Assembly (NCBI GenBank): GCA_964570625.1 | Contig: CAZMYW010000008.1 | Span: forward strand, 43,166 to 107,165 | Source: an uncultured Nitrospirota bacterium | GTDB lineage: Bacteria; Nitrospirota; Nitrospiria; 2-01-FULL-66-17 | Direction of reading: 5' to 3' | DNA: 64,000 bases | Part shown: piece after piece, positions 1-64,000 of the stretch | Layout: the number at the start of each line of letters is the position of its first letter | Position numbering within the stretch: the stretch's first letter is position 1 | Position numbers and translations under genes: made by a program | The notes under the pieces: model-generated | Seen by the model: only the letters and a program-made list of their open reading frames with translations | Databases searched by the model: none | Told to the model about the DNA's origin: nothing

Positions 1-2
1 AC

Positions 3-890
3 GGCGTGGCATTCGACCCCAAGGACTCGATGGGCATCAACGTCGGCAACAACGGAGGCGACCAAACCGTCGCCCCCGGGCAGAGCCGAAACTACACGTA
101 CTACGCACATCCCGAATACGGCGAGAACGGGGCGTTGATCCAGGACTGGGGCAACGTGGTGTCGAACCCCCGCGACGGGCTCTTCGGGGCCATTATCGTC
201 GGACCCAAGGGGTCCAAGTACCGGGATCCGGTCACGGGTGCAGACATTACCATGAAGAACTCGTGGCAAGCCGATGTCATCGTGGATCGGTCGATCCCCG
301 GGAACGAGAAGAAATCCAACTATCGGGATTTCGCCTTACTGTTCCAGGACGAGGACAACCTCTTGGGGACGAGTTTCATGCCGTACGCGTCCAAGGTGGC
401 GGGGTTGACCGGGGTGAATTACCGGGCGGCGAACCCATTGGACTACGCCCTCGACAACGACGGGTGTGACATCGGCACCCTGTTTTCGTGTGTGGCGGAG
501 AAGGGCGGCCTGAACACCCCGATCCTGGAGGCGCATGCCGGCGATCCCGTCATGATTCACGTGTTCGGCGGGTTTTCTGAGCAGGTCGGCGTCTTCGCGA
601 TCGATGGCCACGAGTGGCCGATGGACCGCTTCCGCGGCGCGCACCTGCACAGTTCGTTGGAGTTCGGCGGCACTTCCTACCTCCGCGTCGATCTTCGCGG
701 CGGAGCCGGCGGGCCGGCCAAGTTGCCGGGCGACTACGTGTACATGAACCACCGCCCGGCCTACATCGATGCCGGACAGTGGGGTATCTTGAAAGTGATG
801 CCGCCGGGAGACAAGCGGATCTTAGCGCTTGGCGCGACGGACTTTGACGTGCGCCCGGCGTCGTTTCAGGATAGCGAACCCACGCAGTAA
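3..890 (+). CDS. C-terminal part of a large multicopper oxidase-like protein (MnxG/McoA-type cupredoxin repeats), truncated at window start
   Basis: Frame is open from the window edge. Motifs GLFGAIIV, GVNYR, TPILEAHAGDPVMIHV, GGAGG..PGDYVY and GQWGILKV resemble the last cupredoxin domains of large MCOs. Confidence 0.7.
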   Translation, partial: GVAFDPKDSMGINVGNNGGDQTVAPGQSRNYTYYAHPEYGENGALIQDWGNVVSNPRDGLFGAIIVGPKGSKYRDPVTGADITMKNSWQADVIVDRSIPGNEKKSNYRDFALLFQDEDNLLGTSFMPYASKVAGLTGVNYRAANPLDYALDNDGCDIGTLFSCVAEKGGLNTPILEAHAGDPVMIHVFGGFSEQVGVFAIDGHEWPMDRFRGAHLHSSLEFGGTSYLRVDLRGGAGGPAKLPGDYVYMNHRPAYIDAGQWGILKVMPPGDKRILALGATDFDVRPASFQDSEPTQ

Positions 891-944
891 CTGATCGCCT
901 CAGCCCCGCCTCCGGATGTTCCGGTGGCGAGGGACGGTTTGTCC

Positions 945-979
945 GGGGAGGAGCCAAGAGGCTCCTCCCCATTTTTTTT
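945..979 (+). terminator. Intrinsic terminator
   Basis: Perfect 11-bp stem GGGGAGGAGCC-aaga-GGCTCCTCCCC followed by a T tract, downstream of the MCO gene. Confidence 0.9.
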
Positions 980-1041
980 GTTCAGCAGATCGGAGAAGAG
1001 GGCCGGTCGATCGTTTCGAGCGGACCGGCGTGGGACGGGAG

Positions 1042-1989
1042 CTACTGGAAAGCGCCCATCCTGCGGAACTTTTCGTAGCGGGTGAGCAACAGCTCTTCGG
1101 CGGAGCGTTCGGAGATCTCGGCCAGATGACGGGTGAGCGAACGTTTGATCGAAGCCGCGGTTTCCGCGGGATGCCGGTGCGCGCAACCCGCCGGCTCCGA
1201 AATGATTTCGTCGATCACCCCTAGGGCCATGAGGTCTTTGGCCGTCATCTTGAGCGCCTCGGCCGCCTCGGCCGTCTTGTCGGGGCTCTTCCAGAGAATC
1301 GCCGCGCAGCCTTCCGGGCTGATAACCGAGTAGACCGAGTACTCCAACATGAGAATACGATCGGTCACACCCAGCGCGAGTGCGCCGCCGCTCCCGCCCT
1401 CGCCGATCACCACCGCGATACTCGGCGTGCGGAGTTCCGCCATCAAGCGAAGGCTGGACGCGATCGCCTCCGATTGCCCCCGTTCCTCGGCTCCCACACC
1501 GGGATACGCGCCGGGGGTATCGATGAACGTGATGACCGGACGATTAAACCGTTCGGCGAGCCGCATCAGGCGCTGCGCCTTACGATATCCTTCGGGATGC
1601 GGCATGCCGAAGTTGCGTTTGACCCGCTCCCGGACGTTACGGCCTTTTTGGTGGCCGATCACGAACACCGGCGAACCGTCCAGGCGTCCGACACCGCCTA
1701 CCACGGCGGCGTCATCGGCGAATAGGCGGTCGCCGTGCAGCTCCACGAAGTCGGGCACCAGAAACCCGAGATAGTCGAGTGTGGTGGGGCGGTTGGCGTG
1801 GCGGGCGATCTGGAGCGTTTGCAGTGGTGTCAGTCGTCCGTAGATGTCGCGGCGGAGTTGGTTGGCCCGCTTCTGAAGTTTTTGGATCTCTTCTTGCGAC
1901 TTCGGCTGGTCCTTCGACAGGCCTTTGAGGCGTTCGATCTTTTCGTCGATCTCGGCCAGCGGCCGTTCGAAGTCGAGATACTCGCTCAT
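1042..1989 (-). CDS. accA: Acetyl-CoA carboxylase carboxyltransferase alpha subunit
   Basis: Motifs YLDFERP, IDTPGAYPG..AEERGQ, GEGGSGGALA and YSVISPEGCA. Start overlaps the dnaE stop. Confidence 0.97.
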   Translation of the reverse strand: MSEYLDFERPLAEIDEKIERLKGLSKDQPKSQEEIQKLQKRANQLRRDIYGRLTPLQTLQIARHANRPTTLDYLGFLVPDFVELHGDRLFADDAAVVGGVGRLDGSPVFVIGHQKGRNVRERVKRNFGMPHPEGYRKAQRLMRLAERFNRPVITFIDTPGAYPGVGAEERGQSEAIASSLRLMAELRTPSIAVVIGEGGSGGALALGVTDRILMLEYSVYSVISPEGCAAILWKSPDKTAEAAEALKMTAKDLMALGVIDEIISEPAGCAHRHPAETAASIKRSLTRHLAEISERSAEELLLTRYEKFRRMGAFQ

Positions 1990-4900
1990 AGGGTCGCCCG
2001 CGCTGGTGACCCTCGACGAGGTCGAGTGGCGGAGACCGGGCGTGATATCCCGCGGTCGCTCCGGACCACCGCGCAGCCTTTGCCGAACCCCGATTCGATT
2101 TCTTCGATCAGGGCGGTGGTGGGGTTCACCCGCAACGCGTCGTCGGCGACGATGGTCGACTCTCGGCCGGACTGGCGCAGGAGCACGAGAATCCAGACCG
2201 GGTATGAGCCCCGGTGTCGATCCAGGGTGGCTCTGAGGCGACGCAGCGCGTCGCCGTCCACGCCGTCGTCGACCCGAATTTCCAAGTACCCTCCCGCGCG
2301 CTCGCGCGCCGACTCCAGCGACACGATGCGCGTGGCTTTGAGTTTCAGTCCCTTGTCGCCCTTGTCCACCGCGCCGTCGATCAGGAGCGGTTGATCGGAC
2401 GCCAAGAGCGCGGTGGCCGCAGCGTACAGATCGGGGAACACGATCGTTTCCACGCTGCCGCTCAAGTCCTCCACCCGTACGTACGCCATGCGGTCGCCTT
2501 TTTTCGTGGTGGTGACCTTCTTGCTCGCCAACACGCCCCAGACGCGGACCTCGTCCCCGTCGCTGGCGTCGGCCAAGCGGTCGGTGGGGGTCACGCCGAA
2601 CCGTTCGAGATCCGGTGCGTACGGGGTCAGCGGGTGGCTCGTGATATAGAACCCCAGGGTTTCCTTTTCGCAGCGGGCGAGGGTGGTGTCATCCCACTCA
2701 GGAACGTCCGCCTGACGTTCCTCATCCCCGGAGCTGCCGTCTGACGAGGGGGCGAACAGGGTGGCCTGACCGATTCGGCGTTCGGTCTGCGCCGCCGCGG
2801 CGGCCTCCATCGTGGGATCCAGGGTGTCCATCAGCTGCGCGCGGCGCGCGCCGGTTGAGGCGAAGGCGCCGCATTTAATCAGACTGTCGATGACCCGCCG
2901 ATTGACCTTGCGGAGGTCCACCTCGCGGCAAAAATGAGCCAGGGAGCGAAAACGGCCGTGGGTGCGCCGCGCGTCCAGGACCGATTCGATCGCACCGGCC
3001 CCGACGTTTTTGATCGCCACCAGGCCGAAGCGGATGGCGCTGTCCGCGATCGTGAATCCTTCGTTGCTCTGGTTCACGTCGGGCGGAAGAATCGCGATGC
3101 CCATCGTGCGGCACTCCCCGATGTACTGCACGATCTTGTCTTCGTTGCCGATTTCGCTGGTGAGGAGCGCGGCCATGAACTCGAGGGGGTGATGGGCCTT
3201 GAGGTACGCGGTATGGTAGGTGATGAGCGCGTAAGCCGCGCTATGGCTCTTGTTGAACCCGTAGCCCGCGAAGTAGGCCATGAGGTCGAAAATCTTCTCG
3301 GCCTTCTTCGCGTCCACGCGGTTCTTGGCCGCGCCGGCGATGAACAGGGTTTTCTGCTTCTCCATCTCTTCGGGAAGCTTTTTGCCCATGGCGCGACGGA
3401 GCAGATCCGCCTCGCCGAGCGAAAACCCGGCCAGACGGTTGGCGATCTTCATGACCTGCTCCTGGTACACGATCACCCCGTAAGTCTCCCTGAGCAGGTC
3501 CTCCAGCTCCGGCACCTCATACTGGATTTTCGTTTGCCCGCGTTTGCGTTTGATGAAATCATCCAGCATGCCGCTGCCGATCGGTCCGGGGCGGTAGAGC
3601 GCGAGGATGGCGATCAGGTCCTCGAACCGTTCCGGGCGCATCTTGACCAGGAGGTCTCGCATCCCTCCGCTCTCCAACTGGAAAATGCCGGTCGTCTGCC
3701 CGGTTCCCAGCAGGTCGTAGGTCTTGGCGTCGTCGAGCGGGATTTCGGAGGCCGCGATCGGCGGGTCATCCGGCCGGCTGGCGTTGATCCCCTTGACCGC
3801 GTGATCGATCACGGTCAGCGTGCGAAGCCCGAGAAAATCGAACTTCACCAACCCGATTTTTTCGATATCGGTCATCGCGAACTGGGTGACGGTTTCGCCG
3901 TTGACCCCGCGATATAACGGCACGTGGTCGGTCAACGGTTCCTTCGAAATGACCACACCGGCCGCGTGGGTGGAAGCGTGTCGCGTCATGCCTTCGAGGG
4001 ACTTGGCCAGCGCAATCATCTCGCCGATTCTTGGGTCTGTTTCCGCCAGTTCTTTGAGCCGCGGTTCTTCGGCGAGCGCCTCTTCCAGCGTGATGTTCAA
4101 GGTGGTGGGGACGAGTTTGGCGACCTTGTCCACTTCCGCGTAGGGGATATCCAAGACGCGCCCCACGTCCCGGATCGCCGCCTTCGCGGCCATGGTCCCG
4201 AAGGTAATGATCTGGGCCACGTGGTCAGTTCCGTATTTCTGCGTGACGTATTCGATGACTTCGCCTCGCCGATCCATGCAGAAATCCATGTCGATGTCGG
4301 GTAGGCTGACGCGCTCGGGGTTCAAGAACCGCTCGAAAATGAGTCCGTATCGGATCGGATCGATGTCGGTGATCTGCAGGGCGTACGCGACCAGGCTGCC
4401 GGCTGCGGAGCCGCGGCCAGGGCCTACCGGAATGCCGCGCGTGCGTGCAAAATTGATGATGTCCCACACGATCAGGAAATACCCCGCGTACCCCATGGCG
4501 GTGATCATCGCCAACTCATCGCGCAGGCGCTGTTCGTACGCGGCTGCGGTGGCCGGGTCGGGGTTGATGCGGGCGAATCGCTCGCGCAGACCGGCCACCG
4601 CGAGACGCTCCATGTGCGCCTCGCGGGTGACGCCGTCCGGTACGGCGTAGTGAGGCAGGTGGAAGGTGTCCAGATCGAGCACGAGGTTGCAGCGCTCGGC
4701 GATCGACAGGGTTTGCCGGACGGCCCCGGGTAACTCGTGGAACAGACTCGTCATGTCCTCGGGCGACTTGACGTACAGCTCTTCGGTGGAAAAGCGCATG
4801 CGATGAGGGTCGTGCAGGGTTTTACCCGTCTGCAGACACAACAACACGTCGTGCGCTCTGGCATCGTGGCGCTCAAGGTAGTGACAGTCGTTGGTCGCGA

Positions 4901-5549
4901 CGAGCGGAATGTCCAACTTGCGGCTCATCTCCACGAGATCACGGTTGACCCGCGTTTGTTGTTCCAACCCGTTTTCCTGGACCTCGATGAAGAAGTTTTC
5001 CTTGCCGAAGATGTCTTGGTACGTGCCCGCGGCTTTGACCGCTTCGTCGCGCAGGCCCTGGTTGAGGAGAAAGGGGATCTCGCCGCGCAGGCATCCGCTG
5101 GTGACAAGGAGTCCCTTGCTGTAACGCGCCAGTAATTCCTTGTCCACCCGTGGTTTGTAGTAGAACCCTTCGAGATGGGCGAGGCTGACCAGCTTCATGA
5201 GATTCTTGTAGCCCACTTCGTCAGCGGCCAACACGATCAAATGATAGTAGGGTGTTTGATGGGCGGCGCTCTTGGTCTCGAACGAATCGTCCTGTTCGCC
5301 CGCACTATCCTTGGTAAAGCGGCTGTGCGGCGCGAGGTACATCTCGCACCCGATGATGGGCTTCACGCCCGCTTTCCTGGCCGCCAAGTAAAACTCGATG
5401 GCCCCGAAGAGGTTGCCGTGGTCGGTCATGGCGATCGCCGGCATCTTGAAGGCTGCGGCCTGTCGGACGAGCCGGTCGATCCGGTTGGCTCCGTCGAGCA
5501 GGCTGTATTGGGTATGAACGTGCAGGTGAACGAACTGAGGGCGGGGCAC
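1986..5549 (-). CDS. dnaE: DNA polymerase III alpha subunit
   Basis: PHP motifs HLHVHTQYSLLDG and TDHGN, GRGSAAGS, PDIDMDF, YQEQVM and GYGFNKSH; 1187 aa; no intein seen. Confidence 0.98.
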   Translation of the reverse strand: MPRPQFVHLHVHTQYSLLDGANRIDRLVRQAAAFKMPAIAMTDHGNLFGAIEFYLAARKAGVKPIIGCEMYLAPHSRFTKDSAGEQDDSFETKSAAHQTPYYHLIVLAADEVGYKNLMKLVSLAHLEGFYYKPRVDKELLARYSKGLLVTSGCLRGEIPFLLNQGLRDEAVKAAGTYQDIFGKENFFIEVQENGLEQQTRVNRDLVEMSRKLDIPLVATNDCHYLERHDARAHDVLLCLQTGKTLHDPHRMRFSTEELYVKSPEDMTSLFHELPGAVRQTLSIAERCNLVLDLDTFHLPHYAVPDGVTREAHMERLAVAGLRERFARINPDPATAAAYEQRLRDELAMITAMGYAGYFLIVWDIINFARTRGIPVGPGRGSAAGSLVAYALQITDIDPIRYGLIFERFLNPERVSLPDIDMDFCMDRRGEVIEYVTQKYGTDHVAQIITFGTMAAKAAIRDVGRVLDIPYAEVDKVAKLVPTTLNITLEEALAEEPRLKELAETDPRIGEMIALAKSLEGMTRHASTHAAGVVISKEPLTDHVPLYRGVNGETVTQFAMTDIEKIGLVKFDFLGLRTLTVIDHAVKGINASRPDDPPIAASEIPLDDAKTYDLLGTGQTTGIFQLESGGMRDLLVKMRPERFEDLIAILALYRPGPIGSGMLDDFIKRKRGQTKIQYEVPELEDLLRETYGVIVYQEQVMKIANRLAGFSLGEADLLRRAMGKKLPEEMEKQKTLFIAGAAKNRVDAKKAEKIFDLMAYFAGYGFNKSHSAAYALITYHTAYLKAHHPLEFMAALLTSEIGNEDKIVQYIGECRTMGIAILPPDVNQSNEGFTIADSAIRFGLVAIKNVGAGAIESVLDARRTHGRFRSLAHFCREVDLRKVNRRVIDSLIKCGAFASTGARRAQLMDTLDPTMEAAAAAQTERRIGQATLFAPSSDGSSGDEERQADVPEWDDTTLARCEKETLGFYITSHPLTPYAPDLERFGVTPTDRLADASDGDEVRVWGVLASKKVTTTKKGDRMAYVRVEDLSGSVETIVFPDLYAAATALLASDQPLLIDGAVDKGDKGLKLKATRIVSLESARERAGGYLEIRVDDGVDGDALRRLRATLDRHRGSYPVWILVLLRQSGRESTIVADDALRVNPTTALIEEIESGFGKGCAVVRSDRGISRPVSATRPRRGSPARATL

Positions 5550-5791
5550 GTGATCCTCTACGGTCGACCGGTCGGTATTCTATCGGGTCGTGCGTGAGAG
5601 GTCAACCTGAAGGACTGACTTCTAGCGCGGGCTGGTACCGTGCGTGTCCAAAACGGAAAAAAACTACCCACATTCACCCAGAAACCGATCTCCGATCGCG
5701 ACGCCTGGATATATACGTTTCGTCCGCTTCCAATCTCCTTTGAAATTCATACAACTGGAGGCCGCGTGGGAATTTTGTCGCGTCGAGATTT

Positions 5792-5807
5792 TGGTACGGG
5801 TGTTGCA
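5792..5807 (+). promoter_or_regulatory. Sigma54 (-24/-12) promoter
   Basis: TGGTAC-GGGTG-TTGCA with exact GG-N10-GC spacing, in an AT-rich intergenic region. Confidence 0.65.
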
Positions 5808-5854
5808 ATAAACGACGTATCCCAGCGATCAATTGGTGCTCGGCGACCCATGAT

Positions 5855-5939
5855 CCCCGGGGAGGTCGGTCGATCCGGTGAGAAGTGGAGGGCTTCTCTC
5901 CCAATCGGAGGACCACCCCGGGGAAGGGGTGCTTCCCTT
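5855..5939 (+). ncRNA. Candidate structured RNA (unassigned) downstream of the sigma54 promoter
   Basis: Nested stems CCCCGGGG/CCCCGGGG, GGTC/GACC, TCCG/CGGA and GAGAAG/CTTCTC, then an AAGGG/CCCTT hairpin. I recognise no family. Confidence 0.35.
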
Positions 5940-5966
5940 GCCCTGTCCCACCGCCTATGTTATCGT
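5938..5966 (+). promoter_or_regulatory. Sigma70-type promoter of the PolX-like gene
   Basis: TTGCCC-N17-TATCGT with a TG extension; in-frame GTG 8 nt downstream. Confidence 0.5.
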
Positions 5967-5974
5967 CCCACGCC

Positions 5975-6472
5975 GTGACCCCGTGTGAGACCAATCGCGT
6001 GGTGGCCCGCTCGTTCATCCGAATGGCTCAACTGTTAGAACGCCAAGGCGACAATCCCTATCGCGCCCGGGCGTATCGGCGGGGAGCCGGTGCGGTGTGG
6101 TCCTGCCGTGAGCCCATCGAGCGGATCGCGTCCCAAGGACGACTCGAAAATCTGTCGGGCATCGGGGCGGATCTGGCGTCAAAAATCGTTGAAATCCTGG
6201 ACAGCGGAACCTTTGTCGCCTACGAGTCGCAGATCCGGCAGGGTGAACCCGCGGTACAAGCCCTCATCAGCGACGGCCTGCCGCCGGATCTCGCGTTGCT
6301 GGTGGACGCGTATTGCCGACGCGACGCGATCGAGGAACTTCGGGGATTGGCCGCATCCCATCTCCTTCGCAGTCTGCCCGGGGTGACTCGAACCTCGGAA
6401 CGACAAGTCCTCGAGTGGATCGACCGCTGCCACGGCCCCGCCGCCGTGCCCGTCACGGGGTCCCCGACGTGA
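5975..6472 (+). CDS. Helix-hairpin-helix protein equivalent to the N-terminal domains of PolX only
   Basis: MAQLLERQGDNPYRARAYRRGA and LSGIGADLASKI match the PolX N-terminal and HhH motifs. No polymerase or PHP domain follows. Start refined to GTG 5975 (ORF track gives 5885). Confidence 0.75.
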   Translation: MTPCETNRVVARSFIRMAQLLERQGDNPYRARAYRRGAGAVWSCREPIERIASQGRLENLSGIGADLASKIVEILDSGTFVAYESQIRQGEPAVQALISDGLPPDLALLVDAYCRRDAIEELRGLAASHLLRSLPGVTRTSERQVLEWIDRCHGPAAVPVTGSPT

Positions 6473-6562
6473 CGGCGGTCAGCCGACCAGGCGACGCCGG
6501 CGGTTCTTGCCGCCTCTGTCGCGGGTATGATACCGTAATCCCGGTGGGCTAAGAGAGTCTCG

Positions 6563-7411
6563 TTGGCCTGGTTTCCCAAAAAAAAGGACAAGGACGACTC
6601 GGACGACGAGGGCGAGAAGCGCGGCAAGTCGTCCGCCGAGGGGCTTTGGGTCAAGTGTAACCACTGCCGGGAGATCATTTACCGCAAGGAGCTCGAACGG
6701 AACCTTCGCGTCTGCCCCAAGTGCGACTACCACTTCCCGATTACGGTCGATGAGCGTATCGCCCTGCTGTTGGACGAAGGCAGCTTTAAAGAGTGGGACG
6801 CGGAACTCGCTCCGACCGACCCTCTCGGCTTCCGCGATACTCAGCGGTATCGCGATCGGCTGAAGGCTGCGCAGGAGCACACCGGCCGCCGCGACGCGAT
6901 GGTGAGCGGGATCGGTACGATCGACGGCCAGACGGTCGCCCTGTGCGTCTTTCATTTCGGGTTTCTGGGGGGGAGTATGGGCTCGGTAGTGGGCGAACGG
7001 ATCGTCCGGGTGGCGGAACGCGCGGAGGGGAGCCGCTTGGCGATGCTCGTGGTCACGGCGTCCGGCGGCGCACGGATGCAGGAAGGGATCCTGTCGCTGA
7101 TGCAAATGGCCAAGACCTCGGCTGCAATCGGCCGGCTCCAACGTGCCGGGCTCCCGTACATCTCGATCCTGACTGATCCCACTTACGGGGGCGTATCGGC
7201 CAGCGTGGCGACGTTGGGCGACATCATCCTGGCCGAGCCCAAAGCGCTGATCGGATTCGCGGGGCCTCGGGTCATCGAGCAGACCATCAAGCAACAGTTG
7301 CCGGTCGGTTTTCAGCGAGCGGAATTTCTCCTCGAACACGGCATGATCGACCGGATCGTCGAACGCAAGAAGATGAAGGCGACGCTAGCCTCGCTCTTGT
7401 CCTGCCTGTAA
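6563..7411 (+). CDS. accD: Acetyl-CoA carboxylase carboxyltransferase beta subunit
   Basis: Zinc finger [41 protein letters not shown] and [10 protein letters not shown]. Confidence 0.97.
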
Positions 7412-7422
7412 GGAGACGGTCG

Positions 7423-7524
7423 ATGAAGGGCCATCTGCGGCGTTGCCGGCTGCGCATCCGCTCCTCACGTACGACACAGTACGCTCCGGTGCGGTGCTCG
7501 CCGGCGCCTGGCGACCCACCTTCA
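7423..7524 (+). repeat. Palindromic REP/MITE-like element, copy A
   Basis: About 90% identical over the first ~78 nt to the reverse complement of 19001-19103 (manual alignment). Ends TGAAGG/CCTTCA; central hairpin CGTAC-N6-GTACG. Confidence 0.85.
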
Positions 7525-7608
7525 AAAATCGAAACGCAGGAAGTCCCCGAAGGGGGCATCTGGCCCTTCCTCAACCGTCTCAACAGAGAAACCTTCTCAA
7601 AACTATGA
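7423..7608 (+). CDS. Possible 61-aa small ORF derived from the repeat, between accD and folC
   Basis: AAGGAG lies 7 nt before the ATG, and the TGA overlaps the folC ATG (ATGA). No homology recognised. Confidence 0.3.
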   Translation: MKGHLRRCRLRIRSSRTTQYAPVRCSPAPGDPPSKIETQEVPEGGIWPFLNRLNRETFSKL

Positions 7609-8903
7609 AATACGAAGAAACGGTAGAGTTCCTGTATCGACTGCAGTGGCACGGGATGCGGATGGATCTCGGGCCGGTTTCGCGGCTGCTCGATGCGGTG
7701 GGACGGCCCCACGAGGCCTACACGGTCGTGCACGTGGGCGGCACCAACGGCAAAGGATCCACCGCGGCCATGTTGGCTTCGATTCTGCAGGAGGCCGGGT
7801 ACTCGGTTGGTCTGTATACGTCACCGCATCTGGTGGACTTCACCGAACGGATCAGGATTAACGGCCGTTCGATCGACGCGCATGAAGTGGTTGCGCTTGC
7901 TGAAGAGCTGCGCGCTCGTATGCCGAGCGACCTGGATCCGACGTTTTTTGAGTTCACGACCGCCATGGCATTTTGGGCGTTTGCCACCGCGCGGGTTGAG
8001 ATCGCGGTGGTCGAGGTCGGGATGGGCGGCCGGTTGGACGCGACCAACGTGGTCCGTCCGGTCGTGTCGATTGTCACCAACATCGATTTAGACCATCAAC
8101 GGTACCTGGGGGACACGGTTGCCGCCATCGCCGAGGAAAAGGCGGGTATCATCAAGCGCGGCGTGCCGCTGGTCACTGCCGCCGCGCATCCTGAGGCGCT
8201 CGCAGTGCTCGGCGCACGGGCCGCTGAACGTGATGCGCCGCTGACGGTCATCGGTCGCGACGTGAGAGTCGAGGGCGCGTCGCCCGCGGCGTTCTCCTAC
8301 TCCGGGCTGACTGAACGGATGGACGGTCTGACCTGTCCGCTCCTGGGGCGGCATCAACTGACGAACGCCGCGGTGGTGTTGGCCGCGGTCGAACACGCCA
8401 GGGCGAGTGGGCTGTCCATCCCGGTGGCGGCGGTCCGGCGGGGATTCTCCACCGTCCGGTGGGAGGGTCGTCTGGAAGTGATCCGGTCCCGACCGTGGAT
8501 CGTCGTCGACGGGGCCCACAATCCCGCGGGCGCCGCGGCACTCGCCGCCTTTCTGGAAGGGGAGCGCGCGGCCGGGCGGATCGGTCGCCTGGTGGTCGTC
8601 TTCGGTATCCTCGCCGACAAGGACCTCCACGCCATTGTCAACCGTGTGGGGGCGCTCGCCGACGAAGTCATCCTGACCGAACCGGCCTACCACCGTGCCG
8701 CGCCGATCGACGCCCTGCGTGAAGCCGCGGCGTCGCTCGCGGTTCCGGTTCGAGTGGCCCCCAGCGTGGCGAACGCGCTGGAGGAGGCGGAGGCTCGACT
8801 GGGTCCCGACGACTGGTGCGTAGTCACCGGGTCGCTCTACACCGTCGGTGAGGTCAAAGCGATCTACCAGGGCAGAGGTCAGCTCTCGGTCCTGCGCGGG
8901 TAA
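7605..8903 (+). CDS. folC: Folylpolyglutamate synthase/dihydrofolate synthase
   Basis: HVGGTNGKGST, YTSPHL, EVGMGGRLDATNV, DGAHNP and TGSLY. Start refined to ATG 7605. Confidence 0.96.
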   Translation: MKYEETVEFLYRLQWHGMRMDLGPVSRLLDAVGRPHEAYTVVHVGGTNGKGSTAAMLASILQEAGYSVGLYTSPHLVDFTERIRINGRSIDAHEVVALAEELRARMPSDLDPTFFEFTTAMAFWAFATARVEIAVVEVGMGGRLDATNVVRPVVSIVTNIDLDHQRYLGDTVAAIAEEKAGIIKRGVPLVTAAAHPEALAVLGARAAERDAPLTVIGRDVRVEGASPAAFSYSGLTERMDGLTCPLLGRHQLTNAAVVLAAVEHARASGLSIPVAAVRRGFSTVRWEGRLEVIRSRPWIVVDGAHNPAGAAALAAFLEGERAAGRIGRLVVVFGILADKDLHAIVNRVGALADEVILTEPAYHRAAPIDALREAAASLAVPVRVAPSVANALEEAEARLGPDDWCVVTGSLYTVGEVKAIYQGRGQLSVLRG

Positions 8904-8908
8904 CGGGG

Positions 8909-11089
8909 TTGCCCCGCGCTCCGCGTTCCGCGACGGTCGCTGCCACGGGCCTCCTGCTCTTCGCCCTCCTCCCGACGTCCACCGCCGCACAGACTCCTGA
9001 TCTCGGAGAGTTGAGTCGCCTGCAGGAATCGCTCCGGGCCCGCGGGATTCCGGTGGAACTTACCGCCGACGAGTTGTCCTATTCGCGCGAGCAGGATGTG
9101 GTGACCGCGGCCGGTCACGTCCGTCTGAATCAAGGGACGATCTCGCTCGAAGCCGACCACGCATTGTTGTACCGCACCGCAGGGCGCGTGACCGCCACCG
9201 GACGCCTCCATGCGCGAGACGGTGACGACACGTTCAGCGCGGACTCGCTGGACCTGGATCTGACGACCAGAAGCAGTGTCATTACGAACGGTCGGTTCTT
9301 CCTGGCTCGCGATCACTACTTCATCACCGGTGCGCGGATCGAGCGGCACGCCGATGAAAGCTATGACTTCGACCGCGCGATGATTACGTCATGCGACGAG
9401 CCCGGCGAGCCTGGAGGTCGAGTGCCGTGGAAGATCCGCGCCAGAAAATTACGAGTCGAACCCGAGCAGTATCTCACGGCGCGTGACGTGGTCTTCAGCG
9501 TCATGGACGTCCCGGTGCTTTACCTGCCGTACATCCTGTGGCCGGTCAAGACCGAGCGTCAGTCCGGGCTGTTGCCGCCCACCATCGGCTATAGCACGTC
9601 GGACGGGTTGAAGATCCGGCAACCAATCTTCTTCACCCTGGGGCACAGCCAGGATATGACGGTGACGATTGACGAGCGGGCTCAGCGCGGGACGGGGGTG
9701 GCCCTGGAGTACCGGTACAAACTGAGCCGGCGTTCCCAGGGCGAGGTGGAGGTCGACGTTTTTCACGACCACGAGGAGGACTTGGTTCGTCGTCGGGTCG
9801 CCGTGATGCAGGTGATTCAGTTCAGCGATCGCTTGGAACTCCGGCTGGCGGGTGAATATCTGAGCGACGACGCCCTGCTGAGGGACCTGGCATCGGACGT
9901 TGCCAATCGCACCAAACAATTCGTTGAGTCCAACCTGTTTCTGACCTATCGCGACAGGATCCAGTCGGCGACCGTTCTGGCCCGGTACACGAAGGACTTG
10001 GCGGACCCGACCGCCGATCCCACGCAGTTGCTCCCGCAGGTGGTCTATCGCCTGCCGAGCCTTCGCGTGACGCCAGCCCCGCTCTTTCTCTCGGTGGAAA
10101 GTTCCTACACCAATTTCTGGAAGGATACGGGCTCGACCCAGCGGTTTGACGCGTTCTCGGTGGCCGTATGGCGGCAGGACACACCGCTGGGAGTGGTATT
10201 CACGCCGCGCGTCGGGGTTCGCGAGACCACCTACTGGCAGGACGAGTCGCTGGGCGGGGACCTGAGCCGGACCCTGGGTATCGCCGGGCTCGGTGCGGCT
10301 TCGCACGCGCAGCGGGTTTGGGGTCAGGACCGGGAAGGCGCGATGGTTCACAGCGTCGAACCGGCGGTGTTGTATACCTATATCGGCAATTCCCGCGATG
10401 ACGTGTATCCCCAGTTTGACGAAATCGACTCGATCCAAGAGCAGAGCGTGATCACCGCCACGCTCACGAACCGGCTCGCGGCACACGACCCGGTGACGCC
10501 GGCACACGCCTGGGAGCCCCTGTGGGTGCGGTTCACGCAGACCTACCGACTCGCGCACCGACCCGCGGGGGAGAAGTGGTCGGCGCTGCGGGGTGAGGCC
10601 ACGTTTCGCTCCCGACGGGTATTCCGATTCGATATCGACGCGTTCTACGACTACACCCTCAGAACCGTGACCGTCTTCGACACTGAACTCCGCGCGACCC
10701 TGGCCCGTTACGGCGACATCGCCGTCGGGCACCGCTCCACGCGGCCGGACGCTGCGTTGCCCCAGAAAGGAGACATTCTGGATCCCCTCGCGCTGGGGAC
10801 CCTGATCACCGACCCCCACGCCGAGATCGACTACTACACGATCTCCGCTCGGGCGTATCTTCCATGGGGAGTTGAACTTGCCAACAAAACGTATTACGAC
10901 CGGCAGTCCGGAAAGTACACCGAAATCGCCTACGGACTTCTCTATCGGGCCCAGTGTTGGAGCGTGACGTTCACCTATCAGGACTACCCCGACCGGAACG
11001 AATTCGGCGTGACGCTGACACTTCTCGGCGCAACCAGCGTCGAGTCCAAGGCGGCCTCCGGCCTCTTCGGACCGCGACTTCAGAACTGA
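8909..11089 (+). CDS. lptD: LPS-assembly outer membrane protein LptD
   Basis: Signal peptide, OstA-like N-terminus, VPVLYLPY..P..TERQSGLLPP, beta-barrel C-terminus with CW motif. Confidence 0.88.
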   Translation: MPRAPRSATVAATGLLLFALLPTSTAAQTPDLGELSRLQESLRARGIPVELTADELSYSREQDVVTAAGHVRLNQGTISLEADHALLYRTAGRVTATGRLHARDGDDTFSADSLDLDLTTRSSVITNGRFFLARDHYFITGARIERHADESYDFDRAMITSCDEPGEPGGRVPWKIRARKLRVEPEQYLTARDVVFSVMDVPVLYLPYILWPVKTERQSGLLPPTIGYSTSDGLKIRQPIFFTLGHSQDMTVTIDERAQRGTGVALEYRYKLSRRSQGEVEVDVFHDHEEDLVRRRVAVMQVIQFSDRLELRLAGEYLSDDALLRDLASDVANRTKQFVESNLFLTYRDRIQSATVLARYTKDLADPTADPTQLLPQVVYRLPSLRVTPAPLFLSVESSYTNFWKDTGSTQRFDAFSVAVWRQDTPLGVVFTPRVGVRETTYWQDESLGGDLSRTLGIAGLGAASHAQRVWGQDREGAMVHSVEPAVLYTYIGNSRDDVYPQFDEIDSIQEQSVITATLTNRLAAHDPVTPAHAWEPLWVRFTQTYRLAHRPAGEKWSALRGEATFRSRRVFRFDIDAFYDYTLRTVTVFDTELRATLARYGDIAVGHRSTRPDAALPQKGDILDPLALGTLITDPHAEIDYYTISARAYLPWGVELANKTYYDRQSGKYTEIAYGLLYRAQCWSVTFTYQDYPDRNEFGVTLTLLGATSVESKAASGLFGPRLQN

Positions 11090-11112
11090 TCGTCTGCGTG
11101 AATGATCAGTGC

Positions 11113-11919
11113 CTACCCACGCCAGCGGTGCGCGAGGGCAGCTGTCAGGGCGACCAAATGAATCTCTGCACGCCGGTCAATCGGTAGCAGGGTCGACGGG
11201 GTCTCCAGGGTTAGGCACGACGGAATCCCGGTGTGGGCACTGTACAGGGCCTGCGGCCACTGGCCGGGCAGCGTATCCCGCAGGCTAACAGGATCGGGTC
11301 TGATGACGCCGCCTTCGGCCGGGAGGCCTTCGATTACGGAGCGGGGATCGATGTTCACCAGAGGGGCGACTGCGGCGACCACGTCATCGCCGACATACGG
11401 ATGACCGGTCGCCAGCTCGTAGAGATAGAACCCCTCCCCGTCGCTATCCTCGTGAAACTCGATGGCGGCGTCGAACGAGGGCTGGATGCCGTTCGGCGCG
11501 AGCCGTGCCTTGATCAGCCCGGTCTCCAGGGGAGGATCGGCCTGGTCGAATGTTCGGTTCAAGTCGATGCCCGCGCCGTTCGTGCGGCTGTTGCGCGAGA
11601 ACCCCGTGGGATTGGTGCATGGGAAGATGGTGACGTCGAAGGGGGCGAGGCGAGGACTCCACTCCCGGGGCGCTTCGAGGAGCTGAGTGACCGCTTCAAC
11701 GCCGGCGGGCTCGTCGCCGTGAATACCGGCGGTGATCACGACGCGGCGAGGGACTCCGCCGTGGTCCGCGGATGGGATGCGGATCGACAGCAGGGGAAAC
11801 GGTCCTCCGGGTGGCCCGACGGAACCGAGCACCTCGATCGAAATGCCCGGCCACCGCGAGGCGGCGGACAACCAGCGAAGCCGCCACGCGTCATAGGGCC
11901 GTGCCGCGTGGCCCGTCAC
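11113..11919 (-). CDS. M14-family metallopeptidase (MpaA / succinylglutamate desuccinylase-like)
   Basis: AGIHGDEPAG (HxxE), NPTG, DLNR and EFHED zinc-carboxypeptidase motifs. Confidence 0.85.
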   Translation of the reverse strand: MTGHAARPYDAWRLRWLSAASRWPGISIEVLGSVGPPGGPFPLLSIRIPSADHGGVPRRVVITAGIHGDEPAGVEAVTQLLEAPREWSPRLAPFDVTIFPCTNPTGFSRNSRTNGAGIDLNRTFDQADPPLETGLIKARLAPNGIQPSFDAAIEFHEDSDGEGFYLYELATGHPYVGDDVVAAVAPLVNIDPRSVIEGLPAEGGVIRPDPVSLRDTLPGQWPQALYSAHTGIPSCLTLETPSTLLPIDRRAEIHLVALTAALAHRWRG

Positions 11920-11932
11920 CGGCTGACCGCGC

Positions 11933-13114
11933 TCACGCCTCCCCGATCAGGGTGAGCACGCCGGTGTAGTTGTGTAGACAAGCGCCGTCCGTGGTCGGAC
12001 CGATTTCAGCGTAGGTAAAGAATCCGATGACGGGGAGATCGGCGAACTCGCGGCGAATGATCTCCAGATCCACGTTGGCCTGTCCGTACAGGGCCGTGCC
12101 GCGGCCGCAGCAGTTGAAGTACACGCCGAAGCTCGGCGGCCGGCCGGTGCACACTTTGGACAGCTCCTCCACCATGGTCTCCATATCCCGACGCGCATTG
12201 GCGGCGTCGCGGATCGTGAAAGAGACCACCTGCCCTTCGCGCACGGGCGAACCCGCGAGCAGCGAGCCTTCGTGGGGATCCACTCCGTGGATATTGCGGA
12301 CGTAGTACTCGCCGGGGTACAGGCCCGCTTGGGTCGGGTCGCACGGGAAGCCCAAGAAGAACACGCTTGCGGCGGTCCTCAGGTCCGTGATCGCCCACTC
12401 GCGTACCAGGCGGGTAAATACCTCGTAGGCCGGACGACCGCCGAGTTCGTAGATCACGTTGCCATCGGCTCGCGTCACGAGCAAGGGATCGCCGACCGGG
12501 TGACACGCGATGGTGTGGCCGATCGCTCGGCTCACCCCACCGGAGAACAAGGCGCCGCACACTGCATCGGATGCGACCTCGGTGCCGCACCACTGGTAGG
12601 TGTGCATATGGGTGCCGTTTTCCGACGCCCCGCCGCCTACCGTGGCCACGCCCGGCCACGCCCGACAGAGCCCGTCGAGAAACGGGCGTGCCTGCAAGGT
12701 GAGTGTGTCGGGAAACAGCATCAGCAGGTCGTGGCAGGATCTGGCGTTGGCTAACATGCTCGTCATCCGTCGCGCGGCCAGCCCGCCTTGCTGGCGGAGC
12801 GATCGCACCAGAAACGGGGTTGCGACGACCGTGTCCGAGGCCAGGACTAGGACCGCGATGGCGGGCTCGTCCTCGACTTCTCCATCGGATGTCACGATTC
12901 CCATGGCGCTGCACCCCACGACGTGCCGGGTGCGGGTCACTTCCGCGATGCGTTCCAGCATTCGGGGATACAGGGCAGCGTGGGGGATGGTAGCGAACAC
13001 CAGCGCAAAATCGGCCTGGAGCAGACCGGCTCGCGCCATGGCCTCGCGCGCCGCAGCCGTGGCCGCGGAGACGGTGGATTTTTCGATCGAGGCGCCGACA
13101 CCGGCTTTGAGCAT
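11933..13114 (-). CDS. Stand-alone FIST (FIST-N + FIST-C) sensory-domain protein
   Basis: GGGAS, VTRADGNVIYELGGRPA, FNCCGRG and GFFTYAEIG..LHNYT. Start refined to ATG 13114. Confidence 0.88.
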   Translation of the reverse strand: MLKAGVGASIEKSTVSAATAAAREAMARAGLLQADFALVFATIPHAALYPRMLERIAEVTRTRHVVGCSAMGIVTSDGEVEDEPAIAVLVLASDTVVATPFLVRSLRQQGGLAARRMTSMLANARSCHDLLMLFPDTLTLQARPFLDGLCRAWPGVATVGGGASENGTHMHTYQWCGTEVASDAVCGALFSGGVSRAIGHTIACHPVGDPLLVTRADGNVIYELGGRPAYEVFTRLVREWAITDLRTAASVFFLGFPCDPTQAGLYPGEYYVRNIHGVDPHEGSLLAGSPVREGQVVSFTIRDAANARRDMETMVEELSKVCTGRPPSFGVYFNCCGRGTALYGQANVDLEIIRREFADLPVIGFFTYAEIGPTTDGACLHNYTGVLTLIGEA

Positions 13115-13203
13115 AACCATCCGTGATGGGATGTGTATCCTAACAGGTTGGATTCCGGTCCCGCAATACGAATCAGTTGTGAGCGTCGTCCGACTATGGG
13201 GGG

Positions 13204-13250
13204 TTGACAATCGACAAGAGATTCTGATAAATAGACTGACCAGTCGGTTT
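13204..13250 (+). promoter_or_regulatory. Sigma70 promoter and probable TetR operator
   Basis: TTGACA at 13204, TG-A-TAAATA at 13225-13233, and imperfect palindrome TAGACTGACCAGTCGGTTT at 13232-13250. Confidence 0.65.
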
Positions 13251-13269
13251 GTTATGGCGTGATGAGACG

Positions 13270-13866
13270 ATGAAAGCGGAGATCAGCGAGAAGGGCGAGC
13301 GTACCCGGCGTCGGATTTTGGAGACCGCGCGGGTGTTGTTCCACGCTCGGGGATACACCAACACGAGTATGGACGACATCGTCAGAAAATCTCGCGTCAC
13401 CAAGGGGAACCTCTACTACTACTTCGCCAGTAAGGAGGTGCTTGGGCACGCGGTGGTGGACGAAACGATCGCGGAGCAGTTTGATGGTCCGTTGTCGGTG
13501 GCCGGCGATCCGGTCCGGCAGATTGTGGCGATGTTCCGACGCTCCGAACGGGCATTGGCCGACGAGCGATGCAAAGGCGGGTGTCTGTTCGGGAACCTGG
13601 CCCTGGAGGTGTCGGATTTGCACGATGGCCTGCGTCGAAAGTTGGAGGAGGCGTTTTCTCTATGGGAAGGCCGGATCGCGGCGGTGTTGGAGTCCGGCGT
13701 GCGAGACGGCGTGTTCACCGCGGACCTCGACTCCAAAACCACTGCGCGGTTTCTGGTGGCGACACTCGAAGGGGGCATTCTGTTGGCCAAAGTGAAACGG
13801 AATGTGGCGGCGTTGAAGGCATGCACCGGGATGGTCGAACGGCTGTTGGAGAGCTCGCGGGTATAA
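13270..13866 (+). CDS. TetR/AcrR regulator (NemR/YxaF-like C-terminus)
   Basis: HTH motif TSMDDIV..VTKGNLYYYF and the C-terminal GCLFGNLALE motif. Confidence 0.92.
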   Translation: MKAEISEKGERTRRRILETARVLFHARGYTNTSMDDIVRKSRVTKGNLYYYFASKEVLGHAVVDETIAEQFDGPLSVAGDPVRQIVAMFRRSERALADERCKGGCLFGNLALEVSDLHDGLRRKLEEAFSLWEGRIAAVLESGVRDGVFTADLDSKTTARFLVATLEGGILLAKVKRNVAALKACTGMVERLLESSRV

Positions 13867-13897
13867 GGTTCAAGGGCGGGGTGTGGAAGGGGCGGTG

Positions 13898-14656
13898 ATG
13901 CGTCTGGCGCGGAAAGTCGTAGTCGTAACTGGAGGAGGAACGGGGATCGGCGAAGCAATCGCCCGGCGGTTCGCCACCGAGGGCGCACGGGTGGCGATCA
14001 CCGGCAGGCGCAAGGACAGACTGGAAGACGTGGTCAGCGCGATTCAGGGGGCGGGCGGGGAGGCACTGGCTTTGCCAGGCAGCGTCACGAACGAAACGGA
14101 CGTCCGCCACGCTGTCCAGACGACGCTCGTGACGTTCGGACGGATCGACGTCCTGGTGAACAACGCTGGGAACCTGTTTCACGCGGGTTGGTTGCACGAG
14201 ACGACCGATGCCGCATGGAACGACACGCTCGACGTGTTCTTGACCGGAGTCTTTCGATTCAGCCGCGCGGTGATTCCCCAGATGCTGACACAGAGAGGGG
14301 GATCGATTCTCAACATCTCGACCGTCTCTGCGCTCAAAGCGATGCCCGGGTTTCCGGCCCACGCATACGCAGCGGCCAAGGCCGGGGTCAACATGTTGAC
14401 CAAGACGATCGCGATTCAATACGCGGAGCAGGGCATTCGGTGCAACGCCATCTGCCCGGCGGGGGTGGACACGCCGGGTGTGGCGGGTCTGATGTCCGAT
14501 CCCTCGCAACGAGTGGCGTTCGATCGGTTGCATCCGGTGGGACGGATCGGCAAACCCGAAGAAATTGCGGCGGCCGCGGTGTACTTCGCCTCGGACGAGT
14601 CCATGTGGACCACCGGCAGCATCCTCGCCGTGGACGGGGGCGTATCTGCCGGGTGA
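13898..14656 (+). CDS. Short-chain dehydrogenase/reductase
   Basis: TGGGTGIG, NNAG, YAAAK (YxxxK) and NAICPAG. Confidence 0.93.
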   Translation: MRLARKVVVVTGGGTGIGEAIARRFATEGARVAITGRRKDRLEDVVSAIQGAGGEALALPGSVTNETDVRHAVQTTLVTFGRIDVLVNNAGNLFHAGWLHETTDAAWNDTLDVFLTGVFRFSRAVIPQMLTQRGGSILNISTVSALKAMPGFPAHAYAAAKAGVNMLTKTIAIQYAEQGIRCNAICPAGVDTPGVAGLMSDPSQRVAFDRLHPVGRIGKPEEIAAAAVYFASDESMWTTGSILAVDGGVSAG

Positions 14657-14801
14657 ATCGCGGGACGACGGGTTCGGGCGAAGACAGACTGCCATGCAGT
14701 CGTATCACGAAAGGCAACGCGCAAGAGAAAGGCCACAGCATGTCGTCATTGCGCCAGAACGCGCAACGACGGGCAGCAAGTTCGGAAAGGAGGTGAACGG
14801 G

Positions 14802-14993
14802 ATGGAGTGCGTTCGGTGCCAGGGATTGATGGTGTCGGATCGCTTCGTCGATCTGGTGGAGAGCGGCGAAGCCGAGTTCGGCGGATGGCGGTGCCTGGTG
14901 TGCGGCAACATCACCGATCCGGTGATCGTCGCCAATCGGGAACAACCACCCGCGCCCAGGAAACCGCTGCGGAAGCGGGAGTTCGCGGCGTAA
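14802..14993 (+). CDS. 63-aa CxxC..CxxC metal-binding peptide
   Basis: AAGGAGGT RBS before the ATG; MECVRCQG...WRCLVCG. Confidence 0.75.
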   Translation: MECVRCQGLMVSDRFVDLVESGEAEFGGWRCLVCGNITDPVIVANREQPPAPRKPLRKREFAA

Positions 14994-15115
14994 TAGGTCA
15001 GACCGCCGGAAGCGGAATTCGCGGCCGGCCTTGAACACAAACCGGGTCGGCTGGGCAGAGTGCGAAGCAAGGCGCAAGCGACGGGCTCTAGAGAACCACA
15101 CCAAGGAGGGATGCC

Positions 15116-15649
15116 ATGGGCGGGAAAAAGAACGTGGTGTTTGGATTCTTCTACTTGGTCCTGACGGCGCTGCTCGGGCCGTACATGATTGTGACCTATA
15201 TGGGTCCGCACCAACAGGCCGAGCAAGCATATTCCGCCGCGGTCGCTGAGCTGACCCGCGCCGTGGAGACCGGGGTGGAGGAACAGGTCGCCCAGGCGCA
15301 GACCGACGCGATCGTGTCGTTGAATCGACGACTTGAGGCTGGAGAGCCGATCGAACAGATTAAAGGTGGCCCACACGCACACGGGAACCTCGAAGCCCTC
15401 CTCAACATCGCCGTGGGGATCGTGTTGGCCTTTCTGGTCGTCGGCTCCACGTTCAAGGAGATCATCAGTTGGCTCTTTATCGGCGGTGCGGTGTTGCACT
15501 CCGGCATGTTGTATCTCGGCACGGTTCTCGGCCAAGGATGGGCCTGGGCAGTGTTGAACACAGCCATCGGACCGTTGATGCTCTTGGCCGGCCTGTTATT
15601 GGCCGGCATTGCAAGTCTCAAGGGATTTGAACCGCGGCCGGCTCGCTGA
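15116..15649 (+). CDS. Four-helix membrane protein with His motifs (hypothetical)
   Basis: AAGGAGGG RBS; hydrophobic segments; PHAHGNLEALLNI and LHSGMLY; helical soluble insert. Confidence 0.75.
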   Translation: MGGKKNVVFGFFYLVLTALLGPYMIVTYMGPHQQAEQAYSAAVAELTRAVETGVEEQVAQAQTDAIVSLNRRLEAGEPIEQIKGGPHAHGNLEALLNIAVGIVLAFLVVGSTFKEIISWLFIGGAVLHSGMLYLGTVLGQGWAWAVLNTAIGPLMLLAGLLLAGIASLKGFEPRPAR

Positions 15650-15661
15650 GTCGGTTATGCC

Positions 15662-16639
15662 ATGACGCATGCGGTGATCATCGAACGCACCGGCGGACCG
15701 GAAGTGCTGGCCTGGCGCGAGTGTGCGGTGCCTGATCCTGGTCCTGGCGAGGCCCGGGTTCGTCATACCGCGGTCGGCCTCAATTTTATCGATGTGTACC
15801 ATCGCCGGGGGATGTACCCGCTGCCGGCGCTGCCGGCGGTTCTCGGTGTGGAGGCCGCGGGCCGCATCGAGGCGATTGGACCCGGCGTAACGGATATAGC
15901 GGTGGGGGACCGCGTCGCGTACGCGGGTGGACCCACCGGTGCGTACAGCGAGGCGCGGGTGGTCCCCGCGGACCGGCTGGTCAAAGTCCCTGACGGAATC
16001 GACGATCAACGGGCCGCGGCCATGATGCTCAAAGGCATGACCGCCGAATATCTGTTGCGCCGCACGTTTCGCGTGGAATCCGGCCAGACGATCCTGGTGC
16101 ATGCCGCGGCGGGCGGCGTGGGGCTCATCGCGTGCCAGTGGGCCAAGGCCATCGGTGCGACCGTCATCGGTACGGTGGGGACGAGACTGAAAGCCAAGGT
16201 TGCCGCCGAGCACGGCTGTGACCACCCGATCGTGACCTCAGAGGAGGACTTCGTCGCGCGGGTGAAGGCGATCACCGGAGGGCGTGGTGTTCCGGTGGTG
16301 TATGACTCGGTCGGGAACGACACGTTCATGCGCTCGCTTGACTGCCTGGCTCCGAGGGGCTTGATGGTCAGTTTTGGTCAGGCCTCGGGGATGGTCCCGC
16401 CGTTGGACGTGACGGTGCTCTCCGCCAAGGGTTCGTTGTACCTCACTCGCCCCACGCTTTTTCACTACACCGCCACGCGTGAGGATTTGCTGGCGAGCGC
16501 CACGGCGCTGTTTGAGGTTGTTCTGAGCGGCGCGGTGTGCGTCGAGATTGGACAGACCTATCCGCTGCGGGATGCCTCGCGGGCGCACGCGGATTTAGAA
16601 GCCCGTCGCACGGTGGGTTCCACGGCGCTCGTCCCGTGA
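15662..16639 (+). CDS. qor: NADPH:quinone oxidoreductase (zeta-crystallin family)
   Basis: GLNFIDVYHRRG, LGVEAAG, HAAAGGVG, YDSVG and SLYLTRPTL. Confidence 0.93.
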   Translation: MTHAVIIERTGGPEVLAWRECAVPDPGPGEARVRHTAVGLNFIDVYHRRGMYPLPALPAVLGVEAAGRIEAIGPGVTDIAVGDRVAYAGGPTGAYSEARVVPADRLVKVPDGIDDQRAAAMMLKGMTAEYLLRRTFRVESGQTILVHAAAGGVGLIACQWAKAIGATVIGTVGTRLKAKVAAEHGCDHPIVTSEEDFVARVKAITGGRGVPVVYDSVGNDTFMRSLDCLAPRGLMVSFGQASGMVPPLDVTVLSAKGSLYLTRPTLFHYTATREDLLASATALFEVVLSGAVCVEIGQTYPLRDASRAHADLEARRTVGSTALVP

Positions 16640-16654
16640 TCGCCACCCCGCGGC

Positions 16655-16683
16655 TTGCATTCACCGTTCCTCGCCGATATACT
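16655..16683 (+). promoter_or_regulatory. Sigma70 promoter of ispH
   Basis: TTGCAT-N17-TATACT. Confidence 0.7.
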
Positions 16684-16718
16684 GGCCTGCGGTTTTCCGA
16701 CATCGAGGGGCGTGCACT

Positions 16719-17564
16719 ATGGACGTCGAAGTAGCCCAGCACTCGGGATTTTGTTACGGCGTCAAGGAGGCGATCAAACTCGCCACCGAGACGGCCGAGG
16801 CGTCGGACCGGCCGACCGTGACCCTCGGTCCTCTCATCCACAACCCGCAGGAAATTGAGCGACTCAACCGTGAGTATGGAATCGATCGCGTCGACTCCCT
16901 GGACGGCTTAACCGGCGCCAACGTCGTCATCAGAGCGCACGGCGTGCCGCCGGAATACTTTGAGAAAGCCGCCGCGCAGCAACTCACCGTAGTTGACGCC
17001 ACGTGTCGGTTCGTGACCGACGTGCAGAATGCGGCGGTCGACTACTGCCGAAGAGGTTTTCCCCTGTACGTGGTGGGCGAGCCGCTCCACCCCGAAGTGA
17101 TCGGCATTTTAGGCCACGCGAAACGCGCGTTTCCTGACGCGGAAATTCACGTGGTCGAGCAGGTGGAAGAGATTCTTGAGCAAAAACCTGAACGGGCTGC
17201 CGTGGTATTTCAGACCACGCACGATTATGCCAAATACAAGCTGCTCGAGCGGCACATCAAGGAACGCAAGTTGTCGTGGAAGATCAAGAACACGATCTGC
17301 GGCGCGACAAAGAGCAACCAGTATTCGGCAGACGAATTGGCTAGGCGAGTGGATATCATGATCGTCATCGGCGGAAAGAACAGCGGCAACACCCGCCGCC
17401 TGATGGAGTTGTGCGAGAGTCACACGCGCGCGCGGCACCTTGAAACCGCGGCGGAACTTGATCTGGCGTGGTTCTCCGGCGCCACGAAGGTCGGCGTCAC
17501 CGCAGGAGCTTCCACGCCGCAGTGGGTCGTCGATGAGGTGGTAGAGGCCATCGAGGCGCTCTGA
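16719..17564 (+). CDS. ispH: 4-hydroxy-3-methylbut-2-enyl diphosphate reductase
   Basis: GFCYGV, IHNPQ, DATC, NTICGAT, SGNT and TAGASTP. Confidence 0.96.
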   Translation: MDVEVAQHSGFCYGVKEAIKLATETAEASDRPTVTLGPLIHNPQEIERLNREYGIDRVDSLDGLTGANVVIRAHGVPPEYFEKAAAQQLTVVDATCRFVTDVQNAAVDYCRRGFPLYVVGEPLHPEVIGILGHAKRAFPDAEIHVVEQVEEILEQKPERAAVVFQTTHDYAKYKLLERHIKERKLSWKIKNTICGATKSNQYSADELARRVDIMIVIGGKNSGNTRRLMELCESHTRARHLETAAELDLAWFSGATKVGVTAGASTPQWVVDEVVEAIEAL

Positions 17565-17652
17565 GGAAAATCCCCGCAGCACGCGGTCTGTTCTCATGGT
17601 CTCGAGACGCCCGTCAGTCAGTTAATAGCTCGGCAACACGTTGAGTCGTAAC

Positions 17653-18921
17653 ATGCGCCGGTTGACCTTCCGGGTAGGACTAGTTCTTGTCCTGGCGGCT
17701 GCCGTGGGGCTGGGGTTACTGTCATACCTGAAGTCTCCCGTGATCTTCGGACTGCGGGAAGATATCAAACACGCGATTCCGCCTCAGGCTGTTCCCACCG
17801 GTGTTGGGGACCTCTCCGCCGAGGCGTGCGGTTCCTGCCACCGAGAGATCTACGAGGAGTGGAAAACCTCGATCCACTCGCAGGCGTTCGTGGACCCATT
17901 TTTCCAGGCGTACTGGAAGAAGGATCAACACATCTGGGTCTGCCTGAACTGCCACGCCCCGTTGCAAAATCAGCAGCAGATAGTGGTGACCGACCTGCGA
18001 GGCGGGCGGATCGACCGCCCGGAGAGTCATCCCAATCCGGATTTTGATCCCGCGCTGCAGCGCGAAGGAATCACCTGCGCGGTTTGCCACGTGCGGGACG
18101 GCGTGATCCTGGGGCCGTTCGACGACTCGGTCGCGCCCCATCCGACCAGGTATGACCCCCGCTATCGCAGCACGGACATCTGTTACACCTGCCACGCGGT
18201 GCCGTCGGATCGATTTCAGTTTTATAACGGCGGCCCATGTGCGACGTTCATGGAGTATGAAGCCGGGCCGTACAAAGCCAAGGGCTACATCTGCCAGGAC
18301 TGTCACATGCCCGAGGTGGAACGGGTGATGGCCGAGGGTGGTCCCGTCCGCAAGGGCCGTCGTCACTTGTGGCGTGGCGGGCACGACCCCGAGCAGCTCA
18401 AACGGGCGTTCACCGCGGTGCTGGCGGCCGATGAGCCGCGCTTGGCGGGAAGCCAGAAAACGACGTGGACGCTCACCATGACCAACAGTGGCGCTGGGCA
18501 TATGTTGCCGACCGGCGATCCTGATCGCTATTTTCTGACCGAGATCGAAGTCCGCGATCGCACCGGGCGGGTCGTGGCATCCCGTAGCGACACCATTCGG
18601 CGATGGATCGTGTGGTGGCCGGTCATCTATGAATACCGCGATACGCGGATTCCTCCGCTGGCGTCGCGGGAGCTGACGATGGACTATACGGTGCCGGATG
18701 TGGACGAGGGACTGACGATCACCGCCCGCGTGTCATACCACTTCATGACCGATCGCCAATACCAGCGCCTGAAGACCAAATACGGACTCGATGTCGACAA
18801 GACGTACGCGTTTACGCTGTATGAGCAGACCGTGCCGTTACGGGCTGGCGAATCCGTGCCTCATGTCGCACAGAGTGCCGTCACGCCGGCGTGCGCTACG
18901 TCCAGCAACGAGGCGGGGTAG
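17653..18921 (+). CDS. Membrane-anchored pentaheme c-type cytochrome with C-terminal beta-rich domain
   Basis: Five CxxCH motifs (CGSCH, CLNCH, CAVCH, CYTCH, CQDCH), N-terminal hydrophobic anchor and GHMLPTG motif. Confidence 0.88.
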   Translation: MRRLTFRVGLVLVLAAAVGLGLLSYLKSPVIFGLREDIKHAIPPQAVPTGVGDLSAEACGSCHREIYEEWKTSIHSQAFVDPFFQAYWKKDQHIWVCLNCHAPLQNQQQIVVTDLRGGRIDRPESHPNPDFDPALQREGITCAVCHVRDGVILGPFDDSVAPHPTRYDPRYRSTDICYTCHAVPSDRFQFYNGGPCATFMEYEAGPYKAKGYICQDCHMPEVERVMAEGGPVRKGRRHLWRGGHDPEQLKRAFTAVLAADEPRLAGSQKTTWTLTMTNSGAGHMLPTGDPDRYFLTEIEVRDRTGRVVASRSDTIRRWIVWWPVIYEYRDTRIPPLASRELTMDYTVPDVDEGLTITARVSYHFMTDRQYQRLKTKYGLDVDKTYAFTLYEQTVPLRAGESVPHVAQSAVTPACATSSNEAG

Positions 18922-18988
18922 ACCCGGGGCGGCCGGGCTCGGATAAGCGGTCTTCCCAGATACGGGGTAAGGCATGACCACGAGCGTG

Positions 18989-19114
18989 GAGCCCTGTTCA
19001 GGAAGGCGTCAGATGCAAGGCGGCGGGAGAACCGCACCGGAAGCGTACTGGGTCGTACGTGAGGAGCGGAAGCGCAGCGGCAACGCAGCAGATGATCCTT
19101 CATGGACAGGGCTC
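18989..19114 (-). repeat. Palindromic REP/MITE-like element, copy B
   Basis: 18-bp imperfect terminal inverted repeat (16/18: GAGCCCTGTTCAGGAAGG versus the reverse complement of CCTTCATGGACAGGGCTC). Interior is homologous to 7423-7524. Confidence 0.85.
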
Positions 19115-19470
19115 TAGCGGAGCTTGGTGCGGCCGGCGAACCCGGACGTATAGTCGTGAAAATAGCCGATGTCCGGCTCCGGATACTTCCAGCAGTAGTA
19201 CCCCTCGCCGTTGTCGAAATCCACCAGCCACAACCCTTTGACCTCGCACCCGAGCTCCATGACCTTTTTGGCCCACGCGCGAACCACGCCGGCGTATTCG
19301 GCCTCCAACTCTTGCCGCCTGGGTGTGTCGCCGCCTCTGAGGGCGAGCATCTGAGCCTCCACGATCGCTGCCTTGGTCACCGCCCGATCGGTCAGCGTTC
19401 GGACCTCGGGAAAAAGCTGCAGCGCTTCATCGTAGGTGAAGGTCTTCGGTGTCTGTTCGTCGGATTCCAT
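19114..19470 (-). CDS. DUF2203-family protein
   Basis: FTYDEA..LFPEV and GCEVKGLWLVDF..YYCWKYPEP.I.YFH..GFAGR. Confidence 0.8.
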   Translation of the reverse strand: MESDEQTPKTFTYDEALQLFPEVRTLTDRAVTKAAIVEAQMLALRGGDTPRRQELEAEYAGVVRAWAKKVMELGCEVKGLWLVDFDNGEGYYCWKYPEPDIGYFHDYTSGFAGRTKLR

Positions 19471-19538
19471 GAGCTCAGGGCCTCGTCAATTCCTCTAACT
19501 TTGGCAGGGTATCATAGACTTTCGGCCGGCGGCAAGAC

Positions 19539-21722
19539 TTACCCTCGGCGGCTGCGGCGGCACTGGATGACGCCGTCAACAGCCTCGATATTCTGAAACG
19601 CCTTGGCGAGGTGGACAGTGTCCCGCACGTCGATCACGAAATGGAACACGGCCTTTTTTTCGTCGGTGGTGGTGACTTCGGCGTGGCTGATGTTCGCGTC
19701 GGCGGCGGTGATGGCGGCGGAGATCTTGGCGAGCATGCCGGGTCGGTCTTGCGTGATCACGGACACTTTTACGGGGTGGGTCGCGACGTCTTTCACGTCC
19801 CAATCCACTTCGACCAGGCGATCGCGGTCGTAGTCCAATTCGTCGACGTTGGGGCAATCCGCGGTATGGATCGAAAGGCCGCGGCCGCGGGTGATGAATC
19901 CCAAGATCTTATCGCCAGGCACAGGGTTACAGCACTTGGCGATGTTGATCATGATGTCATTGACGCCCTTGATCGTCACCCCGCGACTCTGTTTCCCGAT
20001 CGACGTCAGGAGCTTGTCTTTGAGGCCCTCCTTGAGGGCGGGCTCGGGGAGGAGGCGGTTGATGACATGGTTGAGCGAGACACGGCCGTAACTCAGGGCG
20101 ATCAGGAGGTCGTCCACCGAGGCGAGTCCACTTTCGCCGGCGATCTTGTTCAGGACGTCGGACTTGAACACTTCCGCCGGACTCAAGTGACTGCGACGCA
20201 ACTCGCGCTCCAGCAGGCGTCGCCCGATCTCCAGGCTTTGTTTCTGTTCTTCGGCCTTGATCCAGTGTTTGATGCGCGTTTTGGCTTTGGGTGTTTTGGC
20301 GATCTTGAGCCAGTCTTTGGAGGGAACCTGATTCGGGGAGGTGACGATCTCCACCGTGTCACCGCTCTTAAGCACGGTTTTGAGCGGGGCCAACTTGCCG
20401 TTCACCTTGGCTCCGGTGCAGCGATGGCCGACCTGGGTGTGGACCGCGTAAGCCAGGTCGATCGGCGTGGCGCCTTTGACCAATTCGATCACGTCCCCCT
20501 TCGGGGTGAAGACGTAGATCTCGTCCGAGAACAGGTCCATTTTGATCGAATTCAGGAACTGCCGATTGTCCGTCAGATCCTGCTGCCATTCGACCAATTG
20601 ACGAAGCCAGGCGAACAGCCGGTTGTCCTTCTCGTCGATTTGCCCCTGATCCTTGTACCGCCAGTGCGCGGCGATGCCTTCTTCCGCGATGCGGTGCATC
20701 TCCTCCGTACGGATCTGAAACTCCACGTGTTCACCCTGAGGCCCAATGACGGTCGTGTGCAGCGACTGGTACAGGTTCGACTTGGGAACACCGATATAGT
20801 CTTTGAAGCGCCCTGGGACGGGCTTCCAGAGCGAGTGGATCATGCCGAGAACGCCGTAGCAGGTGATCTTGGTGTCGGTGACGATCCGAATCCCGATCAG
20901 ATCGTAGACTTCCTCGAACGGGATTTCGCGGCGCTCCATCTTGGAGTAGATACCGTAGAAATGTTTGGGACGCCCGAACACGCGTCCGGCGAACCCGTAC
21001 TCCGCGATAGTCGCTTGGACCTTCTGGATGACGGTGTCGACGTAGCGCTGTCGCTCGGCGACCTGCTGCACCACCTTGCTGACAAGGGTCTGATAGGCCT
21101 CAGCTCTTAGGTAGCGGAAACAGAGGTCCTCCAGTTCATTTTTCATCCACCCGATCCCGAGCCGGTTGGCCAGGGGCGCATAGATCTCGAGGGTTTCTCG
21201 CGCAATACGTTGTTGTTTGTCCGGCCGTATGACCTCCAGCGTCCGCATGTTGTGAAGGCGGTCCGCCAGCTTGATCAGGATCACGCGGATGTCGTCCGCC
21301 ATGGAGAGAACCATTTTCCGGAAGTTTTCCGCCTGCTTTTCTTCGTGGCTCTTGAAGCGGATCTTGCCGATCTTGGTCACGCCGTCTACGAGCCGTAGCA
21401 CGTCCGCTCCGAACTCCCGCTCGATGGATTCGCGCGGGAGCAGCGTGTCTTCGATCGTGTCGTGGAGGAGGCCGGCGACGATCGAGGGAACGTCCATCTT
21501 TAGCACGGTGAGAATTTCCGCGACGGAGAGCGTATGGAATACGTAGGGCTCGCCGGATTTGCGCGTTTGACCATCGTGAGCTTTGGCCGAGGCCTCGTAC
21601 GCACGTTGCAGGGCGTCGACCGAGGCTTGCGGATTATAAGCCCTGACCTTGGCGATGATGTCCTCGATCGTCGCCTTGGTTGGCTCGGCTGGCTTGGCAA
21701 GCACTCCGGACTCGGGAGTCAT
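19539..21722 (-). CDS. spoT: Long RelA/SpoT (p)ppGpp synthetase/hydrolase
   Basis: HD motif GLLHDTIED, KLADRLHNMRT, YQSLHT, EFQIRT, TGS domain and C-terminal ACT domain. Confidence 0.96.
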   Translation of the reverse strand: MTPESGVLAKPAEPTKATIEDIIAKVRAYNPQASVDALQRAYEASAKAHDGQTRKSGEPYVFHTLSVAEILTVLKMDVPSIVAGLLHDTIEDTLLPRESIEREFGADVLRLVDGVTKIGKIRFKSHEEKQAENFRKMVLSMADDIRVILIKLADRLHNMRTLEVIRPDKQQRIARETLEIYAPLANRLGIGWMKNELEDLCFRYLRAEAYQTLVSKVVQQVAERQRYVDTVIQKVQATIAEYGFAGRVFGRPKHFYGIYSKMERREIPFEEVYDLIGIRIVTDTKITCYGVLGMIHSLWKPVPGRFKDYIGVPKSNLYQSLHTTVIGPQGEHVEFQIRTEEMHRIAEEGIAAHWRYKDQGQIDEKDNRLFAWLRQLVEWQQDLTDNRQFLNSIKMDLFSDEIYVFTPKGDVIELVKGATPIDLAYAVHTQVGHRCTGAKVNGKLAPLKTVLKSGDTVEIVTSPNQVPSKDWLKIAKTPKAKTRIKHWIKAEEQKQSLEIGRRLLERELRRSHLSPAEVFKSDVLNKIAGESGLASVDDLLIALSYGRVSLNHVINRLLPEPALKEGLKDKLLTSIGKQSRGVTIKGVNDIMINIAKCCNPVPGDKILGFITRGRGLSIHTADCPNVDELDYDRDRLVEVDWDVKDVATHPVKVSVITQDRPGMLAKISAAITAADANISHAEVTTTDEKKAVFHFVIDVRDTVHLAKAFQNIEAVDGVIQCRRSRRG

Positions 21723-21771
21723 GCCTTTATTATATCGATCGGGTGGAGCGGAGTCGATGCTGAGGAATCGG

Positions 21772-23487
21772 CTACGCGTTCGACTGGCTGGGGCGCAGGT
21801 CTTTCAGACGTAACTGGATGCGGTCCTGCCCCTGCCAAGAGTCGACGCGTGCCGAATAGGCCAGATCGATGGGACTAGGATCGGCGGGCAACAGGTGTCC
21901 GAGACCGAAGCCGATCGCGTCGAACGCCACGGGCGTGGCATGACTGACCAGCAGTTTGAGATGGTTGTTGCCGACGATGCGGGCACCGCGGGGTGAGCAG
22001 CCGCTGGTGGTCAGGAGCGGTTCGGGGTTGCCCATGCCAAAGGGAGCTAGGGTCGCGAGCTCTCCGAGCAACGGGAAGGTGACCTCGGCGAGGCCGATCT
22101 CGTCGTCCAGCGCGAGGATCGGCTGTGCGGCGTCCGGCGCAAGATTGGCCGCGACCACAGCCTCGAACCGTTTCTGGAACTCGGGAATTCGTTCGGCCCG
22201 AATCGTCAGCCCCGCCGCCGCCGCGTGCCCTCCGAAGCCTTCAAACAGCGATCGACATTCCTCCAGGGCTTGGGTGAGGTGAAACCCGGGAATGCTCCGC
22301 CCGGACCCCTTGGCGCGTCCGTCCGGGCCGATCGCGATCACGATCGTTGGACGATGCCAGCGGTCGACCATCCGTGAGGCGATGATGCCGATCACGCCCG
22401 GATGCCAGGCCTGGTCGGCGATGACGAGAGAGCGCGCGCCGTCCAGGGAAATCTCGCGTTCGACCTTCGCCACCGCGCCATCGAGCATCGCTTCTTCGAT
22501 CCGGCGCCGTTCCTGGTTGGCCGCGTCTAGCTCTCGCGCTGCTTTCATCGCGGTGTCCGCATCCCTGGTCGTCAGCAGGATCACGCCGGGGTGGGCTGTC
22601 GCCAGTCGCCCGGCGGCGTTGATCCGGGGACCCAACTGAAACCCGACGGTTCCCGCGTCGACGGGTCTTCGCCCAATGCCGCAGATCTCCTTGAGTGCGG
22701 CGACACCCACGCGACGCCCCGCGCTCAACGCTCGCAATCCTTCGACCACGAGATAGCGGTTCTCGCCTCGCAGCTGAGCCACGTCCGCGATGGTTCCCAA
22801 CGCCACGAGGTCGAGCACCGACGCGAGTCGCGTGTCGATGTCCGGTAGGCTGCGCCGGCGACCGAGCAACGCCTGCGCGACTTTAAACGCAATGCCCGCC
22901 GCGCAAAGCACTTTCTCGGGGTATGACGAGCCGGGGATGTGGGGGTTGAGCATCGCATACGCCGGTGGAATGTGATCTTGCGGTTCGTGGTGATCGGTGA
23001 CGATGACGTCGATGCCCAAGCGGTTGGCCAACTCGATCGGGGCGTGCGCGGTGGTGCCGCAGTCCGCGGTGATCAGCAGCGAGACGCCCTGATCGCGCGC
23101 GGCGTGCACGCCGGCCTCGGTCAAGCCGTACCCCTCGGTGAGGCGATGGGGAATGCGGTAGATGACCTGGACGCCGAGCCAGGAGAAGAGTTCGAGGTAG
23201 AGGGCCGTCGCGGTCACGCCGTCAACGTCGTAATCTCCGGCGATCATGATCCGCTCGCCGGATCCGATCGCGCGTTCGATGCGGTCAATCGCGCGGTCCA
23301 TACCCGTGAGCAGGAAGGGATCGTGTAAGTCGGCGGCGGATGGGGCGAGAAATCGCCGAGCGGCTTCGACCGTGTCGAGTTTGCGACCGGCGAGGATTCT
23401 AGCCGTGGTGCGTCGAACGCCGAGGCCGTGTACGAGCGCGGCGACGACGTCCGGGTTGTGGGGGCGCTGCTGCCAGCGCTTGCGCAT
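21772..23487 (-). CDS. recJ: Single-stranded-DNA exonuclease RecJ
   Basis: GDYDVDG, ITADCG, TDHH, ALGTIADV, GPRINAAGR and FGGHAAAAG. Start refined to ATG 23487. Confidence 0.96.
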   Translation of the reverse strand: MRKRWQQRPHNPDVVAALVHGLGVRRTTARILAGRKLDTVEAARRFLAPSAADLHDPFLLTGMDRAIDRIERAIGSGERIMIAGDYDVDGVTATALYLELFSWLGVQVIYRIPHRLTEGYGLTEAGVHAARDQGVSLLITADCGTTAHAPIELANRLGIDVIVTDHHEPQDHIPPAYAMLNPHIPGSSYPEKVLCAAGIAFKVAQALLGRRRSLPDIDTRLASVLDLVALGTIADVAQLRGENRYLVVEGLRALSAGRRVGVAALKEICGIGRRPVDAGTVGFQLGPRINAAGRLATAHPGVILLTTRDADTAMKAARELDAANQERRRIEEAMLDGAVAKVEREISLDGARSLVIADQAWHPGVIGIIASRMVDRWHRPTIVIAIGPDGRAKGSGRSIPGFHLTQALEECRSLFEGFGGHAAAAGLTIRAERIPEFQKRFEAVVAANLAPDAAQPILALDDEIGLAEVTFPLLGELATLAPFGMGNPEPLLTTSGCSPRGARIVGNNHLKLLVSHATPVAFDAIGFGLGHLLPADPSPIDLAYSARVDSWQGQDRIQLRLKDLRPSQSNA

Positions 23488-23600
23488 GCGGTCGATCCCT
23501 GACTCGCGCCACCATACGCGGGGGGAGGTGATCGTGTCAACGTGGCGCGGGCCGATTATAATGTCGGCTGTCAGCGGTGAACACACCAGGGGAGGGGACG

Positions 23601-25091
23601 ATGAGGGAACGGGTGGAGAATCTCATCAACGGACGATGGCAGCTCGCGGCAGGGGGACACACGCTGGAGAGCCGCAACCCTGCGGATATCGGCGATGTGG
23701 TGGCCGTCGCGCCCATGTCGTCCACTCGCGACGTCAACGACGCGGTGAGCGCCGCCCAGGCCGCGTTTCCCGGATGGCGCGCCGTGCCGGCTCCGAAGCG
23801 AGGAGAGATCCTCTTTCGCGCCGCCGAGGGTTTGGCCAGAGAAAAGGAGTCGCTCGCGCAGATCGTGACGCGCGAGATGGGGAAGGTGATCGCGGAGGCT
23901 CGGGGCGACGTACAAGAAGCGATCGACATGACCTATTACATGGCCGGCGAGGGGCGGCGGCTCGCGGGCGAGACGGTTCCGTCCGAGCTGCCCAACAAGG
24001 ACGCCAAAAGCGTACGCGTGCCGTTGGGCGTGGCCGCGTTGATCACGCCGTGGAACTTTCCGGTCGCGATCCCCTCGTGGAAGATCACGCCGGCCCTCGT
24101 CGCAGGCAACACCGTGGTCCTCAAACCTTCGGCGTTCACGCCGTTGTGCGCGACTCGATTCGTCCAGATCCTTCAGGACGCGGGTTTGCCGCCGGGCGTG
24201 TTGAATCTCGTACACGGCCACGGCGAGGGCGTAGGCGACGCGCTGGTGAGCCATCCCGACGTGGCGGTCGTCTCGTTCACCGGGTCCTCGGCAGTAGGGG
24301 AAAAAGTCGAGGCCGTCTGCGGCCGGCTCCATCGACCAGTGTGCACCGAGACCGGTGGCAAAAACGTGGTGATTGTCATGAACGACGCGGATCTGGATCT
24401 GGCTCTGGAAGGCGCGCTCTGGGGCGGATTCGGAACCAGCGGCCAGCGCTGTACCGCCGCGAGCCGAGTCATCGTCCACGAGGCTCTGTACGACGCGTTT
24501 GTCGCCCGTTTCGTGGCGGCGGCCGAAACGTTGCGGCTCGGGCCTGGGCTCGACCCCATGACGGACGTCGGCCCGGTGATCAACGCGTCGCAACAACAGA
24601 GGGTGTTGGAGTACATCGAGATCGGCAAACAAGAAGGTGCCAAGCTCCTGTGCGGCGGACACGCCGTGACTACCGAGGCGTTGGCCGCGGGTCACTTCAT
24701 CGCGCCCACGATCTTCGGCGACGTCGCGCCGACCATGCGGATCGCGCAGGAGGAAATTTTCGGCCCCGTGGTCGCCGTCATCAGAGCCCGAGATGTCTCG
24801 CAGGCCATTGAGATCGCCAATGGTGTACCGTATGGGCTTTCCAGCGCGATCTATACGCGGGACGTGAATACCAGTGCGCTGGCCGAGCGAGAATTGGATA
24901 CCGGTATCGTGTATATCAACGCGTCGACGATCGGAGCCGAGATCCAACTGCCGTTCGGCGGAACCAAAAAGACCGGCCTTGGTCCACGAGAAGCCGGCGG
25001 CCGCGGCGGCGCGCTGGATCTCTACACGAAGTGGAAGGTGATCTACCGCGACTTTTCCGGCAAGCTGCAGAAGGCCCAGATCGATCCGTAG
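23601..25091 (+). CDS. Aldehyde dehydrogenase
   Basis: ITPWNFP, SFTGS, ETGGKN, GQRCTA and QEEIFGPV. RBS GGAGG. Confidence 0.95.
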   Translation: MRERVENLINGRWQLAAGGHTLESRNPADIGDVVAVAPMSSTRDVNDAVSAAQAAFPGWRAVPAPKRGEILFRAAEGLAREKESLAQIVTREMGKVIAEARGDVQEAIDMTYYMAGEGRRLAGETVPSELPNKDAKSVRVPLGVAALITPWNFPVAIPSWKITPALVAGNTVVLKPSAFTPLCATRFVQILQDAGLPPGVLNLVHGHGEGVGDALVSHPDVAVVSFTGSSAVGEKVEAVCGRLHRPVCTETGGKNVVIVMNDADLDLALEGALWGGFGTSGQRCTAASRVIVHEALYDAFVARFVAAAETLRLGPGLDPMTDVGPVINASQQQRVLEYIEIGKQEGAKLLCGGHAVTTEALAAGHFIAPTIFGDVAPTMRIAQEEIFGPVVAVIRARDVSQAIEIANGVPYGLSSAIYTRDVNTSALAERELDTGIVYINASTIGAEIQLPFGGTKKTGLGPREAGGRGGALDLYTKWKVIYRDFSGKLQKAQIDP

Positions 25092-25216
25092 CCGGCCGCG
25101 GAGCGGGCAGTCGGGACACGAGCGGTCCTCTGGTGGGCGGGGTGTTCGTCCCGGGCCTGCCGTCGAGCCCTCAAGTAATACGTGAAGATTTTCTAGATCG
25201 GTCCGTAGGCCGCGTC

Positions 25217-27739
25217 ATGGATACATTGCCCATCGATGAAATTCTTCCCGCGCTCAAGGACGTGCTCCGCGCGCGGACCGCTGCGGTGCTGCAAGCGCCG
25301 CCGGGGTCCGGAAAAACCACACACGTTCCCCTGGCCCTGTCAGATCAGCCGTGGCTCAAGAAACGGTCGATCCTGATCTTGGAGCCGCGTCGGTTGGCCG
25401 CGAGGGCTTCAGCGGCGCGGATGGCCCAGCTTCTGGGCGAATCCGTCGGAGAGACGGTCGGGTATCGCATCCGATTCGAGGCCAAAGTGTCGAGCAAGAC
25501 GCGGATCGAAGTGCTGACCGAGGGCATTCTCACCCGTCGGTTGCAGTCCGATCCCGGACTGGAGGGTGTGGGGCTGGTGATTTTCGATGAATTTCATGAG
25601 CGGCATCTGCACGCGGATCTGGCATTGGCGCTGTGTTTGGACTCCCAACGCACGGTGCGCGAGGACCTCAGGCTGTTGGTGATGTCCGCTACACTGGATG
25701 GCGACGCGGTGGCCGCGCTCCTGGGCGGGGCGCCGGTGGTCACGGCGTCCGCGCGCCAGTTTCCGGTGGAAGTGCGGTATGCCACGAGCGATCCGGACGA
25801 TCGATTGCCTCAGGCCGCGTCCCAGGCGACCCTTCGCGCGTTGAAGCGCGACCGGGGCGACGTGCTCGTGTTCTTGCCGGGCGCACGGGAAATCCGTCGG
25901 ACGCAGCACCTCTTGGACTCTGCGTTGGCGAGTCGTGGGGTGGACGTGTATCCGCTCTACGGCGACCTGCCTTGGGAGGCGCAGGATCGGGCGATCCGCC
26001 CGAACCATCCGGCCCGCCGCAAGGTGGTGCTGGCCACACCCATTGCCGAAACCAGCCTGACGATCGAGGGGGTCGGCGTGGTCATTGATTCGGGTCTGGT
26101 GCGGGTTCCGGAGTTCGACCCTCGCACCGGCCTGACGCGTCTGACCACCAAGCGCATCTCGCGCGCATCGGCCGAACAGCGGGCCGGCCGCGCGGGCCGA
26201 CTGGGGCCCGGCGTGTGTGAACGATTGTGGAACGAGGTGATGCAGCGAGGGCTCATGGCTCAGCCGATTCCTGAAATCAGGACCGCTGACCTCGCTCCGC
26301 TGGCGCTGGAACTCGCGCACTGGGGCGCCCGTGACGCGAGTACGCTTTCGTGGCTCGATCCGCCGCCTGCCGCTGCGCTGGCTCAAGCGCGCGTACTATT
26401 GGCGCGGCTCGGGGCCCTGGACGAGCACGGTCTGATCACTCAGGCCGGCCGCGCCATGGCCTCGCTGCCGGTTCATCCGCGCCTGGCGCACATGATCCGT
26501 CGAGCGGATGATGCAGGGCTAGGCTCGCTGGCCTGCGATCTCGCGGCGCTGCTGTCGGAACGGGATGTGTTGTCAGGCGACTCGTCCCGGTCGTGCGATC
26601 TTCTGGAGCGTGTGGAGGTGTTGACGGCATTCCGCGGTCGCGAGCGAGAGGGAACTCACGCGAGCGAAGGGGACCCCGAGGCCTGCCGGCGCGTGGATCA
26701 AGTCTCGCAGCAATACCGGCGGTTACTCAGAAACCGGCCAACCGAGAGAACCAGCGACACGACCGCGGTCGGTCGGTTGTTGGCGTTCGCGTATCCGGAC
26801 CGGGTCGCGCGGCAACGTGATGTCGGCGGCGTGCGATACGTGCTCGCCTCCGGCCGCGGAGCATGTCTGCCGCCGTACGAGCAGCGCGTACGTCCGCCGT
26901 GGCTCGTGGCCGCGAGTCTCGACGCGGGCGACACCGAGGGGGTCATCTACTTGGCCGCGCCGGTGGATCTCGAAACAGTGCGCCGCGACCTTGCCGCGCA
27001 GTTTCGTGTGGACGAGATCATCCAGTGGGATGCCAAGCTCCAACGAGTCATCGCGCGGCGCGAAGAGCGGCTGGGTGAATTGCTCATCGAGAGCGGCCCA
27101 CTGGCCAATCCCGATCCGGAACAGCTCCGCGTCGCCATGGTGGCAGGCCTTCAGGATCTCGGCATTGCCGCGCTTCCGTGGACATCGGAGGTGCGCGAAT
27201 GGCAGGCGAGGGTGCTCTCGCTGCGTCAGTGGTTCCCGCAAGACGGGTGGCCCGACGTATCAGACACCGCGTTGCGGGACACGTTCGATGCATGGCTGGG
27301 CCCGTATCTGAGTGGTGTCACGCGGCGGGAACACCTGCTTCGCATCGACTTGATGGCCGCGATCAACTCGCGACTCGATTGGAAGCAGCGTCAACGTCTG
27401 GAAGAGGGCGCGCCCGCGCACCTGACGGTCCCCAGTGGAACCCGGGTTCGGCTGGAATATCAGCCCGGCGAATCGCCGGTGCTGGCCGTCAAACTGCAAG
27501 AGATGTTCGGACTGGCCGATACGCCACGGGTGGCGTGGGGGCGAGTCCCGATCACGCTCCACCTTCTGTCGCCGGCGCGCCGGCCCATCCAGGTCACCCA
27601 GGATCTGCGTGGGTTCTGGGAGCGGACCTACGCCGAGGTCAAGAAAGAATTGAAGGGCCGGTACCCCAGACACCCCTGGCCGGATGATCCCTGGAAAGCC
27701 GCGCCCACCGCGCGGACCAAACGAAGGGGTGCGACGTGA
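25217..27739 (+). CDS. hrpB: ATP-dependent RNA helicase HrpB
   Basis: APPGSGKTT, DEFHER, MSATL, QRAGRAGR and the HrpB C-terminal LLSPARRPIQVTQDL..FW motif. Confidence 0.96.
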   Translation: MDTLPIDEILPALKDVLRARTAAVLQAPPGSGKTTHVPLALSDQPWLKKRSILILEPRRLAARASAARMAQLLGESVGETVGYRIRFEAKVSSKTRIEVLTEGILTRRLQSDPGLEGVGLVIFDEFHERHLHADLALALCLDSQRTVREDLRLLVMSATLDGDAVAALLGGAPVVTASARQFPVEVRYATSDPDDRLPQAASQATLRALKRDRGDVLVFLPGAREIRRTQHLLDSALASRGVDVYPLYGDLPWEAQDRAIRPNHPARRKVVLATPIAETSLTIEGVGVVIDSGLVRVPEFDPRTGLTRLTTKRISRASAEQRAGRAGRLGPGVCERLWNEVMQRGLMAQPIPEIRTADLAPLALELAHWGARDASTLSWLDPPPAAALAQARVLLARLGALDEHGLITQAGRAMASLPVHPRLAHMIRRADDAGLGSLACDLAALLSERDVLSGDSSRSCDLLERVEVLTAFRGREREGTHASEGDPEACRRVDQVSQQYRRLLRNRPTERTSDTTAVGRLLAFAYPDRVARQRDVGGVRYVLASGRGACLPPYEQRVRPPWLVAASLDAGDTEGVIYLAAPVDLETVRRDLAAQFRVDEIIQWDAKLQRVIARREERLGELLIESGPLANPDPEQLRVAMVAGLQDLGIAALPWTSEVREWQARVLSLRQWFPQDGWPDVSDTALRDTFDAWLGPYLSGVTRREHLLRIDLMAAINSRLDWKQRQRLEEGAPAHLTVPSGTRVRLEYQPGESPVLAVKLQEMFGLADTPRVAWGRVPITLHLLSPARRPIQVTQDLRGFWERTYAEVKKELKGRYPRHPWPDDPWKAAPTARTKRRGAT

Positions 27740-29613
27740 GCCGGGAGCACCGCGCCGAGCTGCTGGTCGTTGTCGCCCTGGCGGTCGTGACCCTGGCGGT
27801 GTTTTCGCCGGTGCGGACCCACGAGTTCATCTTGTATGACGACACGATGTACGTGACGGACAACGCGGTGGTAGGGGCCGGCCTCACCTGGCGGGGTGTG
27901 ATCTGGGCCTTCACCACGACGTTCACGGGCAACTGGCATCCCCTCACGTGGCTGTCGCACATGGCGGATGTTCACGCGTTCGGGATGGTCCCGCGGTGGC
28001 ATCATCTCATGAATCTGATCCTGCACGTGATCAACACGGCCCTGCTGTTTCTGGTGCTGCGCGCCATGACTGGTGCTCTGTGGCGTAGCGCGGCGGTGGC
28101 GGCGTTGTTTGCGGTGCATCCGTTGCACGTAGAATCGGTCGCGTGGGTCGCCGAGCGGAAAGACGTCCTGAGTACGATGTTCTGGATGCTGGCGATGGCC
28201 GCCTACGTCAACTACGCCCGCCAACCCGGAGTCTTGCGCTACACCGTTGTCGCGCTGGCCTTTGTCCTCGGGTTGTTGGCCAAGCCCATGGTGGTCACGC
28301 TCCCATTCGTCCTCCTGTTGCTCGACTACTGGCCGCTGGGGCGATTCGATCGGGGGGCTCCAATTTGGCCGAGGTTACGGGCCCTGGTGTGGGAAAAAAC
28401 TCCGCTGTTTGCGGTGGCGGTCGCAGCCGGTGTCATGGCGATGTATGCCCAACGCGCCGGCGGGAACGTGGAGGACGTGGAGCACTTGTCCGTCGCCACA
28501 CGGCTCGCCAACACCGCCGTCGCGTACGCCGGATATCTGGCGAAGACCTTGTGGCCGCGAGACTTGGCGGCGTTCTATCCGCATCCCGCGACCCTACCGG
28601 GTGGCATCCCGTGGTGGCACGTGTTGGTTGCGGCGGTGGTGCTGCTGGCGATCAGCGGTATGGCCCTCCGCGCCGGAGGGCGTCGACCCTACCTGGCGGT
28701 CGGCTGGCTGTGGTATCTCGGCACGCTCGTTCCGGTCATCGGTCTGATCCAGGTCGGTCAGCAGGGTTTAGCGGACCGGTATACCTACATTCCCTTGATC
28801 GGTCTCTTCATCGCGGTGGTGTGGGGCGCGGCGGATTTCGTCAAGGAGAAGCCGTCTCGCCGGTGGGTGTTGGGAGGAAGTGGCGCCGTCGTTCTGTTGT
28901 CAGCCGCGATCGTCACCTGGGTTCAAGTGGGGTACTGGCGCAACACCGTGACGTTGTTCGAGCACGCGTTGCACGCGACCGGGACGAACCGCGTCGCCTA
29001 TCTCCAGCTTGGCGTGGCCTACGCGAGGCTGGGACGCTACGATGACGCCGCGGTCCAGTACCGGTCGGCACTGGCGATGAAGCCCAACTCAGTGGAAGCC
29101 AATAACAACCTCGGGATCGTGTTGGCGCAGGCGGGTCGGCCGCATGAGGCCGCTGTGTCGTTTCGAGCGGCGTTGCAGATTCGCCCCGACGATGCGCGCC
29201 TCCATGCCAACCTCGCCCGTGCGTTCAGACAGATGGGGACGATCCCTGAGGCGGTGGAGCACTATCGCGAGGCGGTGAGGCTCGATTCTCTGGCGTGGGA
29301 CGTGGCGATGAATCTGGCGTGGCTCTTAGCGACCGATGCCAACGCGACGGTCCGGAATTCCGCGGAAGCGGTGACGCTGGCCGAAGGAGCCAATCGCCTG
29401 ACCGGGCGCGCACATCCCAAGGTTCTGGACACGTTGGCCGCGGCCTATGCGGCAGCCGGCCGGTACGATGAAGCGGCGGAAACGGCCGAACACGCGCTGA
29501 CCGCGGCGCTGAAGACAGACGAACCGCGATTGGCCGCGGAAATTGACGGGCGAATCGGGCTGTATCGAACGCGCCAGCCGTATCGAATGGTGCGGATTCC
29601 TCCGCCGCAATAG
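27736..29613 (+). CDS. Multi-pass membrane protein with C-terminal TPRs (TMTC-like putative GT-C glycosyltransferase)
   Basis: YDD motif after TM1, WHPLT, HPLHVESVAWVAERKD, LLDYWPL and ADRYTY, followed by TPR repeats. Confidence 0.8.
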   Translation: MSREHRAELLVVVALAVVTLAVFSPVRTHEFILYDDTMYVTDNAVVGAGLTWRGVIWAFTTTFTGNWHPLTWLSHMADVHAFGMVPRWHHLMNLILHVINTALLFLVLRAMTGALWRSAAVAALFAVHPLHVESVAWVAERKDVLSTMFWMLAMAAYVNYARQPGVLRYTVVALAFVLGLLAKPMVVTLPFVLLLLDYWPLGRFDRGAPIWPRLRALVWEKTPLFAVAVAAGVMAMYAQRAGGNVEDVEHLSVATRLANTAVAYAGYLAKTLWPRDLAAFYPHPATLPGGIPWWHVLVAAVVLLAISGMALRAGGRRPYLAVGWLWYLGTLVPVIGLIQVGQQGLADRYTYIPLIGLFIAVVWGAADFVKEKPSRRWVLGGSGAVVLLSAAIVTWVQVGYWRNTVTLFEHALHATGTNRVAYLQLGVAYARLGRYDDAAVQYRSALAMKPNSVEANNNLGIVLAQAGRPHEAAVSFRAALQIRPDDARLHANLARAFRQMGTIPEAVEHYREAVRLDSLAWDVAMNLAWLLATDANATVRNSAEAVTLAEGANRLTGRAHPKVLDTLAAAYAAAGRYDEAAETAEHALTAALKTDEPRLAAEIDGRIGLYRTRQPYRMVRIPPPQ

Positions 29614-29622
29614 CCCGGCGCG

Positions 29623-30609
29623 TCACGAGCCGGATTTCTTGGCGTAGACCTCGACGGTGGCGCCTTGCTTGGCCCACGACGTCACCCAGCACAACGGAAC
29701 AGCCAAGAGGGCCAAGGGGATGGTCAGGAGCACCGTGAGGGCCAGATCCGCCAGTTCGCGAGCATCCGCCCGTTTCAAGATCGATTCCATGGACCGTCGG
29801 TGCAGGAGCAGATCGAACAGCAGGTTTTGAGTTCGGCAACACACGTTCAGCCCGCTCTGAATCGCGCCGAACGTGTCGTATTCGAACGAGTAGTGGTTGA
29901 CCGACGTCACCGCGAATGCGTGCTCCCGTAGAAGCGTCCGTAAGGAATCAATCGAATAGTGAACCAGGTGTCGTGGGACGTCTAGGTGAAACCATCGTGC
30001 CTTGAACAGGCGAGCCTGCACGCTCGTGATATTTGGCACCGCGATCACCAAGGTCCCGTCACGGGTTAACACTCGTGATGCGTGCTCAAGGGCCTCGTGC
30101 GGGGAGGGCAGATGTTCGAACACGTGCCAGAATGTCACCACGTCGAACGAAGCGTCCGAATACGCAGACTCCCCCCAGGCGCGGGTCGATACGTCGAGAT
30201 GCCGCTCCCGCCATAATTCCTCATAGACCAGGACCGGCCGTTCCACGCCGGCCACGCGCCATCCAGCGTCGCGCATGGCGATGAGGAATCCGCCGCGTGC
30301 GCATCCTACGTCGAGAATCGCTCCCGCTGTGTCGGCCCGGACCGCAGACAGCACGCGGCGTCGGCGCAGCCAGTTCGTCACAGGTTCAAACGCGCCGTGG
30401 CGTTTTCCGTAGTACCCGGCATAGGCGTCGGGCGCGTCAGCCGCTCCATCGAAGGCCGTCTGGATCAATCCGCAGCGCGGGCACGCAAGGAGGGGAAATC
30501 GTCGTTGGCTGATGTAGTCTATTCCGGTGTAGAGCACGCGATCGAGATCGTGGCCGCACCCAACGCAAGAAAACAGCAGTCTAGCCTCGGTTGGAGGGGA
30601 CATACGCAT
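29623..30609 (-). CDS. Class I SAM-dependent methyltransferase with N-terminal CxxC pairs
   Basis: CVGC..CPRC, ILDVGCARG, WHVFEHL and PRHL..YS. Confidence 0.85.
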   Translation of the reverse strand: MRMSPPTEARLLFSCVGCGHDLDRVLYTGIDYISQRRFPLLACPRCGLIQTAFDGAADAPDAYAGYYGKRHGAFEPVTNWLRRRRVLSAVRADTAGAILDVGCARGGFLIAMRDAGWRVAGVERPVLVYEELWRERHLDVSTRAWGESAYSDASFDVVTFWHVFEHLPSPHEALEHASRVLTRDGTLVIAVPNITSVQARLFKARWFHLDVPRHLVHYSIDSLRTLLREHAFAVTSVNHYSFEYDTFGAIQSGLNVCCRTQNLLFDLLLHRRSMESILKRADARELADLALTVLLTIPLALLAVPLCWVTSWAKQGATVEVYAKKSGS

Positions 30610-30742
30610 CGGGCTTTACGATAACACACATCCGAGCTCAGGGTCCGGTGGCGTCGCCGCTTGATAGACCTCAAGCAATCGTTGAAGATTGTGGAGTCTC
30701 GGCCGCTTGTCGCCTCGCATCCGACTGGTATAGTTGCTGGCG

Positions 30743-31120
30743 ATGAGTGGCCATCGAAATCCGATCTTGATGACAGTGATGGCGGTCGCTCTCTCGGCCT
30801 GCGCCACGATGAACACTCCGAACGTGGCAGTGGACGAGAATCCGGCCCCGCAGACGCTCGACTACCAAGCGTTGTTGGCCGCCCCAGTCAGACCGGCGAC
30901 CGACCTTCGGCAGCGGATCGTCCAGACGGCGAGCGCCCATCTCGGGGATCTTATCTATTTCACGGTGCCCCAGAGCCGGTCCTTCCATGTGGGTCTCTAC
31001 TTGGGGGAAGGCCGGTTCATCCACGCCCCAGGCGCCACCACCGCGGTCAGGACCGACACCCTCGGCGACATGGAATGGCGCTCACGGTTTTTGGGCGCCC
31101 GGCAAATCCTCCCCAACTGA
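30743..31120 (+). pseudogene. NlpC/P60 lipoprotein lacking the catalytic-Cys segment (apparent in-frame internal deletion)
   Basis: Lipobox LSAC; RIVQTASAHLG joins directly to DLIYF..HVGLY..FIHA, so the PY..G..DCSG block is absent. TTGTCG-N16-TATAGT promoter lies just upstream. Confidence 0.7.
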
Positions 31121-31243
31121 ACCCAACACCCTGCTGAACACCAGTTCGGGATGCCTTGACCCGCGGATCAACCTATGTTTATGCTCGTCCTGCTGCGAGT
31201 GGGTTACTGGCATGGTGGAGCCTTGGAAGGGCGGGAGGATCTC

Positions 31244-31840
31244 GTGAGACGATTGTTGTGGGCGTCGATGGTCGTGGTGCTGGTCGTGGTTGCCGGCCAG
31301 GCGCGAGCCGAAGACGAGCTCACCAACGCGGTGGGCGTGAACCTGGCGTATGTCACGCCGCAGGATTTGGAGCAGGGGCTCGGTGTCGGGATAACCCTGA
31401 CGCACCTGGTGGCCACGCTCCTATCCTTCGAATTCGGAATCGAACATTACGCCTTCGAGGATCGCGACGCCGATCTCGGGGTGGTGACGGGCAAGGTCCG
31501 CGAGACGCCTCTCCTGATTACCGCGCAAATTCGACCACAGTTCGGGTGGAATCCGTACCTTGGATTCGGCGTGGGTTATTACCTGATGTCGTACGACCAG
31601 ACGAGCGCAGGCACGACTATCTGTAACTGCGAACGCACGGTTGATAACGCCATCGTGGTCCACTTTGCCGCTGGGTTCGATGTGCCGTTGGATGATCGCC
31701 TCACCTTGACCGTGGATGTCCGGTCCGCATCCGGCGACGCGGACGGGACATCGCGGGACCTGGTGTCCGGCATTTCGGTCAGCGATGAGGTGAAGCTCGA
31801 TTACCTGAAGGTCGGTGTAGGGCTTAAGTACTGGTTCTAA
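31244..31840 (+). CDS. Small outer-membrane beta-barrel protein
   Basis: GGAGG RBS with GTG start, signal peptide ending ARA, NPYLGFGVGY, C-terminal GLKYWF. Confidence 0.8.
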   Translation: MRRLLWASMVVVLVVVAGQARAEDELTNAVGVNLAYVTPQDLEQGLGVGITLTHLVATLLSFEFGIEHYAFEDRDADLGVVTGKVRETPLLITAQIRPQFGWNPYLGFGVGYYLMSYDQTSAGTTICNCERTVDNAIVVHFAAGFDVPLDDRLTLTVDVRSASGDADGTSRDLVSGISVSDEVKLDYLKVGVGLKYWF

Positions 31841-31855
31841 GACAACCCCGCATCG

Positions 31856-32179
31856 ATGGCTGAACCACTCAAGACCCACTTCGGTGTGGCGCTTGCGTTC
31901 GAGGTGGTCAACACCGCGACGACGCGTCAGCGACTGCTCGTGGACTTCAAGATGTACCTTATGAAATCCAGTGGAAAGACAAACCCGAAGGTGTTCAAGC
32001 TTAAGGCGGTTGACCTGGCGCCACGGGCACGGGTCCGCCTCGCCAAGACCGTGTCGCTTCGGGAGATGACCACACGCAAGCACTACCCAGGCACGCATCG
32101 CGTGGAGATCCTGGTGAACGGGCGCGCCTACCAGGTCGGGGCATTTACCGTGGTTCGAAACGCGCGGGTCGACGGGTAG
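31856..32179 (+). pseudogene. Internally deleted DNA alkylation repair (YhaZ/AlkD-like) protein
   Basis: The family N-terminus MAEPLK..F is fused directly to the family C-terminal motifs LLVD..KVFKLK..TTRKHYPG.H.V..LVNG; only 107 aa. Confidence 0.65.
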
Positions 32180-32189
32180 GGGACCTCGC

Positions 32190-32894
32190 ATGCGCGCACA
32201 GGTCTTTCAGCACGTTCCGTTCGAGGGGTTGGGGAGTATTGGGCCCTGGCTGGAGGCGCGTGGGAGCAGCGTCGGGGTCACGGGCTTCTTCCAACACGAC
32301 AAGCTGCCCAACGTCGCGAAGATCGACTTCCTGGTCGTGATGGGCGGGCCCATGAGCGTCAACGACGAACGGGACCTTCCCTGGCTTGTTGCCGAAAAGC
32401 GGTTCATCGGGGATATGATCAACCGCGGCAAGCCCGTCCTCGGCGTCTGTCTCGGCGCGCAATTGATTGCAAACGTCTTGGGCTCCAAGGTCTATCCCAA
32501 CGCCAAGCGGGAAATCGGGTGGTTCCCCATCCACGCGACCCCGACCTCGGGATACCAGGATCGGGCGTTCAAATTTCCCGCCGAGTGTCGGGTCTTTCAT
32601 TGGCACGGGGAAACGTTCGATCTCCCGGACGGCGCGGTGCGACTTGCTAAAAGCGCGGCCTGCCAGAACCAGGCCTTCCAGTTCGGCTCAAACGTGATCG
32701 GTCTTCAATTCCACCTGGAAACCACCCCGACCTCAGCCCGCGAACTCGTCACGCATTGTCGTGAGGAATTGGTTCCAGCCAAGTACGTGCAGTCCGAGGA
32801 CGCCATTCTGGCGGCGCCTGCTGAGCGGTACGGGACCATCAACGCGCTGATGAGCAACGTCTTGGCGTTTCTCCTGGCCGATCGTTCGACGTGA
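32190..32894 (+). CDS. Class I glutamine amidotransferase-like protein
   Basis: MGGPMSV, GVCLGAQL, WHGETF and QFHLE. Confidence 0.9.
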   Translation: MRAQVFQHVPFEGLGSIGPWLEARGSSVGVTGFFQHDKLPNVAKIDFLVVMGGPMSVNDERDLPWLVAEKRFIGDMINRGKPVLGVCLGAQLIANVLGSKVYPNAKREIGWFPIHATPTSGYQDRAFKFPAECRVFHWHGETFDLPDGAVRLAKSAACQNQAFQFGSNVIGLQFHLETTPTSARELVTHCREELVPAKYVQSEDAILAAPAERYGTINALMSNVLAFLLADRST

Positions 32895-33107
32895 ACATCC
32901 GCGAACAGGCATCGTCTTGCGCCGAGATTTCTTGACCCGCGACCTCCGCGGGAGCTATGCTGCGTCCGCTGGCTAGGAGGTTGCGGGATGGTGATGCGGT
33001 CAGCCGGGTCCTCGTCCGTCCCGGGGACTCGCCGTCGGACACTGGGGATTTGACGGACTCACATCGTGTGAGGCCGATAGACGCACAATCAGTCAGAGGA
33101 GAAGAGT

Positions 33108-33419
33108 ATGAGAATCTTTGTCGGGAATCTGTCTCGCGACGTCAATGACCAGGACTTACAGGAAGCGTTCGAGTCGTTCGGCAGCGTGGACTCGGCCACG
33201 GTGGTCAAAGACAAGTTTACCGGAGAGTCGCGGGGATTCGGTTTTGTCGAAATGCCTGCAGGTGCGGAAGCGCAGGCGGCGATCAGTGGAATGAACGGCA
33301 AAGACCTGAAGGGTAGAGCCGTCAACGTCAATGAGGCGCGTCCCCGCGAAGATCGAGGGGGAGGCGGTGATCGGGGAGGGGGAGGTCGAGGCAGACCAGG
33401 GGGTGGGCGGCGGTACTAG
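33108..33419 (+). CDS. RRM RNA-binding protein with Gly/Arg-rich tail
   Basis: RNP2 IFVGNL and RNP1 RGFGFVEM; AGGAG RBS. Confidence 0.93.
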   Translation: MRIFVGNLSRDVNDQDLQEAFESFGSVDSATVVKDKFTGESRGFGFVEMPAGAEAQAAISGMNGKDLKGRAVNVNEARPREDRGGGGDRGGGGRGRPGGGRRY

Positions 33420-33439
33420 TCGTTCCCACGTCCATATCG

Positions 33440-33469
33440 GTGGGCGGGGGCATTGACGCCCCCGCCCAC
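33440..33469. terminator. Strong hairpin between convergent genes (terminator-like, no U tract)
   Basis: Perfect 12-bp stem GTGGGCGGGGGC-attgac-GCCCCCGCCCAC. Confidence 0.6.
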
Positions 33470-33479
33470 AAGTGACGGA

Positions 33480-34406
33480 TCAGCCGTGATGTCCGGTTGG
33501 CTGCTCCAGTAGGTGTTGGAGGGCCTGCTCCACCCGCGGATAGGCGAATCGAAACCCCGAGTCCTCGAGCCTCTGAGGGATCACGCCGGCGCCACCGAGC
33601 AGCAGGGCGTCGGCCATTTCTCCGAACAGCATTCGGGCAGCGAACGCCGGCAAGGGTAGTATCGTTGCCCGTCCAAGCACCTGCCCGAGGGCGCGGGTGA
33701 ACTCCGCATTGGTCACGGCGTGAGGGGACACGACGTTGACCGGTCCCGAGAGCGCATCGCGTTCTATGATGTGGAGCATGATGGACGGGACGTCGTCGAG
33801 CGCGACCCAACTCATCACCTGTCGCCCGCTTCCGACCTTGCCGCCCAGGCCCATCCTGAATGGTGGCAACATCTTGGCCAACGCGCCTCCCCGCGGGCTC
33901 AGCACGATCCCGAACCGGGTGTACACGACGCGAATGCCGGCTGCGGTAGCGGGTGTTGAGGCCTGTTCCCAATCGCGAACCAGATCCGCCAGGAACCCGT
34001 TCCCGCGCGGGCTGGTTTCGTCCACGTGGTCGCCCGGCTGGTGATTCCCGTAATACCCGATGCCGGAGGCCGTGATCAACACGCGGGGCTTGTGGGTGAG
34101 CCCTGCCAGGGTCTCGCAGAGCAGACGAGTGCCGTGGATGCGGCTTTCGCGGATGGCTTGTTTGCGTGGTGCGGTCCAACGGCCCCCCGCGATGTCTTCC
34201 CCTGCCAGATGAACGACCACATCGTGCGCTTCCAGTCCCGCGCGGTCGATCATCCCCGATACGGGAATCCAGACCACCGTGCGATGGCGCGGGTCGCGCA
34301 CGCCCGTGGCGCGCACCACGCGTGTGACGGCGTGCCCGTCGTGCTCGAAGCGCGCCAGCAACGCCGAGCCGATCAATCCGCTGGATCCGGTTACGGCAAT
34401 CCGCAT
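33480..34406 (-). CDS. TIGR01777-family NAD-dependent epimerase/oxidoreductase
   Basis: VTGSSGLIG, VHLAGE, SGRQVMSWV and GPVNVVSP. Confidence 0.92.
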   Translation of the reverse strand: MRIAVTGSSGLIGSALLARFEHDGHAVTRVVRATGVRDPRHRTVVWIPVSGMIDRAGLEAHDVVVHLAGEDIAGGRWTAPRKQAIRESRIHGTRLLCETLAGLTHKPRVLITASGIGYYGNHQPGDHVDETSPRGNGFLADLVRDWEQASTPATAAGIRVVYTRFGIVLSPRGGALAKMLPPFRMGLGGKVGSGRQVMSWVALDDVPSIMLHIIERDALSGPVNVVSPHAVTNAEFTRALGQVLGRATILPLPAFAARMLFGEMADALLLGGAGVIPQRLEDSGFRFAYPRVEQALQHLLEQPTGHHG

Positions 34407-34599
34407 GGTTCAGGCCGACCCGGTGTTGACATGAACATCGTGACGGCGCCTTGTTATCGTATCCATGCTCGGTCTTCAAAATGAGCGTTATACATAATCA
34501 CAAAAGGCCCAACGCCGCAAGAGCAACAGGAAGAGTGTCATTCGGATACTTGAGGACACACTATCCTGCTGGGGGCAGCTGGTCGCCGCCGAGGACACC

Positions 34600-35076
34600 A
34601 TGACATCCAACATCCGCCGCATCGACCAATCGCTTTTGGACCGTATCGCCGCCGAGGCGGCTCGTCATCCTCGTCGGCGAATGAACTACAATTTCCACCA
34701 GCACGAAGAGCCGGTGCAGCGATTTCTCAACGCCGTGGAGCCGGGCAGTTACGTCCGGCCCCATCGCCACCTGGACCCGCCAAAGTGGGAGATGTTCGTG
34801 TGTTTACGCGGCCGCGGGGCCGCGGTGGTTTTTGATGACGAGGGGCGGATTGCGGAGATTTGTCGGCTCGATCCCACGCGCGGGGAGTACGGGGTGGAGA
34901 TCGAGGCCGGCGCGTGGCATTCGATCATCAGCTTAGCGCCGGATTCGGTCTTCTTGGAGGTGAAGGAAGGGCCTTACGAGCCCAAACACGCGGGCATGTT
35001 CGCGCCGTGGTCGCCGGCCCCGGACGATTCGGGCGTGGCGGAGTTTATCGCGCGGCTTGAGCGCGCGGCGTCGTAA
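34600..35076 (+). CDS. WbuC-family cupin-fold metalloprotein
   Basis: RRRMNYNFH, QRFLNAVEPGSYVRPHRH, WHS and EVKEGPY. Confidence 0.88.
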   Translation: MTSNIRRIDQSLLDRIAAEAARHPRRRMNYNFHQHEEPVQRFLNAVEPGSYVRPHRHLDPPKWEMFVCLRGRGAAVVFDDEGRIAEICRLDPTRGEYGVEIEAGAWHSIISLAPDSVFLEVKEGPYEPKHAGMFAPWSPAPDDSGVAEFIARLERAAS

Positions 35077-35095
35077 TCCCGCCGCGCACCGCGCG

Positions 35096-35395
35096 TCAGG
35101 GTTGACGGCCTGACCCCTGGTTCCGAAGCGAGCCGTACAAATACCAACCCATCCAGAGGCGTCCGATCCAGACGCCGAGTCGGCCGCGTCCCATCCACGT
35201 CAGCAGGGTGGTCCCGGCGGCCACCGTGAACCAATGCGCGCGCAGCTCGCGCGCGAGCGTGAGCCCGCTGTCCGCCAGTGTGATGGTCGTCTGCCACGGC
35301 TGCACCAGACGGCCGAGCGTGTGTCGTTGCGCTTCCGCCCGCGCCACCAAGGCCTCCCGGCGTTGTTGGACGGCCGTTATTCGCTCGGTCATCAT
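35096..35395 (-). CDS. YqjK-like protein
   Basis: RREALVARAEAQR..L; third gene of a yqjD-E-K-like cluster. Confidence 0.7.
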   Translation of the reverse strand: MMTERITAVQQRREALVARAEAQRHTLGRLVQPWQTTITLADSGLTLARELRAHWFTVAAGTTLLTWMGRGRLGVWIGRLWMGWYLYGSLRNQGSGRQP

Positions 35396-35799
35396 CTGGT
35401 CAATCGCTCCCGGTCTTTGGCGAACTCCGCCAACGTGGTGGCGAACAGCCGGGGCCGAGTCTTGAGGCGTTGGCGCAGGGTGACGGCCGAGAAAATTCCG
35501 AGTCCGAGATACAGCAGGGCGAAGCCGCCCAGCGCGTACACGCGGTAGCTGTCCCAGAACAGGACGACGATAAAGAGAGTCAGGAGCAGAAACCCGAAGC
35601 CGAGAAAGAACAGCGCGAAGGAACCGAACACAATCAATTCCCGCAGCCGCTCGCGCTCTTCTTCGAGTTCGGTGGCGACGATTTCCGCCCGCGTCTGCAG
35701 GACGTCGAGTACGGTGGCCACGAACCGTTGCAATGAATCGAGCAGGCCGGTGGCACGGAGCGGGTCGGCCGTGCTCGCGCGGCCGTCGGTCTTATCCAC
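35392..35799 (-). CDS. YqjE-like membrane protein (phage holin-like family)
   Basis: TRAEIVATELEEER, two TM helices, F..T..E..KDRE. Confidence 0.8.
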   Translation of the reverse strand: MDKTDGRASTADPLRATGLLDSLQRFVATVLDVLQTRAEIVATELEEERERLRELIVFGSFALFFLGFGFLLLTLFIVVLFWDSYRVYALGGFALLYLGLGIFSAVTLRQRLKTRPRLFATTLAEFAKDRERLTR

Positions 35800-36115
35800 G
35801 GCGAGAACTCAACAGTCCGATCAGCAACCCAATCGCCGCAGCCACGCCCACCGCCGGCCACGGGTGTTCGCGCACCAGCTTGTCGGTCGCCTCGTACGCG
35901 GCTTTGGCGTGTTCGGTCAGGCCTTCTTCCAGATCCGCGAATCGTTTCTGGGTGGCGGCCACGCGATCCTCGAGTTTGGCCCGTGCGGACGCAATCTGCT
36001 CGCCGGTCAGACCGGCGGTGGCTTTCAGTAGCTCCTCGGTGTCCGCGATCACAGCCTTGAAATCCTGAACGAGCCTGTCTTGGGGCGCTTCTCGTTTGTC
36101 CGTCGCTTCATCCAT
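35792..36115 (-). CDS. YqjD/ElaB (DUF883) membrane-anchored ribosome-binding protein
   Basis: D.E.LL..TA and VREHPWPAVGVAAAIGLLIG.L..RR. Confidence 0.9.
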   Translation of the reverse strand: MDEATDKREAPQDRLVQDFKAVIADTEELLKATAGLTGEQIASARAKLEDRVAATQKRFADLEEGLTEHAKAAYEATDKLVREHPWPAVGVAAAIGLLIGLLSSRRG

Positions 36116-36211
36116 CGGGGGTCTCCTGGAACCGGCTGCATTGTACTATGCTGCGCATAGTGCGGAAAAGGCATGCGCAAGGGAGGGACAGCCTCCGCGT
36201 CTGCGGGCGGC

Positions 36212-37072
36212 CTATTTGGACTTCAAGAACCGGAAGAACTCGGAGTCGGGGCTGAGCACCAGGGTGGTGTCTTTGTCCAGCGCCTTGATGTAAGCTTCCA
36301 TGGATCGCATGAACTCGAAAAATTCCGGATCGCGTCCGTAGGCCTGCGCGTAGATCTTGAACGCTTGGGCGTCTCCGCCGCCCATGAGCGCCTGGGACGT
36401 CTTGTATGCCTCCGCCAACAGAATCTCCCGTTCTTTCTCGGCTTCGGATCGAATCTTCTGTGCCTCTTCCGCCCCTTCGGATCGATACCGCTTGGCCTCT
36501 CGTTCGCGTTCGGCTTGCATTCTGGTGAACACGGCTTTTTCGTTCTGCTCGGGAAGGTCCGCGCGTTTGATCCGCACGTCTTCCACCTCGATCCCGTACG
36601 GGGTGGCCTTCTCGTTGGCCCGTGCGGTCACGGTCTCCATGAGGGCCGACCGCGTCTGGGAGACGATTTCCGAAAGCGTGTGCCGGCCCAGCTCAACGCG
36701 TAGTTCGGAGTAGATGATGTCATCCAGCCGCGCCAGTGCGGCCTGCTGGGTTTGGAACGCCTCGTAGACTTTGAGCGGGTCTTTGATCCGCCACTTGGCG
36801 AAGTTGTCGATCAACAACGTCTTCTTGTCGGTCGTGATCACGTCCTGTGAAACCGCGTCGTAGTCCAGCAGGCGTTTGTCGAAATAGACCACGTTTTGCA
36901 CGAGCGGAATCTTCAGCTTCAAGCCGGCCTCGGTGATGGTGCGGACGGGTTTGCCCAGTTGGATTACGATCGCGGTCTCTGTCACGTCCACCACGAAAAA
37001 CGGGGACGCTCCAGCCAGCATCAGGACCACGATTGCGATGAGAGCCCACAACACGACGGCTTGTTTCTTCAC
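36212..37072 (-). CDS. hflC: Protease modulator HflC
   Basis: SPFH domain, YGIEVEDVRIKRADLP, DPEFFEF.RS..AY. Confidence 0.93.
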   Translation of the reverse strand: MKKQAVVLWALIAIVVLMLAGASPFFVVDVTETAIVIQLGKPVRTITEAGLKLKIPLVQNVVYFDKRLLDYDAVSQDVITTDKKTLLIDNFAKWRIKDPLKVYEAFQTQQAALARLDDIIYSELRVELGRHTLSEIVSQTRSALMETVTARANEKATPYGIEVEDVRIKRADLPEQNEKAVFTRMQAEREREAKRYRSEGAEEAQKIRSEAEKEREILLAEAYKTSQALMGGGDAQAFKIYAQAYGRDPEFFEFMRSMEAYIKALDKDTTLVLSPDSEFFRFLKSK

Positions 37073-38100
37073 GGCGCCGAGGCTCCTGCGCCCGACCCCG
37101 ACGGTCTCGGTTCACGCGTGAGCGGGAGGTAGGGCAGCGTGCGCTCGCTGATTTTCCCGTCGATGATAATCTTATTCATTCCGGGCAACACGGTCTCCAT
37201 CGTTTCCAGATAAATGCGCTTCCGGATGATGGGTTTGGCCTGCTGGTACTCCTTGAGCGTTTTGGTGAACCGGTCTGCTTCGCCTTCGGCGCGCCGGGCC
37301 CGCGCTTGCGCATACCCCTGCGCCTGGTTGATCACCTGCGCGGCTTCGCCCTTGGCTTTGGGAATGATGTCGTTTCGGTACCCCTGGGCTTCGTTGATCA
37401 GTTTCTCCTTGTCTTCCTTGGCGCTGGCCACGTCTTTAAAGGCGCCGGCGACTTGCTCGGGCGGGTCCACGTCCTGGAGTTGGATCGCCGCCACTTGAAC
37501 TCCGGCGCCGTAGTCGTCCAGGACTTGCTGCAACAGGTGCTGCGTACTATCTTGGATTTCGGCCTTCCCCGTGGTGAGCGCTTCGTCAATGTGGCTTTGC
37601 CCGATGACTTGACGGACGGCGGCCTCAGTGGCTTTCATGATGGTCTCGCCCATATCCGCCACGTTGAAGAGAAAGTCCTCCGCGTCTTTGATGCGAAACT
37701 GCACGATCAATTCTACGCTCAGGATGTTCTCGTCCCCGGTGACCATGAGGGCTTCGCGGGGCACGGTGGTGGTCCCGCCTTGCGCGTTGGAGCGGAATCC
37801 GACTTCAATGCGGTGGAGCTTGGTGACTTTCGGGATGAGTGCGGTTTCGATGAGCGGAATTTTGAAATGTGGGCCGGGAGGCGTGATCCGTACTACGCGG
37901 CCGAAGCGTTTGACCACGCCCTGCTCGTCGGGCGCGACGATGTAAAATCCTTGCCAGGCCACAAAGACGGCGATGAGTAGGCCGATGATCGGAGTCCAAC
38001 CGCGAAACCCGAAGACACGCCGCAGGCGCTGCTGGACCTCCGCCCACTGCCGCTCAAAGTCCGCTTTGCCGCCGCCCAAGTCCCTGGGCTCCCAGGCCAT
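37069..38100 (-). CDS. hflK: Protease modulator HflK
   Basis: MAWEP, TGDENI, AFKDV..A..D and RIYLETME.VL. Confidence 0.93.
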   Translation of the reverse strand: MAWEPRDLGGGKADFERQWAEVQQRLRRVFGFRGWTPIIGLLIAVFVAWQGFYIVAPDEQGVVKRFGRVVRITPPGPHFKIPLIETALIPKVTKLHRIEVGFRSNAQGGTTTVPREALMVTGDENILSVELIVQFRIKDAEDFLFNVADMGETIMKATEAAVRQVIGQSHIDEALTTGKAEIQDSTQHLLQQVLDDYGAGVQVAAIQLQDVDPPEQVAGAFKDVASAKEDKEKLINEAQGYRNDIIPKAKGEAAQVINQAQGYAQARARRAEGEADRFTKTLKEYQQAKPIIRKRIYLETMETVLPGMNKIIIDGKISERTLPYLPLTREPRPSGSGAGASAP

Positions 38101-38310
38101 CGTCCGTCGTCCCCCTCAGTGGTTTCGGCACGCGGGTGCGAACCTATCACTGATGGGTTGTGCGGCGCAAGGGAAATCGAATGACATGCGGAAACGCCTT
38201 CCGCGCGCGTGTTGATTTTCGGCGGTCCCGGTCCTATCATGTGGCTTCCCACAACGGGTGGCGCATCGCGCTGATTGGGGCGTCGAGCGGGTCTGAGCAA
38301 GGAGAATCTC

Positions 38311-39105
38311 ATGGCACAGATGCACGAGATTGACTACGAGATTTTCGGCGACGACATGCAGTACGTCGAGATCGAGCTGGATCCTGAAGAAGCGGCCGTG
38401 GCCGAAGCTGGCGGCATGATGTACATGAACGACGGTATCGAGATGGAGACTGTGTTTGGCGACGGGTCGGGCGGCAAGCCCGGCGTGTTCGGCGCGTTGG
38501 TGGGCGCGGGCAAGCGGTTGCTCACCGGGGAGTCGTTGTTCATGACCGTGTTCGTGAACAAGGCACCAGACAAGCGCCGCGTGGCGTTTGCGGCCCCGTA
38601 TCCCGGCAAGATCGTGCCCATGAAGCTGGCCCAATTGGGTGGGACGATCATCTGCCAGAAGGACTCGTTTCTTTGCGCGGCCAAGGGGGTGTCGGTGGGC
38701 ATCGCGTTTCAGAAGCGATTGGGCGCGGGCCTGTTCGGGGGCGAAGGCTTCATCATGCAGAAGCTGGAGGGCGACGGCATGGCATTCGTCAACGCGGGCG
38801 GCACTATTGCCGAGCGGACCCTCAAACCCGGCGAGATGTTGCGTGTGGACACCGGGTGCATCGTCGCCTTGCAGAGCTCGGTGGACTTTGACATCGAGTA
38901 CGTGGGGAAAATCAAGTCTGCGCTATTCGGAGGAGAAGGGCTGTTTTTTGCCACGCTCCGCGGTCCCGGCCGGGCGTGGCTCCAGTCGCTCCCGCTCTCG
39001 CGCCTCGCGAATCGGATCTACGCGGCCGCGCCCCAGCGAGGCGGCCGCCGCGAGGAAGGCTCCCTGCTTGGAGGGTTGGGCGGGTTGCTTGACGGCGACA
39101 ACTAG
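38311..39105 (+). CDS. TIGR00266/AIM24-family protein
   Basis: [28 protein letters not shown] and [14 protein letters not shown]; AAGGAG RBS. Confidence 0.92.
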
Positions 39106-39147
39106 GAGCCCCTCCATGAGTCTGAACGGCCTCGATCGGATCAACGG

Positions 39148-40293
39148 GTGGACACACTGCTAGCGCCCGCGGGCCACGTGGACCTCACCGGTGACGGGTT
39201 GTGCTTCGGGCCGGGGCTGGCCCCCCAGGGCGAACGCGTCGAGTTCGAGTTGGGGGACGACCGATTGCGGCTCTGGCCCCACATGCCGCGTGAGCGGTCA
39301 GTGCCGTACGACGCGATCCGGCTCGAGCCCGGGGGGTTCGAGCGCACGCAATTCCAATTGACCTGGTCCGACAACGGACCGTGGGCGTTGGTTCTGGATG
39401 ACGACGCGCTGGCGCGACGGATCCGCGGAAATCCTCCTTCCGGATTGGCGGCAGAGGTGGGCCGACTCGATGCGCACCTTCGACGCGGGCGGGTCGCGAC
39501 CGGAGTCGGCTGGACGCTCATTGGCGCGATAGTCCTGGCTCCGATGCTGGTGCTGGCCCTGCTGTGGTGGCAGGCCGACCGGATCGTCGGCGCGGCCGTC
39601 GGCCGCATTCCGGTGTCGTGGGAGGAACAGCTCGGGCAGTCGGCGTTCGAACAGCTGACGCGGGGCGCTGCCGTGCTCACCGAAGGGGCTGCGGTAGACG
39701 CGGTGAACGAAATCGGCGACCGCCTGGCCGCCCAGATCCACTCACCGTATACGTTCCGCTGGCACGTGGTTGACGATCAGCAAATCAACGCGTTTGCGGT
39801 TCCCGGTGGCCATGTGGTGGTGTTCACTGGCCTGCTCCGGGCCGCGAATACGCCCGAAGAAGCGGCTGGCGTCCTGGCGCATGAAATCCAACACGTCGTG
39901 CTCCGTCACAGCCTCAACGGATTGGTCCGCTCGCTCGGCTGGAGCGCGACGATCAAGATTCTCTTCGGGAGTTCTGGACCCTTGTCCGGCGTGGGTGAAC
40001 TGGCTTCGCAGCTGGGCAGTTTGAGGTTCGGCCGCGAGCAGGAGACCGCGGCGGACGTGGAAGGCCTCAAGGCGCTGCAGCGAGCCAAGATCGACCCGCA
40101 AGGAATGGTGGTATTTTTCGAGAAACTCGCGCGCAAGGAGTCGGGGATCGCACTGCTCTCCACGCACCCGATGAGCGTCGACCGCGCGGAGCGTCTGCGC
40201 GCCGAGATCGCGCAGGCAGGTCCGTGGCCGATCGAGCCGCTGCCCATTGTCTGGACGGACGTCAACACCGACGGGAATACGGGGAGACCGTGA
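39148..40293 (+). CDS. M48-family membrane metallopeptidase with N-terminal cytoplasmic domain
   Basis: INAFAVPGG, LAHEIQHV (HExxH), E..AD and STHP; one central TM. Confidence 0.88.
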   Translation: MDTLLAPAGHVDLTGDGLCFGPGLAPQGERVEFELGDDRLRLWPHMPRERSVPYDAIRLEPGGFERTQFQLTWSDNGPWALVLDDDALARRIRGNPPSGLAAEVGRLDAHLRRGRVATGVGWTLIGAIVLAPMLVLALLWWQADRIVGAAVGRIPVSWEEQLGQSAFEQLTRGAAVLTEGAAVDAVNEIGDRLAAQIHSPYTFRWHVVDDQQINAFAVPGGHVVVFTGLLRAANTPEEAAGVLAHEIQHVVLRHSLNGLVRSLGWSATIKILFGSSGPLSGVGELASQLGSLRFGREQETAADVEGLKALQRAKIDPQGMVVFFEKLARKESGIALLSTHPMSVDRAERLRAEIAQAGPWPIEPLPIVWTDVNTDGNTGRP

Positions 40294-40481
40294 TGTCAAA
40301 TTGTCGCGCGTGTGCTGGGCCGCTGGCCGGATCGACGGGGGAATTGTGCGCGGCGTGCGGCGCCAAGGGATTGGCGTGCCGGGTGTGTGGTCACGAATTT
40401 CGGTACGCGGATATTCTGGCGGCGTTGCCCATTGTGCAGTGTCCGACCTGCGAAGGCCGGGCGATCGAGGTGAGCGACTGA
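40293..40481 (+). CDS. 62-aa double zinc-ribbon protein
   Basis: Four CxxC motifs (CRAC, CAAC, CRVC, CPTC). Start and stop both overlap the neighbours (TGATG). Confidence 0.7.
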   Translation: MSNCRACAGPLAGSTGELCAACGAKGLACRVCGHEFRYADILAALPIVQCPTCEGRAIEVSD

Positions 40482-41017
40482 TGACGGACTGCCACGACGT
40501 GCGCGAGCCGGCGGCGCTGTTGGCGGAAGTTCGCGACCGATTGCCCAAAGGAAACGCTCTTGATCTCGCGATGGGATACGGGCGCCACGCGCTCTACCTC
40601 GCGGAAGCGGGATGGAACGTGCACGGCATCGAGCGAGATCCCGAGGCCGTCGTCTCCTGCCGCCGTGAGGCTGAACAACGTCAACTTTCGTTGCGCGTTG
40701 AACAGGCCGATCTGGACGCCTATCAGATCCCTGCCGCCGCGTACGACCTCGTGGTGGTCTTCTATTTTTTGGACCGCGCGCTGATTCCTCAGATCCGTGA
40801 GGCGATAAGACCCGGCGGCGCGATCGTGTACGAGACCTTCACCATCGAAAATCAGCAGCGCTTCGGCCGGCCGAAACGGAGCGGATTCTGTTTGCAGCCC
40901 GGCGAACTCCCCGCGCTCTTCGCGGGGTTCACCGCCCTGGTGTCGCGCGAAGGGCTGGTGGGTGGTCAATACGTCGCGCAACTGGTGGCGCTCAAGCCTG
41001 GGGCGACCGGTGGGTAG
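40481..41017 (+). CDS. Small SAM-dependent methyltransferase (TehB-like)
   Basis: ALDLAMGYGRHAL, YDLVVV.YFL.R and PGGAIVYETF. Confidence 0.85.
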   Translation: MTDCHDVREPAALLAEVRDRLPKGNALDLAMGYGRHALYLAEAGWNVHGIERDPEAVVSCRREAEQRQLSLRVEQADLDAYQIPAAAYDLVVVFYFLDRALIPQIREAIRPGGAIVYETFTIENQQRFGRPKRSGFCLQPGELPALFAGFTALVSREGLVGGQYVAQLVALKPGATGG

Positions 41018-42326
41018 CGCTCGGCCGGCTCTGCTGCCGGTGGATGCGGCGCTCAAGTCCGTGCTCGCCGCCACTCGGTTCTTGGGTGCCGAACGCGTGC
41101 CCGTGACGGAAGCGCTGGGACGGGTGCTGGGCCAAGACATGGTCGCCACGCGCGATATCCCCCCTTGGGACAACTCGTCGGTCGACGGCTATGCCGTGCG
41201 CGCCGTGGATGTGGCGTCGGCGGCTCCGGATCGACCGGTCACGCTGACCGTGATCGAAGAAATCCCCGCGGGCCTCATGCCGACCAACACCGTGACGTCG
41301 GGGACGGCCGCGCGCATCATGACGGGTGCACCCATGCCGCTTGGCGCGGATGCGGTCGTGATGGTGGAGGAGACGTCGCTGGACAACGACCGGGCGCTGA
41401 TGCGTGCGGCGGCCGAGCCGGGCGAGTCGGTGCGCCGGCGCGGTCAAGACGTGCGGGAAGGGACCGTGGTGATCCCGGGGGGCCGTCGCTTACGACCGGC
41501 CGAGGTCGGCATGGTGGCCTCGTTGGGACACGCCGCCGTCACGGTCGGCCGGAGGCCGCGCGTGGGCATTCTCGCCACCGGGGACGAACTGATCGATCTC
41601 GGGGAACCGGAACGACCGGATCGCATCTATAACGTGAACAGCTATGCGGTGGCGGCACAGGTGTGCGAAGCCGGGGGAGTGCCCGTGGTCATGGGCATCG
41701 CGCGGGATACGCCGTCTTCGCTGCGTGCTGCGCTGGATGGCCTCGACGGCCTCGACGCGTTGATCGTGTGCGGCGGGGTATCGGTGGGGAAATTCGATTT
41801 TGTGAAGGACGTGTTGACCGAGCTGGGGATGGTCATGCAGTTCTGGCGCGTGGCCATGAAACCGGGGAGCCCGATGGCCTTCGGTTCGGTCGACGGGAGG
41901 CCGGTGTTCGGCTTGCCGGGTAATCCCGTGTCGTCGATGGTGACGTTCGAGGTGTTTGTGCGGCCGGCGCTCCTTCAGATGGCCGGAGCGACCGCCGTGG
42001 ATCGGCCCAGCCTCGTGGCGGAGTTGGTCGAACCGATCGACAAGGCGCCCGGTAAGACCCATTTCATTCGGGCGCGGGTCTGGCGAAACGGCCCGCGCGT
42101 GTGTGCGGCGTCGACGGGTTCGCAAGACTCCGGCGTCCTCACATCGATGGTCAAAGCCGAGGGATTGATTGTGCTCTCGCAAGACGCGGGTCGCGTCGAG
42201 GCGGGAGCGCTGGTTGATGTGCGCCTCCTCCAGGGAGAGAGGCAGCCCACTGAAGGAGGGGACGATGGCATTCGAGGCGTTTATTCTGGTCAACGTGACG
42301 GGCGATCACACCAAGAGCGCGTATAA
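41010..42326 (+). CDS. moeA: Molybdopterin molybdotransferase MoeA
   Basis: PPWDNSSVDGYA, RIMTGAPMP, TGDEL, GGVSVG.FD and KPG..FGLPGNPVS. Start uncertain. Confidence 0.93.
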   Translation: MGSARPALLPVDAALKSVLAATRFLGAERVPVTEALGRVLGQDMVATRDIPPWDNSSVDGYAVRAVDVASAAPDRPVTLTVIEEIPAGLMPTNTVTSGTAARIMTGAPMPLGADAVVMVEETSLDNDRALMRAAAEPGESVRRRGQDVREGTVVIPGGRRLRPAEVGMVASLGHAAVTVGRRPRVGILATGDELIDLGEPERPDRIYNVNSYAVAAQVCEAGGVPVVMGIARDTPSSLRAALDGLDGLDALIVCGGVSVGKFDFVKDVLTELGMVMQFWRVAMKPGSPMAFGSVDGRPVFGLPGNPVSSMVTFEVFVRPALLQMAGATAVDRPSLVAELVEPIDKAPGKTHFIRARVWRNGPRVCAASTGSQDSGVLTSMVKAEGLIVLSQDAGRVEAGALVDVRLLQGERQPTEGGDDGIRGVYSGQRDGRSHQERV

Positions 42327-42516
42327 GACGCTGACTCGCCTGGAAGGTATCAAAGGGGTCCACATGGTCACCGGGGTGTACGACTTGGTCGTCCAGGTGG
42401 CGGCGCAAGACCTCACCCACCTCGGAGACGTCATCCTCCCCAACATCCGTGCGGTCGACGGGGTCACGCAGACCATGACGTGTCTCGTGTTATCGCCGCC
42501 CGCTCCCCACCACTAA
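42265..42516 (+). CDS. Lrp/AsnC ligand-binding-domain-only protein
   Basis: AFILVNV, VTGVYDLVV and IRAVDGV..T.T; 83 aa with no HTH; GGAGG RBS. Confidence 0.8.
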   Translation: MAFEAFILVNVTGDHTKSAYKTLTRLEGIKGVHMVTGVYDLVVQVAAQDLTHLGDVILPNIRAVDGVTQTMTCLVLSPPAPHH

Positions 42517-42518
42517 CC

Positions 42519-44168
42519 GTGTTCGTCGGTCCGGTCGCTCGGTCTGTATTGGCCGCCGTCGGCGGCCTGCTTGCGGCTGCCGCATGTTCTCGGATGCCTC
42601 CGGCGGCCGAGTCGGTCGGGTTCGTGGATGTCACAGCGCGCGCGGGCGTGCGGGCGGTACACTCGAGCGGCGCCGACGGGCGGGCGTGGTACCCAGAGAC
42701 CTTCGGCGCGGGGGTGTGCGTGACCGACTTCGACGCGGACGACCGGCCCGACCTTCTGTTCATCAGCGGTCGGCGATGGGAAGATCCGGAACCGGGGCCC
42801 GGCGTGGCTGCATATCGCAACCGGGGAGATGGAACGTTCGAGGATGTGACTAAGGTATCTCGACTCAGCAAGTCCCACTACGGGATGGGCTGCGCGGCGG
42901 CCGACTATGACAACGACGGGCGCGAAGACGTGCTGCTCACCGGCCACGGCGGTCTGTCGCTGTTCCACAACGAGGGGGGCGGTCGATTCGCGGATGTGAC
43001 GGACGCCGCGGGAGTGGGCGACGCGGGCTGGAGCACGTGCGCCGTCTGGTTCGACGCGGACGCGGACGGACAGCTGGACCTGTTCGTGTGCCGCTACGTG
43101 GTCTGGTCGCCGGAGACCGACCGCGTCTGTCGTCTGGAGGGCCGCGTGAAAGTGTTCTGCGGTCCCGATCCGTATCCTCCTGATTCGCCCAGGTTCTTCC
43201 GCAACCTGGGCTCCGGCCGATTTGAAGACGTGACGGTTCGCGCCGGACTCGCCAAGCCGGGCAAGGCGCTCGGCGTCGCGATGCTGGACGCGGACGGAGA
43301 TGGTCGAGTCGATCTCTTCGTGGCGAACGATCAGATGCCGAACTATCTGTATCGCAACGCGAGCGACGGAACCTTCGAGGACTGGACCTCGAAACTCGCC
43401 CCCTGGCCCGGCCGGTTCGGCATGGCGCGCGCCGGAATGGGGATCGACGTGGATGATGCGCTCGGGCGCACCGTCATCGGTAACTTCATCGGCGAAGGGT
43501 TTGCGCTGTATCAGCGCGGGGACGACGGTCGCTTTCACGATCGCGTGCGAGACACCGGACTGTTCGGGCCGAGCCTTCCGTTCCTCACGTTCGGGCTCGT
43601 GTTCGTTGATGGGGATCTAGACGGGTGGCTGGACGTGGTGGCCGCCAACGGGCACGTGGACGCCAACCTGGCCCGCGCGCTCGATGGCGGGGCCCCGCAA
43701 GCCGAACGGCCGCTGGTGTTTCGCGGCAACGATGACGCCACATACGCAGAGGTCGGCGCAACGGTCGGGCTCAGCACCCCGTTTGTGGGTCGCGGCTTGG
43801 CGACCGCCGATCTCGATCTCGACGGCGATTCGGATCTGGTGTTTACCGAGAACAACGGACCGGCTCGTCTCTATCGCAATGGACTCGCAAAAGGACATTG
43901 GCTCAGGATCAAACCGGTCGGGGTATCGAGTAATCGCGACGGCGTGGGCGCGTTGGTTAACGTGACGGCGGGTGGGCGGACCCAGACGCGGATGGTCAGG
44001 ACCGGGTCGAGTTACCTTTCTCAGAGCGAACGTGCGGTGCTGTTCGGGTTGGGCAACGCCGCGTCGGTCGATGAGATCACGGTTCGCTGGCCCAGCGGGA
44101 CCATCGATCGATGGATGTCCGTACCAGCGGGGCAGCGGGTGACGCTGGTTGAAGGTTCAGGTCGGTGA
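42519..44168 (+). CDS. CRTAC1-family (FG-GAP/VCBS repeats + ASPIC/UnbV) lipoprotein
   Basis: Possible lipobox AAAC; repeated DFDADD, DYDNDG, DADADG, DADGDG, DGDLDG and DLDLDG loops; C-terminal GSSYLSQS..FGLG..VRWPSG. Confidence 0.88.
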   Translation: MFVGPVARSVLAAVGGLLAAAACSRMPPAAESVGFVDVTARAGVRAVHSSGADGRAWYPETFGAGVCVTDFDADDRPDLLFISGRRWEDPEPGPGVAAYRNRGDGTFEDVTKVSRLSKSHYGMGCAAADYDNDGREDVLLTGHGGLSLFHNEGGGRFADVTDAAGVGDAGWSTCAVWFDADADGQLDLFVCRYVVWSPETDRVCRLEGRVKVFCGPDPYPPDSPRFFRNLGSGRFEDVTVRAGLAKPGKALGVAMLDADGDGRVDLFVANDQMPNYLYRNASDGTFEDWTSKLAPWPGRFGMARAGMGIDVDDALGRTVIGNFIGEGFALYQRGDDGRFHDRVRDTGLFGPSLPFLTFGLVFVDGDLDGWLDVVAANGHVDANLARALDGGAPQAERPLVFRGNDDATYAEVGATVGLSTPFVGRGLATADLDLDGDSDLVFTENNGPARLYRNGLAKGHWLRIKPVGVSSNRDGVGALVNVTAGGRTQTRMVRTGSSYLSQSERAVLFGLGNAASVDEITVRWPSGTIDRWMSVPAGQRVTLVEGSGR

Positions 44169-44238
44169 GCGCCGAAAAAGACTGGTGAAGTCGCTTACCA
44201 GGGGTCTCGCAGAGTAAGATGTCGAGCGGGAGCATCCC

Positions 44239-47190
44239 ATGAGATCGACTCCAATCTGGAGTCCGCCGCACCAGAAGAGATTGCGACTGGCGGCCATCTG
44301 CGCGTTGGTCGTGACAACGTTAGCCGGTCCGTCCCTGGCGGTTGCCCAACTGTCCGAGCGGCCGGGTACGTCGACCGATACCTCGCTCGGGGCCAAAGAT
44401 GTGACCGGAAAATCGGTGAAGGATCGCCGCGTGCGCGTCGTCCACTCCGAGGACCCCACGGTCGAAGGTGGTTCGCGGTATCTGCAGGAAGTTGATCCCT
44501 GGCTGGCGTTTCAGCGCGGAAAGAACCTGACGCAACGGGAGTTTCGCGCCCGCGACGGCGCGTTCGGACGGGCCGGGTCGTTTTTCGAGCCGAAGTTGTT
44601 GGGGGATCGCGTGACGCCGCGTCTGGGCCGCGATCACGTCAATTCGTGCGGGCTCTGCCACGGGATCCCGTTTCGTGAGCCTGGGGCTGGCGGCAATATT
44701 CCCAAAGGAGCGGGAGAGGGACGGAACACCCCCCACTTCTTCGGCGGCGGGATGGTTGAGATGATCGGGCTGCAAACCCGCCTCAAGGTTCTCCAAGCCT
44801 GCGACTCCGCGCGCCGGGGATTCATTCACATCCGCGACATCCCCAAGGAGCCGATTCTGATCGGGCCGACTCCCGGTGCGTCGTCGATCAACTATGGATG
44901 GTGCGGCGACCGCAACCAGGACGGGGCGCCGGACCTCAACAATGTGTTCCGGGTGTGGTACGTGGACGAGGGTGGGCGCCGCGTCACCATGGACAGCAAC
45001 GGAGACGGGGTGGTCAATCTGCGCGACCCCGATGTGGCGGGCTACAACTTGGAGATGATGGCGTTCGGTTGGGGGGAGACCGAAGGGGCGATGGCTCCCA
45101 CGCTACGCGTGTTTTTCAACGATCCGATCGACACCCACACCGGGATGCAGGCCCATGATCCCACGATGCAGGTTGATGACGGATTGCACGGTGACGACCA
45201 GGCCGGCGACGGACTGGCCGCGGTTTCGATCGCCGGGGCGCGGCAGTTCGCGATCCACGCGCCGGCCGACCGGGGTCTTCGCGTCAACGACCGTGGCCTG
45301 AGCCTGGACGACCCCGACGGGGATGACGTGATCAACGAGATTTCCGAAGGGGATGTCGATCTGGTGGAGTGGTACATGTTGAACGCGCCGGTTCCCGGCG
45401 TCGGTCGGCAAACGGCACAGACCAGGCGGGGTCGCGCGGTGTTCGACACAGTCGGCTGTGCCACCTGTCACGTGCCTGATTGGCGGATTGAAGCGGCCAG
45501 TCCGGACCACTCCGATCGACACCAGCGGTACGACGGTGATCGACGGTTTTTCGATCTGTCGGTCGCGTACCGGGAACAGGCCGCACGCCTGGAAGGCGCG
45601 GTGACTCTCTTGGCGGATCAGAAGGCCGGACGCTGGATGCCGCGCCGCGGTGCCGCGACGGTCCACGGGATCTTCTCGGATTTCAAACACCATGAGATGG
45701 GCCAGGCATTCGCCGAGACCTTGTTCAATGGAGCGAAGGTAACCCGATTCCGCACGGCTCCTTTGTGGGGCGTCGGGAGTTCGGCACCGTACGGGCATGA
45801 CGGCGCCAGCCTGACCTTGGACGACGTGATCCGTCGACACGGCGGAGAAGCCGCGGAGGTGGCAGCGCGCTACCGTCGCGCGCCGGCGCAAGACCGGGAC
45901 GCGCTCGTCGGGTTTCTCCAGAGTCTAGTGCTCTATCAGGGCGACCACGTGCCGACTGACTTGAACGGAGACGGCGCAGTGTCGGAACATTTTATGGTTG
46001 CGGGACGAGACACCGGAGTGGAGCGATTCAACCCCGAATGGTTGTTTCGCGCGCCGTGCGCGATCGAAGGGCCGGCCCGTGCGCCTGATGGATCTGCGAT
46101 CACATCGTTCGCGTGCGTGAATGCGCCGGAGGCCTACGGGGAGTCGCTGGCCTGGCTTCGCGATGCGGACGACGACGGGTTCCCCGATCCGAGCGACCCC
46201 TGCCCCGCTGCAACCGGATACGCGACCGGATGCCCGGCGTCGACCGAAGCGGCAGCCGCGCTCGCCATCACACCTGCGAGCGACGTGGCCTCGACCGTGG
46301 CGTTAGCCGTGGACCCGCGGACGCCGCGCATCGTCTGGGCCGCAGGCACGGACGGGTGGGGCGTGCGGAGGAGTCTGGACGCCGGACGGACGTGGCGAAC
46401 GATGACGGTCGATCCGCGGGTGGCCCACGCCACGGCCGTGGCCGTCGATCCGAGCGATTCGAACGTGGTGTACGTCGGCTCGTCGTCGGGCGTGTTCGTC
46501 AGTCGCGATGGCGGAGCGACCTGGGCGCTGCGGGACGAAGGGATGAGCGATCCACGGGTATTCGCGCTCGCCGTCAATCTGCGCTCGCCCCATACCGTGT
46601 ACGCCGGTGGGTTCGGCGGACGGCTGTACCGTTCGACCGACGGCGGAGCGACCTGGGCGGAGACGCGGATCGGATCCGATGTGTACCGCGTCACCTCGTT
46701 GGCGGTGGATGCCGGCGACTCCAGTGTTCCTGCGTTGGAGAATCGAGCGAACGCCCTTTACGCGGGCACGAGCGGCGGCGGGGCGTTCCGAAGCGACGAC
46801 GGGGGGGGCACATGGCGGGCGCTGCCGGGTCTCTCGGAACGCATCGTGTACGCGATCGGTCTCGACCCGCGGATCCCCAGCACGATCTACGCCGGGACAC
46901 CAGCCGGCGTCTACCGCAGCCTGGACCGTGGCGGCGTCTGGACCCAAGCGGGACCCGGACCGTCGGTTCCGGTGTTGTGTCTGGCGGTCGATCCGGAGCG
47001 ACCGGCGGCGGTGCTGGTCGGGACCCCGGACGGGGTGATGGCGACGGCGGACGGCGGACTGACCTGGCGTCGCGGCGTTGGGATTGCAGCGGACGGTCCG
47101 GTCGTGTCGTTGGTGCTTGATCCGTGGAATCCGAACATGGCGTACGCAGCGACGTTCGGCGGGCGGGTGGTGGGCGGAACCGCGCGGTAG
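44239..47190 (+). CDS. Exported di-heme oxidoreductase (DHOR-like) fused to an Asp-box beta-propeller
   Basis: Signal peptide; CGLCH and CATCH; FRTAPLWGVG, YGHDG and RHGGEA; six SxDGGxTW-like boxes in the last ~300 aa. Confidence 0.8.
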   Translation: MRSTPIWSPPHQKRLRLAAICALVVTTLAGPSLAVAQLSERPGTSTDTSLGAKDVTGKSVKDRRVRVVHSEDPTVEGGSRYLQEVDPWLAFQRGKNLTQREFRARDGAFGRAGSFFEPKLLGDRVTPRLGRDHVNSCGLCHGIPFREPGAGGNIPKGAGEGRNTPHFFGGGMVEMIGLQTRLKVLQACDSARRGFIHIRDIPKEPILIGPTPGASSINYGWCGDRNQDGAPDLNNVFRVWYVDEGGRRVTMDSNGDGVVNLRDPDVAGYNLEMMAFGWGETEGAMAPTLRVFFNDPIDTHTGMQAHDPTMQVDDGLHGDDQAGDGLAAVSIAGARQFAIHAPADRGLRVNDRGLSLDDPDGDDVINEISEGDVDLVEWYMLNAPVPGVGRQTAQTRRGRAVFDTVGCATCHVPDWRIEAASPDHSDRHQRYDGDRRFFDLSVAYREQAARLEGAVTLLADQKAGRWMPRRGAATVHGIFSDFKHHEMGQAFAETLFNGAKVTRFRTAPLWGVGSSAPYGHDGASLTLDDVIRRHGGEAAEVAARYRRAPAQDRDALVGFLQSLVLYQGDHVPTDLNGDGAVSEHFMVAGRDTGVERFNPEWLFRAPCAIEGPARAPDGSAITSFACVNAPEAYGESLAWLRDADDDGFPDPSDPCPAATGYATGCPASTEAAAALAITPASDVASTVALAVDPRTPRIVWAAGTDGWGVRRSLDAGRTWRTMTVDPRVAHATAVAVDPSDSNVVYVGSSSGVFVSRDGGATWALRDEGMSDPRVFALAVNLRSPHTVYAGGFGGRLYRSTDGGATWAETRIGSDVYRVTSLAVDAGDSSVPALENRANALYAGTSGGGAFRSDDGGGTWRALPGLSERIVYAIGLDPRIPSTIYAGTPAGVYRSLDRGGVWTQAGPGPSVPVLCLAVDPERPAAVLVGTPDGVMATADGGLTWRRGVGIAADGPVVSLVLDPWNPNMAYAATFGGRVVGGTAR

Positions 47191-47197
47191 GTCGCGC

Positions 47198-47800
47198 TCA
47201 GTTCAGGTTGGGGTCGCGCGGCATGGTGGCGTAGACCGCGTGCCGAGGACCCAATGAACGCATCAGTTCCGGCCAGACCACCGTGGGATCGGCGTCGAAA
47301 ATCCACTTGGAGTCTGCCGGGACCACGATCCATGACTGGGTCGTTAATTCCCCGTCGAGTTGTCCAGCCGACCAGCCCGCGTACCCCGCGTATCCCCGAA
47401 AGACCGTGTCGACGACCCGCGACGAGACGGAATCGCCGTCCGACACGTCATCAGACGCCTCAGCCTCCGACACGAGCGACTTCAAGGTAGGCAGGTCCGT
47501 ACCCAGATACACGTCCGAAAATACGTGATGCGAGGATGGAGGCTCCCAGCCGGAGCGGATCAGGATCAGCAGGTGGTCGGGTTGGACGGGGCCTCCGGAG
47601 TAGATCACGTCGTCGCGTTCCGCTTCGGAGAGTTGATGGACGGCCTCGGTCAGGACGAGCTCGGTGGGACGGTTGATCACCAACCCCATGCTGCCGCGGT
47701 CGTTGTGCTCGCACAACAGGATCACGGATTGCCTGAAGTTGGGATCGTACATGCCGGGGCCGGCGATCAACAGCGCGCCTTTTTCGAGCACAGAACCCAT
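47198..47800 (-). CDS. YqgE/AlgH-family protein
   Basis: DPNFRQSVILLCEH, GLVINRP, GGPV and GYAGWSAGQL. Confidence 0.92.
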   Translation of the reverse strand: MGSVLEKGALLIAGPGMYDPNFRQSVILLCEHNDRGSMGLVINRPTELVLTEAVHQLSEAERDDVIYSGGPVQPDHLLILIRSGWEPPSSHHVFSDVYLGTDLPTLKSLVSEAEASDDVSDGDSVSSRVVDTVFRGYAGYAGWSAGQLDGELTTQSWIVVPADSKWIFDADPTVVWPELMRSLGPRHAVYATMPRDPNLN

Positions 47801-47870
47801 GTATTGATCGTATATCCGCGCTGAGTGAAAGTCCAGAGGGCGTGCCCGCGCCCGCGAGCGGCGCGGTTTC

Positions 47871-47915
47871 TTGACAAAGCCCACCCCCTCGGCTAGAGTC
47901 ACTTGGCCGGTGACT
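47871..47915 (+). promoter_or_regulatory. Sigma70 promoter with overlapping inverted repeat, upstream of the fatty-acid cluster
   Basis: TTGACA-N17-TAGAGT; AGTCAC-N7-GTGACT at 47897-47915. Confidence 0.65.
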
Positions 47916-48099
47916 ATAGTAAATATATTCGGTATATATGACGCCCGCGAGGGGCCCGGCGCACCGGCCGCGTCGGCGCGAATCCCGGATCGGGCAAATC
48001 CTGGCAGGATCCCTTGAGCGATACGGACGTGATTCGCAGCAACCGCATGAACCGACGGAGTGGCCGCATCGCGGTATCCTCCCCGCCCAGAGGATCGGC

Positions 48100-49782
48100 G
48101 TGAGCGCCCGCTGGGTCGCGTCGTATGAGCAGGGGATTTCTCCGACCCTCACGTATCCCGCCGTTCCGCTCCATGACCTGCTGTCGGCCACTGCGTCCCG
48201 ATATCCCTCGCATCCCGCATTGATATTTTACGGCCGTCGGTTCACCTATCGCGATGTCGAGCGGTCGGCCAGCCGGTTCGGCGACGCCCTGACTCATCTC
48301 GGCGTTCGTAAAGGGGACCGGGTCGCGATGATGCTGCCCAATGTGCCGCAAGCCGTGATCGCGTACTACGGTGCGCTCAAGATCGGAGCCGTCGTCGTTC
48401 AGGTCAATCCGTTGTACGTCGAGCGCGAGATCGAGCAGCAGGTTCGAGACGCCGAGGCGCGAGTCCTCGTGGCGCTCGATCTGTTCTACCCACGAATCGA
48501 GCCGATCCGGATCAGCTCGGGGTTGGAGGCGGTGATCGTCACGTCGGTGAAAGACGCGTTGCCCCGTCACCTCGCGCTGCTCTATCCGCTCAAAGCGTGG
48601 CGCGAAGGCACGAGGGTTTCGGTGCCGAAGAAGGCGCCAGTGTACGACTTCACCGAGGTCCTCGCCGCCTCTCGGGAGGTGACTCCACGGATCAGTGTTG
48701 CGCCCGACGATTTGGCCCTCCTGCAGTACACCGGGGGGACCACCGGCGTTCCTAAGGGGGTCATGTTGACCCACCGGAACCTGGTCGCCAACACGTTGCA
48801 GTGTCGTGCCTGGATGCCGTCATTGCGCGACGGTCAGGAGGTGTTTCTTGGCGTCGTTCCGTTTTTTCACGTGTACGGCATGACGGCATGTATGAATCTC
48901 GCCATGGCCACCGGGGGCACCATCGTCCTGTTGCCGCGTTTCGCCACCAAGGATGTCCTTGGTGCGATCGTGAAATATCGCGCCACGATCTTTATGGGTG
49001 TGCAGGCGATGTACGTGGCGATCAACAATTTCCCTGACGTGCGGCGGTATGACCTTTCGACGATTCGGATTTGCATCAGCGGAGCGGGGCCATTGCACAC
49101 GGAGGTGCAGGAACGGTTCGAGGCGCTGACGGGCGGCAAGGTGGTCGAGGGCTTCGGGCTGAGCGAAGCGTCGCCGGTCACACACGTGACGCCGATCTTC
49201 GGCAAGCGTAAGAAGGGCACCATCGGGTTACCGCTGCCTGACACCGACGCGAAGGTCGTTGACGTGCAGTCGGGAACCCGCGAACTGCCGGTTGGCGAGC
49301 CGGGGGAGCTGATCGTGCGGGGCCCTCAGGTGATGAAGGGATACTGGCGGCGGCCGGAAGAGAGCGCGGCGGTTCTGCACGACGGGTGGCTGCACACCGG
49401 CGACATTGCCACGATCGACGACGAGGGGTACTTTGCGATTGTGGACCGCAAGAAAGACATGATCAAAACCAAGGGCGAAAACGTGTACCCGCGCGAGGTG
49501 GAGGAGGTTCTCTACCGTCATCCAAAAATCAAGGATGCGGTGGTGGTCGGCCTTCCCGAAGAGTTCATGGGAGAGATGATCAAGGCGTACGTGGTCCTGA
49601 AAGACGGAGAGACATCGACCGAACGCGAGATCATCGAACACTGCGGCCGCGATCTGGCGAAATTCAAAGTGCCCAAGGCCGTCGAGTTTCGCTCAGAACT
49701 GCCGAAAACGATCATCGGGAAAGTGCTGCGGCGCGTGTTGGTGGATGAGGAACTCAAGAAGCGGCATGCGTTGGTGGGCTAG
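48100..49782 (+). CDS. fadD: Long-chain-fatty-acid--CoA ligase
   Basis: LQYTGGTTGVPKG, EGFGLSE, WLHTGD and VYPREVEEVL. Start refined to GTG 48100 (ORF track gives 47938). Confidence 0.92.
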   Translation: MSARWVASYEQGISPTLTYPAVPLHDLLSATASRYPSHPALIFYGRRFTYRDVERSASRFGDALTHLGVRKGDRVAMMLPNVPQAVIAYYGALKIGAVVVQVNPLYVEREIEQQVRDAEARVLVALDLFYPRIEPIRISSGLEAVIVTSVKDALPRHLALLYPLKAWREGTRVSVPKKAPVYDFTEVLAASREVTPRISVAPDDLALLQYTGGTTGVPKGVMLTHRNLVANTLQCRAWMPSLRDGQEVFLGVVPFFHVYGMTACMNLAMATGGTIVLLPRFATKDVLGAIVKYRATIFMGVQAMYVAINNFPDVRRYDLSTIRICISGAGPLHTEVQERFEALTGGKVVEGFGLSEASPVTHVTPIFGKRKKGTIGLPLPDTDAKVVDVQSGTRELPVGEPGELIVRGPQVMKGYWRRPEESAAVLHDGWLHTGDIATIDDEGYFAIVDRKKDMIKTKGENVYPREVEEVLYRHPKIKDAVVVGLPEEFMGEMIKAYVVLKDGETSTEREIIEHCGRDLAKFKVPKAVEFRSELPKTIIGKVLRRVLVDEELKKRHALVG

Positions 49783-49797
49783 CGGTCGGGAGCGCGT

Positions 49798-50988
49798 ATG
49801 AAGGACGTGGTCATCGTGGACGGGGTTCGAACTCCCATCGGCAACTTCGGCGGCGCGCTGAAGGACGTGACCGCACACGCCATGGGCGCCGCTGTGGTCA
49901 AGGCGCTGGTGGAGCGCACGCGGATCGACCCCGGCGCAGTGGATGAGGTCATCTTCGGCTGCGTGGGGCAACACTCCGACGCGACGAATATGGCGCGCAA
50001 CATCGCACTGTACGCGGGCCTGCCGATCCGGGTGCCGGCCTACACCGTGCAGCGGAACTGTGCCTCGGGGCTTCAGTCGTTGGTCAACGCGTTTCAGAAC
50101 ATCCAAGCCGGCGACGCGGACGTCCAGATTGTGGGAGGGACGGAGAGCATGAGCCAGGCGCCGTTCGTGTCTCGCGACATGCGGTGGGGCAAACGGCTCA
50201 AACACGGTGCGTTCATCGACAGTATTTGGGAAGGCCTGACCGACGGGTTTTGCGGGCAGATCATGGGGTACACCGCGGAAACGCTCGCGGAAGAGTTTAA
50301 GATCACCCGCGACGAGCAGGACAAGTTCGCCGTGCTCTCCCACAAACGGGCATTTCGAGCGGTGCGAGAAGGCAGGTTCAAGGACGAGATCAGTCCGGTG
50401 ATGGTGCCCAAGAAGATGGCGGGTAAGGACGTCACCCCCGAGCCGTTCTCCCAGGACGAAGGACCCAACGCCGCCCTGACCGAGCAACACCTCGCCTTGT
50501 ATCCCACCGTGTTCAAAGAGGGCGGGACGGTGACGCCAGGCAATTCGTGTTCGCTCAACGACGGCGCCGCGGCGACGCTGGTCATGACGGCCGAGCGGGC
50601 GCGGTCCCTCAGCTACGAGCCGCTGGGATTCATTCGGGCGTACGCGTTCATCGGGGTGGAGCCTCAGCGGATGGGCATCGGTCCGGCGGAGGCCATTCCG
50701 TTGGCGCTCAAGAAGGGCAAGGTGTCACTGTCGGACGTACAGCTGTTCGAAATTAACGAGGCGTTCGCCGCGCAGTACCTGGCGGTGGAACAAAAACTCG
50801 GGTTGAACCGCGATATCGTGAACGTCAACGGCGGTGCCATCGCGCTCGGGCACCCGGTGGGAATGACCGGCACCCGGCTCGCCGTGACGCTCCTCCGGGA
50901 GATGAAACGGCGCAATCTCAGCGTAGGGGTCGCCAGCATGTGTGTCGGTGGAGGGATCGGCGCGGCAATGGTGTTGGAACGTCGGTAA
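49798..50988 (+). CDS. Acetyl-CoA acyltransferase (thiolase)
   Basis: QRNCASG, NDGAA, EINEAFA, GGAIALGHP and CVGGG. Confidence 0.95.
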   Translation: MKDVVIVDGVRTPIGNFGGALKDVTAHAMGAAVVKALVERTRIDPGAVDEVIFGCVGQHSDATNMARNIALYAGLPIRVPAYTVQRNCASGLQSLVNAFQNIQAGDADVQIVGGTESMSQAPFVSRDMRWGKRLKHGAFIDSIWEGLTDGFCGQIMGYTAETLAEEFKITRDEQDKFAVLSHKRAFRAVREGRFKDEISPVMVPKKMAGKDVTPEPFSQDEGPNAALTEQHLALYPTVFKEGGTVTPGNSCSLNDGAAATLVMTAERARSLSYEPLGFIRAYAFIGVEPQRMGIGPAEAIPLALKKGKVSLSDVQLFEINEAFAAQYLAVEQKLGLNRDIVNVNGGAIALGHPVGMTGTRLAVTLLREMKRRNLSVGVASMCVGGGIGAAMVLERR

Positions 50989-50999
50989 GGGGAGGAGAC

Positions 51000-52229
51000 A
51001 TGTACATTTATAAAGCGGCGGTGATCGGGGCGGGAACGATGGGCGCGCAAATTGCCCAAACCATTTCCTATTCCGGATTGCCGGTGATCCTGAAAGACAT
51101 CAAGCCTGATTCGGTCGAACGGGGTCTCGCCACCGTGCGGAAGATCTACCAGGGACGCGTGGACAAGGGCAAGATGACCGCACACGAAATGGACCAAAAG
51201 ATGGCGTTCGTCTCCGGGGCAGTCGATTACTCGGGCTTCGGCGACGTGGACCTGGTGATCGAAGCGGTGTTTGAGGATATCAGCATCAAGCGGCGGGTCT
51301 TCTCCGAGCTTGAGGCGGCGTGTCCAGACAATACGATCCTCGCGACGAATTCGTCGTCGTTGTCGATTTCCGCAATCGCTGCGGGGCGCAAGCGTCCGGA
51401 GAAGGTGGTGGGAATTCATTTCTTCAATCCCGCGCACGTCATGAAGCTGGTAGAGGTCATCCCCGGTCTGGCGACGTCGGCGGAGACCGTGGACGACGCA
51501 GTCGCGTTTGCCGAGAGTCTGCGGAAAATTCCGGTGCGGGTCCAAGAGTGTGCGGGATTTCTGGTGAACCGCTTGTTGATGCCCTACCTCAACGAGGCGG
51601 CCGTGGCGCTCCAAGAGATGGGGAAGCCCGAGACCGCGGTCGAGGAGGCCAAACGCGTCGACGCGGCATTGGTCGCGCTGGGATTACCCATGGGACCGTT
51701 CGCGCTGACCGACATGATCGGACTCGACGTGGCGGCGAAAGTGGCGGAAGTCCTCTACGACTCCTTTGGCCCGCGGATGCAGCCCGCCGCGATTCTGGGG
51801 GCGATGGTGAAAGCCGGCCGATTGGGCACTAAATCCGGCGCGGGGTTCTTTACCTATGATGACCGAGCCGACCCCGTGCTGCCGCGGCTTATCGCCGACG
51901 TGCAGAAACAGACGGGCGTCAGCGGCACGTCGTGTTCGCCGAACCGGGTGCTGTTGCCGCTCATCAACGAAGCGGTGATTTGCCTCCAGGAAGGCGTGGC
52001 CACGGCCGCGGACATTGACATCGCCATGATGGCGGGTACGGGGTTCCCGCAAGACAAGGGCGGGCCGCTGCACTATGCCGATCAAGTGGGATTGGACGTG
52101 GTACTGGGTGAAATGGAGCGCATGGCGCGCGAACTGGACCCTCGATTCTGGCCCGCGCCGATGCTCAAGCGGATGGTGGCGGCCGGTTTTCTGGGGACCA
52201 AAACCAAACGGGGCTTCTTCACGTACTGA
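51000..52229 (+). CDS. 3-hydroxyacyl-CoA dehydrogenase with duplicated C-terminal domain
   Basis: GAGTMG, EAVFE, NSSSL, HFFNPA and GFLVNR; second MGTGFP..GGP-like repeat. Confidence 0.92.
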   Translation: MYIYKAAVIGAGTMGAQIAQTISYSGLPVILKDIKPDSVERGLATVRKIYQGRVDKGKMTAHEMDQKMAFVSGAVDYSGFGDVDLVIEAVFEDISIKRRVFSELEAACPDNTILATNSSSLSISAIAAGRKRPEKVVGIHFFNPAHVMKLVEVIPGLATSAETVDDAVAFAESLRKIPVRVQECAGFLVNRLLMPYLNEAAVALQEMGKPETAVEEAKRVDAALVALGLPMGPFALTDMIGLDVAAKVAEVLYDSFGPRMQPAAILGAMVKAGRLGTKSGAGFFTYDDRADPVLPRLIADVQKQTGVSGTSCSPNRVLLPLINEAVICLQEGVATAADIDIAMMAGTGFPQDKGGPLHYADQVGLDVVLGEMERMARELDPRFWPAPMLKRMVAAGFLGTKTKRGFFTY

Positions 52230-52252
52230 CGGACCGGCTGGAGGCACCCCTG

Positions 52253-53035
52253 ATGGGACGACAGTATTTGACCAGCACCACGGAAGACGGCGTGGCCACG
52301 GTGGTGTTCAACAATCCGCCGGCCAATGCCTTGAGCAGTCCGGTGATGACCGAGATCGAAGAGGTGTTTCGCGAACTGGCGGCCGACAACGCCGTCAAGG
52401 CGATCGTGTTCACCGGAGCGGGTTCATTCTTTATTTCAGGCGCCGATCTCAAGGAGGTTGCGGCGATCACTGACGCGGCCAAGGGGCGCGAACTCACCGC
52501 GAGGGGACAACGGATCTTTGACTTCATCGAAGGGATGGACAAGCCGGTGATCGCCGCGATTAACGGCCTATTCTGTCTGGGCGGGGGATTGGAGTTGGCC
52601 ATGGCCTGCCACCTGCGCGTGGCCGGGGAGCGGGTCCGACTTGGGCAGCCGGAGATCGATTTGGGGATTATCCCCGGCTTCGGCGGAACGCAACGCCTTC
52701 CTCGTTTGGTCGGACAAGCCAAAGCGATCGAACTGATCCTCACCGGGGATAAGATTCCCGGGCCGGAGGCCAAGACCATCGGGCTCGTGAACAAGGTCGT
52801 GCCGGACGGCGAAGTGGTCAAACAGGCGCAAGGGCTGGCCAAGAAAATCGCGGGCAAGAGCGCGGTGGCGGTGAAAGCCTCACTCCGGGCGATACGAGAA
52901 GGCCAGGGACGACCTCTGGCTGAGGGGCAAGCGTTGGAATCGGAACTCTTCGGGAAAGTGTGCGAGAGCGCGGACAAGCGTGAGGGCGTTTCCGCGTTTC
53001 TCGAGAAACGGCAGCCGAAATTCCTCGATCGATAA
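52253..53035 (+). CDS. Enoyl-CoA hydratase/isomerase
   Basis: NPPANAL, FISGADL, GGGLELA and QPEIDLGIIPGFGGTQRL. Confidence 0.95.
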   Translation: MGRQYLTSTTEDGVATVVFNNPPANALSSPVMTEIEEVFRELAADNAVKAIVFTGAGSFFISGADLKEVAAITDAAKGRELTARGQRIFDFIEGMDKPVIAAINGLFCLGGGLELAMACHLRVAGERVRLGQPEIDLGIIPGFGGTQRLPRLVGQAKAIELILTGDKIPGPEAKTIGLVNKVVPDGEVVKQAQGLAKKIAGKSAVAVKASLRAIREGQGRPLAEGQALESELFGKVCESADKREGVSAFLEKRQPKFLDR

Positions 53036-53163
53036 CCCAACCCACACGCGCGCAACCCCCCAGCAAGCCCTCGGGGTCTAAGGGGACGCGTCGATCGCGG
53101 CCAGGGAAGACGGCTCCTCCTGCGGTCCCGAACCTGCTTCAAAGCCTCGAGATCGTCCAGCGG

Positions 53164-54414
53164 TTGGCCCGGAACCTCTCCGGCGTGTTCGACCTCAGGT
53201 CAATCGGTGACCAGGTGGTCACGGCGCTGACCAAAGACCTGGGCCTGCATTCCTGCTCGATGATGCTGCTCGACACGGATCGCCGCCGCATCGTCAACGT
53301 GTCGGGCGCCGGTGCCGCGGCGGGTGGTCCCGGTGAAACCCGACGGTCGTTCGAACTTGGTGAGGGCATCGCGGGAGTCGTGGCGCTCGGAGGGCAGGCG
53401 ATCCGCGTGGATGATACGCGTCGAGACTTGCGGTTCCTTCGCCGGTCTCCGGCCATTCGCTCGCTGTTGTGTTTCCCCCTCTTTGCGGGAAATCAGGTCA
53501 TCGGCGTGCTGAATCTGAGTCATCCTGATCCGGGATTTTTTTCTTCGGAACACGAAACGGTGTTTGCGTTGCTGTCGACGGTCGTGGGGCACCTCATCGC
53601 GTTCGCCGGAGTCCAGGCCGAACTGGCTGACCTGAACCAGGACCTCGAAGCGAAGGTACAGGCCAAGACGAAAGAGATCGAGGCCGCCCAGCGCCGGAGT
53701 TTTCAACAGGAGAAGCTGGCGGCGCTGGGCACCCTGGTGGCGGGGATGGCGCACGAACTTAACAACAAGCTGGTTCCGCTGGTCGCCTACTCCCACATGT
53801 TGAACGACTCGCTCCGGTCTGATGACGAGCGACGAGTCATCGCGGCGATGGCCGCCGGGGCGGACGGGGCCAAGGCGATCGTCGAAAGCCTCTTGCGCTT
53901 CTCTCGACCCGAACCGTTGAGTCTGTCCGTGGTCAATTGCAACTCGGTGGTCACAGACGTGACCGCGCTGCTCCTCCAGAGGCGTTCCCGTCCGGAGATC
54001 GAGGTGCGAACCGAGCTGTCACCGGAACCGGCTCTGGTGTGGGGTGACGCGCGACAGCTCGGGCAGGTGCTCGTGAATTTGATCAACAACGGATACGACG
54101 CGATCGAAACACGGGGAGCCATTGAGATCGCGACACGGTCGCACGGACGGACTGTGGAGGTGGCGGTGGCGGATAGTGGGCAAGGGATTTCCGACGAGCA
54201 CTTGTCCAAAATTTTCGATCCGTTTTTCACCACCAAAGAAGTGGGACGGGGAACAGGGTTGGGGCTGTCCCTCTGTTACGGGATGGTCCATGCCCATCAG
54301 GGTGAGATCGACGTGGAGACCCGTCCGGGTCGAACCGTGTTCACTATCCGCCTTCCGGCGGTGGAGCCGGTTGGTGATGCGGACGGGAAACGAGCGAGGA
54401 CTCATGTCGGATGA
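53164..54414 (+). CDS. GAF-domain sensor histidine kinase
   Basis: GAF (GEGIAG.V), H-box AHELNN, N-box NLINN..DA, DSGQGI and GTGLGL. True start may lie upstream. Confidence 0.9.
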
Positions 54415-54892
54415 TGACAAAGACAAGCGGCTGTACCGCCGCGTGGACGTGCTCATTCCCTTCGGGTTCCGAACGGTTGGACCAGGAGCCGTAGCAGCCG
54501 CGGTTCAGGCGGATCCGGAGCCCGCGACGGTACACGACGATCCCGTCCGTGCCGCGCTCGAGCGAATCGAACGCAAAGTGGATCGCCTGCTCGCCCGGAT
54601 CGCCTCCGCGGATCAGGCTCCGCCCGTCAAGCCGACTCCCATCAATCTCAGCGGAGCCGGGGTGCGATTCCCCAGCGACGAGCCCATTGAGCAGGGCGAG
54701 TACGTGGACCTGGTCATGGTCCTGCCCGGAGACTCTCCCATCAAAATTCGGGCGTTCGCCGAGGTCGTTCGCCAGCGGTTGCTGGCCCGTCCATCCGGCG
54801 CCGTGTATGAGATCGCGGCAGCATTCCTGCACTTGGAGCCGAAAGACCGAGAAGCCGTGATTCGCTACACCTTCCAGGCCAACGGCCGCTAG
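54404..54892 (+). CDS. PilZ-domain protein
   Basis: RLYRR (RxxxR) and NLSGAG ((D/N)xSxxG). Confidence 0.85.
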   Translation: MSDDDKDKRLYRRVDVLIPFGFRTVGPGAVAAAVQADPEPATVHDDPVRAALERIERKVDRLLARIASADQAPPVKPTPINLSGAGVRFPSDEPIEQGEYVDLVMVLPGDSPIKIRAFAEVVRQRLLARPSGAVYEIAAAFLHLEPKDREAVIRYTFQANGR

Positions 54893-55683
54893 CCCCTGCG
54901 CCCCGCTCGGGGTTCACCCGAGATCGCCTTCGATCGCGTTCCGTATCGCACCACGACAAGGGTTAAGCCGTGCGCCGGGGCGGTGACTCCGGCGTGACGA
55001 CGGTCTCGTGACTGGAGAATGTGTGCCACGTCGCTGGACGCTCTGCGGGCGAGCCCAACCTCCACCAGCGTGCCGACAATATTCCGGACCATGTATTTCA
55101 GAAAGCGGTTGCCCTCTACATCAATCCGCACGAGATCGCCCTGTTTGTTGATCGAACAGCGGGTGAGCCGGCATCGGGTGTCGTGTGTTGCGCCGTGCGA
55201 CCGATCGGATCCTTCAAATGCCCGGAAATCATGCGTGCCGACCAACGATGTGGTGGCGCGTCGCATGGCGGTCAGGTTGAGGCGATAGGGCACGTGCCAG
55301 GTCGTGCGTCGTTCGAGCGGCGACGGGGCCTGACGGTTGAACACCCGGTACTGGTAGCACTTGCGGGTTGCCGAAAACCTGGCGTGAAACGAATCAGGAG
55401 CCGCATCAACCGCGGTGATTTTGATGTCGGCGGGCAGCACCGCGTTGAGCGCGCGGCACCACACGTCCGGGGCGAGCGAGGCTCGGGTCTGAAAGTGCGC
55501 GACTTGTCCCGCGGCGTGCACGCCGGCGTCGGTCCGACCGGCACCCACCACGGTGGCGTGCCCTCCGCTGATCCGGTGGATCGCGGATTCGATCGTGCCC
55601 TGAATCGTCGCGGCCGCGGATTGGCGTTGCCAGCCGTGGTAGTCGGTCCCGTCGTATTCGATGGTCAAGCGAACAACGGACAT
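54889..55683 (-). CDS. truA: tRNA pseudouridine(38-40) synthase
   Basis: IEYDG..YHGWQ, AGRTDAGVHA, FHARF and FLKYMVRNIVG. Confidence 0.96.
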   Translation of the reverse strand: MSVVRLTIEYDGTDYHGWQRQSAAATIQGTIESAIHRISGGHATVVGAGRTDAGVHAAGQVAHFQTRASLAPDVWCRALNAVLPADIKITAVDAAPDSFHARFSATRKCYQYRVFNRQAPSPLERRTTWHVPYRLNLTAMRRATTSLVGTHDFRAFEGSDRSHGATHDTRCRLTRCSINKQGDLVRIDVEGNRFLKYMVRNIVGTLVEVGLARRASSDVAHILQSRDRRHAGVTAPAHGLTLVVVRYGTRSKAISGEPRAGRRG

Positions 55684-55709
55684 GAGACGGCGCAGCGTGA
55701 GGCCTGGGG

Positions 55710-56795
55710 TCAATTGGACTGAGCGTGTAACGAAGACGCCACGTATTTGCCGATCCCCGCGGCGAGCGCTTCGGCGATGAGCTGGCGAAACTCCGGACGG
55801 CGGAGTCTGGAGGCATCGTCCGGATTGCTCAAAAACGCGAGCTCCGACAGAATACTGGGGACTCCGGTGTTCAACAGGACGTAAAACGGCGCCCGTTTGA
55901 TTCCGAGGTCCACCAGATCGTAGCGCCCGTCCACCTTCTGGATGACGGCCCGTCTGAGTGCGTCCGCCAGTTCCAGAGATTGCTCTTCCCGCTGGCTGTT
56001 CGAGAGGTCCCCCAGCATGGTTTGAATCAGCGCGGTGACGTCTTTCGCCCCTGCGCCGGGTTCTTCGTTCTCCCGAGCCGCTGTTGCGCTTGCGTCGGCG
56101 TCGCTGGCGTGGCCGAGCACGTAGACTTCGAGGCCCTTGGTGTTTCGTTTCGGGCTGGAGTTCACGTGGATCGAAATAAACACGTCCGCGTCGCGTTGCT
56201 GCGCGAACGTCGTGCGTTCTTCCAAGGACACGAAGCGATCATCGGTCCGGGTCAACAGGGGTTCGATGTGATCGCGTTGCACGAGCAACTGGTGTAGGCG
56301 TTTGGCGACATCGAGGACCACCTCTTTTTCTTCAAGGCCTTTCGGCCCGACCGTCCCCGGGTCTTTTCCCCCGTGCCCCGGATCAATCACGACCCGCACC
56401 GGAGCGGGTCGCGGAGGAGACGCGGGCGGCGCGACGGGTTTAGCGGACAACACGGCGACTTCCGCGAGCAGCCTCCGGGCGTTCTCAGCGTCGTCCCGTC
56501 GACCGGACCGACGCGCGAGTTCCTGGGAGAGTTCGGCCTGACGCGTGAGGGCCGAACTCGTCACGGCGGCGTCCAGGCTTGCGGTCACGACGTCCGCATA
56601 CCGTTGGATGCAGCGCTGCCAGTTGGCGCGAAACTTCCGAAGCTCGCTGGATTGCTGGAGACGTTGGTCGCAGGCGGCGGCCTGCTGGTTGAGCTCGGCG
56701 GCGGTCGAGGCGGCGTGCGCCGATGAGGCGATCGTGACCGCGCAGAACCAGAGCAGCCACCCGGTACCGCGTCGCGTAGACGTGTGCCACGACAT
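55710..56795 (-). CDS. N-acetylmuramoyl-L-alanine amidase (Amidase_3) with helical N-terminal domain
   Basis: Signal peptide, VVIDPGHGGKDPG, EKEVVL, FISIHVN and PSILSELAFLSN. Confidence 0.92.
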   Translation of the reverse strand: MSWHTSTRRGTGWLLWFCAVTIASSAHAASTAAELNQQAAACDQRLQQSSELRKFRANWQRCIQRYADVVTASLDAAVTSSALTRQAELSQELARRSGRRDDAENARRLLAEVAVLSAKPVAPPASPPRPAPVRVVIDPGHGGKDPGTVGPKGLEEKEVVLDVAKRLHQLLVQRDHIEPLLTRTDDRFVSLEERTTFAQQRDADVFISIHVNSSPKRNTKGLEVYVLGHASDADASATAARENEEPGAGAKDVTALIQTMLGDLSNSQREEQSLELADALRRAVIQKVDGRYDLVDLGIKRAPFYVLLNTGVPSILSELAFLSNPDDASRLRRPEFRQLIAEALAAGIGKYVASSLHAQSN

Positions 56796-56947
56796 GTGGC
56801 GGGAACAGTAGCCCAGGGGGTCTCTGATGTCAACGGGTCCGGCGCCGCGTTCCTTGATTTTGAGCCAGCGTTCTCGTATAACCGTCGCGGCGCGATGGCG
56901 CACGGCGTCATGGCCTCGACCGAATGCGCGTAAAGACTCTCCTGGTG

Positions 56948-58882
56948 ATGGACGTGCGGCGTCGGTCCGTGATGGCCTTGGCGGCCTGTGCGCTGCTGTG
57001 GTCGATCCACCTGGCATGGACCGCTCCGATTGGAGCGCAAGGGGCGGGCGGCGGCTCCTCGCCGCAAGAACGTAGCGCGTTCGCCCGAGCCCAGAACCAG
57101 TATGTGACCGGCGACGCGTCGGGCGCGGCTGCAGCCCTGGAAAAATTTCTTAAAGAGTTTCCCAAAAGCGACGTCCGAGCGGAGGCGGCCACACTGCTCG
57201 GGCACATTCGGCTGGAACAAAAATCCTATCAGCAGGCGATCGCCCTGTTGTCCGAAGTGGTCGCGCAGGGTGTGGCTGGGGAATACGCTGATCGCGCGCG
57301 ACTGGATCTTGCGTCCGCCCACCTGGGAGCGGGAAACAAACCTGATGCGGCCAGGCTGCTGGCTGCGCTGGCGGCTTCGGAGGCGGCGTCGGGCTTGCGC
57401 CAGCAGGCCTATGAATTGTTGGTCGCGCTCGCGATCGAAGATCACGACCCGGCGCGCGCAGTCTCGTGGTTGATGGAGCAACGCGCGCTGCCGACGGAAG
57501 CGGTGGACTCGGCGGCGGTGGACACCAGGATCCGGGAGTTGATCGCGCAGGCCCAGACTCCCGATGCCGTCGAGACCATTGCGGATACATTTCCCGCCGA
57601 GTTCCCGGCTGACGTGGCGCTGGTTCGGGCCGGGCAGTTGTACGGTTCAAGCGGCGATTGGTTCGATCAGGACCGGGTACTCCAGGCGTTTTTGGCGGAG
57701 TTTCCCCAACATGAATCGGCTTCCGAGGCGCTCAAGATGCTGGAGGCGAATCGGGCTCGTCTCCGCTCTGCGCGGTCCGTCATCGTGTTGCCGCTTCCCT
57801 ATCACGGCGCGCTCCGGCCCTACGCGACCAGCCTCCTTCGCGGAGCGCAATTGGCGATGGAGGCGGCCCGAGCCAACGGTCAGGATGCCTCCGTCGTCTT
57901 GGCGGCCAAGGATTACGGAGGGGATCTCACCCGCCTCGGGACCGTGCTGGATCAGACGTGTCGAGAAGCCCGGTGTGTGGGAATCGTCGGTCCCGTGCTC
58001 AGTCGAGAAGCAGGGGTGGTCGCTTCGCGCGCCGCGCAGTGGAGGATGCCCGCGGTGAGCCCTACCGCGACCGGGCCGATGCCCCAGAACCGTTACCTGT
58101 TCCGAACCGCGCTCACGGCCCAAGCCGAGGGCGTCGCCGTCGCGCAGTATGCCACCCAGCACCTCGGCATGAAGCGGTTCGTCGTGCTCGCGCCTCAGGA
58201 CCGATATTCCATCGAGATCGTGACGGCGTTTTCCGACGAAGTGACCCGGCAGGGCGGGCGCCTGATGTTCTCGGCGACCTATCAACCGGGCGGGGTGGAT
58301 TTCGGGGCCGAGATCAAACGACTCAAAGAGATCGACCTGCGGCAGGAAGGAGTCATGGAAACACTTCCGGCTGAAAACACGTCCCCCAACGCTCCGGCGC
58401 CTGACCCCGTGTATCTCCCGGGTTTCGATGCCGCGTTTCTGCCCGGAGACGGGGAGACGGTTGGACTCATCGCGTCCCAGTTGCGTTATTACGACATCGC
58501 GGTTCCCTTGCTAGGGTCCAGTGGGTGGAACAACCGCTCGGTGGTCGCCAATGGCGGCAAGTACGTCGAAGACGCGATTTTCGTGGACGCGTTCTTCTCC
58601 AATTCGCAGGACCAGGCGGTGCAGCAGTTTGTGAAACAGTACCGCGAAAAATACCGCGAGGTACCGGATGTATTCGCGGCGCTCGCGTACGATGCCACGT
58701 CGCTGCTCATTCGTGGATTGAAGGCCGGCGCGACAACCGGCGAGCGACTCCGGGACGAACTCAGCAAGATCACCGGCCACTCGGGCGTCTCGGGAATCAC
58801 GGGATTCGGACCCGAAGGCGAGGTCCAGCGCCAATTCTCCTGGATCCAGATCAGAAACGGTCGGTTCGTCCCCGCGTTGTAG
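56948..58882 (+). CDS. TPR plus periplasmic-binding-fold protein (LpoA-like penicillin-binding protein activator)
   Basis: Signal peptide, TPR-like helices, IVGP..S, and YDA near the C-terminus of a PBP type I fold. Confidence 0.7.
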   Translation: MDVRRRSVMALAACALLWSIHLAWTAPIGAQGAGGGSSPQERSAFARAQNQYVTGDASGAAAALEKFLKEFPKSDVRAEAATLLGHIRLEQKSYQQAIALLSEVVAQGVAGEYADRARLDLASAHLGAGNKPDAARLLAALAASEAASGLRQQAYELLVALAIEDHDPARAVSWLMEQRALPTEAVDSAAVDTRIRELIAQAQTPDAVETIADTFPAEFPADVALVRAGQLYGSSGDWFDQDRVLQAFLAEFPQHESASEALKMLEANRARLRSARSVIVLPLPYHGALRPYATSLLRGAQLAMEAARANGQDASVVLAAKDYGGDLTRLGTVLDQTCREARCVGIVGPVLSREAGVVASRAAQWRMPAVSPTATGPMPQNRYLFRTALTAQAEGVAVAQYATQHLGMKRFVVLAPQDRYSIEIVTAFSDEVTRQGGRLMFSATYQPGGVDFGAEIKRLKEIDLRQEGVMETLPAENTSPNAPAPDPVYLPGFDAAFLPGDGETVGLIASQLRYYDIAVPLLGSSGWNNRSVVANGGKYVEDAIFVDAFFSNSQDQAVQQFVKQYREKYREVPDVFAALAYDATSLLIRGLKAGATTGERLRDELSKITGHSGVSGITGFGPEGEVQRQFSWIQIRNGRFVPAL

Positions 58883-58883
58883 A

Positions 58884-59588
58884 ATGGCGGAATTCGGTTC
58901 GATCATCCACGGCCTGTCGATCGTGGCCCTGCCGATCCTGCTCGCCATTACGCTCCATGAAGCGGCGCACGGTTTCGTGGCTGACCGAAAGGGCGATCCC
59001 ACCGCCAAGTATCTCGGACGCCTGACGCTCAACCCCTTGGCCCACATCGATCCCTTCGGCACGGTCCTGTTGCCATTGCTGCTCTATGTGGGACCCCTGC
59101 TCATGACGGGTCAACCCGGGTTCGTCTTCGGATACGCAAAACCGGTGCCGGTCAACTTCATGAACCTCCGGCGTCCCAAGACCGACATGGTGTGGGTGGC
59201 GGCCGCGGGTCCGCTCACCAATCTGGCCCTGGCGGTGGCCTCCGGTGCGTTGCTCCACGGGCTTGCGGCCTTCTCCGACGGGCAGGGCGCGGGGTTGGAC
59301 GGCGCGGGCGACAGCGGTTTTCGGATCGCGGAGCCGATCGCCCAGATGCTGGCTTACGGGGTGTTCATCAACGTGGCGCTGATGTTGTTCAATCTGTTGC
59401 CGATTCCTCCGCTTGACGGGGGACGGGTTCTGGTCGGCCTGCTGCCCGCTGGGGCATCCAGCTGGGTGGCGAATCTCGAGCCGTACGGCATGTTCATCGT
59501 CATCGCCCTGGTGTTCTTGGACCCGTTGCGGTTGGTGTACCGTATTCTCGCGCCGCTATCATCGGCTTTGATCAACCTCATTCTCTGA
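58884..59588 (+). CDS. Site-2 protease (M50 family)
   Basis: LHEAAH, GRLTLNPLAHID and FNLLPIPPLDGG. Confidence 0.93.
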   Translation: MAEFGSIIHGLSIVALPILLAITLHEAAHGFVADRKGDPTAKYLGRLTLNPLAHIDPFGTVLLPLLLYVGPLLMTGQPGFVFGYAKPVPVNFMNLRRPKTDMVWVAAAGPLTNLALAVASGALLHGLAAFSDGQGAGLDGAGDSGFRIAEPIAQMLAYGVFINVALMLFNLLPIPPLDGGRVLVGLLPAGASSWVANLEPYGMFIVIALVFLDPLRLVYRILAPLSSALINLIL

Positions 59589-59609
59589 TCACCTGCTGAA
59601 GGAGGACAC

Positions 59610-60617
59610 ATGGCGCCTCGGCCACGGATTCTCAGCGGGATGCAGCCCAGCGGCAGGCTGCACCTAGGCAACTATCTCGGCGCACTGGCCAATTGGGTGG
59701 CCTTGCAGGACTCGCATGAGTGTTTCTATATGGTGGCCGACTGGCACGCCGTGTCGACGAACTACGCTGAAACGCGACGCATCGGTTCGTTTACGCGTGA
59801 GATGGTGCTCGATTGGCTTGCGGCGGGGCTCGATCCGTCTCGATCAACGGTGTTCGTCCAGTCGTCTGTTCCGGAACACGCGATCCTCCATCTCTTACTG
59901 TCGATGATCGTTCCGGTGCCGTGGCTGGAGCGGAACCCCACCTATAAGGAGCAGCAGGAGCAGTTGGTCGATCGCGACCTCACGAGTTACGGTTTCATGG
60001 GGTATCCGGTCTTGCAGTCCGCGGATATCTTGTTGTACCGAGCGGACGCGGTGCCGGTGGGGCAGGACCAATTGCCGCACTTGGAGATCACCCGAGAAAT
60101 TTCCCGGCGGTTCAACCATCTGTACGGCGAGGTGTTTCCCGAACCGCAGGCGTTGCTGACTCAAACGCCCAAACTGCCGGGAACGGACGGCCGAAAAATG
60201 AGCAAGAGCTACAACAACGCCATTTATCTCTCGGATCCGGAACCCACGGTTCGAGAAAAGTTCCGCACCATGGTCACCGACCCCGCCAGGAAACGGCGCA
60301 GTGATCCGGGCAATCCTGATGTCTGTCCGGTCTTTGATTTACACAACGTGTTTTCGCCTGCCGCGACGATCGACCGGGTCAACGCGGAGTGTCGCACCGC
60401 GGCGATCGGATGTATCGACTGCAAAGGCCTCCTTGCCGATGGGGTGGTGACGCGATTGCGGCCCATCTGGGAGCGGCGGGCAGCGCTGGAGCAGGATCCC
60501 GCCACGGTCGAGCGCACGATCAAGGCCGGTGCCGAGAAAGCGCGTGCGGTCGCCAGTCAGACGCTCGACGCGGTGAACGCGGCGATGCACCTCGGCGGAC
60601 CGGCTGCTCCCGCCTAA
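59610..60617 (+). CDS. trpS: Tryptophan--tRNA ligase
   Basis: PSGRLHLGNY, YPVLQSADI, VPVGQDQ and KMSKS. Confidence 0.97.
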   Translation: MAPRPRILSGMQPSGRLHLGNYLGALANWVALQDSHECFYMVADWHAVSTNYAETRRIGSFTREMVLDWLAAGLDPSRSTVFVQSSVPEHAILHLLLSMIVPVPWLERNPTYKEQQEQLVDRDLTSYGFMGYPVLQSADILLYRADAVPVGQDQLPHLEITREISRRFNHLYGEVFPEPQALLTQTPKLPGTDGRKMSKSYNNAIYLSDPEPTVREKFRTMVTDPARKRRSDPGNPDVCPVFDLHNVFSPAATIDRVNAECRTAAIGCIDCKGLLADGVVTRLRPIWERRAALEQDPATVERTIKAGAEKARAVASQTLDAVNAAMHLGGPAAPA

Positions 60618-60622
60618 CCGGG

Positions 60623-61639
60623 TCAGCCCAGTTCGTTGGCCCGAATACACGCCGCCCAGTGTCCGGGCGCGATCTCCGTCAACTGGGGGTCGATCTGTTG
60701 GCACTCGGGGATTCGTTTGGGACAACGCGAGTAGAACCGGCACCCCTGAGGCAGATCGATGGGGCTCGGCGGATCGCCTTGGATGAGCGCGGGCTGTCGC
60801 GCGATCTCGGGATTTGGGACGGGGATTGCTGCGATGAGCGCCTGGGTGTAGGGGTGTCGCGGGTGTTCGAACAGCGCGTCGGCGGTGGTGAGTTCCACGA
60901 TACGTCCGAGGTACATGACGGCTACCCGGTCACTGATGTGGCGGATCATGACCAGGTCGTGCGCAATGAACAGGAGCGAGAGGCGGTATTCCCGTTGAAG
61001 GTCTTGCAGGAGGTTGATGATCTGGGCCTGGATCGACACGTCGAGCGACGAGACGGGTTCGTCCGCCACCACCAGGCGCGGATTGAGGATCAAGGCGCGC
61101 GCGATGCCCACGCGCTGCCGCTGCCCGCCGCTGAACTCGTGGGGATATCGTTCGAGCGCGTCGGGTGTGAGGCCCACCTTCTCCACCATGGTGCGCACCC
61201 GGTCGGCGCGGTCAGACCGCGACCCGATGCCGTGGATAACCAGCGGTTCTTCAAGGATCGTACCGATCCGCATGCGTGGATTGAGCGAAGCGAACGGGTC
61301 CTGGAAGATAATCTGTAAATCTCGCCGGAGCGCCTTGAGTTGCGTGGACCCGACGGTCAGCAGGTCCTGGCCCAGGAATCGGATCGTCCCGGCGGACGGA
61401 TCGATCAGCCGGAGGATCAACCGCCCGGTGGTCGACTTTCCGCAGCCGGATTCCCCCACCAGCCCCAGGACCTCACCGCTCTTGATGTGCAGCGACACGC
61501 CGTCCACGGCGTGAACGCGTTGGCCGCGGTGCGTGCCGAAGACGCCGGATCGAACCGGGAAATATTTCGCGAGCCCGTCGACCTGGAGCAGCGGGTCATC
61601 AGGGCGTGACGGGTGCGGCGAGGGTTCGACGGCGCTCAC
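60623..61639 (-). CDS. oppF: Oligopeptide ABC transporter ATP-binding subunit (OppF/DppF)
   Basis: GESGCGKST, FSGGQRQR, DEPVSSLD and C-terminal GCRF..RCP. Start refined to GTG 61639. Confidence 0.9.
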   Translation of the reverse strand: MSAVEPSPHPSRPDDPLLQVDGLAKYFPVRSGVFGTHRGQRVHAVDGVSLHIKSGEVLGLVGESGCGKSTTGRLILRLIDPSAGTIRFLGQDLLTVGSTQLKALRRDLQIIFQDPFASLNPRMRIGTILEEPLVIHGIGSRSDRADRVRTMVEKVGLTPDALERYPHEFSGGQRQRVGIARALILNPRLVVADEPVSSLDVSIQAQIINLLQDLQREYRLSLLFIAHDLVMIRHISDRVAVMYLGRIVELTTADALFEHPRHPYTQALIAAIPVPNPEIARQPALIQGDPPSPIDLPQGCRFYSRCPKRIPECQQIDPQLTEIAPGHWAACIRANELG

Positions 61640-62661
61640 GACGCGGACCCTACCAGCCAGCACCGCGTTCGATGCTCGGCATCCGTGCGCTCCAGCGGCG
61701 GGTCCTGGGTGCACCGCTGGATGACCACGGGACATCGCGGGGCGAACGCGCACCCAGCGGGAATGGCGCCGAGCACGGGAACGGTGCCGGGAATCGCCAT
61801 GAGCCGCTTGGGCCGTTCACCACGCAGGTCGGCGGGAGGCAACGAGGCCAGCAGGCCCTTGGTGTACGGATGCTGGGGCCCGCTAAAGAGGCGGCGGGTG
61901 GTGGTCTCCTCCACGATCCGCCCGGCATACATGACCACGACGCGGTGGGCCACTTGGGCGATGACCCCGAGATTGTGGGAAATCAGGACCATCGCCATCC
62001 CCAGCCGTTCACGAAGATCGGCTAGGAGCTCGAGGATCTGCGCCTGCACCGTGACGTCCAGCGCGGTCGTGGGTTCGTCCGCGAACACGATATCGGGGTC
62101 GCACGAAATCGCCATGGCGATCATCACCCGTTGGCGCATCCCGCCGCTGAGTTGGTGCGGATACTCGGCCCAGCGTTTGTCGGGAGACGGGATCCCCACC
62201 AGACGAAGCAACTCGATGGTGCGGGTTTTCGCCGCCGCGCGGGACAGGCGAAGGTGAAGCCGGATCATTTCCGCGATCTGTTCGCCCACCGTGATGACGG
62301 GGTTCAGTGCCGTCATCGGTTCTTGAAAAATCATGGCGATCCGTTTGCCGCGAACCGATTGGAGCGCCACCGGGGGCAGGGTGAGCAAGTCGCGCTCATC
62401 GAGCAGGACTCGCCCACCGGTGATGCGGCCCGGTTGGGGCACGAGGCGCAACACCGCCAGCGCGGTCATACTCTTTCCGCAGCCCGACTCACCCACCACG
62501 CCGAGGACTTCGCCTTTGAACACGTCCAGGCTGATTCGATCAACGGCTCGAGCGGGGCCGTGAGCGGTTGGGAACTCAACGGAGAGATCGATGAGGCGGA
62601 GCAGGGGTTCGGACACCGAGGTGGAGGGCGAGGCCGACGTCGACGTGGGTGAGGGTCCCAC
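61636..62661 (-). CDS. oppD: Oligopeptide ABC transporter ATP-binding subunit (OppD/DppD)
   Basis: GESGCGKS, LSGGMRQR, DEPTTALDVTVQAQIL and HPYT.GL. Confidence 0.92.
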   Translation of the reverse strand: MGPSPTSTSASPSTSVSEPLLRLIDLSVEFPTAHGPARAVDRISLDVFKGEVLGVVGESGCGKSMTALAVLRLVPQPGRITGGRVLLDERDLLTLPPVALQSVRGKRIAMIFQEPMTALNPVITVGEQIAEMIRLHLRLSRAAAKTRTIELLRLVGIPSPDKRWAEYPHQLSGGMRQRVMIAMAISCDPDIVFADEPTTALDVTVQAQILELLADLRERLGMAMVLISHNLGVIAQVAHRVVVMYAGRIVEETTTRRLFSGPQHPYTKGLLASLPPADLRGERPKRLMAIPGTVPVLGAIPAGCAFAPRCPVVIQRCTQDPPLERTDAEHRTRCWLVGSAS

Positions 62662-62670
62662 GAGATCCTG

Positions 62671-63399
62671 TTACGGAATGATTCCAGGGTCCAGACAATC
62701 TTTCTTCGCCAGGGCGAGATACACGGCGGTGCGGTCGCCGGTGAGCGACCCGGAGGGGATCGACTCCCACTCTTGGCGAGCCAGATCAAGGAACCCGCTC
62801 ATGTAGTAGGTAATGCCGAGGTGAACCGTCGCGGGCACGTACTCCGGCGACAGCTCCTTGGCCCGGAGAAACACGCGGATGGCCTCGTCGTACGCGCCTT
62901 GCTCCCGAAGAACCACACCCACCTTGGTAATGATATCGGGGAACGTCGGGCAGAGGCCGAGCGCTTTCCGGTACTCGTCGAGCGCCTCGTCATGAAGGCT
63001 CAGGTGGGCGTATCGATCGCCGAGCGCGGCGTGTTCGTTCGCCAGTTGTCCGCGGACGTAAAAATCCGTGGAGCGCGGAGTGTCCCTGACGAGCCGCGCG
63101 GCGTCGTTGTACGCCTGTTGGGCGTCGTCGTACCGGCTCAGATCCGCGCAGGTGACCGCCAGGTTGAGGCACGCTTCCGTGTATCGTGGATTGGCTTCAA
63201 CCGCCTTGTGGAACCACTCCGCGGCGGTTTCGATTTGTCCCTGGAATGCCGTAATGAGTCCCAGCCGATTGTAGAGATCGGCGTACCCGTTGCCGCCGGA
63301 AGCAATCAACTTCAGATACAGGTCTTCCGCTTCAGGATAACGACCCGCCTCGAACAGTTTGGAGGCTTTGTCGTACGTGACGGAAAATTCGAGCGACAC
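62671..63399 (-). CDS. Tetratricopeptide-repeat protein
   Basis: Several TPR motifs (ADLYNRLG, ACLNLA, IITKVG). The GTG at 63399 has a GGAG RBS; the ORF-track ATG at 63420 lies too close to the -10 box. Confidence 0.8.
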   Translation of the reverse strand: MSLEFSVTYDKASKLFEAGRYPEAEDLYLKLIASGGNGYADLYNRLGLITAFQGQIETAAEWFHKAVEANPRYTEACLNLAVTCADLSRYDDAQQAYNDAARLVRDTPRSTDFYVRGQLANEHAALGDRYAHLSLHDEALDEYRKALGLCPTFPDIITKVGVVLREQGAYDEAIRVFLRAKELSPEYVPATVHLGITYYMSGFLDLARQEWESIPSGSLTGDRTAVYLALAKKDCLDPGIIP

Positions 63400-63423
63400 G
63401 CCGGACTCCGAAGGAACCATCGC

Positions 63424-63502
63424 ACTCTACACCAAACAAAAAATTTAAGTCAATCGTCGAGAAGGCGAGCGATTGACAGCACGGCGGTGCCTTCGCTAGA
63501 GT
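63424..63502. promoter_or_regulatory. Divergent sigma70 promoters
   Basis: Minus strand TTGACT-N18-TAGAGT (63453-63424); plus strand TTGACA-N18-TAGAGT (63473-63502). Confidence 0.6.
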
Positions 63503-63543
63503 GCGCTGCCCATCGCATGTGACGTGGTGGGTATTCGACCCGC

Positions 63544-64000
63544 ATGCCCACTCACGACGCCGTCTTCGCTCGCTCGTGTGCCCGACCCGGCGACTTCCCC
63601 GCATCGGGATGGCCTGAAATCGCGTTCGTTGGCCGGTCGAACGTCGGCAAGTCGTCGCTCCTCAATCTCCTGTTGGGCCGGCGGGGGCTCGCGCGAGTCA
63701 GCGGGACGCCCGGGAAAACCCAGACCATCAATTTCGTCGTCGTCGATCAGAAGTACTACTTCGTGGATCTCCCCGGGTACGGCTACGCTCGGGTTCCGCG
63801 CTCCGTTCAACAGGCGTGGCGGCCTCTGATCGATGCGTACCTCTCCGGTCGCCCCGCGCTTCGCGCCGTCGTGTTGATCCTCGACCCGCGACACCCGCCC
63901 TCGGAGTTGGACCACACGATGCATGAGTGGCTGCGGGCGTATGACATTCCGGAGATCGTGGTGATGACCAAGGCGGACCAGGTGCCGCGGGGCCGGCGAC
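63544..64000 (+). CDS. engB: Ribosome biogenesis GTPase YihA/YsxC, truncated at window end
   Basis: Hand translation gives MPTHDAVFARS..PEIAFVGRSNVGKSSLLN, PGKT, DLPGYG and TKAD. Absent from the ORF track because it has no stop in the window. Confidence 0.93.
   Translation, partial: MPTHDAVFARSCARPGDFPASGWPEIAFVGRSNVGKSSLLNLLLGRRGLARVSGTPGKTQTINFVVVDQKYYFVDLPGYGYARVPRSVQQAWRPLIDAYLSGRPALRAVVLILDPRHPPSELDHTMHEWLRAYDIPEIVVMTKADQVPRGRR

What the first reader, a model, noticed from the sequence alone, without database searches (positions are those of the whole stretch)
42519..47190. Candidate new exported redox system: FG-GAP/ASPIC-UnbV lipoprotein plus di-heme enzyme
Seen: two adjacent co-oriented exported proteins 70 bp apart, both rich in DxDxDG-type Ca loops and both with beta-propeller repeats. 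One is probably lipid-anchored; the other carries two c-type hemes. Known: DHOR-family proteins are uncharacterised relatives of di-heme peroxidases, a superfamily that includes protein-modifying enzymes (MauG, MbnH, BthA), and they usually sit with imelysin iron-uptake genes, which are absent here. CRTAC1-like bacterial proteins have no defined function. Inference: a Ca-dependent cell-surface complex in which the di-heme enzyme oxidises a substrate held by the propellers, or modifies the lipoprotein partner.
Basis: partly seen in the sequence, partly recalled or inferred. Interest (0 to 1): 0.72.

Follow-up and report, generated by a model that had tools for sequence, protein, structure and literature searches.

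The report
Di-heme enzyme paired with propeller lipoprotein
Two neighbouring genes of a Nitrospirota bacterium encode an exported calcium-binding propeller lipoprotein and a two-heme enzyme fused to a second propeller; the pairing recurs in unrelated bacteria, so they probably work together in the cell envelope, but their chemistry is unknown and both families are already catalogued.

Summary
Gene A (42519-44168, +) is a CRTAC1-family protein: six FG-GAP_3 repeats, an UnbV_ASPIC domain, five DxDxDG loops and a conserved lipobox. Gene B (44239-47190, +) is Sec-exported, has two CxxCH motifs, belongs to the DHOR branch of the bCCP/MauG superfamily, and ends in a BNR/Asp-box propeller.

The pair is kept in all five Nitrospirota loci read. 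Two have a 4-nt stop/start overlap. Two have two unknown membrane-protein genes inserted between A and B. CRTAC1/FG-GAP genes also lie directly beside DHOR genes in about five other lineages. However, roughly 30 stand-alone relatives of gene B (40-52% identical) almost all lack such a neighbour.

CRTAC1 paralogs sit next to other c-type cytochromes, and a 2025 paper places CRTAC1 genes inside hydrazine-synthase-homolog clusters. The residue aligned with the Met ligand of bCCP is an invariant His. This predicts a bis-His relay heme and argues against MauG-type modification of the partner.

Verdict: a real, probably co-transcribed envelope redox module. It is a new variant of catalogued but uncharacterised families. 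The linkage is supported; complex formation, substrate and location are inferred. Interest is moderate.

The parts
42265..42516 (+). 83-aa stand-alone Lrp/AsnC ligand-binding (RAM) domain ORF. It overlaps the end of MoeA and stops 2 nt before gene A. It may be the first gene of the same transcription unit.
   Evidence: Pfam AsnC_trans_reg E 3e-14; translation; the same gene sits directly upstream of the CRTAC1 ortholog in L001 and L002
42519..44168 (+). Gene A: CRTAC1-family lipoprotein, 549 aa. Ca-binding FG-GAP beta-propeller plus a C-terminal UnbV/ASPIC domain.
   Evidence: Pfam FG-GAP_3 x6 and UnbV_ASPIC; PDB 9etn CRTAC1 E 1.7e-16; 5 DxDxDG motifs; orthologs 65-84% identical in Nitrospirota
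42519..42587 (+). Signal peptide and lipobox of gene A (..LLAAAA-C23)
   Evidence: Single N-terminal hydrophobic segment; Cys23 conserved in 19 of 21 orthologs and absent from paralogs
43941..44144 (+). UnbV_ASPIC domain of gene A (aa 475-542)
   Evidence: Pfam PF07593, 71.7 bits
44169..44238 (+). 70-bp spacer with a GGGAG Shine-Dalgarno-like sequence ahead of the gene B ATG. No promoter-like or terminator-like site.
   Evidence: Sequence; promoter/terminator scan. In L001 and L024 the two genes overlap by 4 nt instead.
44239..47190 (+). Gene B: exported di-heme c oxidoreductase (DHOR branch of the bCCP/MauG superfamily) fused to a BNR/Asp-box propeller, 983 aa
   Evidence: Pfam; homologs; AF2 model pLDDT 84; fold searches
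44239..44346 (+). Sec signal peptide of gene B (aa 1-36, cleavage AVA|QLSERPG). The mature N-terminus is conserved family-wide.
44647..44661 (+). Heme-binding motif 1, CGLCH (aa 137-141)
   Evidence: C137, C140 and H141 invariant in 119 sequences
45457..45471 (+). Heme-binding motif 2, CATCH (aa 407-411)
   Evidence: C407, C410 and H411 invariant
45838..45840 (+). His534 (RRHGG), the predicted sixth ligand of the C-terminal heme, giving bis-His coordination
   Evidence: Aligns with Met275 of P. aeruginosa CCP 1eb7. Invariant in the family. Kept as IRAH in classical DHOR genes of L092 and L045.
46162..46206 (+). Thrombospondin-type-3-like Ca loop / linker DADDDGFPDPSDPCP (aa 642-656), ending the di-heme domain
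   Evidence: D642, D644, D646, G647, D653 and P656 invariant
46291..47181 (+). C-terminal BNR/Asp-box beta-propeller (aa ~685-981) with six Asp-boxes
   Evidence: Pfam BNR, Sortilin-Vps10, PSII_BNR; PDB 3b7f, GH74, Ycf48; Asp-box positions

Best explanation
Genes A and B form a co-transcribed envelope redox module of a Nitrospirota bacterium.

Gene B is the catalyst. After Sec export and covalent attachment of two c-type hemes, its N-terminal heme is the reactive site for a small oxidant or substrate. Its C-terminal heme is ligated by His411 and His534 and relays electrons. The chemistry is that of a peroxidase or oxidoreductase, not of MauG.

The enzyme's own BNR propeller and the lipid-anchored, Ca-loaded CRTAC1 propeller (gene A) act as docking and substrate-binding platforms. 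They hold the enzyme at the membrane and present the still unknown substrate.

Shown: domain architectures, export signals, conservation, tight and recurrent gene linkage.
Inferred: physical complex, heme ligation, redox role, role of the propellers, location.
For: 1. Architecture and export signals are established.
2. The pair is conserved in all five Nitrospirota loci read: window, L001, L002, L006, L024. L001 and L024 have ATGA/GTGA stop/start overlaps. No terminator lies in the window spacer. Matching contig lengths for P0003/P0123 and P0012/P0132 suggest two further co-located pairs; these were not read.
3. Independent adjacency, co-oriented: L092, L045, L017 and L040. FG-GAP proteins also flank the distant DHOR-BNR fusions in L021 and L022.
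4. All nine CRTAC1-HMM hits in 979 kb lie within 3 kb of the DHOR gene. The chance of this for 5-6 independent lineages is about 0.006-0.015.
5. CRTAC1 paralogs sit directly after 4- or 5-heme TPR cytochromes in L105 and L107, with a 1-nt overlap in L107.
6. Published parallels exist. A CRTAC1 gene lies between homologs of hydrazine synthase alpha and beta-gamma subunits (PMC12758564). The classical DUF1111 operon contains the DUF1513 beta-propeller (bioRxiv 10.1101/072470).
7. The di-heme domain's best PDB fold matches are bCCPs, MbnH and MauG. It shares the TAPYxHxG motif with them, and His534 aligns with the CCP Met ligand.
Against: About 30 stand-alone homologs of gene B, 40-52% identical, have no CRTAC1 neighbour, so the enzyme does not need the partner.

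Within Nitrospirota the whole upstream region is syntenic (AIM24-M48-methyltransferase-MoeA-RAM), so part of the conservation reflects shared ancestry.

In L002 and L006 two other genes separate A and B.

Fold similarity to bCCP/MauG is weak (E ~2e-3, TM 0.28-0.30), and the first heme region is poorly modelled (pLDDT below 50).

No interface prediction, transcript data or biochemistry was available.
Confidence: 0.45

Rival explanations
1. MauG/MbnH-type maturation. The di-heme enzyme uses H2O2 to oxidise a residue (Trp, Tyr or Cys) of the CRTAC1 lipoprotein, creating a protein-derived cofactor or metal site.
For: The superfamily includes partner-modifying enzymes, and MbnH (6e1c) and MauG (4l1q) are among the best fold matches. 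Genes are tightly coupled. Four extra Cys residues (C67, C125, C174, C191) are conserved in the DHOR-linked orthologs and are uncommon in paralogs.
Against: The ligand position holds an invariant His, not Tyr. Tyr-to-His variants of MauG and BthA cannot form the bis-Fe(IV) state (PMC6405878). Stand-alone homologs about 50% identical lack any CRTAC1 partner. CRTAC1 paralogs pair with unrelated multiheme cytochromes.
Confidence: 0.1
2. Iron or other metal acquisition, as proposed for classical DHOR systems. The di-heme protein changes the redox state of iron in the periplasm. The propellers take the place of the DUF1513 propeller and imelysin partners.
For: Classical DUF1111 operons (EfeO-like, DUF1111, EfeO-like, DUF1513 propeller) are cofit and linked to iron uptake (bioRxiv 10.1101/072470; PMC3143127). 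In L001, Fur, a Bfd-like ferredoxin and ferritin lie 2-8 kb downstream.
Against: No imelysin/EfeO, Ftr1/EfeU or TonB-receptor gene is adjacent in the window or in L002 and L024. The L001 iron genes are not conserved in the window, where AlgH and beta-oxidation genes follow instead. Only the C-terminal fifth of the DHOR profile matches gene B.
Confidence: 0.15
3. No functional coupling. These are two independent exported proteins whose adjacency reflects inherited synteny in one Nitrospirota clade.
For: The whole upstream block is syntenic across the Nitrospirota loci. Most DHOR loci (60 of 69 assessable) have no CRTAC1 neighbour. FG-GAP/CRTAC1 genes form large paralog families in soil phyla (PMC3174227).
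Against: There are 4-nt overlaps in two loci. Adjacency recurs in about five other lineages with different DHOR subtypes, gene orders and contexts. No CRTAC1 hits occur further than 3 kb away in 456 kb of far-flank DNA.
Confidence: 0.2
4. Oxidative glycan-processing machine. The BNR (GH74-like) and FG-GAP propellers bind a polysaccharide, and the hemes support its oxidative cleavage or modification.
For: The best whole-protein fold hits are GH74 xyloglucanases and a BNR 'glycosyl hydrolase'. There is an NCBIfam F510_1955 glycosylhydrolase hit of 107 bits.
Against: The NCBIfam hit is below its cutoff (107 against 175 bits). GH74 catalysis needs two propellers forming a cleft, and single BNR propellers such as Ycf48 are binding scaffolds. 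No CAZyme, SusC/D or sugar-transport genes are nearby.
Confidence: 0.07

Closest known systems
DHOR / DUF1111 (PF06537) di-heme proteins of the imelysin (EfeO-like)-DUF1111-DUF1513 operons
   Same: Exported protein with two CxxCH motifs. Shares the conserved C-terminal block FRTAPLWGV..HDG..IR(R/A)H, including the predicted His ligand. The classical system also has a beta-propeller partner (DUF1513).
   Different: Gene B is about 150 aa longer in the di-heme part, and only profile positions 408-499 of 499 match. There is no imelysin or DUF1513 context. A BNR propeller is fused to the C-terminus. The partner is a CRTAC1 lipoprotein.
Bacterial di-heme cytochrome c peroxidases, MauG, MbnH and BthA (CCP_MauG superfamily)
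   Same: Best structural matches are 1nml, 2c1u, 6e1c and 4l1q. Shares the TAPYxHxG motif and two heme domains.
   Different: No PF03150 hit. Twice the size. The Met (CCP) or Tyr (MauG, BthA) ligand position is His. Similarity is weak (TM 0.28-0.30).
Hydrazine synthase and its non-anammox homolog clusters (PMC12758564)
   Same: Combination of beta-propellers, a CCP-like di-heme module with a bis-His relay heme, and an embedded CRTAC1-family FG-GAP gene.
   Different: 5c2v is absent from the top 50 fold hits and reaches only E 0.39 by profile. Domain order is reversed (hemes first, then propeller). The propeller is of the BNR type. There are no alpha or beta-gamma homologs.
CRTAC1 / ASPIC-UnbV family (human CRTAC1, PDB 9etn; enediyne 'E4/UnbV')
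   Same: FG-GAP_3 propeller with DxDxDG Ca loops plus an UnbV_ASPIC domain. The C204-C214 Cys pair is universal in the family.
   Different: Lipobox anchoring and four extra conserved Cys residues are specific to the Nitrospirota orthologs. No function is known for any bacterial member.
Multiheme-TPR cytochrome + CRTAC1 gene pairs (L105, L107)
   Same: An exported c-type heme protein gene immediately upstream of, and sometimes overlapping, a CRTAC1 gene. In L105 a BNR/Sortilin propeller gene is also in the cluster.
   Different: The heme partner is a 4- or 5-heme c554-like/TPR protein unrelated to DHOR. The BNR propeller is a separate gene rather than a fusion.

Membership tests
DHOR (PF06537) | Pfam model hit above the gathering score | tested here: met
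   46.3 bits against a cutoff of 22, but only profile positions 408-499 of 499 match. Homologs carry a precomputed PF06537 assignment.
DHOR (PF06537) | Two CxxCH heme c motifs in an exported protein | tested here: met
   CGLCH at aa 137 and CATCH at aa 407, both invariant, plus a signal peptide
DHOR (PF06537) | Operon context with imelysin/EfeO-like and DUF1513 genes | tested here: not met
   Neighbours are MoeA, a RAM-domain ORF, AlgH and beta-oxidation genes. The same holds in L001 and L002.
bCCP/MauG superfamily | Two-domain di-heme fold | tested here: inconclusive
   The top 23 PDB hits are all bCCP, MbnH or MauG with probability 0.85-1.0. However, E is 2e-3 to 4e-2 and TM is 0.26-0.30.
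bCCP/MauG superfamily | PF03150 (CCP_MauG) hit | tested here: not met
   Not among the Pfam hits at E <= 0.01
bCCP (canonical peroxidase) | His/Met ligation of the electron-transfer heme | tested here: not met
   Met275 of 1eb7 aligns with the invariant His534. This is a sequence inference, not spectroscopy.
MauG/BthA type | His/Tyr ligation that supports the bis-Fe(IV) state | tested here: not met
   The same position is His. The role of the Tyr is taken from PMC6405878.
CRTAC1 family | FG-GAP_3 repeats plus a C-terminal UnbV_ASPIC domain | tested here: met
   9etn E 1.7e-16
CRTAC1 family | DxDxDG Ca-binding loops in the propeller blades | tested here: met
   5 motifs against 0.13 expected. 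Ca binding itself was not tested.
Bacterial lipoprotein | Signal peptide ending in a lipobox with an invariant Cys | tested here: met
   LAAAA-C23, with the Cys conserved in 19 of 21 orthologs. Acylation is not testable here.
BNR/Asp-box propeller | Repeated SxDxGxTW boxes and a propeller fold | tested here: met
   Six boxes. Fold hits to GH74, 3b7f and 7-bladed WD40 proteins, with TMt up to 0.81.
F510_1955 / GH74-type glycoside hydrolase | Family model above its cutoff, and a two-propeller catalytic cleft | tested here: not met
   107 bits against a cutoff of 175. Only one propeller is present.
Hydrazine-synthase-like cluster | Homologs of the HZS alpha and beta-gamma subunits | tested here: not met
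   5c2v_C reaches only E 0.39 with the profile and is absent from the top 50 fold hits
Hydrazine-synthase-like cluster | CRTAC1-family gene within the cluster | tested here: met
   Gene A. The published pattern is described in PMC12758564.

The most novel reading that the evidence does not exclude
CRTAC1-family Ca-propellers are general partners of exported c-type heme enzymes: DHOR, multiheme-TPR cytochromes and hydrazine-synthase-like proteins. Together they would define a widespread, unrecognised class of envelope oxidoreductase complexes. The Nitrospirota DHOR-BNR/CRTAC1 module would then carry out small-molecule nitrogen-oxide or hydroxylamine/peroxide chemistry, mechanistically akin to a half-reaction of hydrazine synthase.
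Probability: 0.07. Interest if true: 0.85.

Novelty: new variant of a known kind. Interest (0 to 1): 0.48.

Why it matters
Bacterial CRTAC1/ASPIC-UnbV proteins and DHOR di-heme proteins are both very large families with no established biochemistry. This survey shows that CRTAC1 propellers repeatedly sit in operons with exported c-type heme proteins of three unrelated kinds. That gives a testable handle: co-express a pair and look for a complex and a redox activity. The Nitrospirota pair is compact, with two genes, one of them a natural enzyme-propeller fusion, and so is a convenient test case. It may also bear on how the propeller plus di-heme architecture of hydrazine synthase arose. If the link proves to be only structural anchoring, the finding is an ordinary annotation refinement.

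Tried and rejected
- Whole-protein fold search was swamped by propeller hits. I re-modelled the di-heme domain alone.
- The full-length representative search was likewise dominated by BNR-repeat proteins. It was useful only to show that the fusion is rare.
- The first literature search with the prefix 'DHOR' returned Dhori virus and Dhorpatan papers.
- The genome-contig scan used an unspecific DxDxDGF pattern and yielded only 15 loci. The metagenome scan returned mostly short contigs.
- The two inserted genes X and Y had no Pfam, NCBIfam or PDB match. My impression that Y looks like a GT-C glycosyltransferase could not be substantiated and is dropped.
- Aligning the 70-bp spacer with the junctions in L001, L002, L006 and L024 gave no evidence of a deletion scar.
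- The BNR domain is 31% identical to the BNR protein of L105. Many BNR proteins score as well or better, so this is not evidence of a specific relationship.
- Hydrazine-synthase homology was considered and rejected.
Full report
OBSERVATION

The window is a 63% GC chromosomal stretch of housekeeping genes: DnaE, AccA, LptD, RelA/SpoT, RecJ, HrpB, MoeA and a beta-oxidation operon. The best homologs come from Nitrospirota / Nitrospiria MAGs.

Two co-oriented ORFs occupy the stated coordinates.

Gene A (42519-44168):
- Pfam finds six FG-GAP_3 stretches (E 3e-40) and a C-terminal UnbV_ASPIC domain (E 4.5e-20).
- It matches the solved human CRTAC1 structure 9etn at E 1.7e-16.
- It has five Dx[DN]x[DN]G loops, against 0.13 expected from shuffles.
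- Its only hydrophobic segment is N-terminal and ends in LLAAAA-C23.
- The ortholog alignment supports the GTG start at 42519. The Cys is kept in 19 of 21 orthologs, whereas 97 paralogs have Ala, Leu or Val at that position.
- The database gene call (P0121, 524 aa, ATG 42594) would remove this signal and is probably wrong.

Gene B (44239-47190):
- It has a signal peptide with cleavage at AVA|QLSERPG.
- It has two CxxCH motifs (aa 137 and 407) that are invariant in 119 homologs.
- It has four strict DxDxDG loops plus a thrombospondin-type-3-like DADDDGFPDPSDPCP linker.
- Its Pfam DHOR hit is above threshold but limited to the last 92 profile positions.
- Residues ~685-981 carry six Asp-boxes and model as a propeller. 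This domain resembles GH74 enzymes, the BNR protein 3b7f, Ycf48 and seven-bladed WD40 proteins.

No imelysin gene is nearby.

IS THE PAIRING MEANINGFUL?

Within Nitrospirota, every orthologous locus I could read keeps gene A upstream of gene B on the same strand: the window, L001, L002, L006 and L024. I did not read those contigs.

In L001 and L024 the stop codon of A overlaps the start codon of B (ATGA and GTGA). In the window there are 70 bp with a GGGAG ribosome-binding-like site and no terminator-like or promoter-like site.

In L002 and L006, two further overlapping genes lie between A and B:
- X has 3 predicted transmembrane segments. Y has at least 6.
- Neither has any Pfam, NCBIfam or PDB match.
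- They are only 35-42% identical between the two loci, while A and B are 66-77% identical.

The whole upstream block is also syntenic: AIM24, M48 peptidase, methyltransferase, MoeA, and an 83-aa RAM-domain ORF that abuts gene A. Conservation inside this clade is therefore not, on its own, proof of a functional link.

Outside the clade the picture is mixed.

Against a link: about 30 stand-alone di-heme homologs of roughly 650 aa, 40-52% identical, almost never have a CRTAC1 neighbour within 10 kb. They come from Planctomycetota, Acidobacteriota, Verrucomicrobiota and Eremiobacterota.

For a link: a CRTAC1-family HMM run over 979 kb of DHOR-flanking DNA found nine hits, and every one lies directly beside the DHOR gene.
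- Four are the Nitrospirota loci other than the window.
- L092: CRTAC1 gene, then a classical 486-aa DHOR gene after a 55-bp gap.
- L045: DHOR gene followed by a CRTAC1 gene.
- L017: CRTAC1-like gene followed by two tandem long-type DHOR genes.
- L040: FG-GAP gene followed by a long-type DHOR gene.
- L022: an FG-GAP protein divergent from a distant DHOR-BNR fusion.
- L021 is similar by Pfam.

No hit fell in the 456 kb lying more than 3 kb from a DHOR gene. For five to six independent lineages this has a chance probability of about 0.006-0.015.

The association is therefore real and recurrent, but facultative. It was found in nine of 69 assessable loci.

WIDER PATTERN

The nearest paralogs of gene A (46-51% identity) lie next to other exported c-type cytochromes.
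- In L105 (Nitrospiria) a four-heme c554-like/TPR protein precedes the CRTAC1 gene. A separate BNR/Sortilin propeller and three FGE-sulfatase-domain genes lie upstream.
- In L107 a five-heme TPR protein overlaps the CRTAC1 start by one nucleotide, and several CRTAC1 copies follow.
- L104 and L106 combine CRTAC1 with multiheme, PD40-propeller and FGE-sulfatase genes.

Two published patterns fit the same theme.
- A 2025 study reports a CRTAC1-family FG-GAP gene between homologs of the hydrazine synthase alpha and beta-gamma subunits. These subunits combine a propeller with a CCP-like di-heme module. The clusters occur in non-anammox Planctomycetota, Desulfobacterota and Acidobacteriota (PMC12758564).
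- The classical DUF1111 operon contains the DUF1513 beta-propeller (bioRxiv 10.1101/072470; PMC3143127).

The recurring theme is an exported c-heme enzyme together with beta-propeller partners. Gene B itself is rare: only two 50%-identity clusters (P0011, P0019) carry the DHOR-BNR fusion among 1.84 billion representatives.

WHAT KIND OF DI-HEME ENZYME?

The di-heme domain modelled alone is confident (pLDDT 86, pTM 0.90), except around the first heme motif.

Its best PDB matches are all bacterial cytochrome c peroxidases, MbnH and MauG, but the scores are weak (E 2e-3 to 4e-2, TM 0.26-0.30). Hydrazine synthase is not among the top 50 hits. No close relative has been solved.

Profile alignment to P. 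aeruginosa CCP (1eb7) aligns FRTAPLWGVGSTAPYGHDG with FRAAPLRNVALTAPYFHSG. It places the invariant His534 of RRHGG exactly on Met275, which I recall, not verified here, to be the axial ligand of the electron-transfer heme. The His is retained in classical DHOR genes as IRAH.

I therefore predict bis-His ligation of the C-terminal heme, as described for hydrazine synthase hemes gamma-II and alpha-II (PMC12758564). This differs from the His/Met of bCCP and the His/Tyr of MauG and BthA.

Tyr-to-His variants of MauG and BthA lose the bis-Fe(IV) state yet keep peroxidase activity (PMC6405878). This argues against MauG-like long-range oxidation of the partner protein. It favours ordinary electron relay to a reactive N-terminal heme.

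MECHANISM PROPOSED (confidence 0.45)

I propose a co-transcribed envelope module.
- Gene B is the redox catalyst.
- Its fused BNR propeller and the lipid-anchored Ca-propeller of gene A are docking and substrate-binding platforms.
- The substrate is unknown.

Shown: architectures, export signals, conservation, linkage. Inferred: the complex, the ligands, the roles and the location.

Rivals:
- MauG/MbnH-type maturation of the lipoprotein (0.10).
- Iron handling as in classical DHOR systems (0.15). The only local hint is Fur, Bfd and ferritin genes downstream in L001.
- No functional coupling (0.20).
- Oxidative glycan processing (0.07).

COMPARISON AND NOVELTY

NCBI already names orthologs 'di-heme oxidoreductase family protein' and 'CRTAC1 family protein', so the families are catalogued.

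What is new:
- the DHOR-BNR fusion;
- its tight coupling to a lipoprotein CRTAC1;
- the optional X/Y membrane genes;
- the broader observation that CRTAC1 propellers accompany three unrelated kinds of exported heme proteins.

This is a new variant of a known, though uncharacterised, kind. Interest is moderate (0.48). It is a good experimental entry point into two large families of unknown function. It does not overturn an expectation, and no chemistry can yet be assigned.

Noticed in passing
L002:5475-8008 and L006:7459-9986: Two extra overlapping membrane-protein genes sit between the CRTAC1 and DHOR-BNR orthologs in some Nitrospirota loci. X is about 385 aa with 3 TM segments; Y is about 460 aa with at least 6. 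They are absent from the window, L001 and L024. They have no Pfam, NCBIfam or PDB match and evolve much faster (35-42% identity) than the flanking genes.
   Followed up: partly
window 42265-42516 (+): An 83-aa stand-alone Lrp/AsnC ligand-binding (RAM) domain ORF overlaps the MoeA stop (42326) and ends 2 nt before gene A. The same arrangement occurs in L001 and L002. This suggests an operon running from MoeA to gene B.
   Followed up: partly
window 42519 vs 42594: The database gene call for gene A (P0121, 524 aa) starts at ATG 42594 and removes the signal peptide and lipobox. Ortholog alignment supports GTG 42519.
   Followed up: yes
window 17641-18921 (+): A 426-aa exported protein has five CxxCH motifs and weak Pfam hits to MtrC/MtrF domain II/IV and cytochrome c7. 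It is a separate multiheme cytochrome, unrelated to the finding.
   Followed up: no
window 23571-24947 (-): A 458-aa ORF has no Pfam hit and atypical codon-position composition (GC1 0.79, GC3 0.67) compared with its neighbours.
   Followed up: no
L104, L105, L106, L107: CRTAC1 paralog neighbourhoods repeatedly combine multiheme-TPR cytochromes, several FGE-sulfatase-domain genes, PD40 or BNR propellers and giant (>3000 aa) proteins. An FGE-sulfatase gene also lies on the contig of the distant DHOR-BNR fusion in L023.
   Followed up: partly
L017:5585-9392: A tandem duplicate of the long-type DHOR gene lies downstream of a CRTAC1-like gene in a Thermoanaerobaculia MAG.
   Followed up: no
window 36212-38100 (-) and 35392-35799 (-): Two adjacent SPFH/Band-7 genes and a holin-X-like (Phage_holin_3_6) small membrane protein lie upstream of the AIM24-M48 block.
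   Followed up: no
window 1-64000: No tRNA gene and no Rfam family above gathering score was found in the whole 64-kb window.
   Followed up: yes

Follow-up and report, generated by a model that had tools for sequence, protein, structure and literature searches.

A divergent DHOR-type di-heme protein fused to an Asp-box beta-propeller in a small Nitrospirota lineage

The window analysed here, a 64,000-nucleotide stretch of DNA from an uncultured Nitrospirota bacterium, carries an open and intact reading frame that codes for a di-heme/Asp-box propeller protein of 983 amino acids (Table 1). The original prediction, made from the sequence alone, had described a di-heme domain, read as a heme oxidoreductase, followed by a short Ala-rich linker and an Asp-box propeller. 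This architecture was borne out, with a c-type di-heme domain and a linker rich in Ala, Pro and Thr. As read by eye from the translation, the protein begins with a predicted signal peptide with a basic n-region and a hydrophobic core. Export via Sec is predicted because the mature N-terminus QLSERPG is conserved in all aligned homologues behind leaders that are variable and hydrophobic, and because the extra Cys residues, already flagged as possible disulfides, indeed behave as three clade-specific, co-varying pairs (188/222, 607/626 and 655/665). The linker varies in length and sequence among the homologues while its position is kept; alignment columns 714-745 are unconserved, and the AF2 model falls to a pLDDT <50 over linker residues 670-681.

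Table 1 Features of the fusion gene and its surroundings (positions are those of the window).
Feature	Position	Strand	Basis
Upstream partner gene, FG-GAP_3 x6 + UnbV_ASPIC (CRTAC1-like), 562 aa	42480..44168	+	Pfam
70-bp spacer between partner gene and fusion gene	44169..44238	.	
Whole gene, predicted exported DHOR-type di-heme/Asp-box propeller fusion, 983 aa	44239..47190	+	
Predicted Sec-type signal peptide, residues 1-36, AVA/QL	44239..44346	+	by-eye reading
Di-heme domain, residues 37-668	44347..46242	+	AF2, Foldseek, Pfam DHOR
Heme-1 motif C137-G-L-C140-H141, presumed reactive (peroxidatic) heme	44647..44661	+	regex, alignment
Ca-type loop 1, DRNQDG, family-wide	44908..44925	+	
Ca-type loop 2, DSNGDG, fused clade only	44992..45009	+	
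Ca-type loop 3, DPDGDD, degenerate	45310..45327	+	
Heme-2 motif C407-A-T-C410-H411, presumed electron-transfer heme	45457..45471	+	regex, alignment
RRHGGEA, residues 532-538, including His534 (45838-45840)	45832..45852	+	profile alignment to 1eb7
Ca-type loop 4, DLNGDG, family-wide	45958..45975	+	
Ca-type loop 5, DADDDGFPDPSDPCP, starts DADDDG (46162-46179) then DPCP, family-wide	46162..46206	+	
Ala/Pro/Thr-rich linker, about residues 666-684	46234..46290	+	alignment, pLDDT
Seven-bladed BNR/Asp-box beta-propeller, residues 685-983	46291..47187	+	
Asp-box 1, SLDAGRTW, starts residue 712	46372-46395	+	
Asp-box 2, SRDGGATW, starts residue 755	46501-46524	+	
Asp-box 3, STDGGATW, starts residue 799	46633-46656	+	
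Asp-box 4, SDDGGGTW, starts residue 852	46792-46815	+	
Asp-box 5, SLDRGGVW, starts residue 894	46918-46941	+	
Asp-box 6, TADGGLTW, starts residue 936	47044-47067	+	

When the full-length model, whose confidence was lowest around heme 1 (pLDDT <50 for residues 115-165), was used in Foldseek, only propeller matches were returned; the kinship to peroxidases was seen with a separate AF2 model of the N-domain (100 sequences; pLDDT 86.3, pTM 0.90). The best 23 PDB matches of this model were all di-heme peroxidases, MauG or an MbnH-like protein, with a probability of 0.85-1.0 and a TM to the target of only 0.26-0.30. The likeness to solved peroxidases is weak, with a profile E of 4e-4 and a TM of about 0.3. 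On the sequence level, residues 479-563 matched positions 408-499 of the 499-position Pfam profile DHOR (46.3 bits, cut-off 22; E 2.9e-12), and the NCBIfam MauG-like and MbnH models matched weakly at residues 499-538 (24.5 versus a cut-off of 340, and 17.6 versus 363). Pfam CCP_MauG gave no match in the fusion protein, and mature residues 1-364, which include heme 1, matched no Pfam family at E <= 5. Together, models and profiles place residues 37-668 in the bacterial di-heme peroxidase/MauG superfamily, as a highly divergent protein of its Pfam DHOR (DUF1111) branch, with a two-heme core of the bCCP/MauG type and about 300 aa of beta-rich insertions that bear the Ca-type loops.

Both heme motifs, CGLCH and CATCH, lie exactly where they had been noted, and a regex search of the translation detected no further CxxCH. 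They are invariant across the 119 homologues in which motif conservation was judged. In a profile alignment to 1eb7, the cytochrome c peroxidase (CCP) of P. aeruginosa, C137/C140/H141 pair with C51/C54/H55 and C407/C410/H411 with C197/C200/H201. The same alignment favours the earlier proposal that the His of RHGGEA serves as an axial ligand: His534, which is invariant (119/119 sequences), is paired with Met275, which in CCP provides the sixth ligand to the high-potential heme. In the same genome, the canonical DHOR paralogue carries LFHGGEA as the equivalent motif. As His534 stands at the Met275 position, heme 2 would be bis-His-ligated. The ligands of the inter-domain Ca2+ site of CCP (Asn79, Thr256 and Pro258) correspond to the conserved residues N163, S515 and P517, with T at the position of S515 in most homologues. 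E160 occupies the place of CCP His71, so that this inhibitory distal His is without counterpart. A FWDGR block (the CCP Trp94/Trp93 region) could not be aligned; W510 is invariant but aligned with CCP Arg251.

Five Ca-type loops had been counted in the di-heme domain. Four of them follow the strict pattern Dx[DN]xDG at the predicted positions, whereas DPDGDD is a degenerate copy that carries G363D relative to the family consensus DPDxDG. An estimate from residue frequencies gives ~0.05 chance matches to Dx[DN]xDG per protein of such size, and across the 119 homologues the motif columns, among them those of RRHGGEA, show no or almost no variation. As an unusual trait the loops hold up in part: DSNGDG sits in a 6-residue insertion restricted to the fused clade, but the other four are family-wide and present in stand-alone relatives of ~650 aa. 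The suggested thrombospondin-3 likeness of DADDDG..DPCP stands at the motif level, Pfam TSP_3 reaching only E = 1.3. Membership of the loops in the TSP type-3, EF-hand or dockerin families was rejected, with nothing significant in Pfam; they are mere Dx[DN]xDG motifs.

All six Asp-boxes of the predicted propeller are present at a regular spacing of 42-53 residues; the blades, however, number seven, with a seventh of three strands and no Asp-box in the strand pattern of the AF2 model. A sister subclade retains the seventh Asp-box as YRSxDGGxxW. The propeller matched BNR, Sortilin-Vps10 and PSII_BNR in Pfam, the last at 28.1 versus a cut-off of 27, which no single stretch passes alone. Its best PDB sequence matches were 3b7f (E 1e-15) and Ycf48 (6.5e-9). 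Foldseek returned GH74, 3b7f and 7-bladed WD40 propellers (TM 0.75-0.81 for the WD40 group), and WD40, Ycf48 and DAIP propellers matched about as well as GH74/3b7f. These matches point to a seven-bladed propeller of the Ycf48/3b7f type. Stand-alone propeller paralogues of 340-400 aa (36-44% identity) are common across the class. A GH74 or sialidase identity was rejected, as the similarity lies at the repeat or fold level only (18-23% identity).

The fusion is present in all seven genomes of the window's family and in none of the 54 other genomes of the class, and among 1.84 billion representatives it makes up only two 50%-identity clusters. In the N-domain tree, all 19 fused proteins form one clade (SH-aLRT 98). 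The fusion is genuine and of single origin, and it is rare and confined to one small Nitrospirota lineage. The original prediction had named a common annotated architecture, and a chimera or read-through, as outcomes that would speak against it. The rarity of the fusion, found in one family of the class, speaks against the former. That an assembly chimera or read-through of two genes produced it can practically be dismissed: the same uninterrupted frame occurs in seven independent assemblies that stem from different studies, as well as in about 20 protein clusters, and the linker keeps its position while its sequence varies. Stand-alone di-heme relatives of ~650 aa number in the hundreds and occur in Planctomycetota, Acidobacteriota and other phyla; the canonical DHOR paralogue of the window's genome shares 31-34% identity over the C-terminal part. 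Relatives already carry the NCBI name 'di-heme oxidoredictase family protein', and the fusion is thus not wholly unannotated.

The gene upstream of the fusion matched FG-GAP_3 (E 4.9e-40) and UnbV_ASPIC (E 4.7e-20) in Pfam, and its product has a lipoprotein-type N-terminus (…LLAAAAC); the GTG at 42519 may be its true start. In 7/7 family genomes, an ortholog of this gene shares a small cluster with the fusion gene, directly adjacent in some and two genes away in most, and fusion and cluster are kept across two genera at 65-82% identity. At the site of the spacer, most relatives carry a translationally coupled pair of membrane-protein genes (382-387 and 457-460 aa), whose products gave no Pfam, NCBIfam or PDB match. 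The window's genome lacks both and has only a 25%-identical paralogue elsewhere. A scan of 42000-47600 returned 0 promoter-like sites, and terminator-like sites in the same interval were no higher than background. Related associations occur at other loci: two of three double-propeller relatives are flanked by FG-GAP_3 genes; on an unrelated contig, a stand-alone homologue runs 11 nt into the start of a CRTAC1-like gene; a different family of the class has a single cluster that codes for a BNR protein, a 4-heme c554/TPR protein and an FG-GAP/ASPIC protein; and at one locus a BNR protein gene lies directly upstream of a stand-alone homologue. We searched for FG-GAP/ASPIC genes next to stand-alone homologues by tblastn and with an HMM from the orthologues. 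Among about 75 such loci, no conserved neighbours were detected, and an adjacent CRTAC1-like gene was found at only 1. A general link of the stand-alone family to FG-GAP/ASPIC was thus rejected; the association applies to the fused clade and to a few other cases, and may be lineage-specific.

The role that we consider most likely, and to which we give roughly even credence, is that of an oxidoreductase that is driven by peroxide, is tethered to a propeller for the binding of a partner, and works with the FG-GAP protein. Heme 2 (His411/His534, bis-His and low spin) would pass electrons, while heme 1 (His141, lacking a distal His71 counterpart) would take H2O2 or a similar small oxidant and form a high-valent species that oxidises a bound substrate. 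The propeller would not be an enzyme itself but a platform on which a macromolecular partner docks. The co-encoded FG-GAP lipoprotein is the most likely candidate for this partner, or for a membrane anchor, and the two proteins may jointly make up a small redox module that is exported to the cell envelope. Literature searches on PF06537/DHOR and bacterial UnbV/ASPIC proteins yielded no functional study of these subfamilies; as no activity is known for the ~650-aa subfamily, for bacterial CRTAC1-like proteins or, apart from Ycf48, for propellers of this type, oxidant, substrate and partner alike are putative.

Several other readings share part of this evidence. In a MauG/MbnH-like modifier, a bis-Fe(IV)-type state would oxidise or cross-link Trp/Tyr residues of the FG-GAP/ASPIC lipoprotein or of a client held by the propeller. 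MauG and the MbnH-like 6e1c are among the Foldseek matches, the weak NCBIfam matches at residues 499-538 point the same way, a dedicated partner gene is conserved nearby, and a tethered protein-binding module would suit a macromolecular substrate; moreover, the substrate complex of MauG itself includes a 7-bladed propeller subunit. However, it is a His, and not the Tyr of MauG, that aligns as sixth ligand of heme 2, the NCBIfam scores stay far under their cut-offs, and the partner gene is absent at most stand-alone homologues, so that we regard such a modifier as rather unlikely. A plain periplasmic, H2O2-detoxifying cytochrome c peroxidase, to which propeller and neighbour gene are incidental, appears quite improbable: the domain is twice the size of CCP, a His replaces the Met that would align as sixth ligand, Pfam CCP_MauG does not match, and fusion and FG-GAP cluster have been kept across two genera, even though conservation extends to the heme motifs and to the Ca-site ligands of CCP and stand-alone homologues are mostly monocistronic.

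As Pfam places the C-terminal heme region in DHOR, the protein might instead handle metal, oxidising or reducing Fe (or Mn) at the surface with its propeller in place of the DUF1513 propeller. DUF1111 operons encode EfeO-like proteins and the beta-propeller DUF1513, with co-fitness and a presumed role in iron uptake (bioRxiv 10.1101/072470; PMC3143127). Yet no imelysin/EfeO, FTR1 or DUF1513 gene was found near the fusion in the window or in the 7 related loci, the propeller belongs to the different family BNR without a DUF1513 match, and a separate canonical DHOR paralogue exists in the genome; we consider metal handling distinctly unlikely. The original prediction had proposed a glycan- or peptide-binding propeller, possibly for oxidative attack on an extracellular polymer. 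In its favour, the protein is predicted to be exported, GH74 xyloglucanases and the 'BNR glycosyl hydrolase' 3b7f are the best structural matches of the propeller, and NCBIfam 'F510_1955 family glycosylhydrolase' matched below threshold (107 bits versus a cut-off of 175). This proposal found no support and is very improbable, as the GH74 likeness remains at the repeat and fold level, other propeller types match about equally, and neither the window nor the related loci contain carbohydrate-active, TonB or sugar-transport genes nearby. GH74 activity, furthermore, requires two propellers and two catalytic Asp, one each, and double-propeller relatives aligned with GH74 at the repeat level only, with no end-to-end alignment.

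The lineage is of wider use. It physically joins three large exported families, namely the ~650-aa DHOR-like di-heme proteins, the CRTAC1-like FG-GAP/UnbV_ASPIC proteins and the non-phototroph Ycf48-like BNR propellers, two of them by fusion and the third by conserved gene clustering; the same three parts occur as neighbouring genes in other genomes. This linkage provides a concrete, testable partnership hypothesis and a compact system for it. In an extended form, which we regard as speculative and unlikely, the fusion would be a 'Rosetta stone' pointing to an exported redox module that is widespread but so far unrecognised and that combines CRTAC1-like FG-GAP/UnbV_ASPIC proteins, c-type heme proteins (DHOR-like di-heme, c554/TPR multi-heme or HZS-gamma-like) and beta-propellers. 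The heme enzyme would then oxidise or cross-link the FG-GAP partner post-translationally, or process a small reactive O/N species that is passed on inside the complex. If true, the organisation of this module would be convergent with that of hydrazine-synthase-like clusters.

Among known systems, DHOR/DUF1111 proteins share with the fusion protein the two CxxCH motifs and the C-terminal block FRTxPLWGxG…PYxHDG…HGGEA, above the Pfam gathering score. Unlike them, the fusion matches no Pfam model over its first ~400 residues, is not part of an imelysin/EfeO/DUF1513 operon and carries a C-terminal propeller. The bCCP/MauG/MbnH group (1eb7, 1nml, 3l4m-type MauG and 6e1c) provides the only solved folds that match the N-domain, and the alignment extends over three motif blocks that cover both heme sites and the ligands of the Ca2+ site. 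In contrast to bCCP and MauG, the domain measures about 630 instead of about 320 aa, His instead of Met (CCP) or Tyr (MauG) aligns as sixth ligand of heme 2, and neither an alignable Trp94/Trp93 nor His71 is present.

Distant homologues of hydrazine synthase (HZS) include fusions of a propeller and a CCP-like di-heme domain that cluster with a 'CRTAC1 family' FG-GAP gene (PMC12758564). The fusion protein has in common with these beta-gamma-like proteins the CCP-like di-heme domain, the 7-bladed propeller and the FG-GAP neighbour, and the second heme of HZS-gamma is bis-His, as we infer for heme 2. There, however, the propeller comes first, and the propeller and di-heme subfamilies differ. No HZS alpha-subunit homologue was found in the neighbourhood of the fusion gene, and no HZS chains occurred among the PDB profile matches at E <= 1 or the 50 best Foldseek matches. 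Orthology to hydrazine synthase was rejected on the reversed domain order and the lack of an HZS match, and we regard the likeness as one of analogy.

Single propellers of the Ycf48/HCF136 and 3b7f type resemble the C-terminal domain in their seven blades, Asp-boxes and length of about 300 aa. Here, this propeller is the C-terminal domain of a putative heme enzyme and has lost its seventh Asp-box, and its score with NCBIfam Ycf48 (PRK13684; 32.2 bits versus a cut-off of 326) is far short of equivalog level. In GH74 enzymes, two tandem 7-bladed propellers with one catalytic Asp each form a cleft; the fusion has one propeller, and its GH74 matches span just one of the two GH74 propellers, with about 20% identity. 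In cytochrome cd1 nitrite reductase and the quinohaemoprotein dehydrogenases, a periplasmic c-heme domain is likewise covalently joined to a beta-propeller. In these enzymes the propeller carries a cofactor (heme d1 or PQQ), whereas no cofactor site is evident in the propeller of the fusion, whose heme domain appears to be of the di-heme peroxidase type. Fusions of heme domains and propellers are thus a familiar design, which makes the present one useful rather than startling.

The original prediction, an unusual fusion of a di-heme domain to an Asp-box propeller, was confirmed as an observation, while its interpretation was borne out in part. A regex scan of the translation of the uninterrupted open reading frame, whose product has 983 aa, recovered every motif named from the DNA in its place. 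The protein contains exactly two CxxCH motifs, four strict Dx[DN]xDG loops (residues 224, 252, 574 and 642), one degenerate Ca-type loop, DPDGDD (residues 358-363), and six Asp-boxes (residues 712, 755, 799, 852, 894 and 936) at intervals of 42-53 residues. Chance does not explain the motifs, since an alignment of 119 homologues shows little or no variation at their columns.

The architecture indeed proved to be rare. Only two of 1.84 billion representatives at 50% identity spanned both domains. A collection of 5.8 billion clusters held the same architecture in about 20 clusters (968-1006 aa, 65-82% identical), together with three two-propeller proteins (1256-1320 aa, 46-52% identical) and hundreds of stand-alone proteins of about 650 aa with about 50% identity across the first two thirds. 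Among the 61 genomes compared, the fusion was present in all seven of the window's family, which represent two genera, but in none of the 54 from 16 other families of the class, where BNR propellers occurred as stand-alone proteins only (340-400 aa, 36-44% identical to the fused one). In a tree of the N-terminal domain, all 19 BNR-fused proteins formed one clade (SH-aLRT 98), which divides into two groups, one with a single propeller (support 100) and one with two (support 98). Cluster counts, genome distribution and tree thus indicate that the fusion is real, rare and lineage-restricted, and they are consistent with a single origin. An assembly artefact was rejected because independent assemblies of several studies carry the fusion. 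Hosts of the stand-alone family are Gemmataceae and other Planctomycetota, Acidobacteriota, Obscuribacterales/Melainabacteria, Wallbacteria, Omnitrophota and Armatimonadota. Some stand-alone-type homologues of about 970 aa (P0059, at L007 7001-9922, and P0124) have a different, unannotated C-terminal extension of about 320 aa in place of a BNR propeller, so the C-terminus of the di-heme family has accepted other modules too.

Features of the fusion protein, its locus and the separate-gene cluster L101 (positions in the window unless given as residues)
Feature	Location	Description	Basis
Fusion gene	44239-47190 (+)	983-aa product	open reading frame
CGLCH	44647-44661	CxxCH motif	regex
CATCH	45457-45471	CxxCH motif	regex
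Di-heme domain	residues 37-668	single domain	
Linker	~residues 666-684	length and sequence variable	low model confidence
Propeller	residues 685-983		Pfam BNR, Sortilin-Vps10 and PSII_BNR matches
H141	residue 141	CCP H55, proximal ligand of heme 1 in CCP	profile alignment to 1eb7
H411	residue 411	CCP H201, proximal ligand of heme 2 in CCP	profile alignment to 1eb7
H534	residue 534	CCP M275, sixth ligand of high-potential heme in CCP	profile alignment to 1eb7
N163, S515, P517	residues 163, 515, 517	CCP N79, T256, P258, inter-domain Ca2+ site in CCP	profile alignment
E160	residue 160	CCP H71, inhibitory distal His of CCP, absent in fusion protein	profile alignment
FG-GAP/ASPIC gene	42480-44168	six FG-GAP_3 and UnbV_ASPIC, lipoprotein-like leader; directly upstream of fusion gene	
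L101, first gene		FGE-sulfatase-like	
L101, BNR protein		774 aa, 10 Asp-boxes	
L101, c554-like/TPR protein		734 aa, 4-heme (4 CxxCH) with TPR repeats	
L101, FG-GAP protein		FG-GAP/UnbV_ASPIC	

The N-terminus (residues 1-36) resembles a Sec signal peptide, and in the alignment every homologue conserved the mature end AQLSERPG behind a variable hydrophobic leader. The Pfam match of the di-heme domain to DHOR/DUF1111 is limited to residues 479-563 (46.3 bits, cut-off 22), and no Pfam model matched mature residues 1-364, which include heme site 1. AF2 modelled the domain from 100 sequences with a pLDDT of 86.3 and a pTM of 0.90; in the model of the full-length protein, confidence was lowest near heme 1 (residues 115-165). 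The top Foldseek matches of the domain model in the PDB were only di-heme cytochrome c peroxidases, MauG and the MbnH-like 6e1c, with probabilities up to 1.0, yet TM scores of only about 0.3 across 215-255 columns. The partial DHOR match, the model and the PDB relatives together place the domain on the DHOR branch of the bCCP/MauG superfamily, as a distant member of twice the usual size. The window's own genome also encodes a canonical DHOR protein (566 aa, LFHGGEA; G000:C9:21610-22494, L009 1450-3150), 31-34% identical to the fusion protein over the second heme part, and a second matching ORF of only 227 aa (G000:C4:81102-81722), which may be a fragment.

A family profile aligned with P. aeruginosa CCP (1eb7) in three blocks, and as the 1eb7 chain numbering matches the residues of the literature, individual residues could be mapped. 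Homologues show little or no variation at H534, N163 and P517. The alignment yielded no assignable Trp bridging the hemes. The His of RRHGGEA had been suggested as an axial ligand; the alignment of this near-invariant residue, H534, with CCP M275 supports the suggestion, and heme 2 would accordingly be bis-His.

Four of the five Ca-type loops (residues 224, 358, 574 and 642) are conserved in the stand-alone homologues, so the loops are a family trait and not peculiar to the fusion; the exception is DSNGDG (residue 252), located in an insertion that the fused clade alone possesses. The third loop has Asp (window 45325-45327) where the family has an almost invariant Gly (G363, DPDxDG), a change that could weaken this putative Ca site. 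The likeness of one loop to thrombospondin-3 held as a motif, but not as family membership (Pfam TSP_3 E 1.3). The extra cysteines, proposed to form disulfides, fall into pairs (188/222, 607/626 and 655/665) that are gained and lost together in the alignment; they occur in 19-20 of the 20 proteins longer than 900 aa and are mostly missing from the 99 stand-alone ones, as expected if an exported protein had clade-specific disulfides.

The propeller, which additionally gave a sub-threshold match to NCBIfam 'F510_1955', does contain the six Asp-boxes predicted, but was modelled by AF2 with seven blades, four-stranded except for the last, which is three-stranded and without an Asp-box. This seventh blade (window 47068-47190) lacks Asp-box and fourth strand throughout the window's subclade, and the sister subclade (proteins P0013-P0015) keeps a seventh Asp-box, YRSxDGGxxW. 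As all members of the window's subclade end about 15 residues earlier than the sister subclade, the short C-terminus is natural; a convergent DUF179 gene (47198-47902, minus strand) ends 7 nt from the stop codon of the fusion. Foldseek matched the propeller to single propellers of GH74 enzymes, 3b7f, DAIP and 7-bladed WD40 proteins (TM to target ≤0.81). The variability of the linker and its low model confidence suggest that it behaves as a flexible tether. Other BNR proteins of the same genome (G000:C27, locus L098), one stand-alone of 338 aa (5071-6087; 39% identity to fusion residues 731-943) and one nearby of 658 aa (7151-9127), are a likely source pool of the fused propeller.

The FG-GAP/ASPIC neighbour is conserved in the family: in seven of seven genomes, an ortholog (68-83% identity) shares a small cluster with the fusion gene. 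In most of them, two translationally coupled genes for polytopic membrane proteins of about 385 and 460 aa intervene (L001 5477-8004, L002 5475-8008), neither of which matched Pfam, NCBIfam or the PDB. The window (spacer 44169-44238), one congener (L018) and one sister-genus genome (L022) have a short spacer only, which suggests that the pair was lost or gained repeatedly. Two of the three double-propeller relatives are also flanked by FG-GAP_3 genes. On an unrelated short contig (L039 224-3686), a stand-alone homologue (52% identity) overlaps the start of a CRTAC1-like FG-GAP/ASPIC gene (645 aa, hmmsearch 500 bits) by 11 nt, implying translational coupling. In a high-GC MAG (L095 2698-7382), the gene of an 899-aa BNR/Asp-box protein immediately precedes that of a stand-alone homologue on the same strand; no conserved gene context was found across about 75 stand-alone loci. 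In another family of the class (G009:C70, L101 2301-9982), the three parts are separate adjacent genes, unlike in the fusion locus, and the heme protein differs. FGE-sulfatase-like genes also adjoin FG-GAP/ASPIC genes at locus L102 and lie near the fusion at L099.

Sequence and models together present the fusion protein as a predicted exported di-heme c protein of the peroxidase/MauG fold with conserved Ca-site residues, to which, in the model, a seven-bladed Asp-box propeller is tethered. In the proposed mechanism, peroxide or another small oxidant of this sort would react at heme 1, the bis-His heme 2 would act as an electron relay and the propeller would dock a macromolecular partner, for which the FG-GAP lipoprotein is the most plausible candidate. 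MauG-like protein modification, MauG being among the structural matches, is possible but unlikely, and we are more doubtful of a role in handling metals, which has been proposed for DUF1111 proteins of imelysin operons (bioRxiv 10.1101/072470; PMC3143127). Plain peroxide detoxification has a slim chance. Slimmer again is that of the originally predicted oxidative attack on polymers with a glycan- or peptide-binding propeller, the role with the least support among those named; membership of the propeller in GH74 was rejected, as it is a single propeller with about 20% identity, and even the double-propeller relatives matched at the repeat level only.

Compared with known systems, the fusion protein combines two known kinds, a DHOR-type di-heme enzyme and a BNR propeller, and it is of value chiefly as a gene-fusion clue that connects three exported, as yet uncharacterised protein families. 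A close organisational parallel is provided by distant homologues of hydrazine synthase (HZS), which are fusions of a propeller and a CCP-like di-heme domain, encoded in clusters with an FG-GAP gene of the 'CRTAC1 family' (PMC12758564, 2025). However, as their domain order is reversed, the subfamilies are different and HZS was absent from the PDB profile matches (E ≤ 1) and the 50 best Foldseek matches of the N-domain, we treat this likeness as an analogy rather than as orthology.
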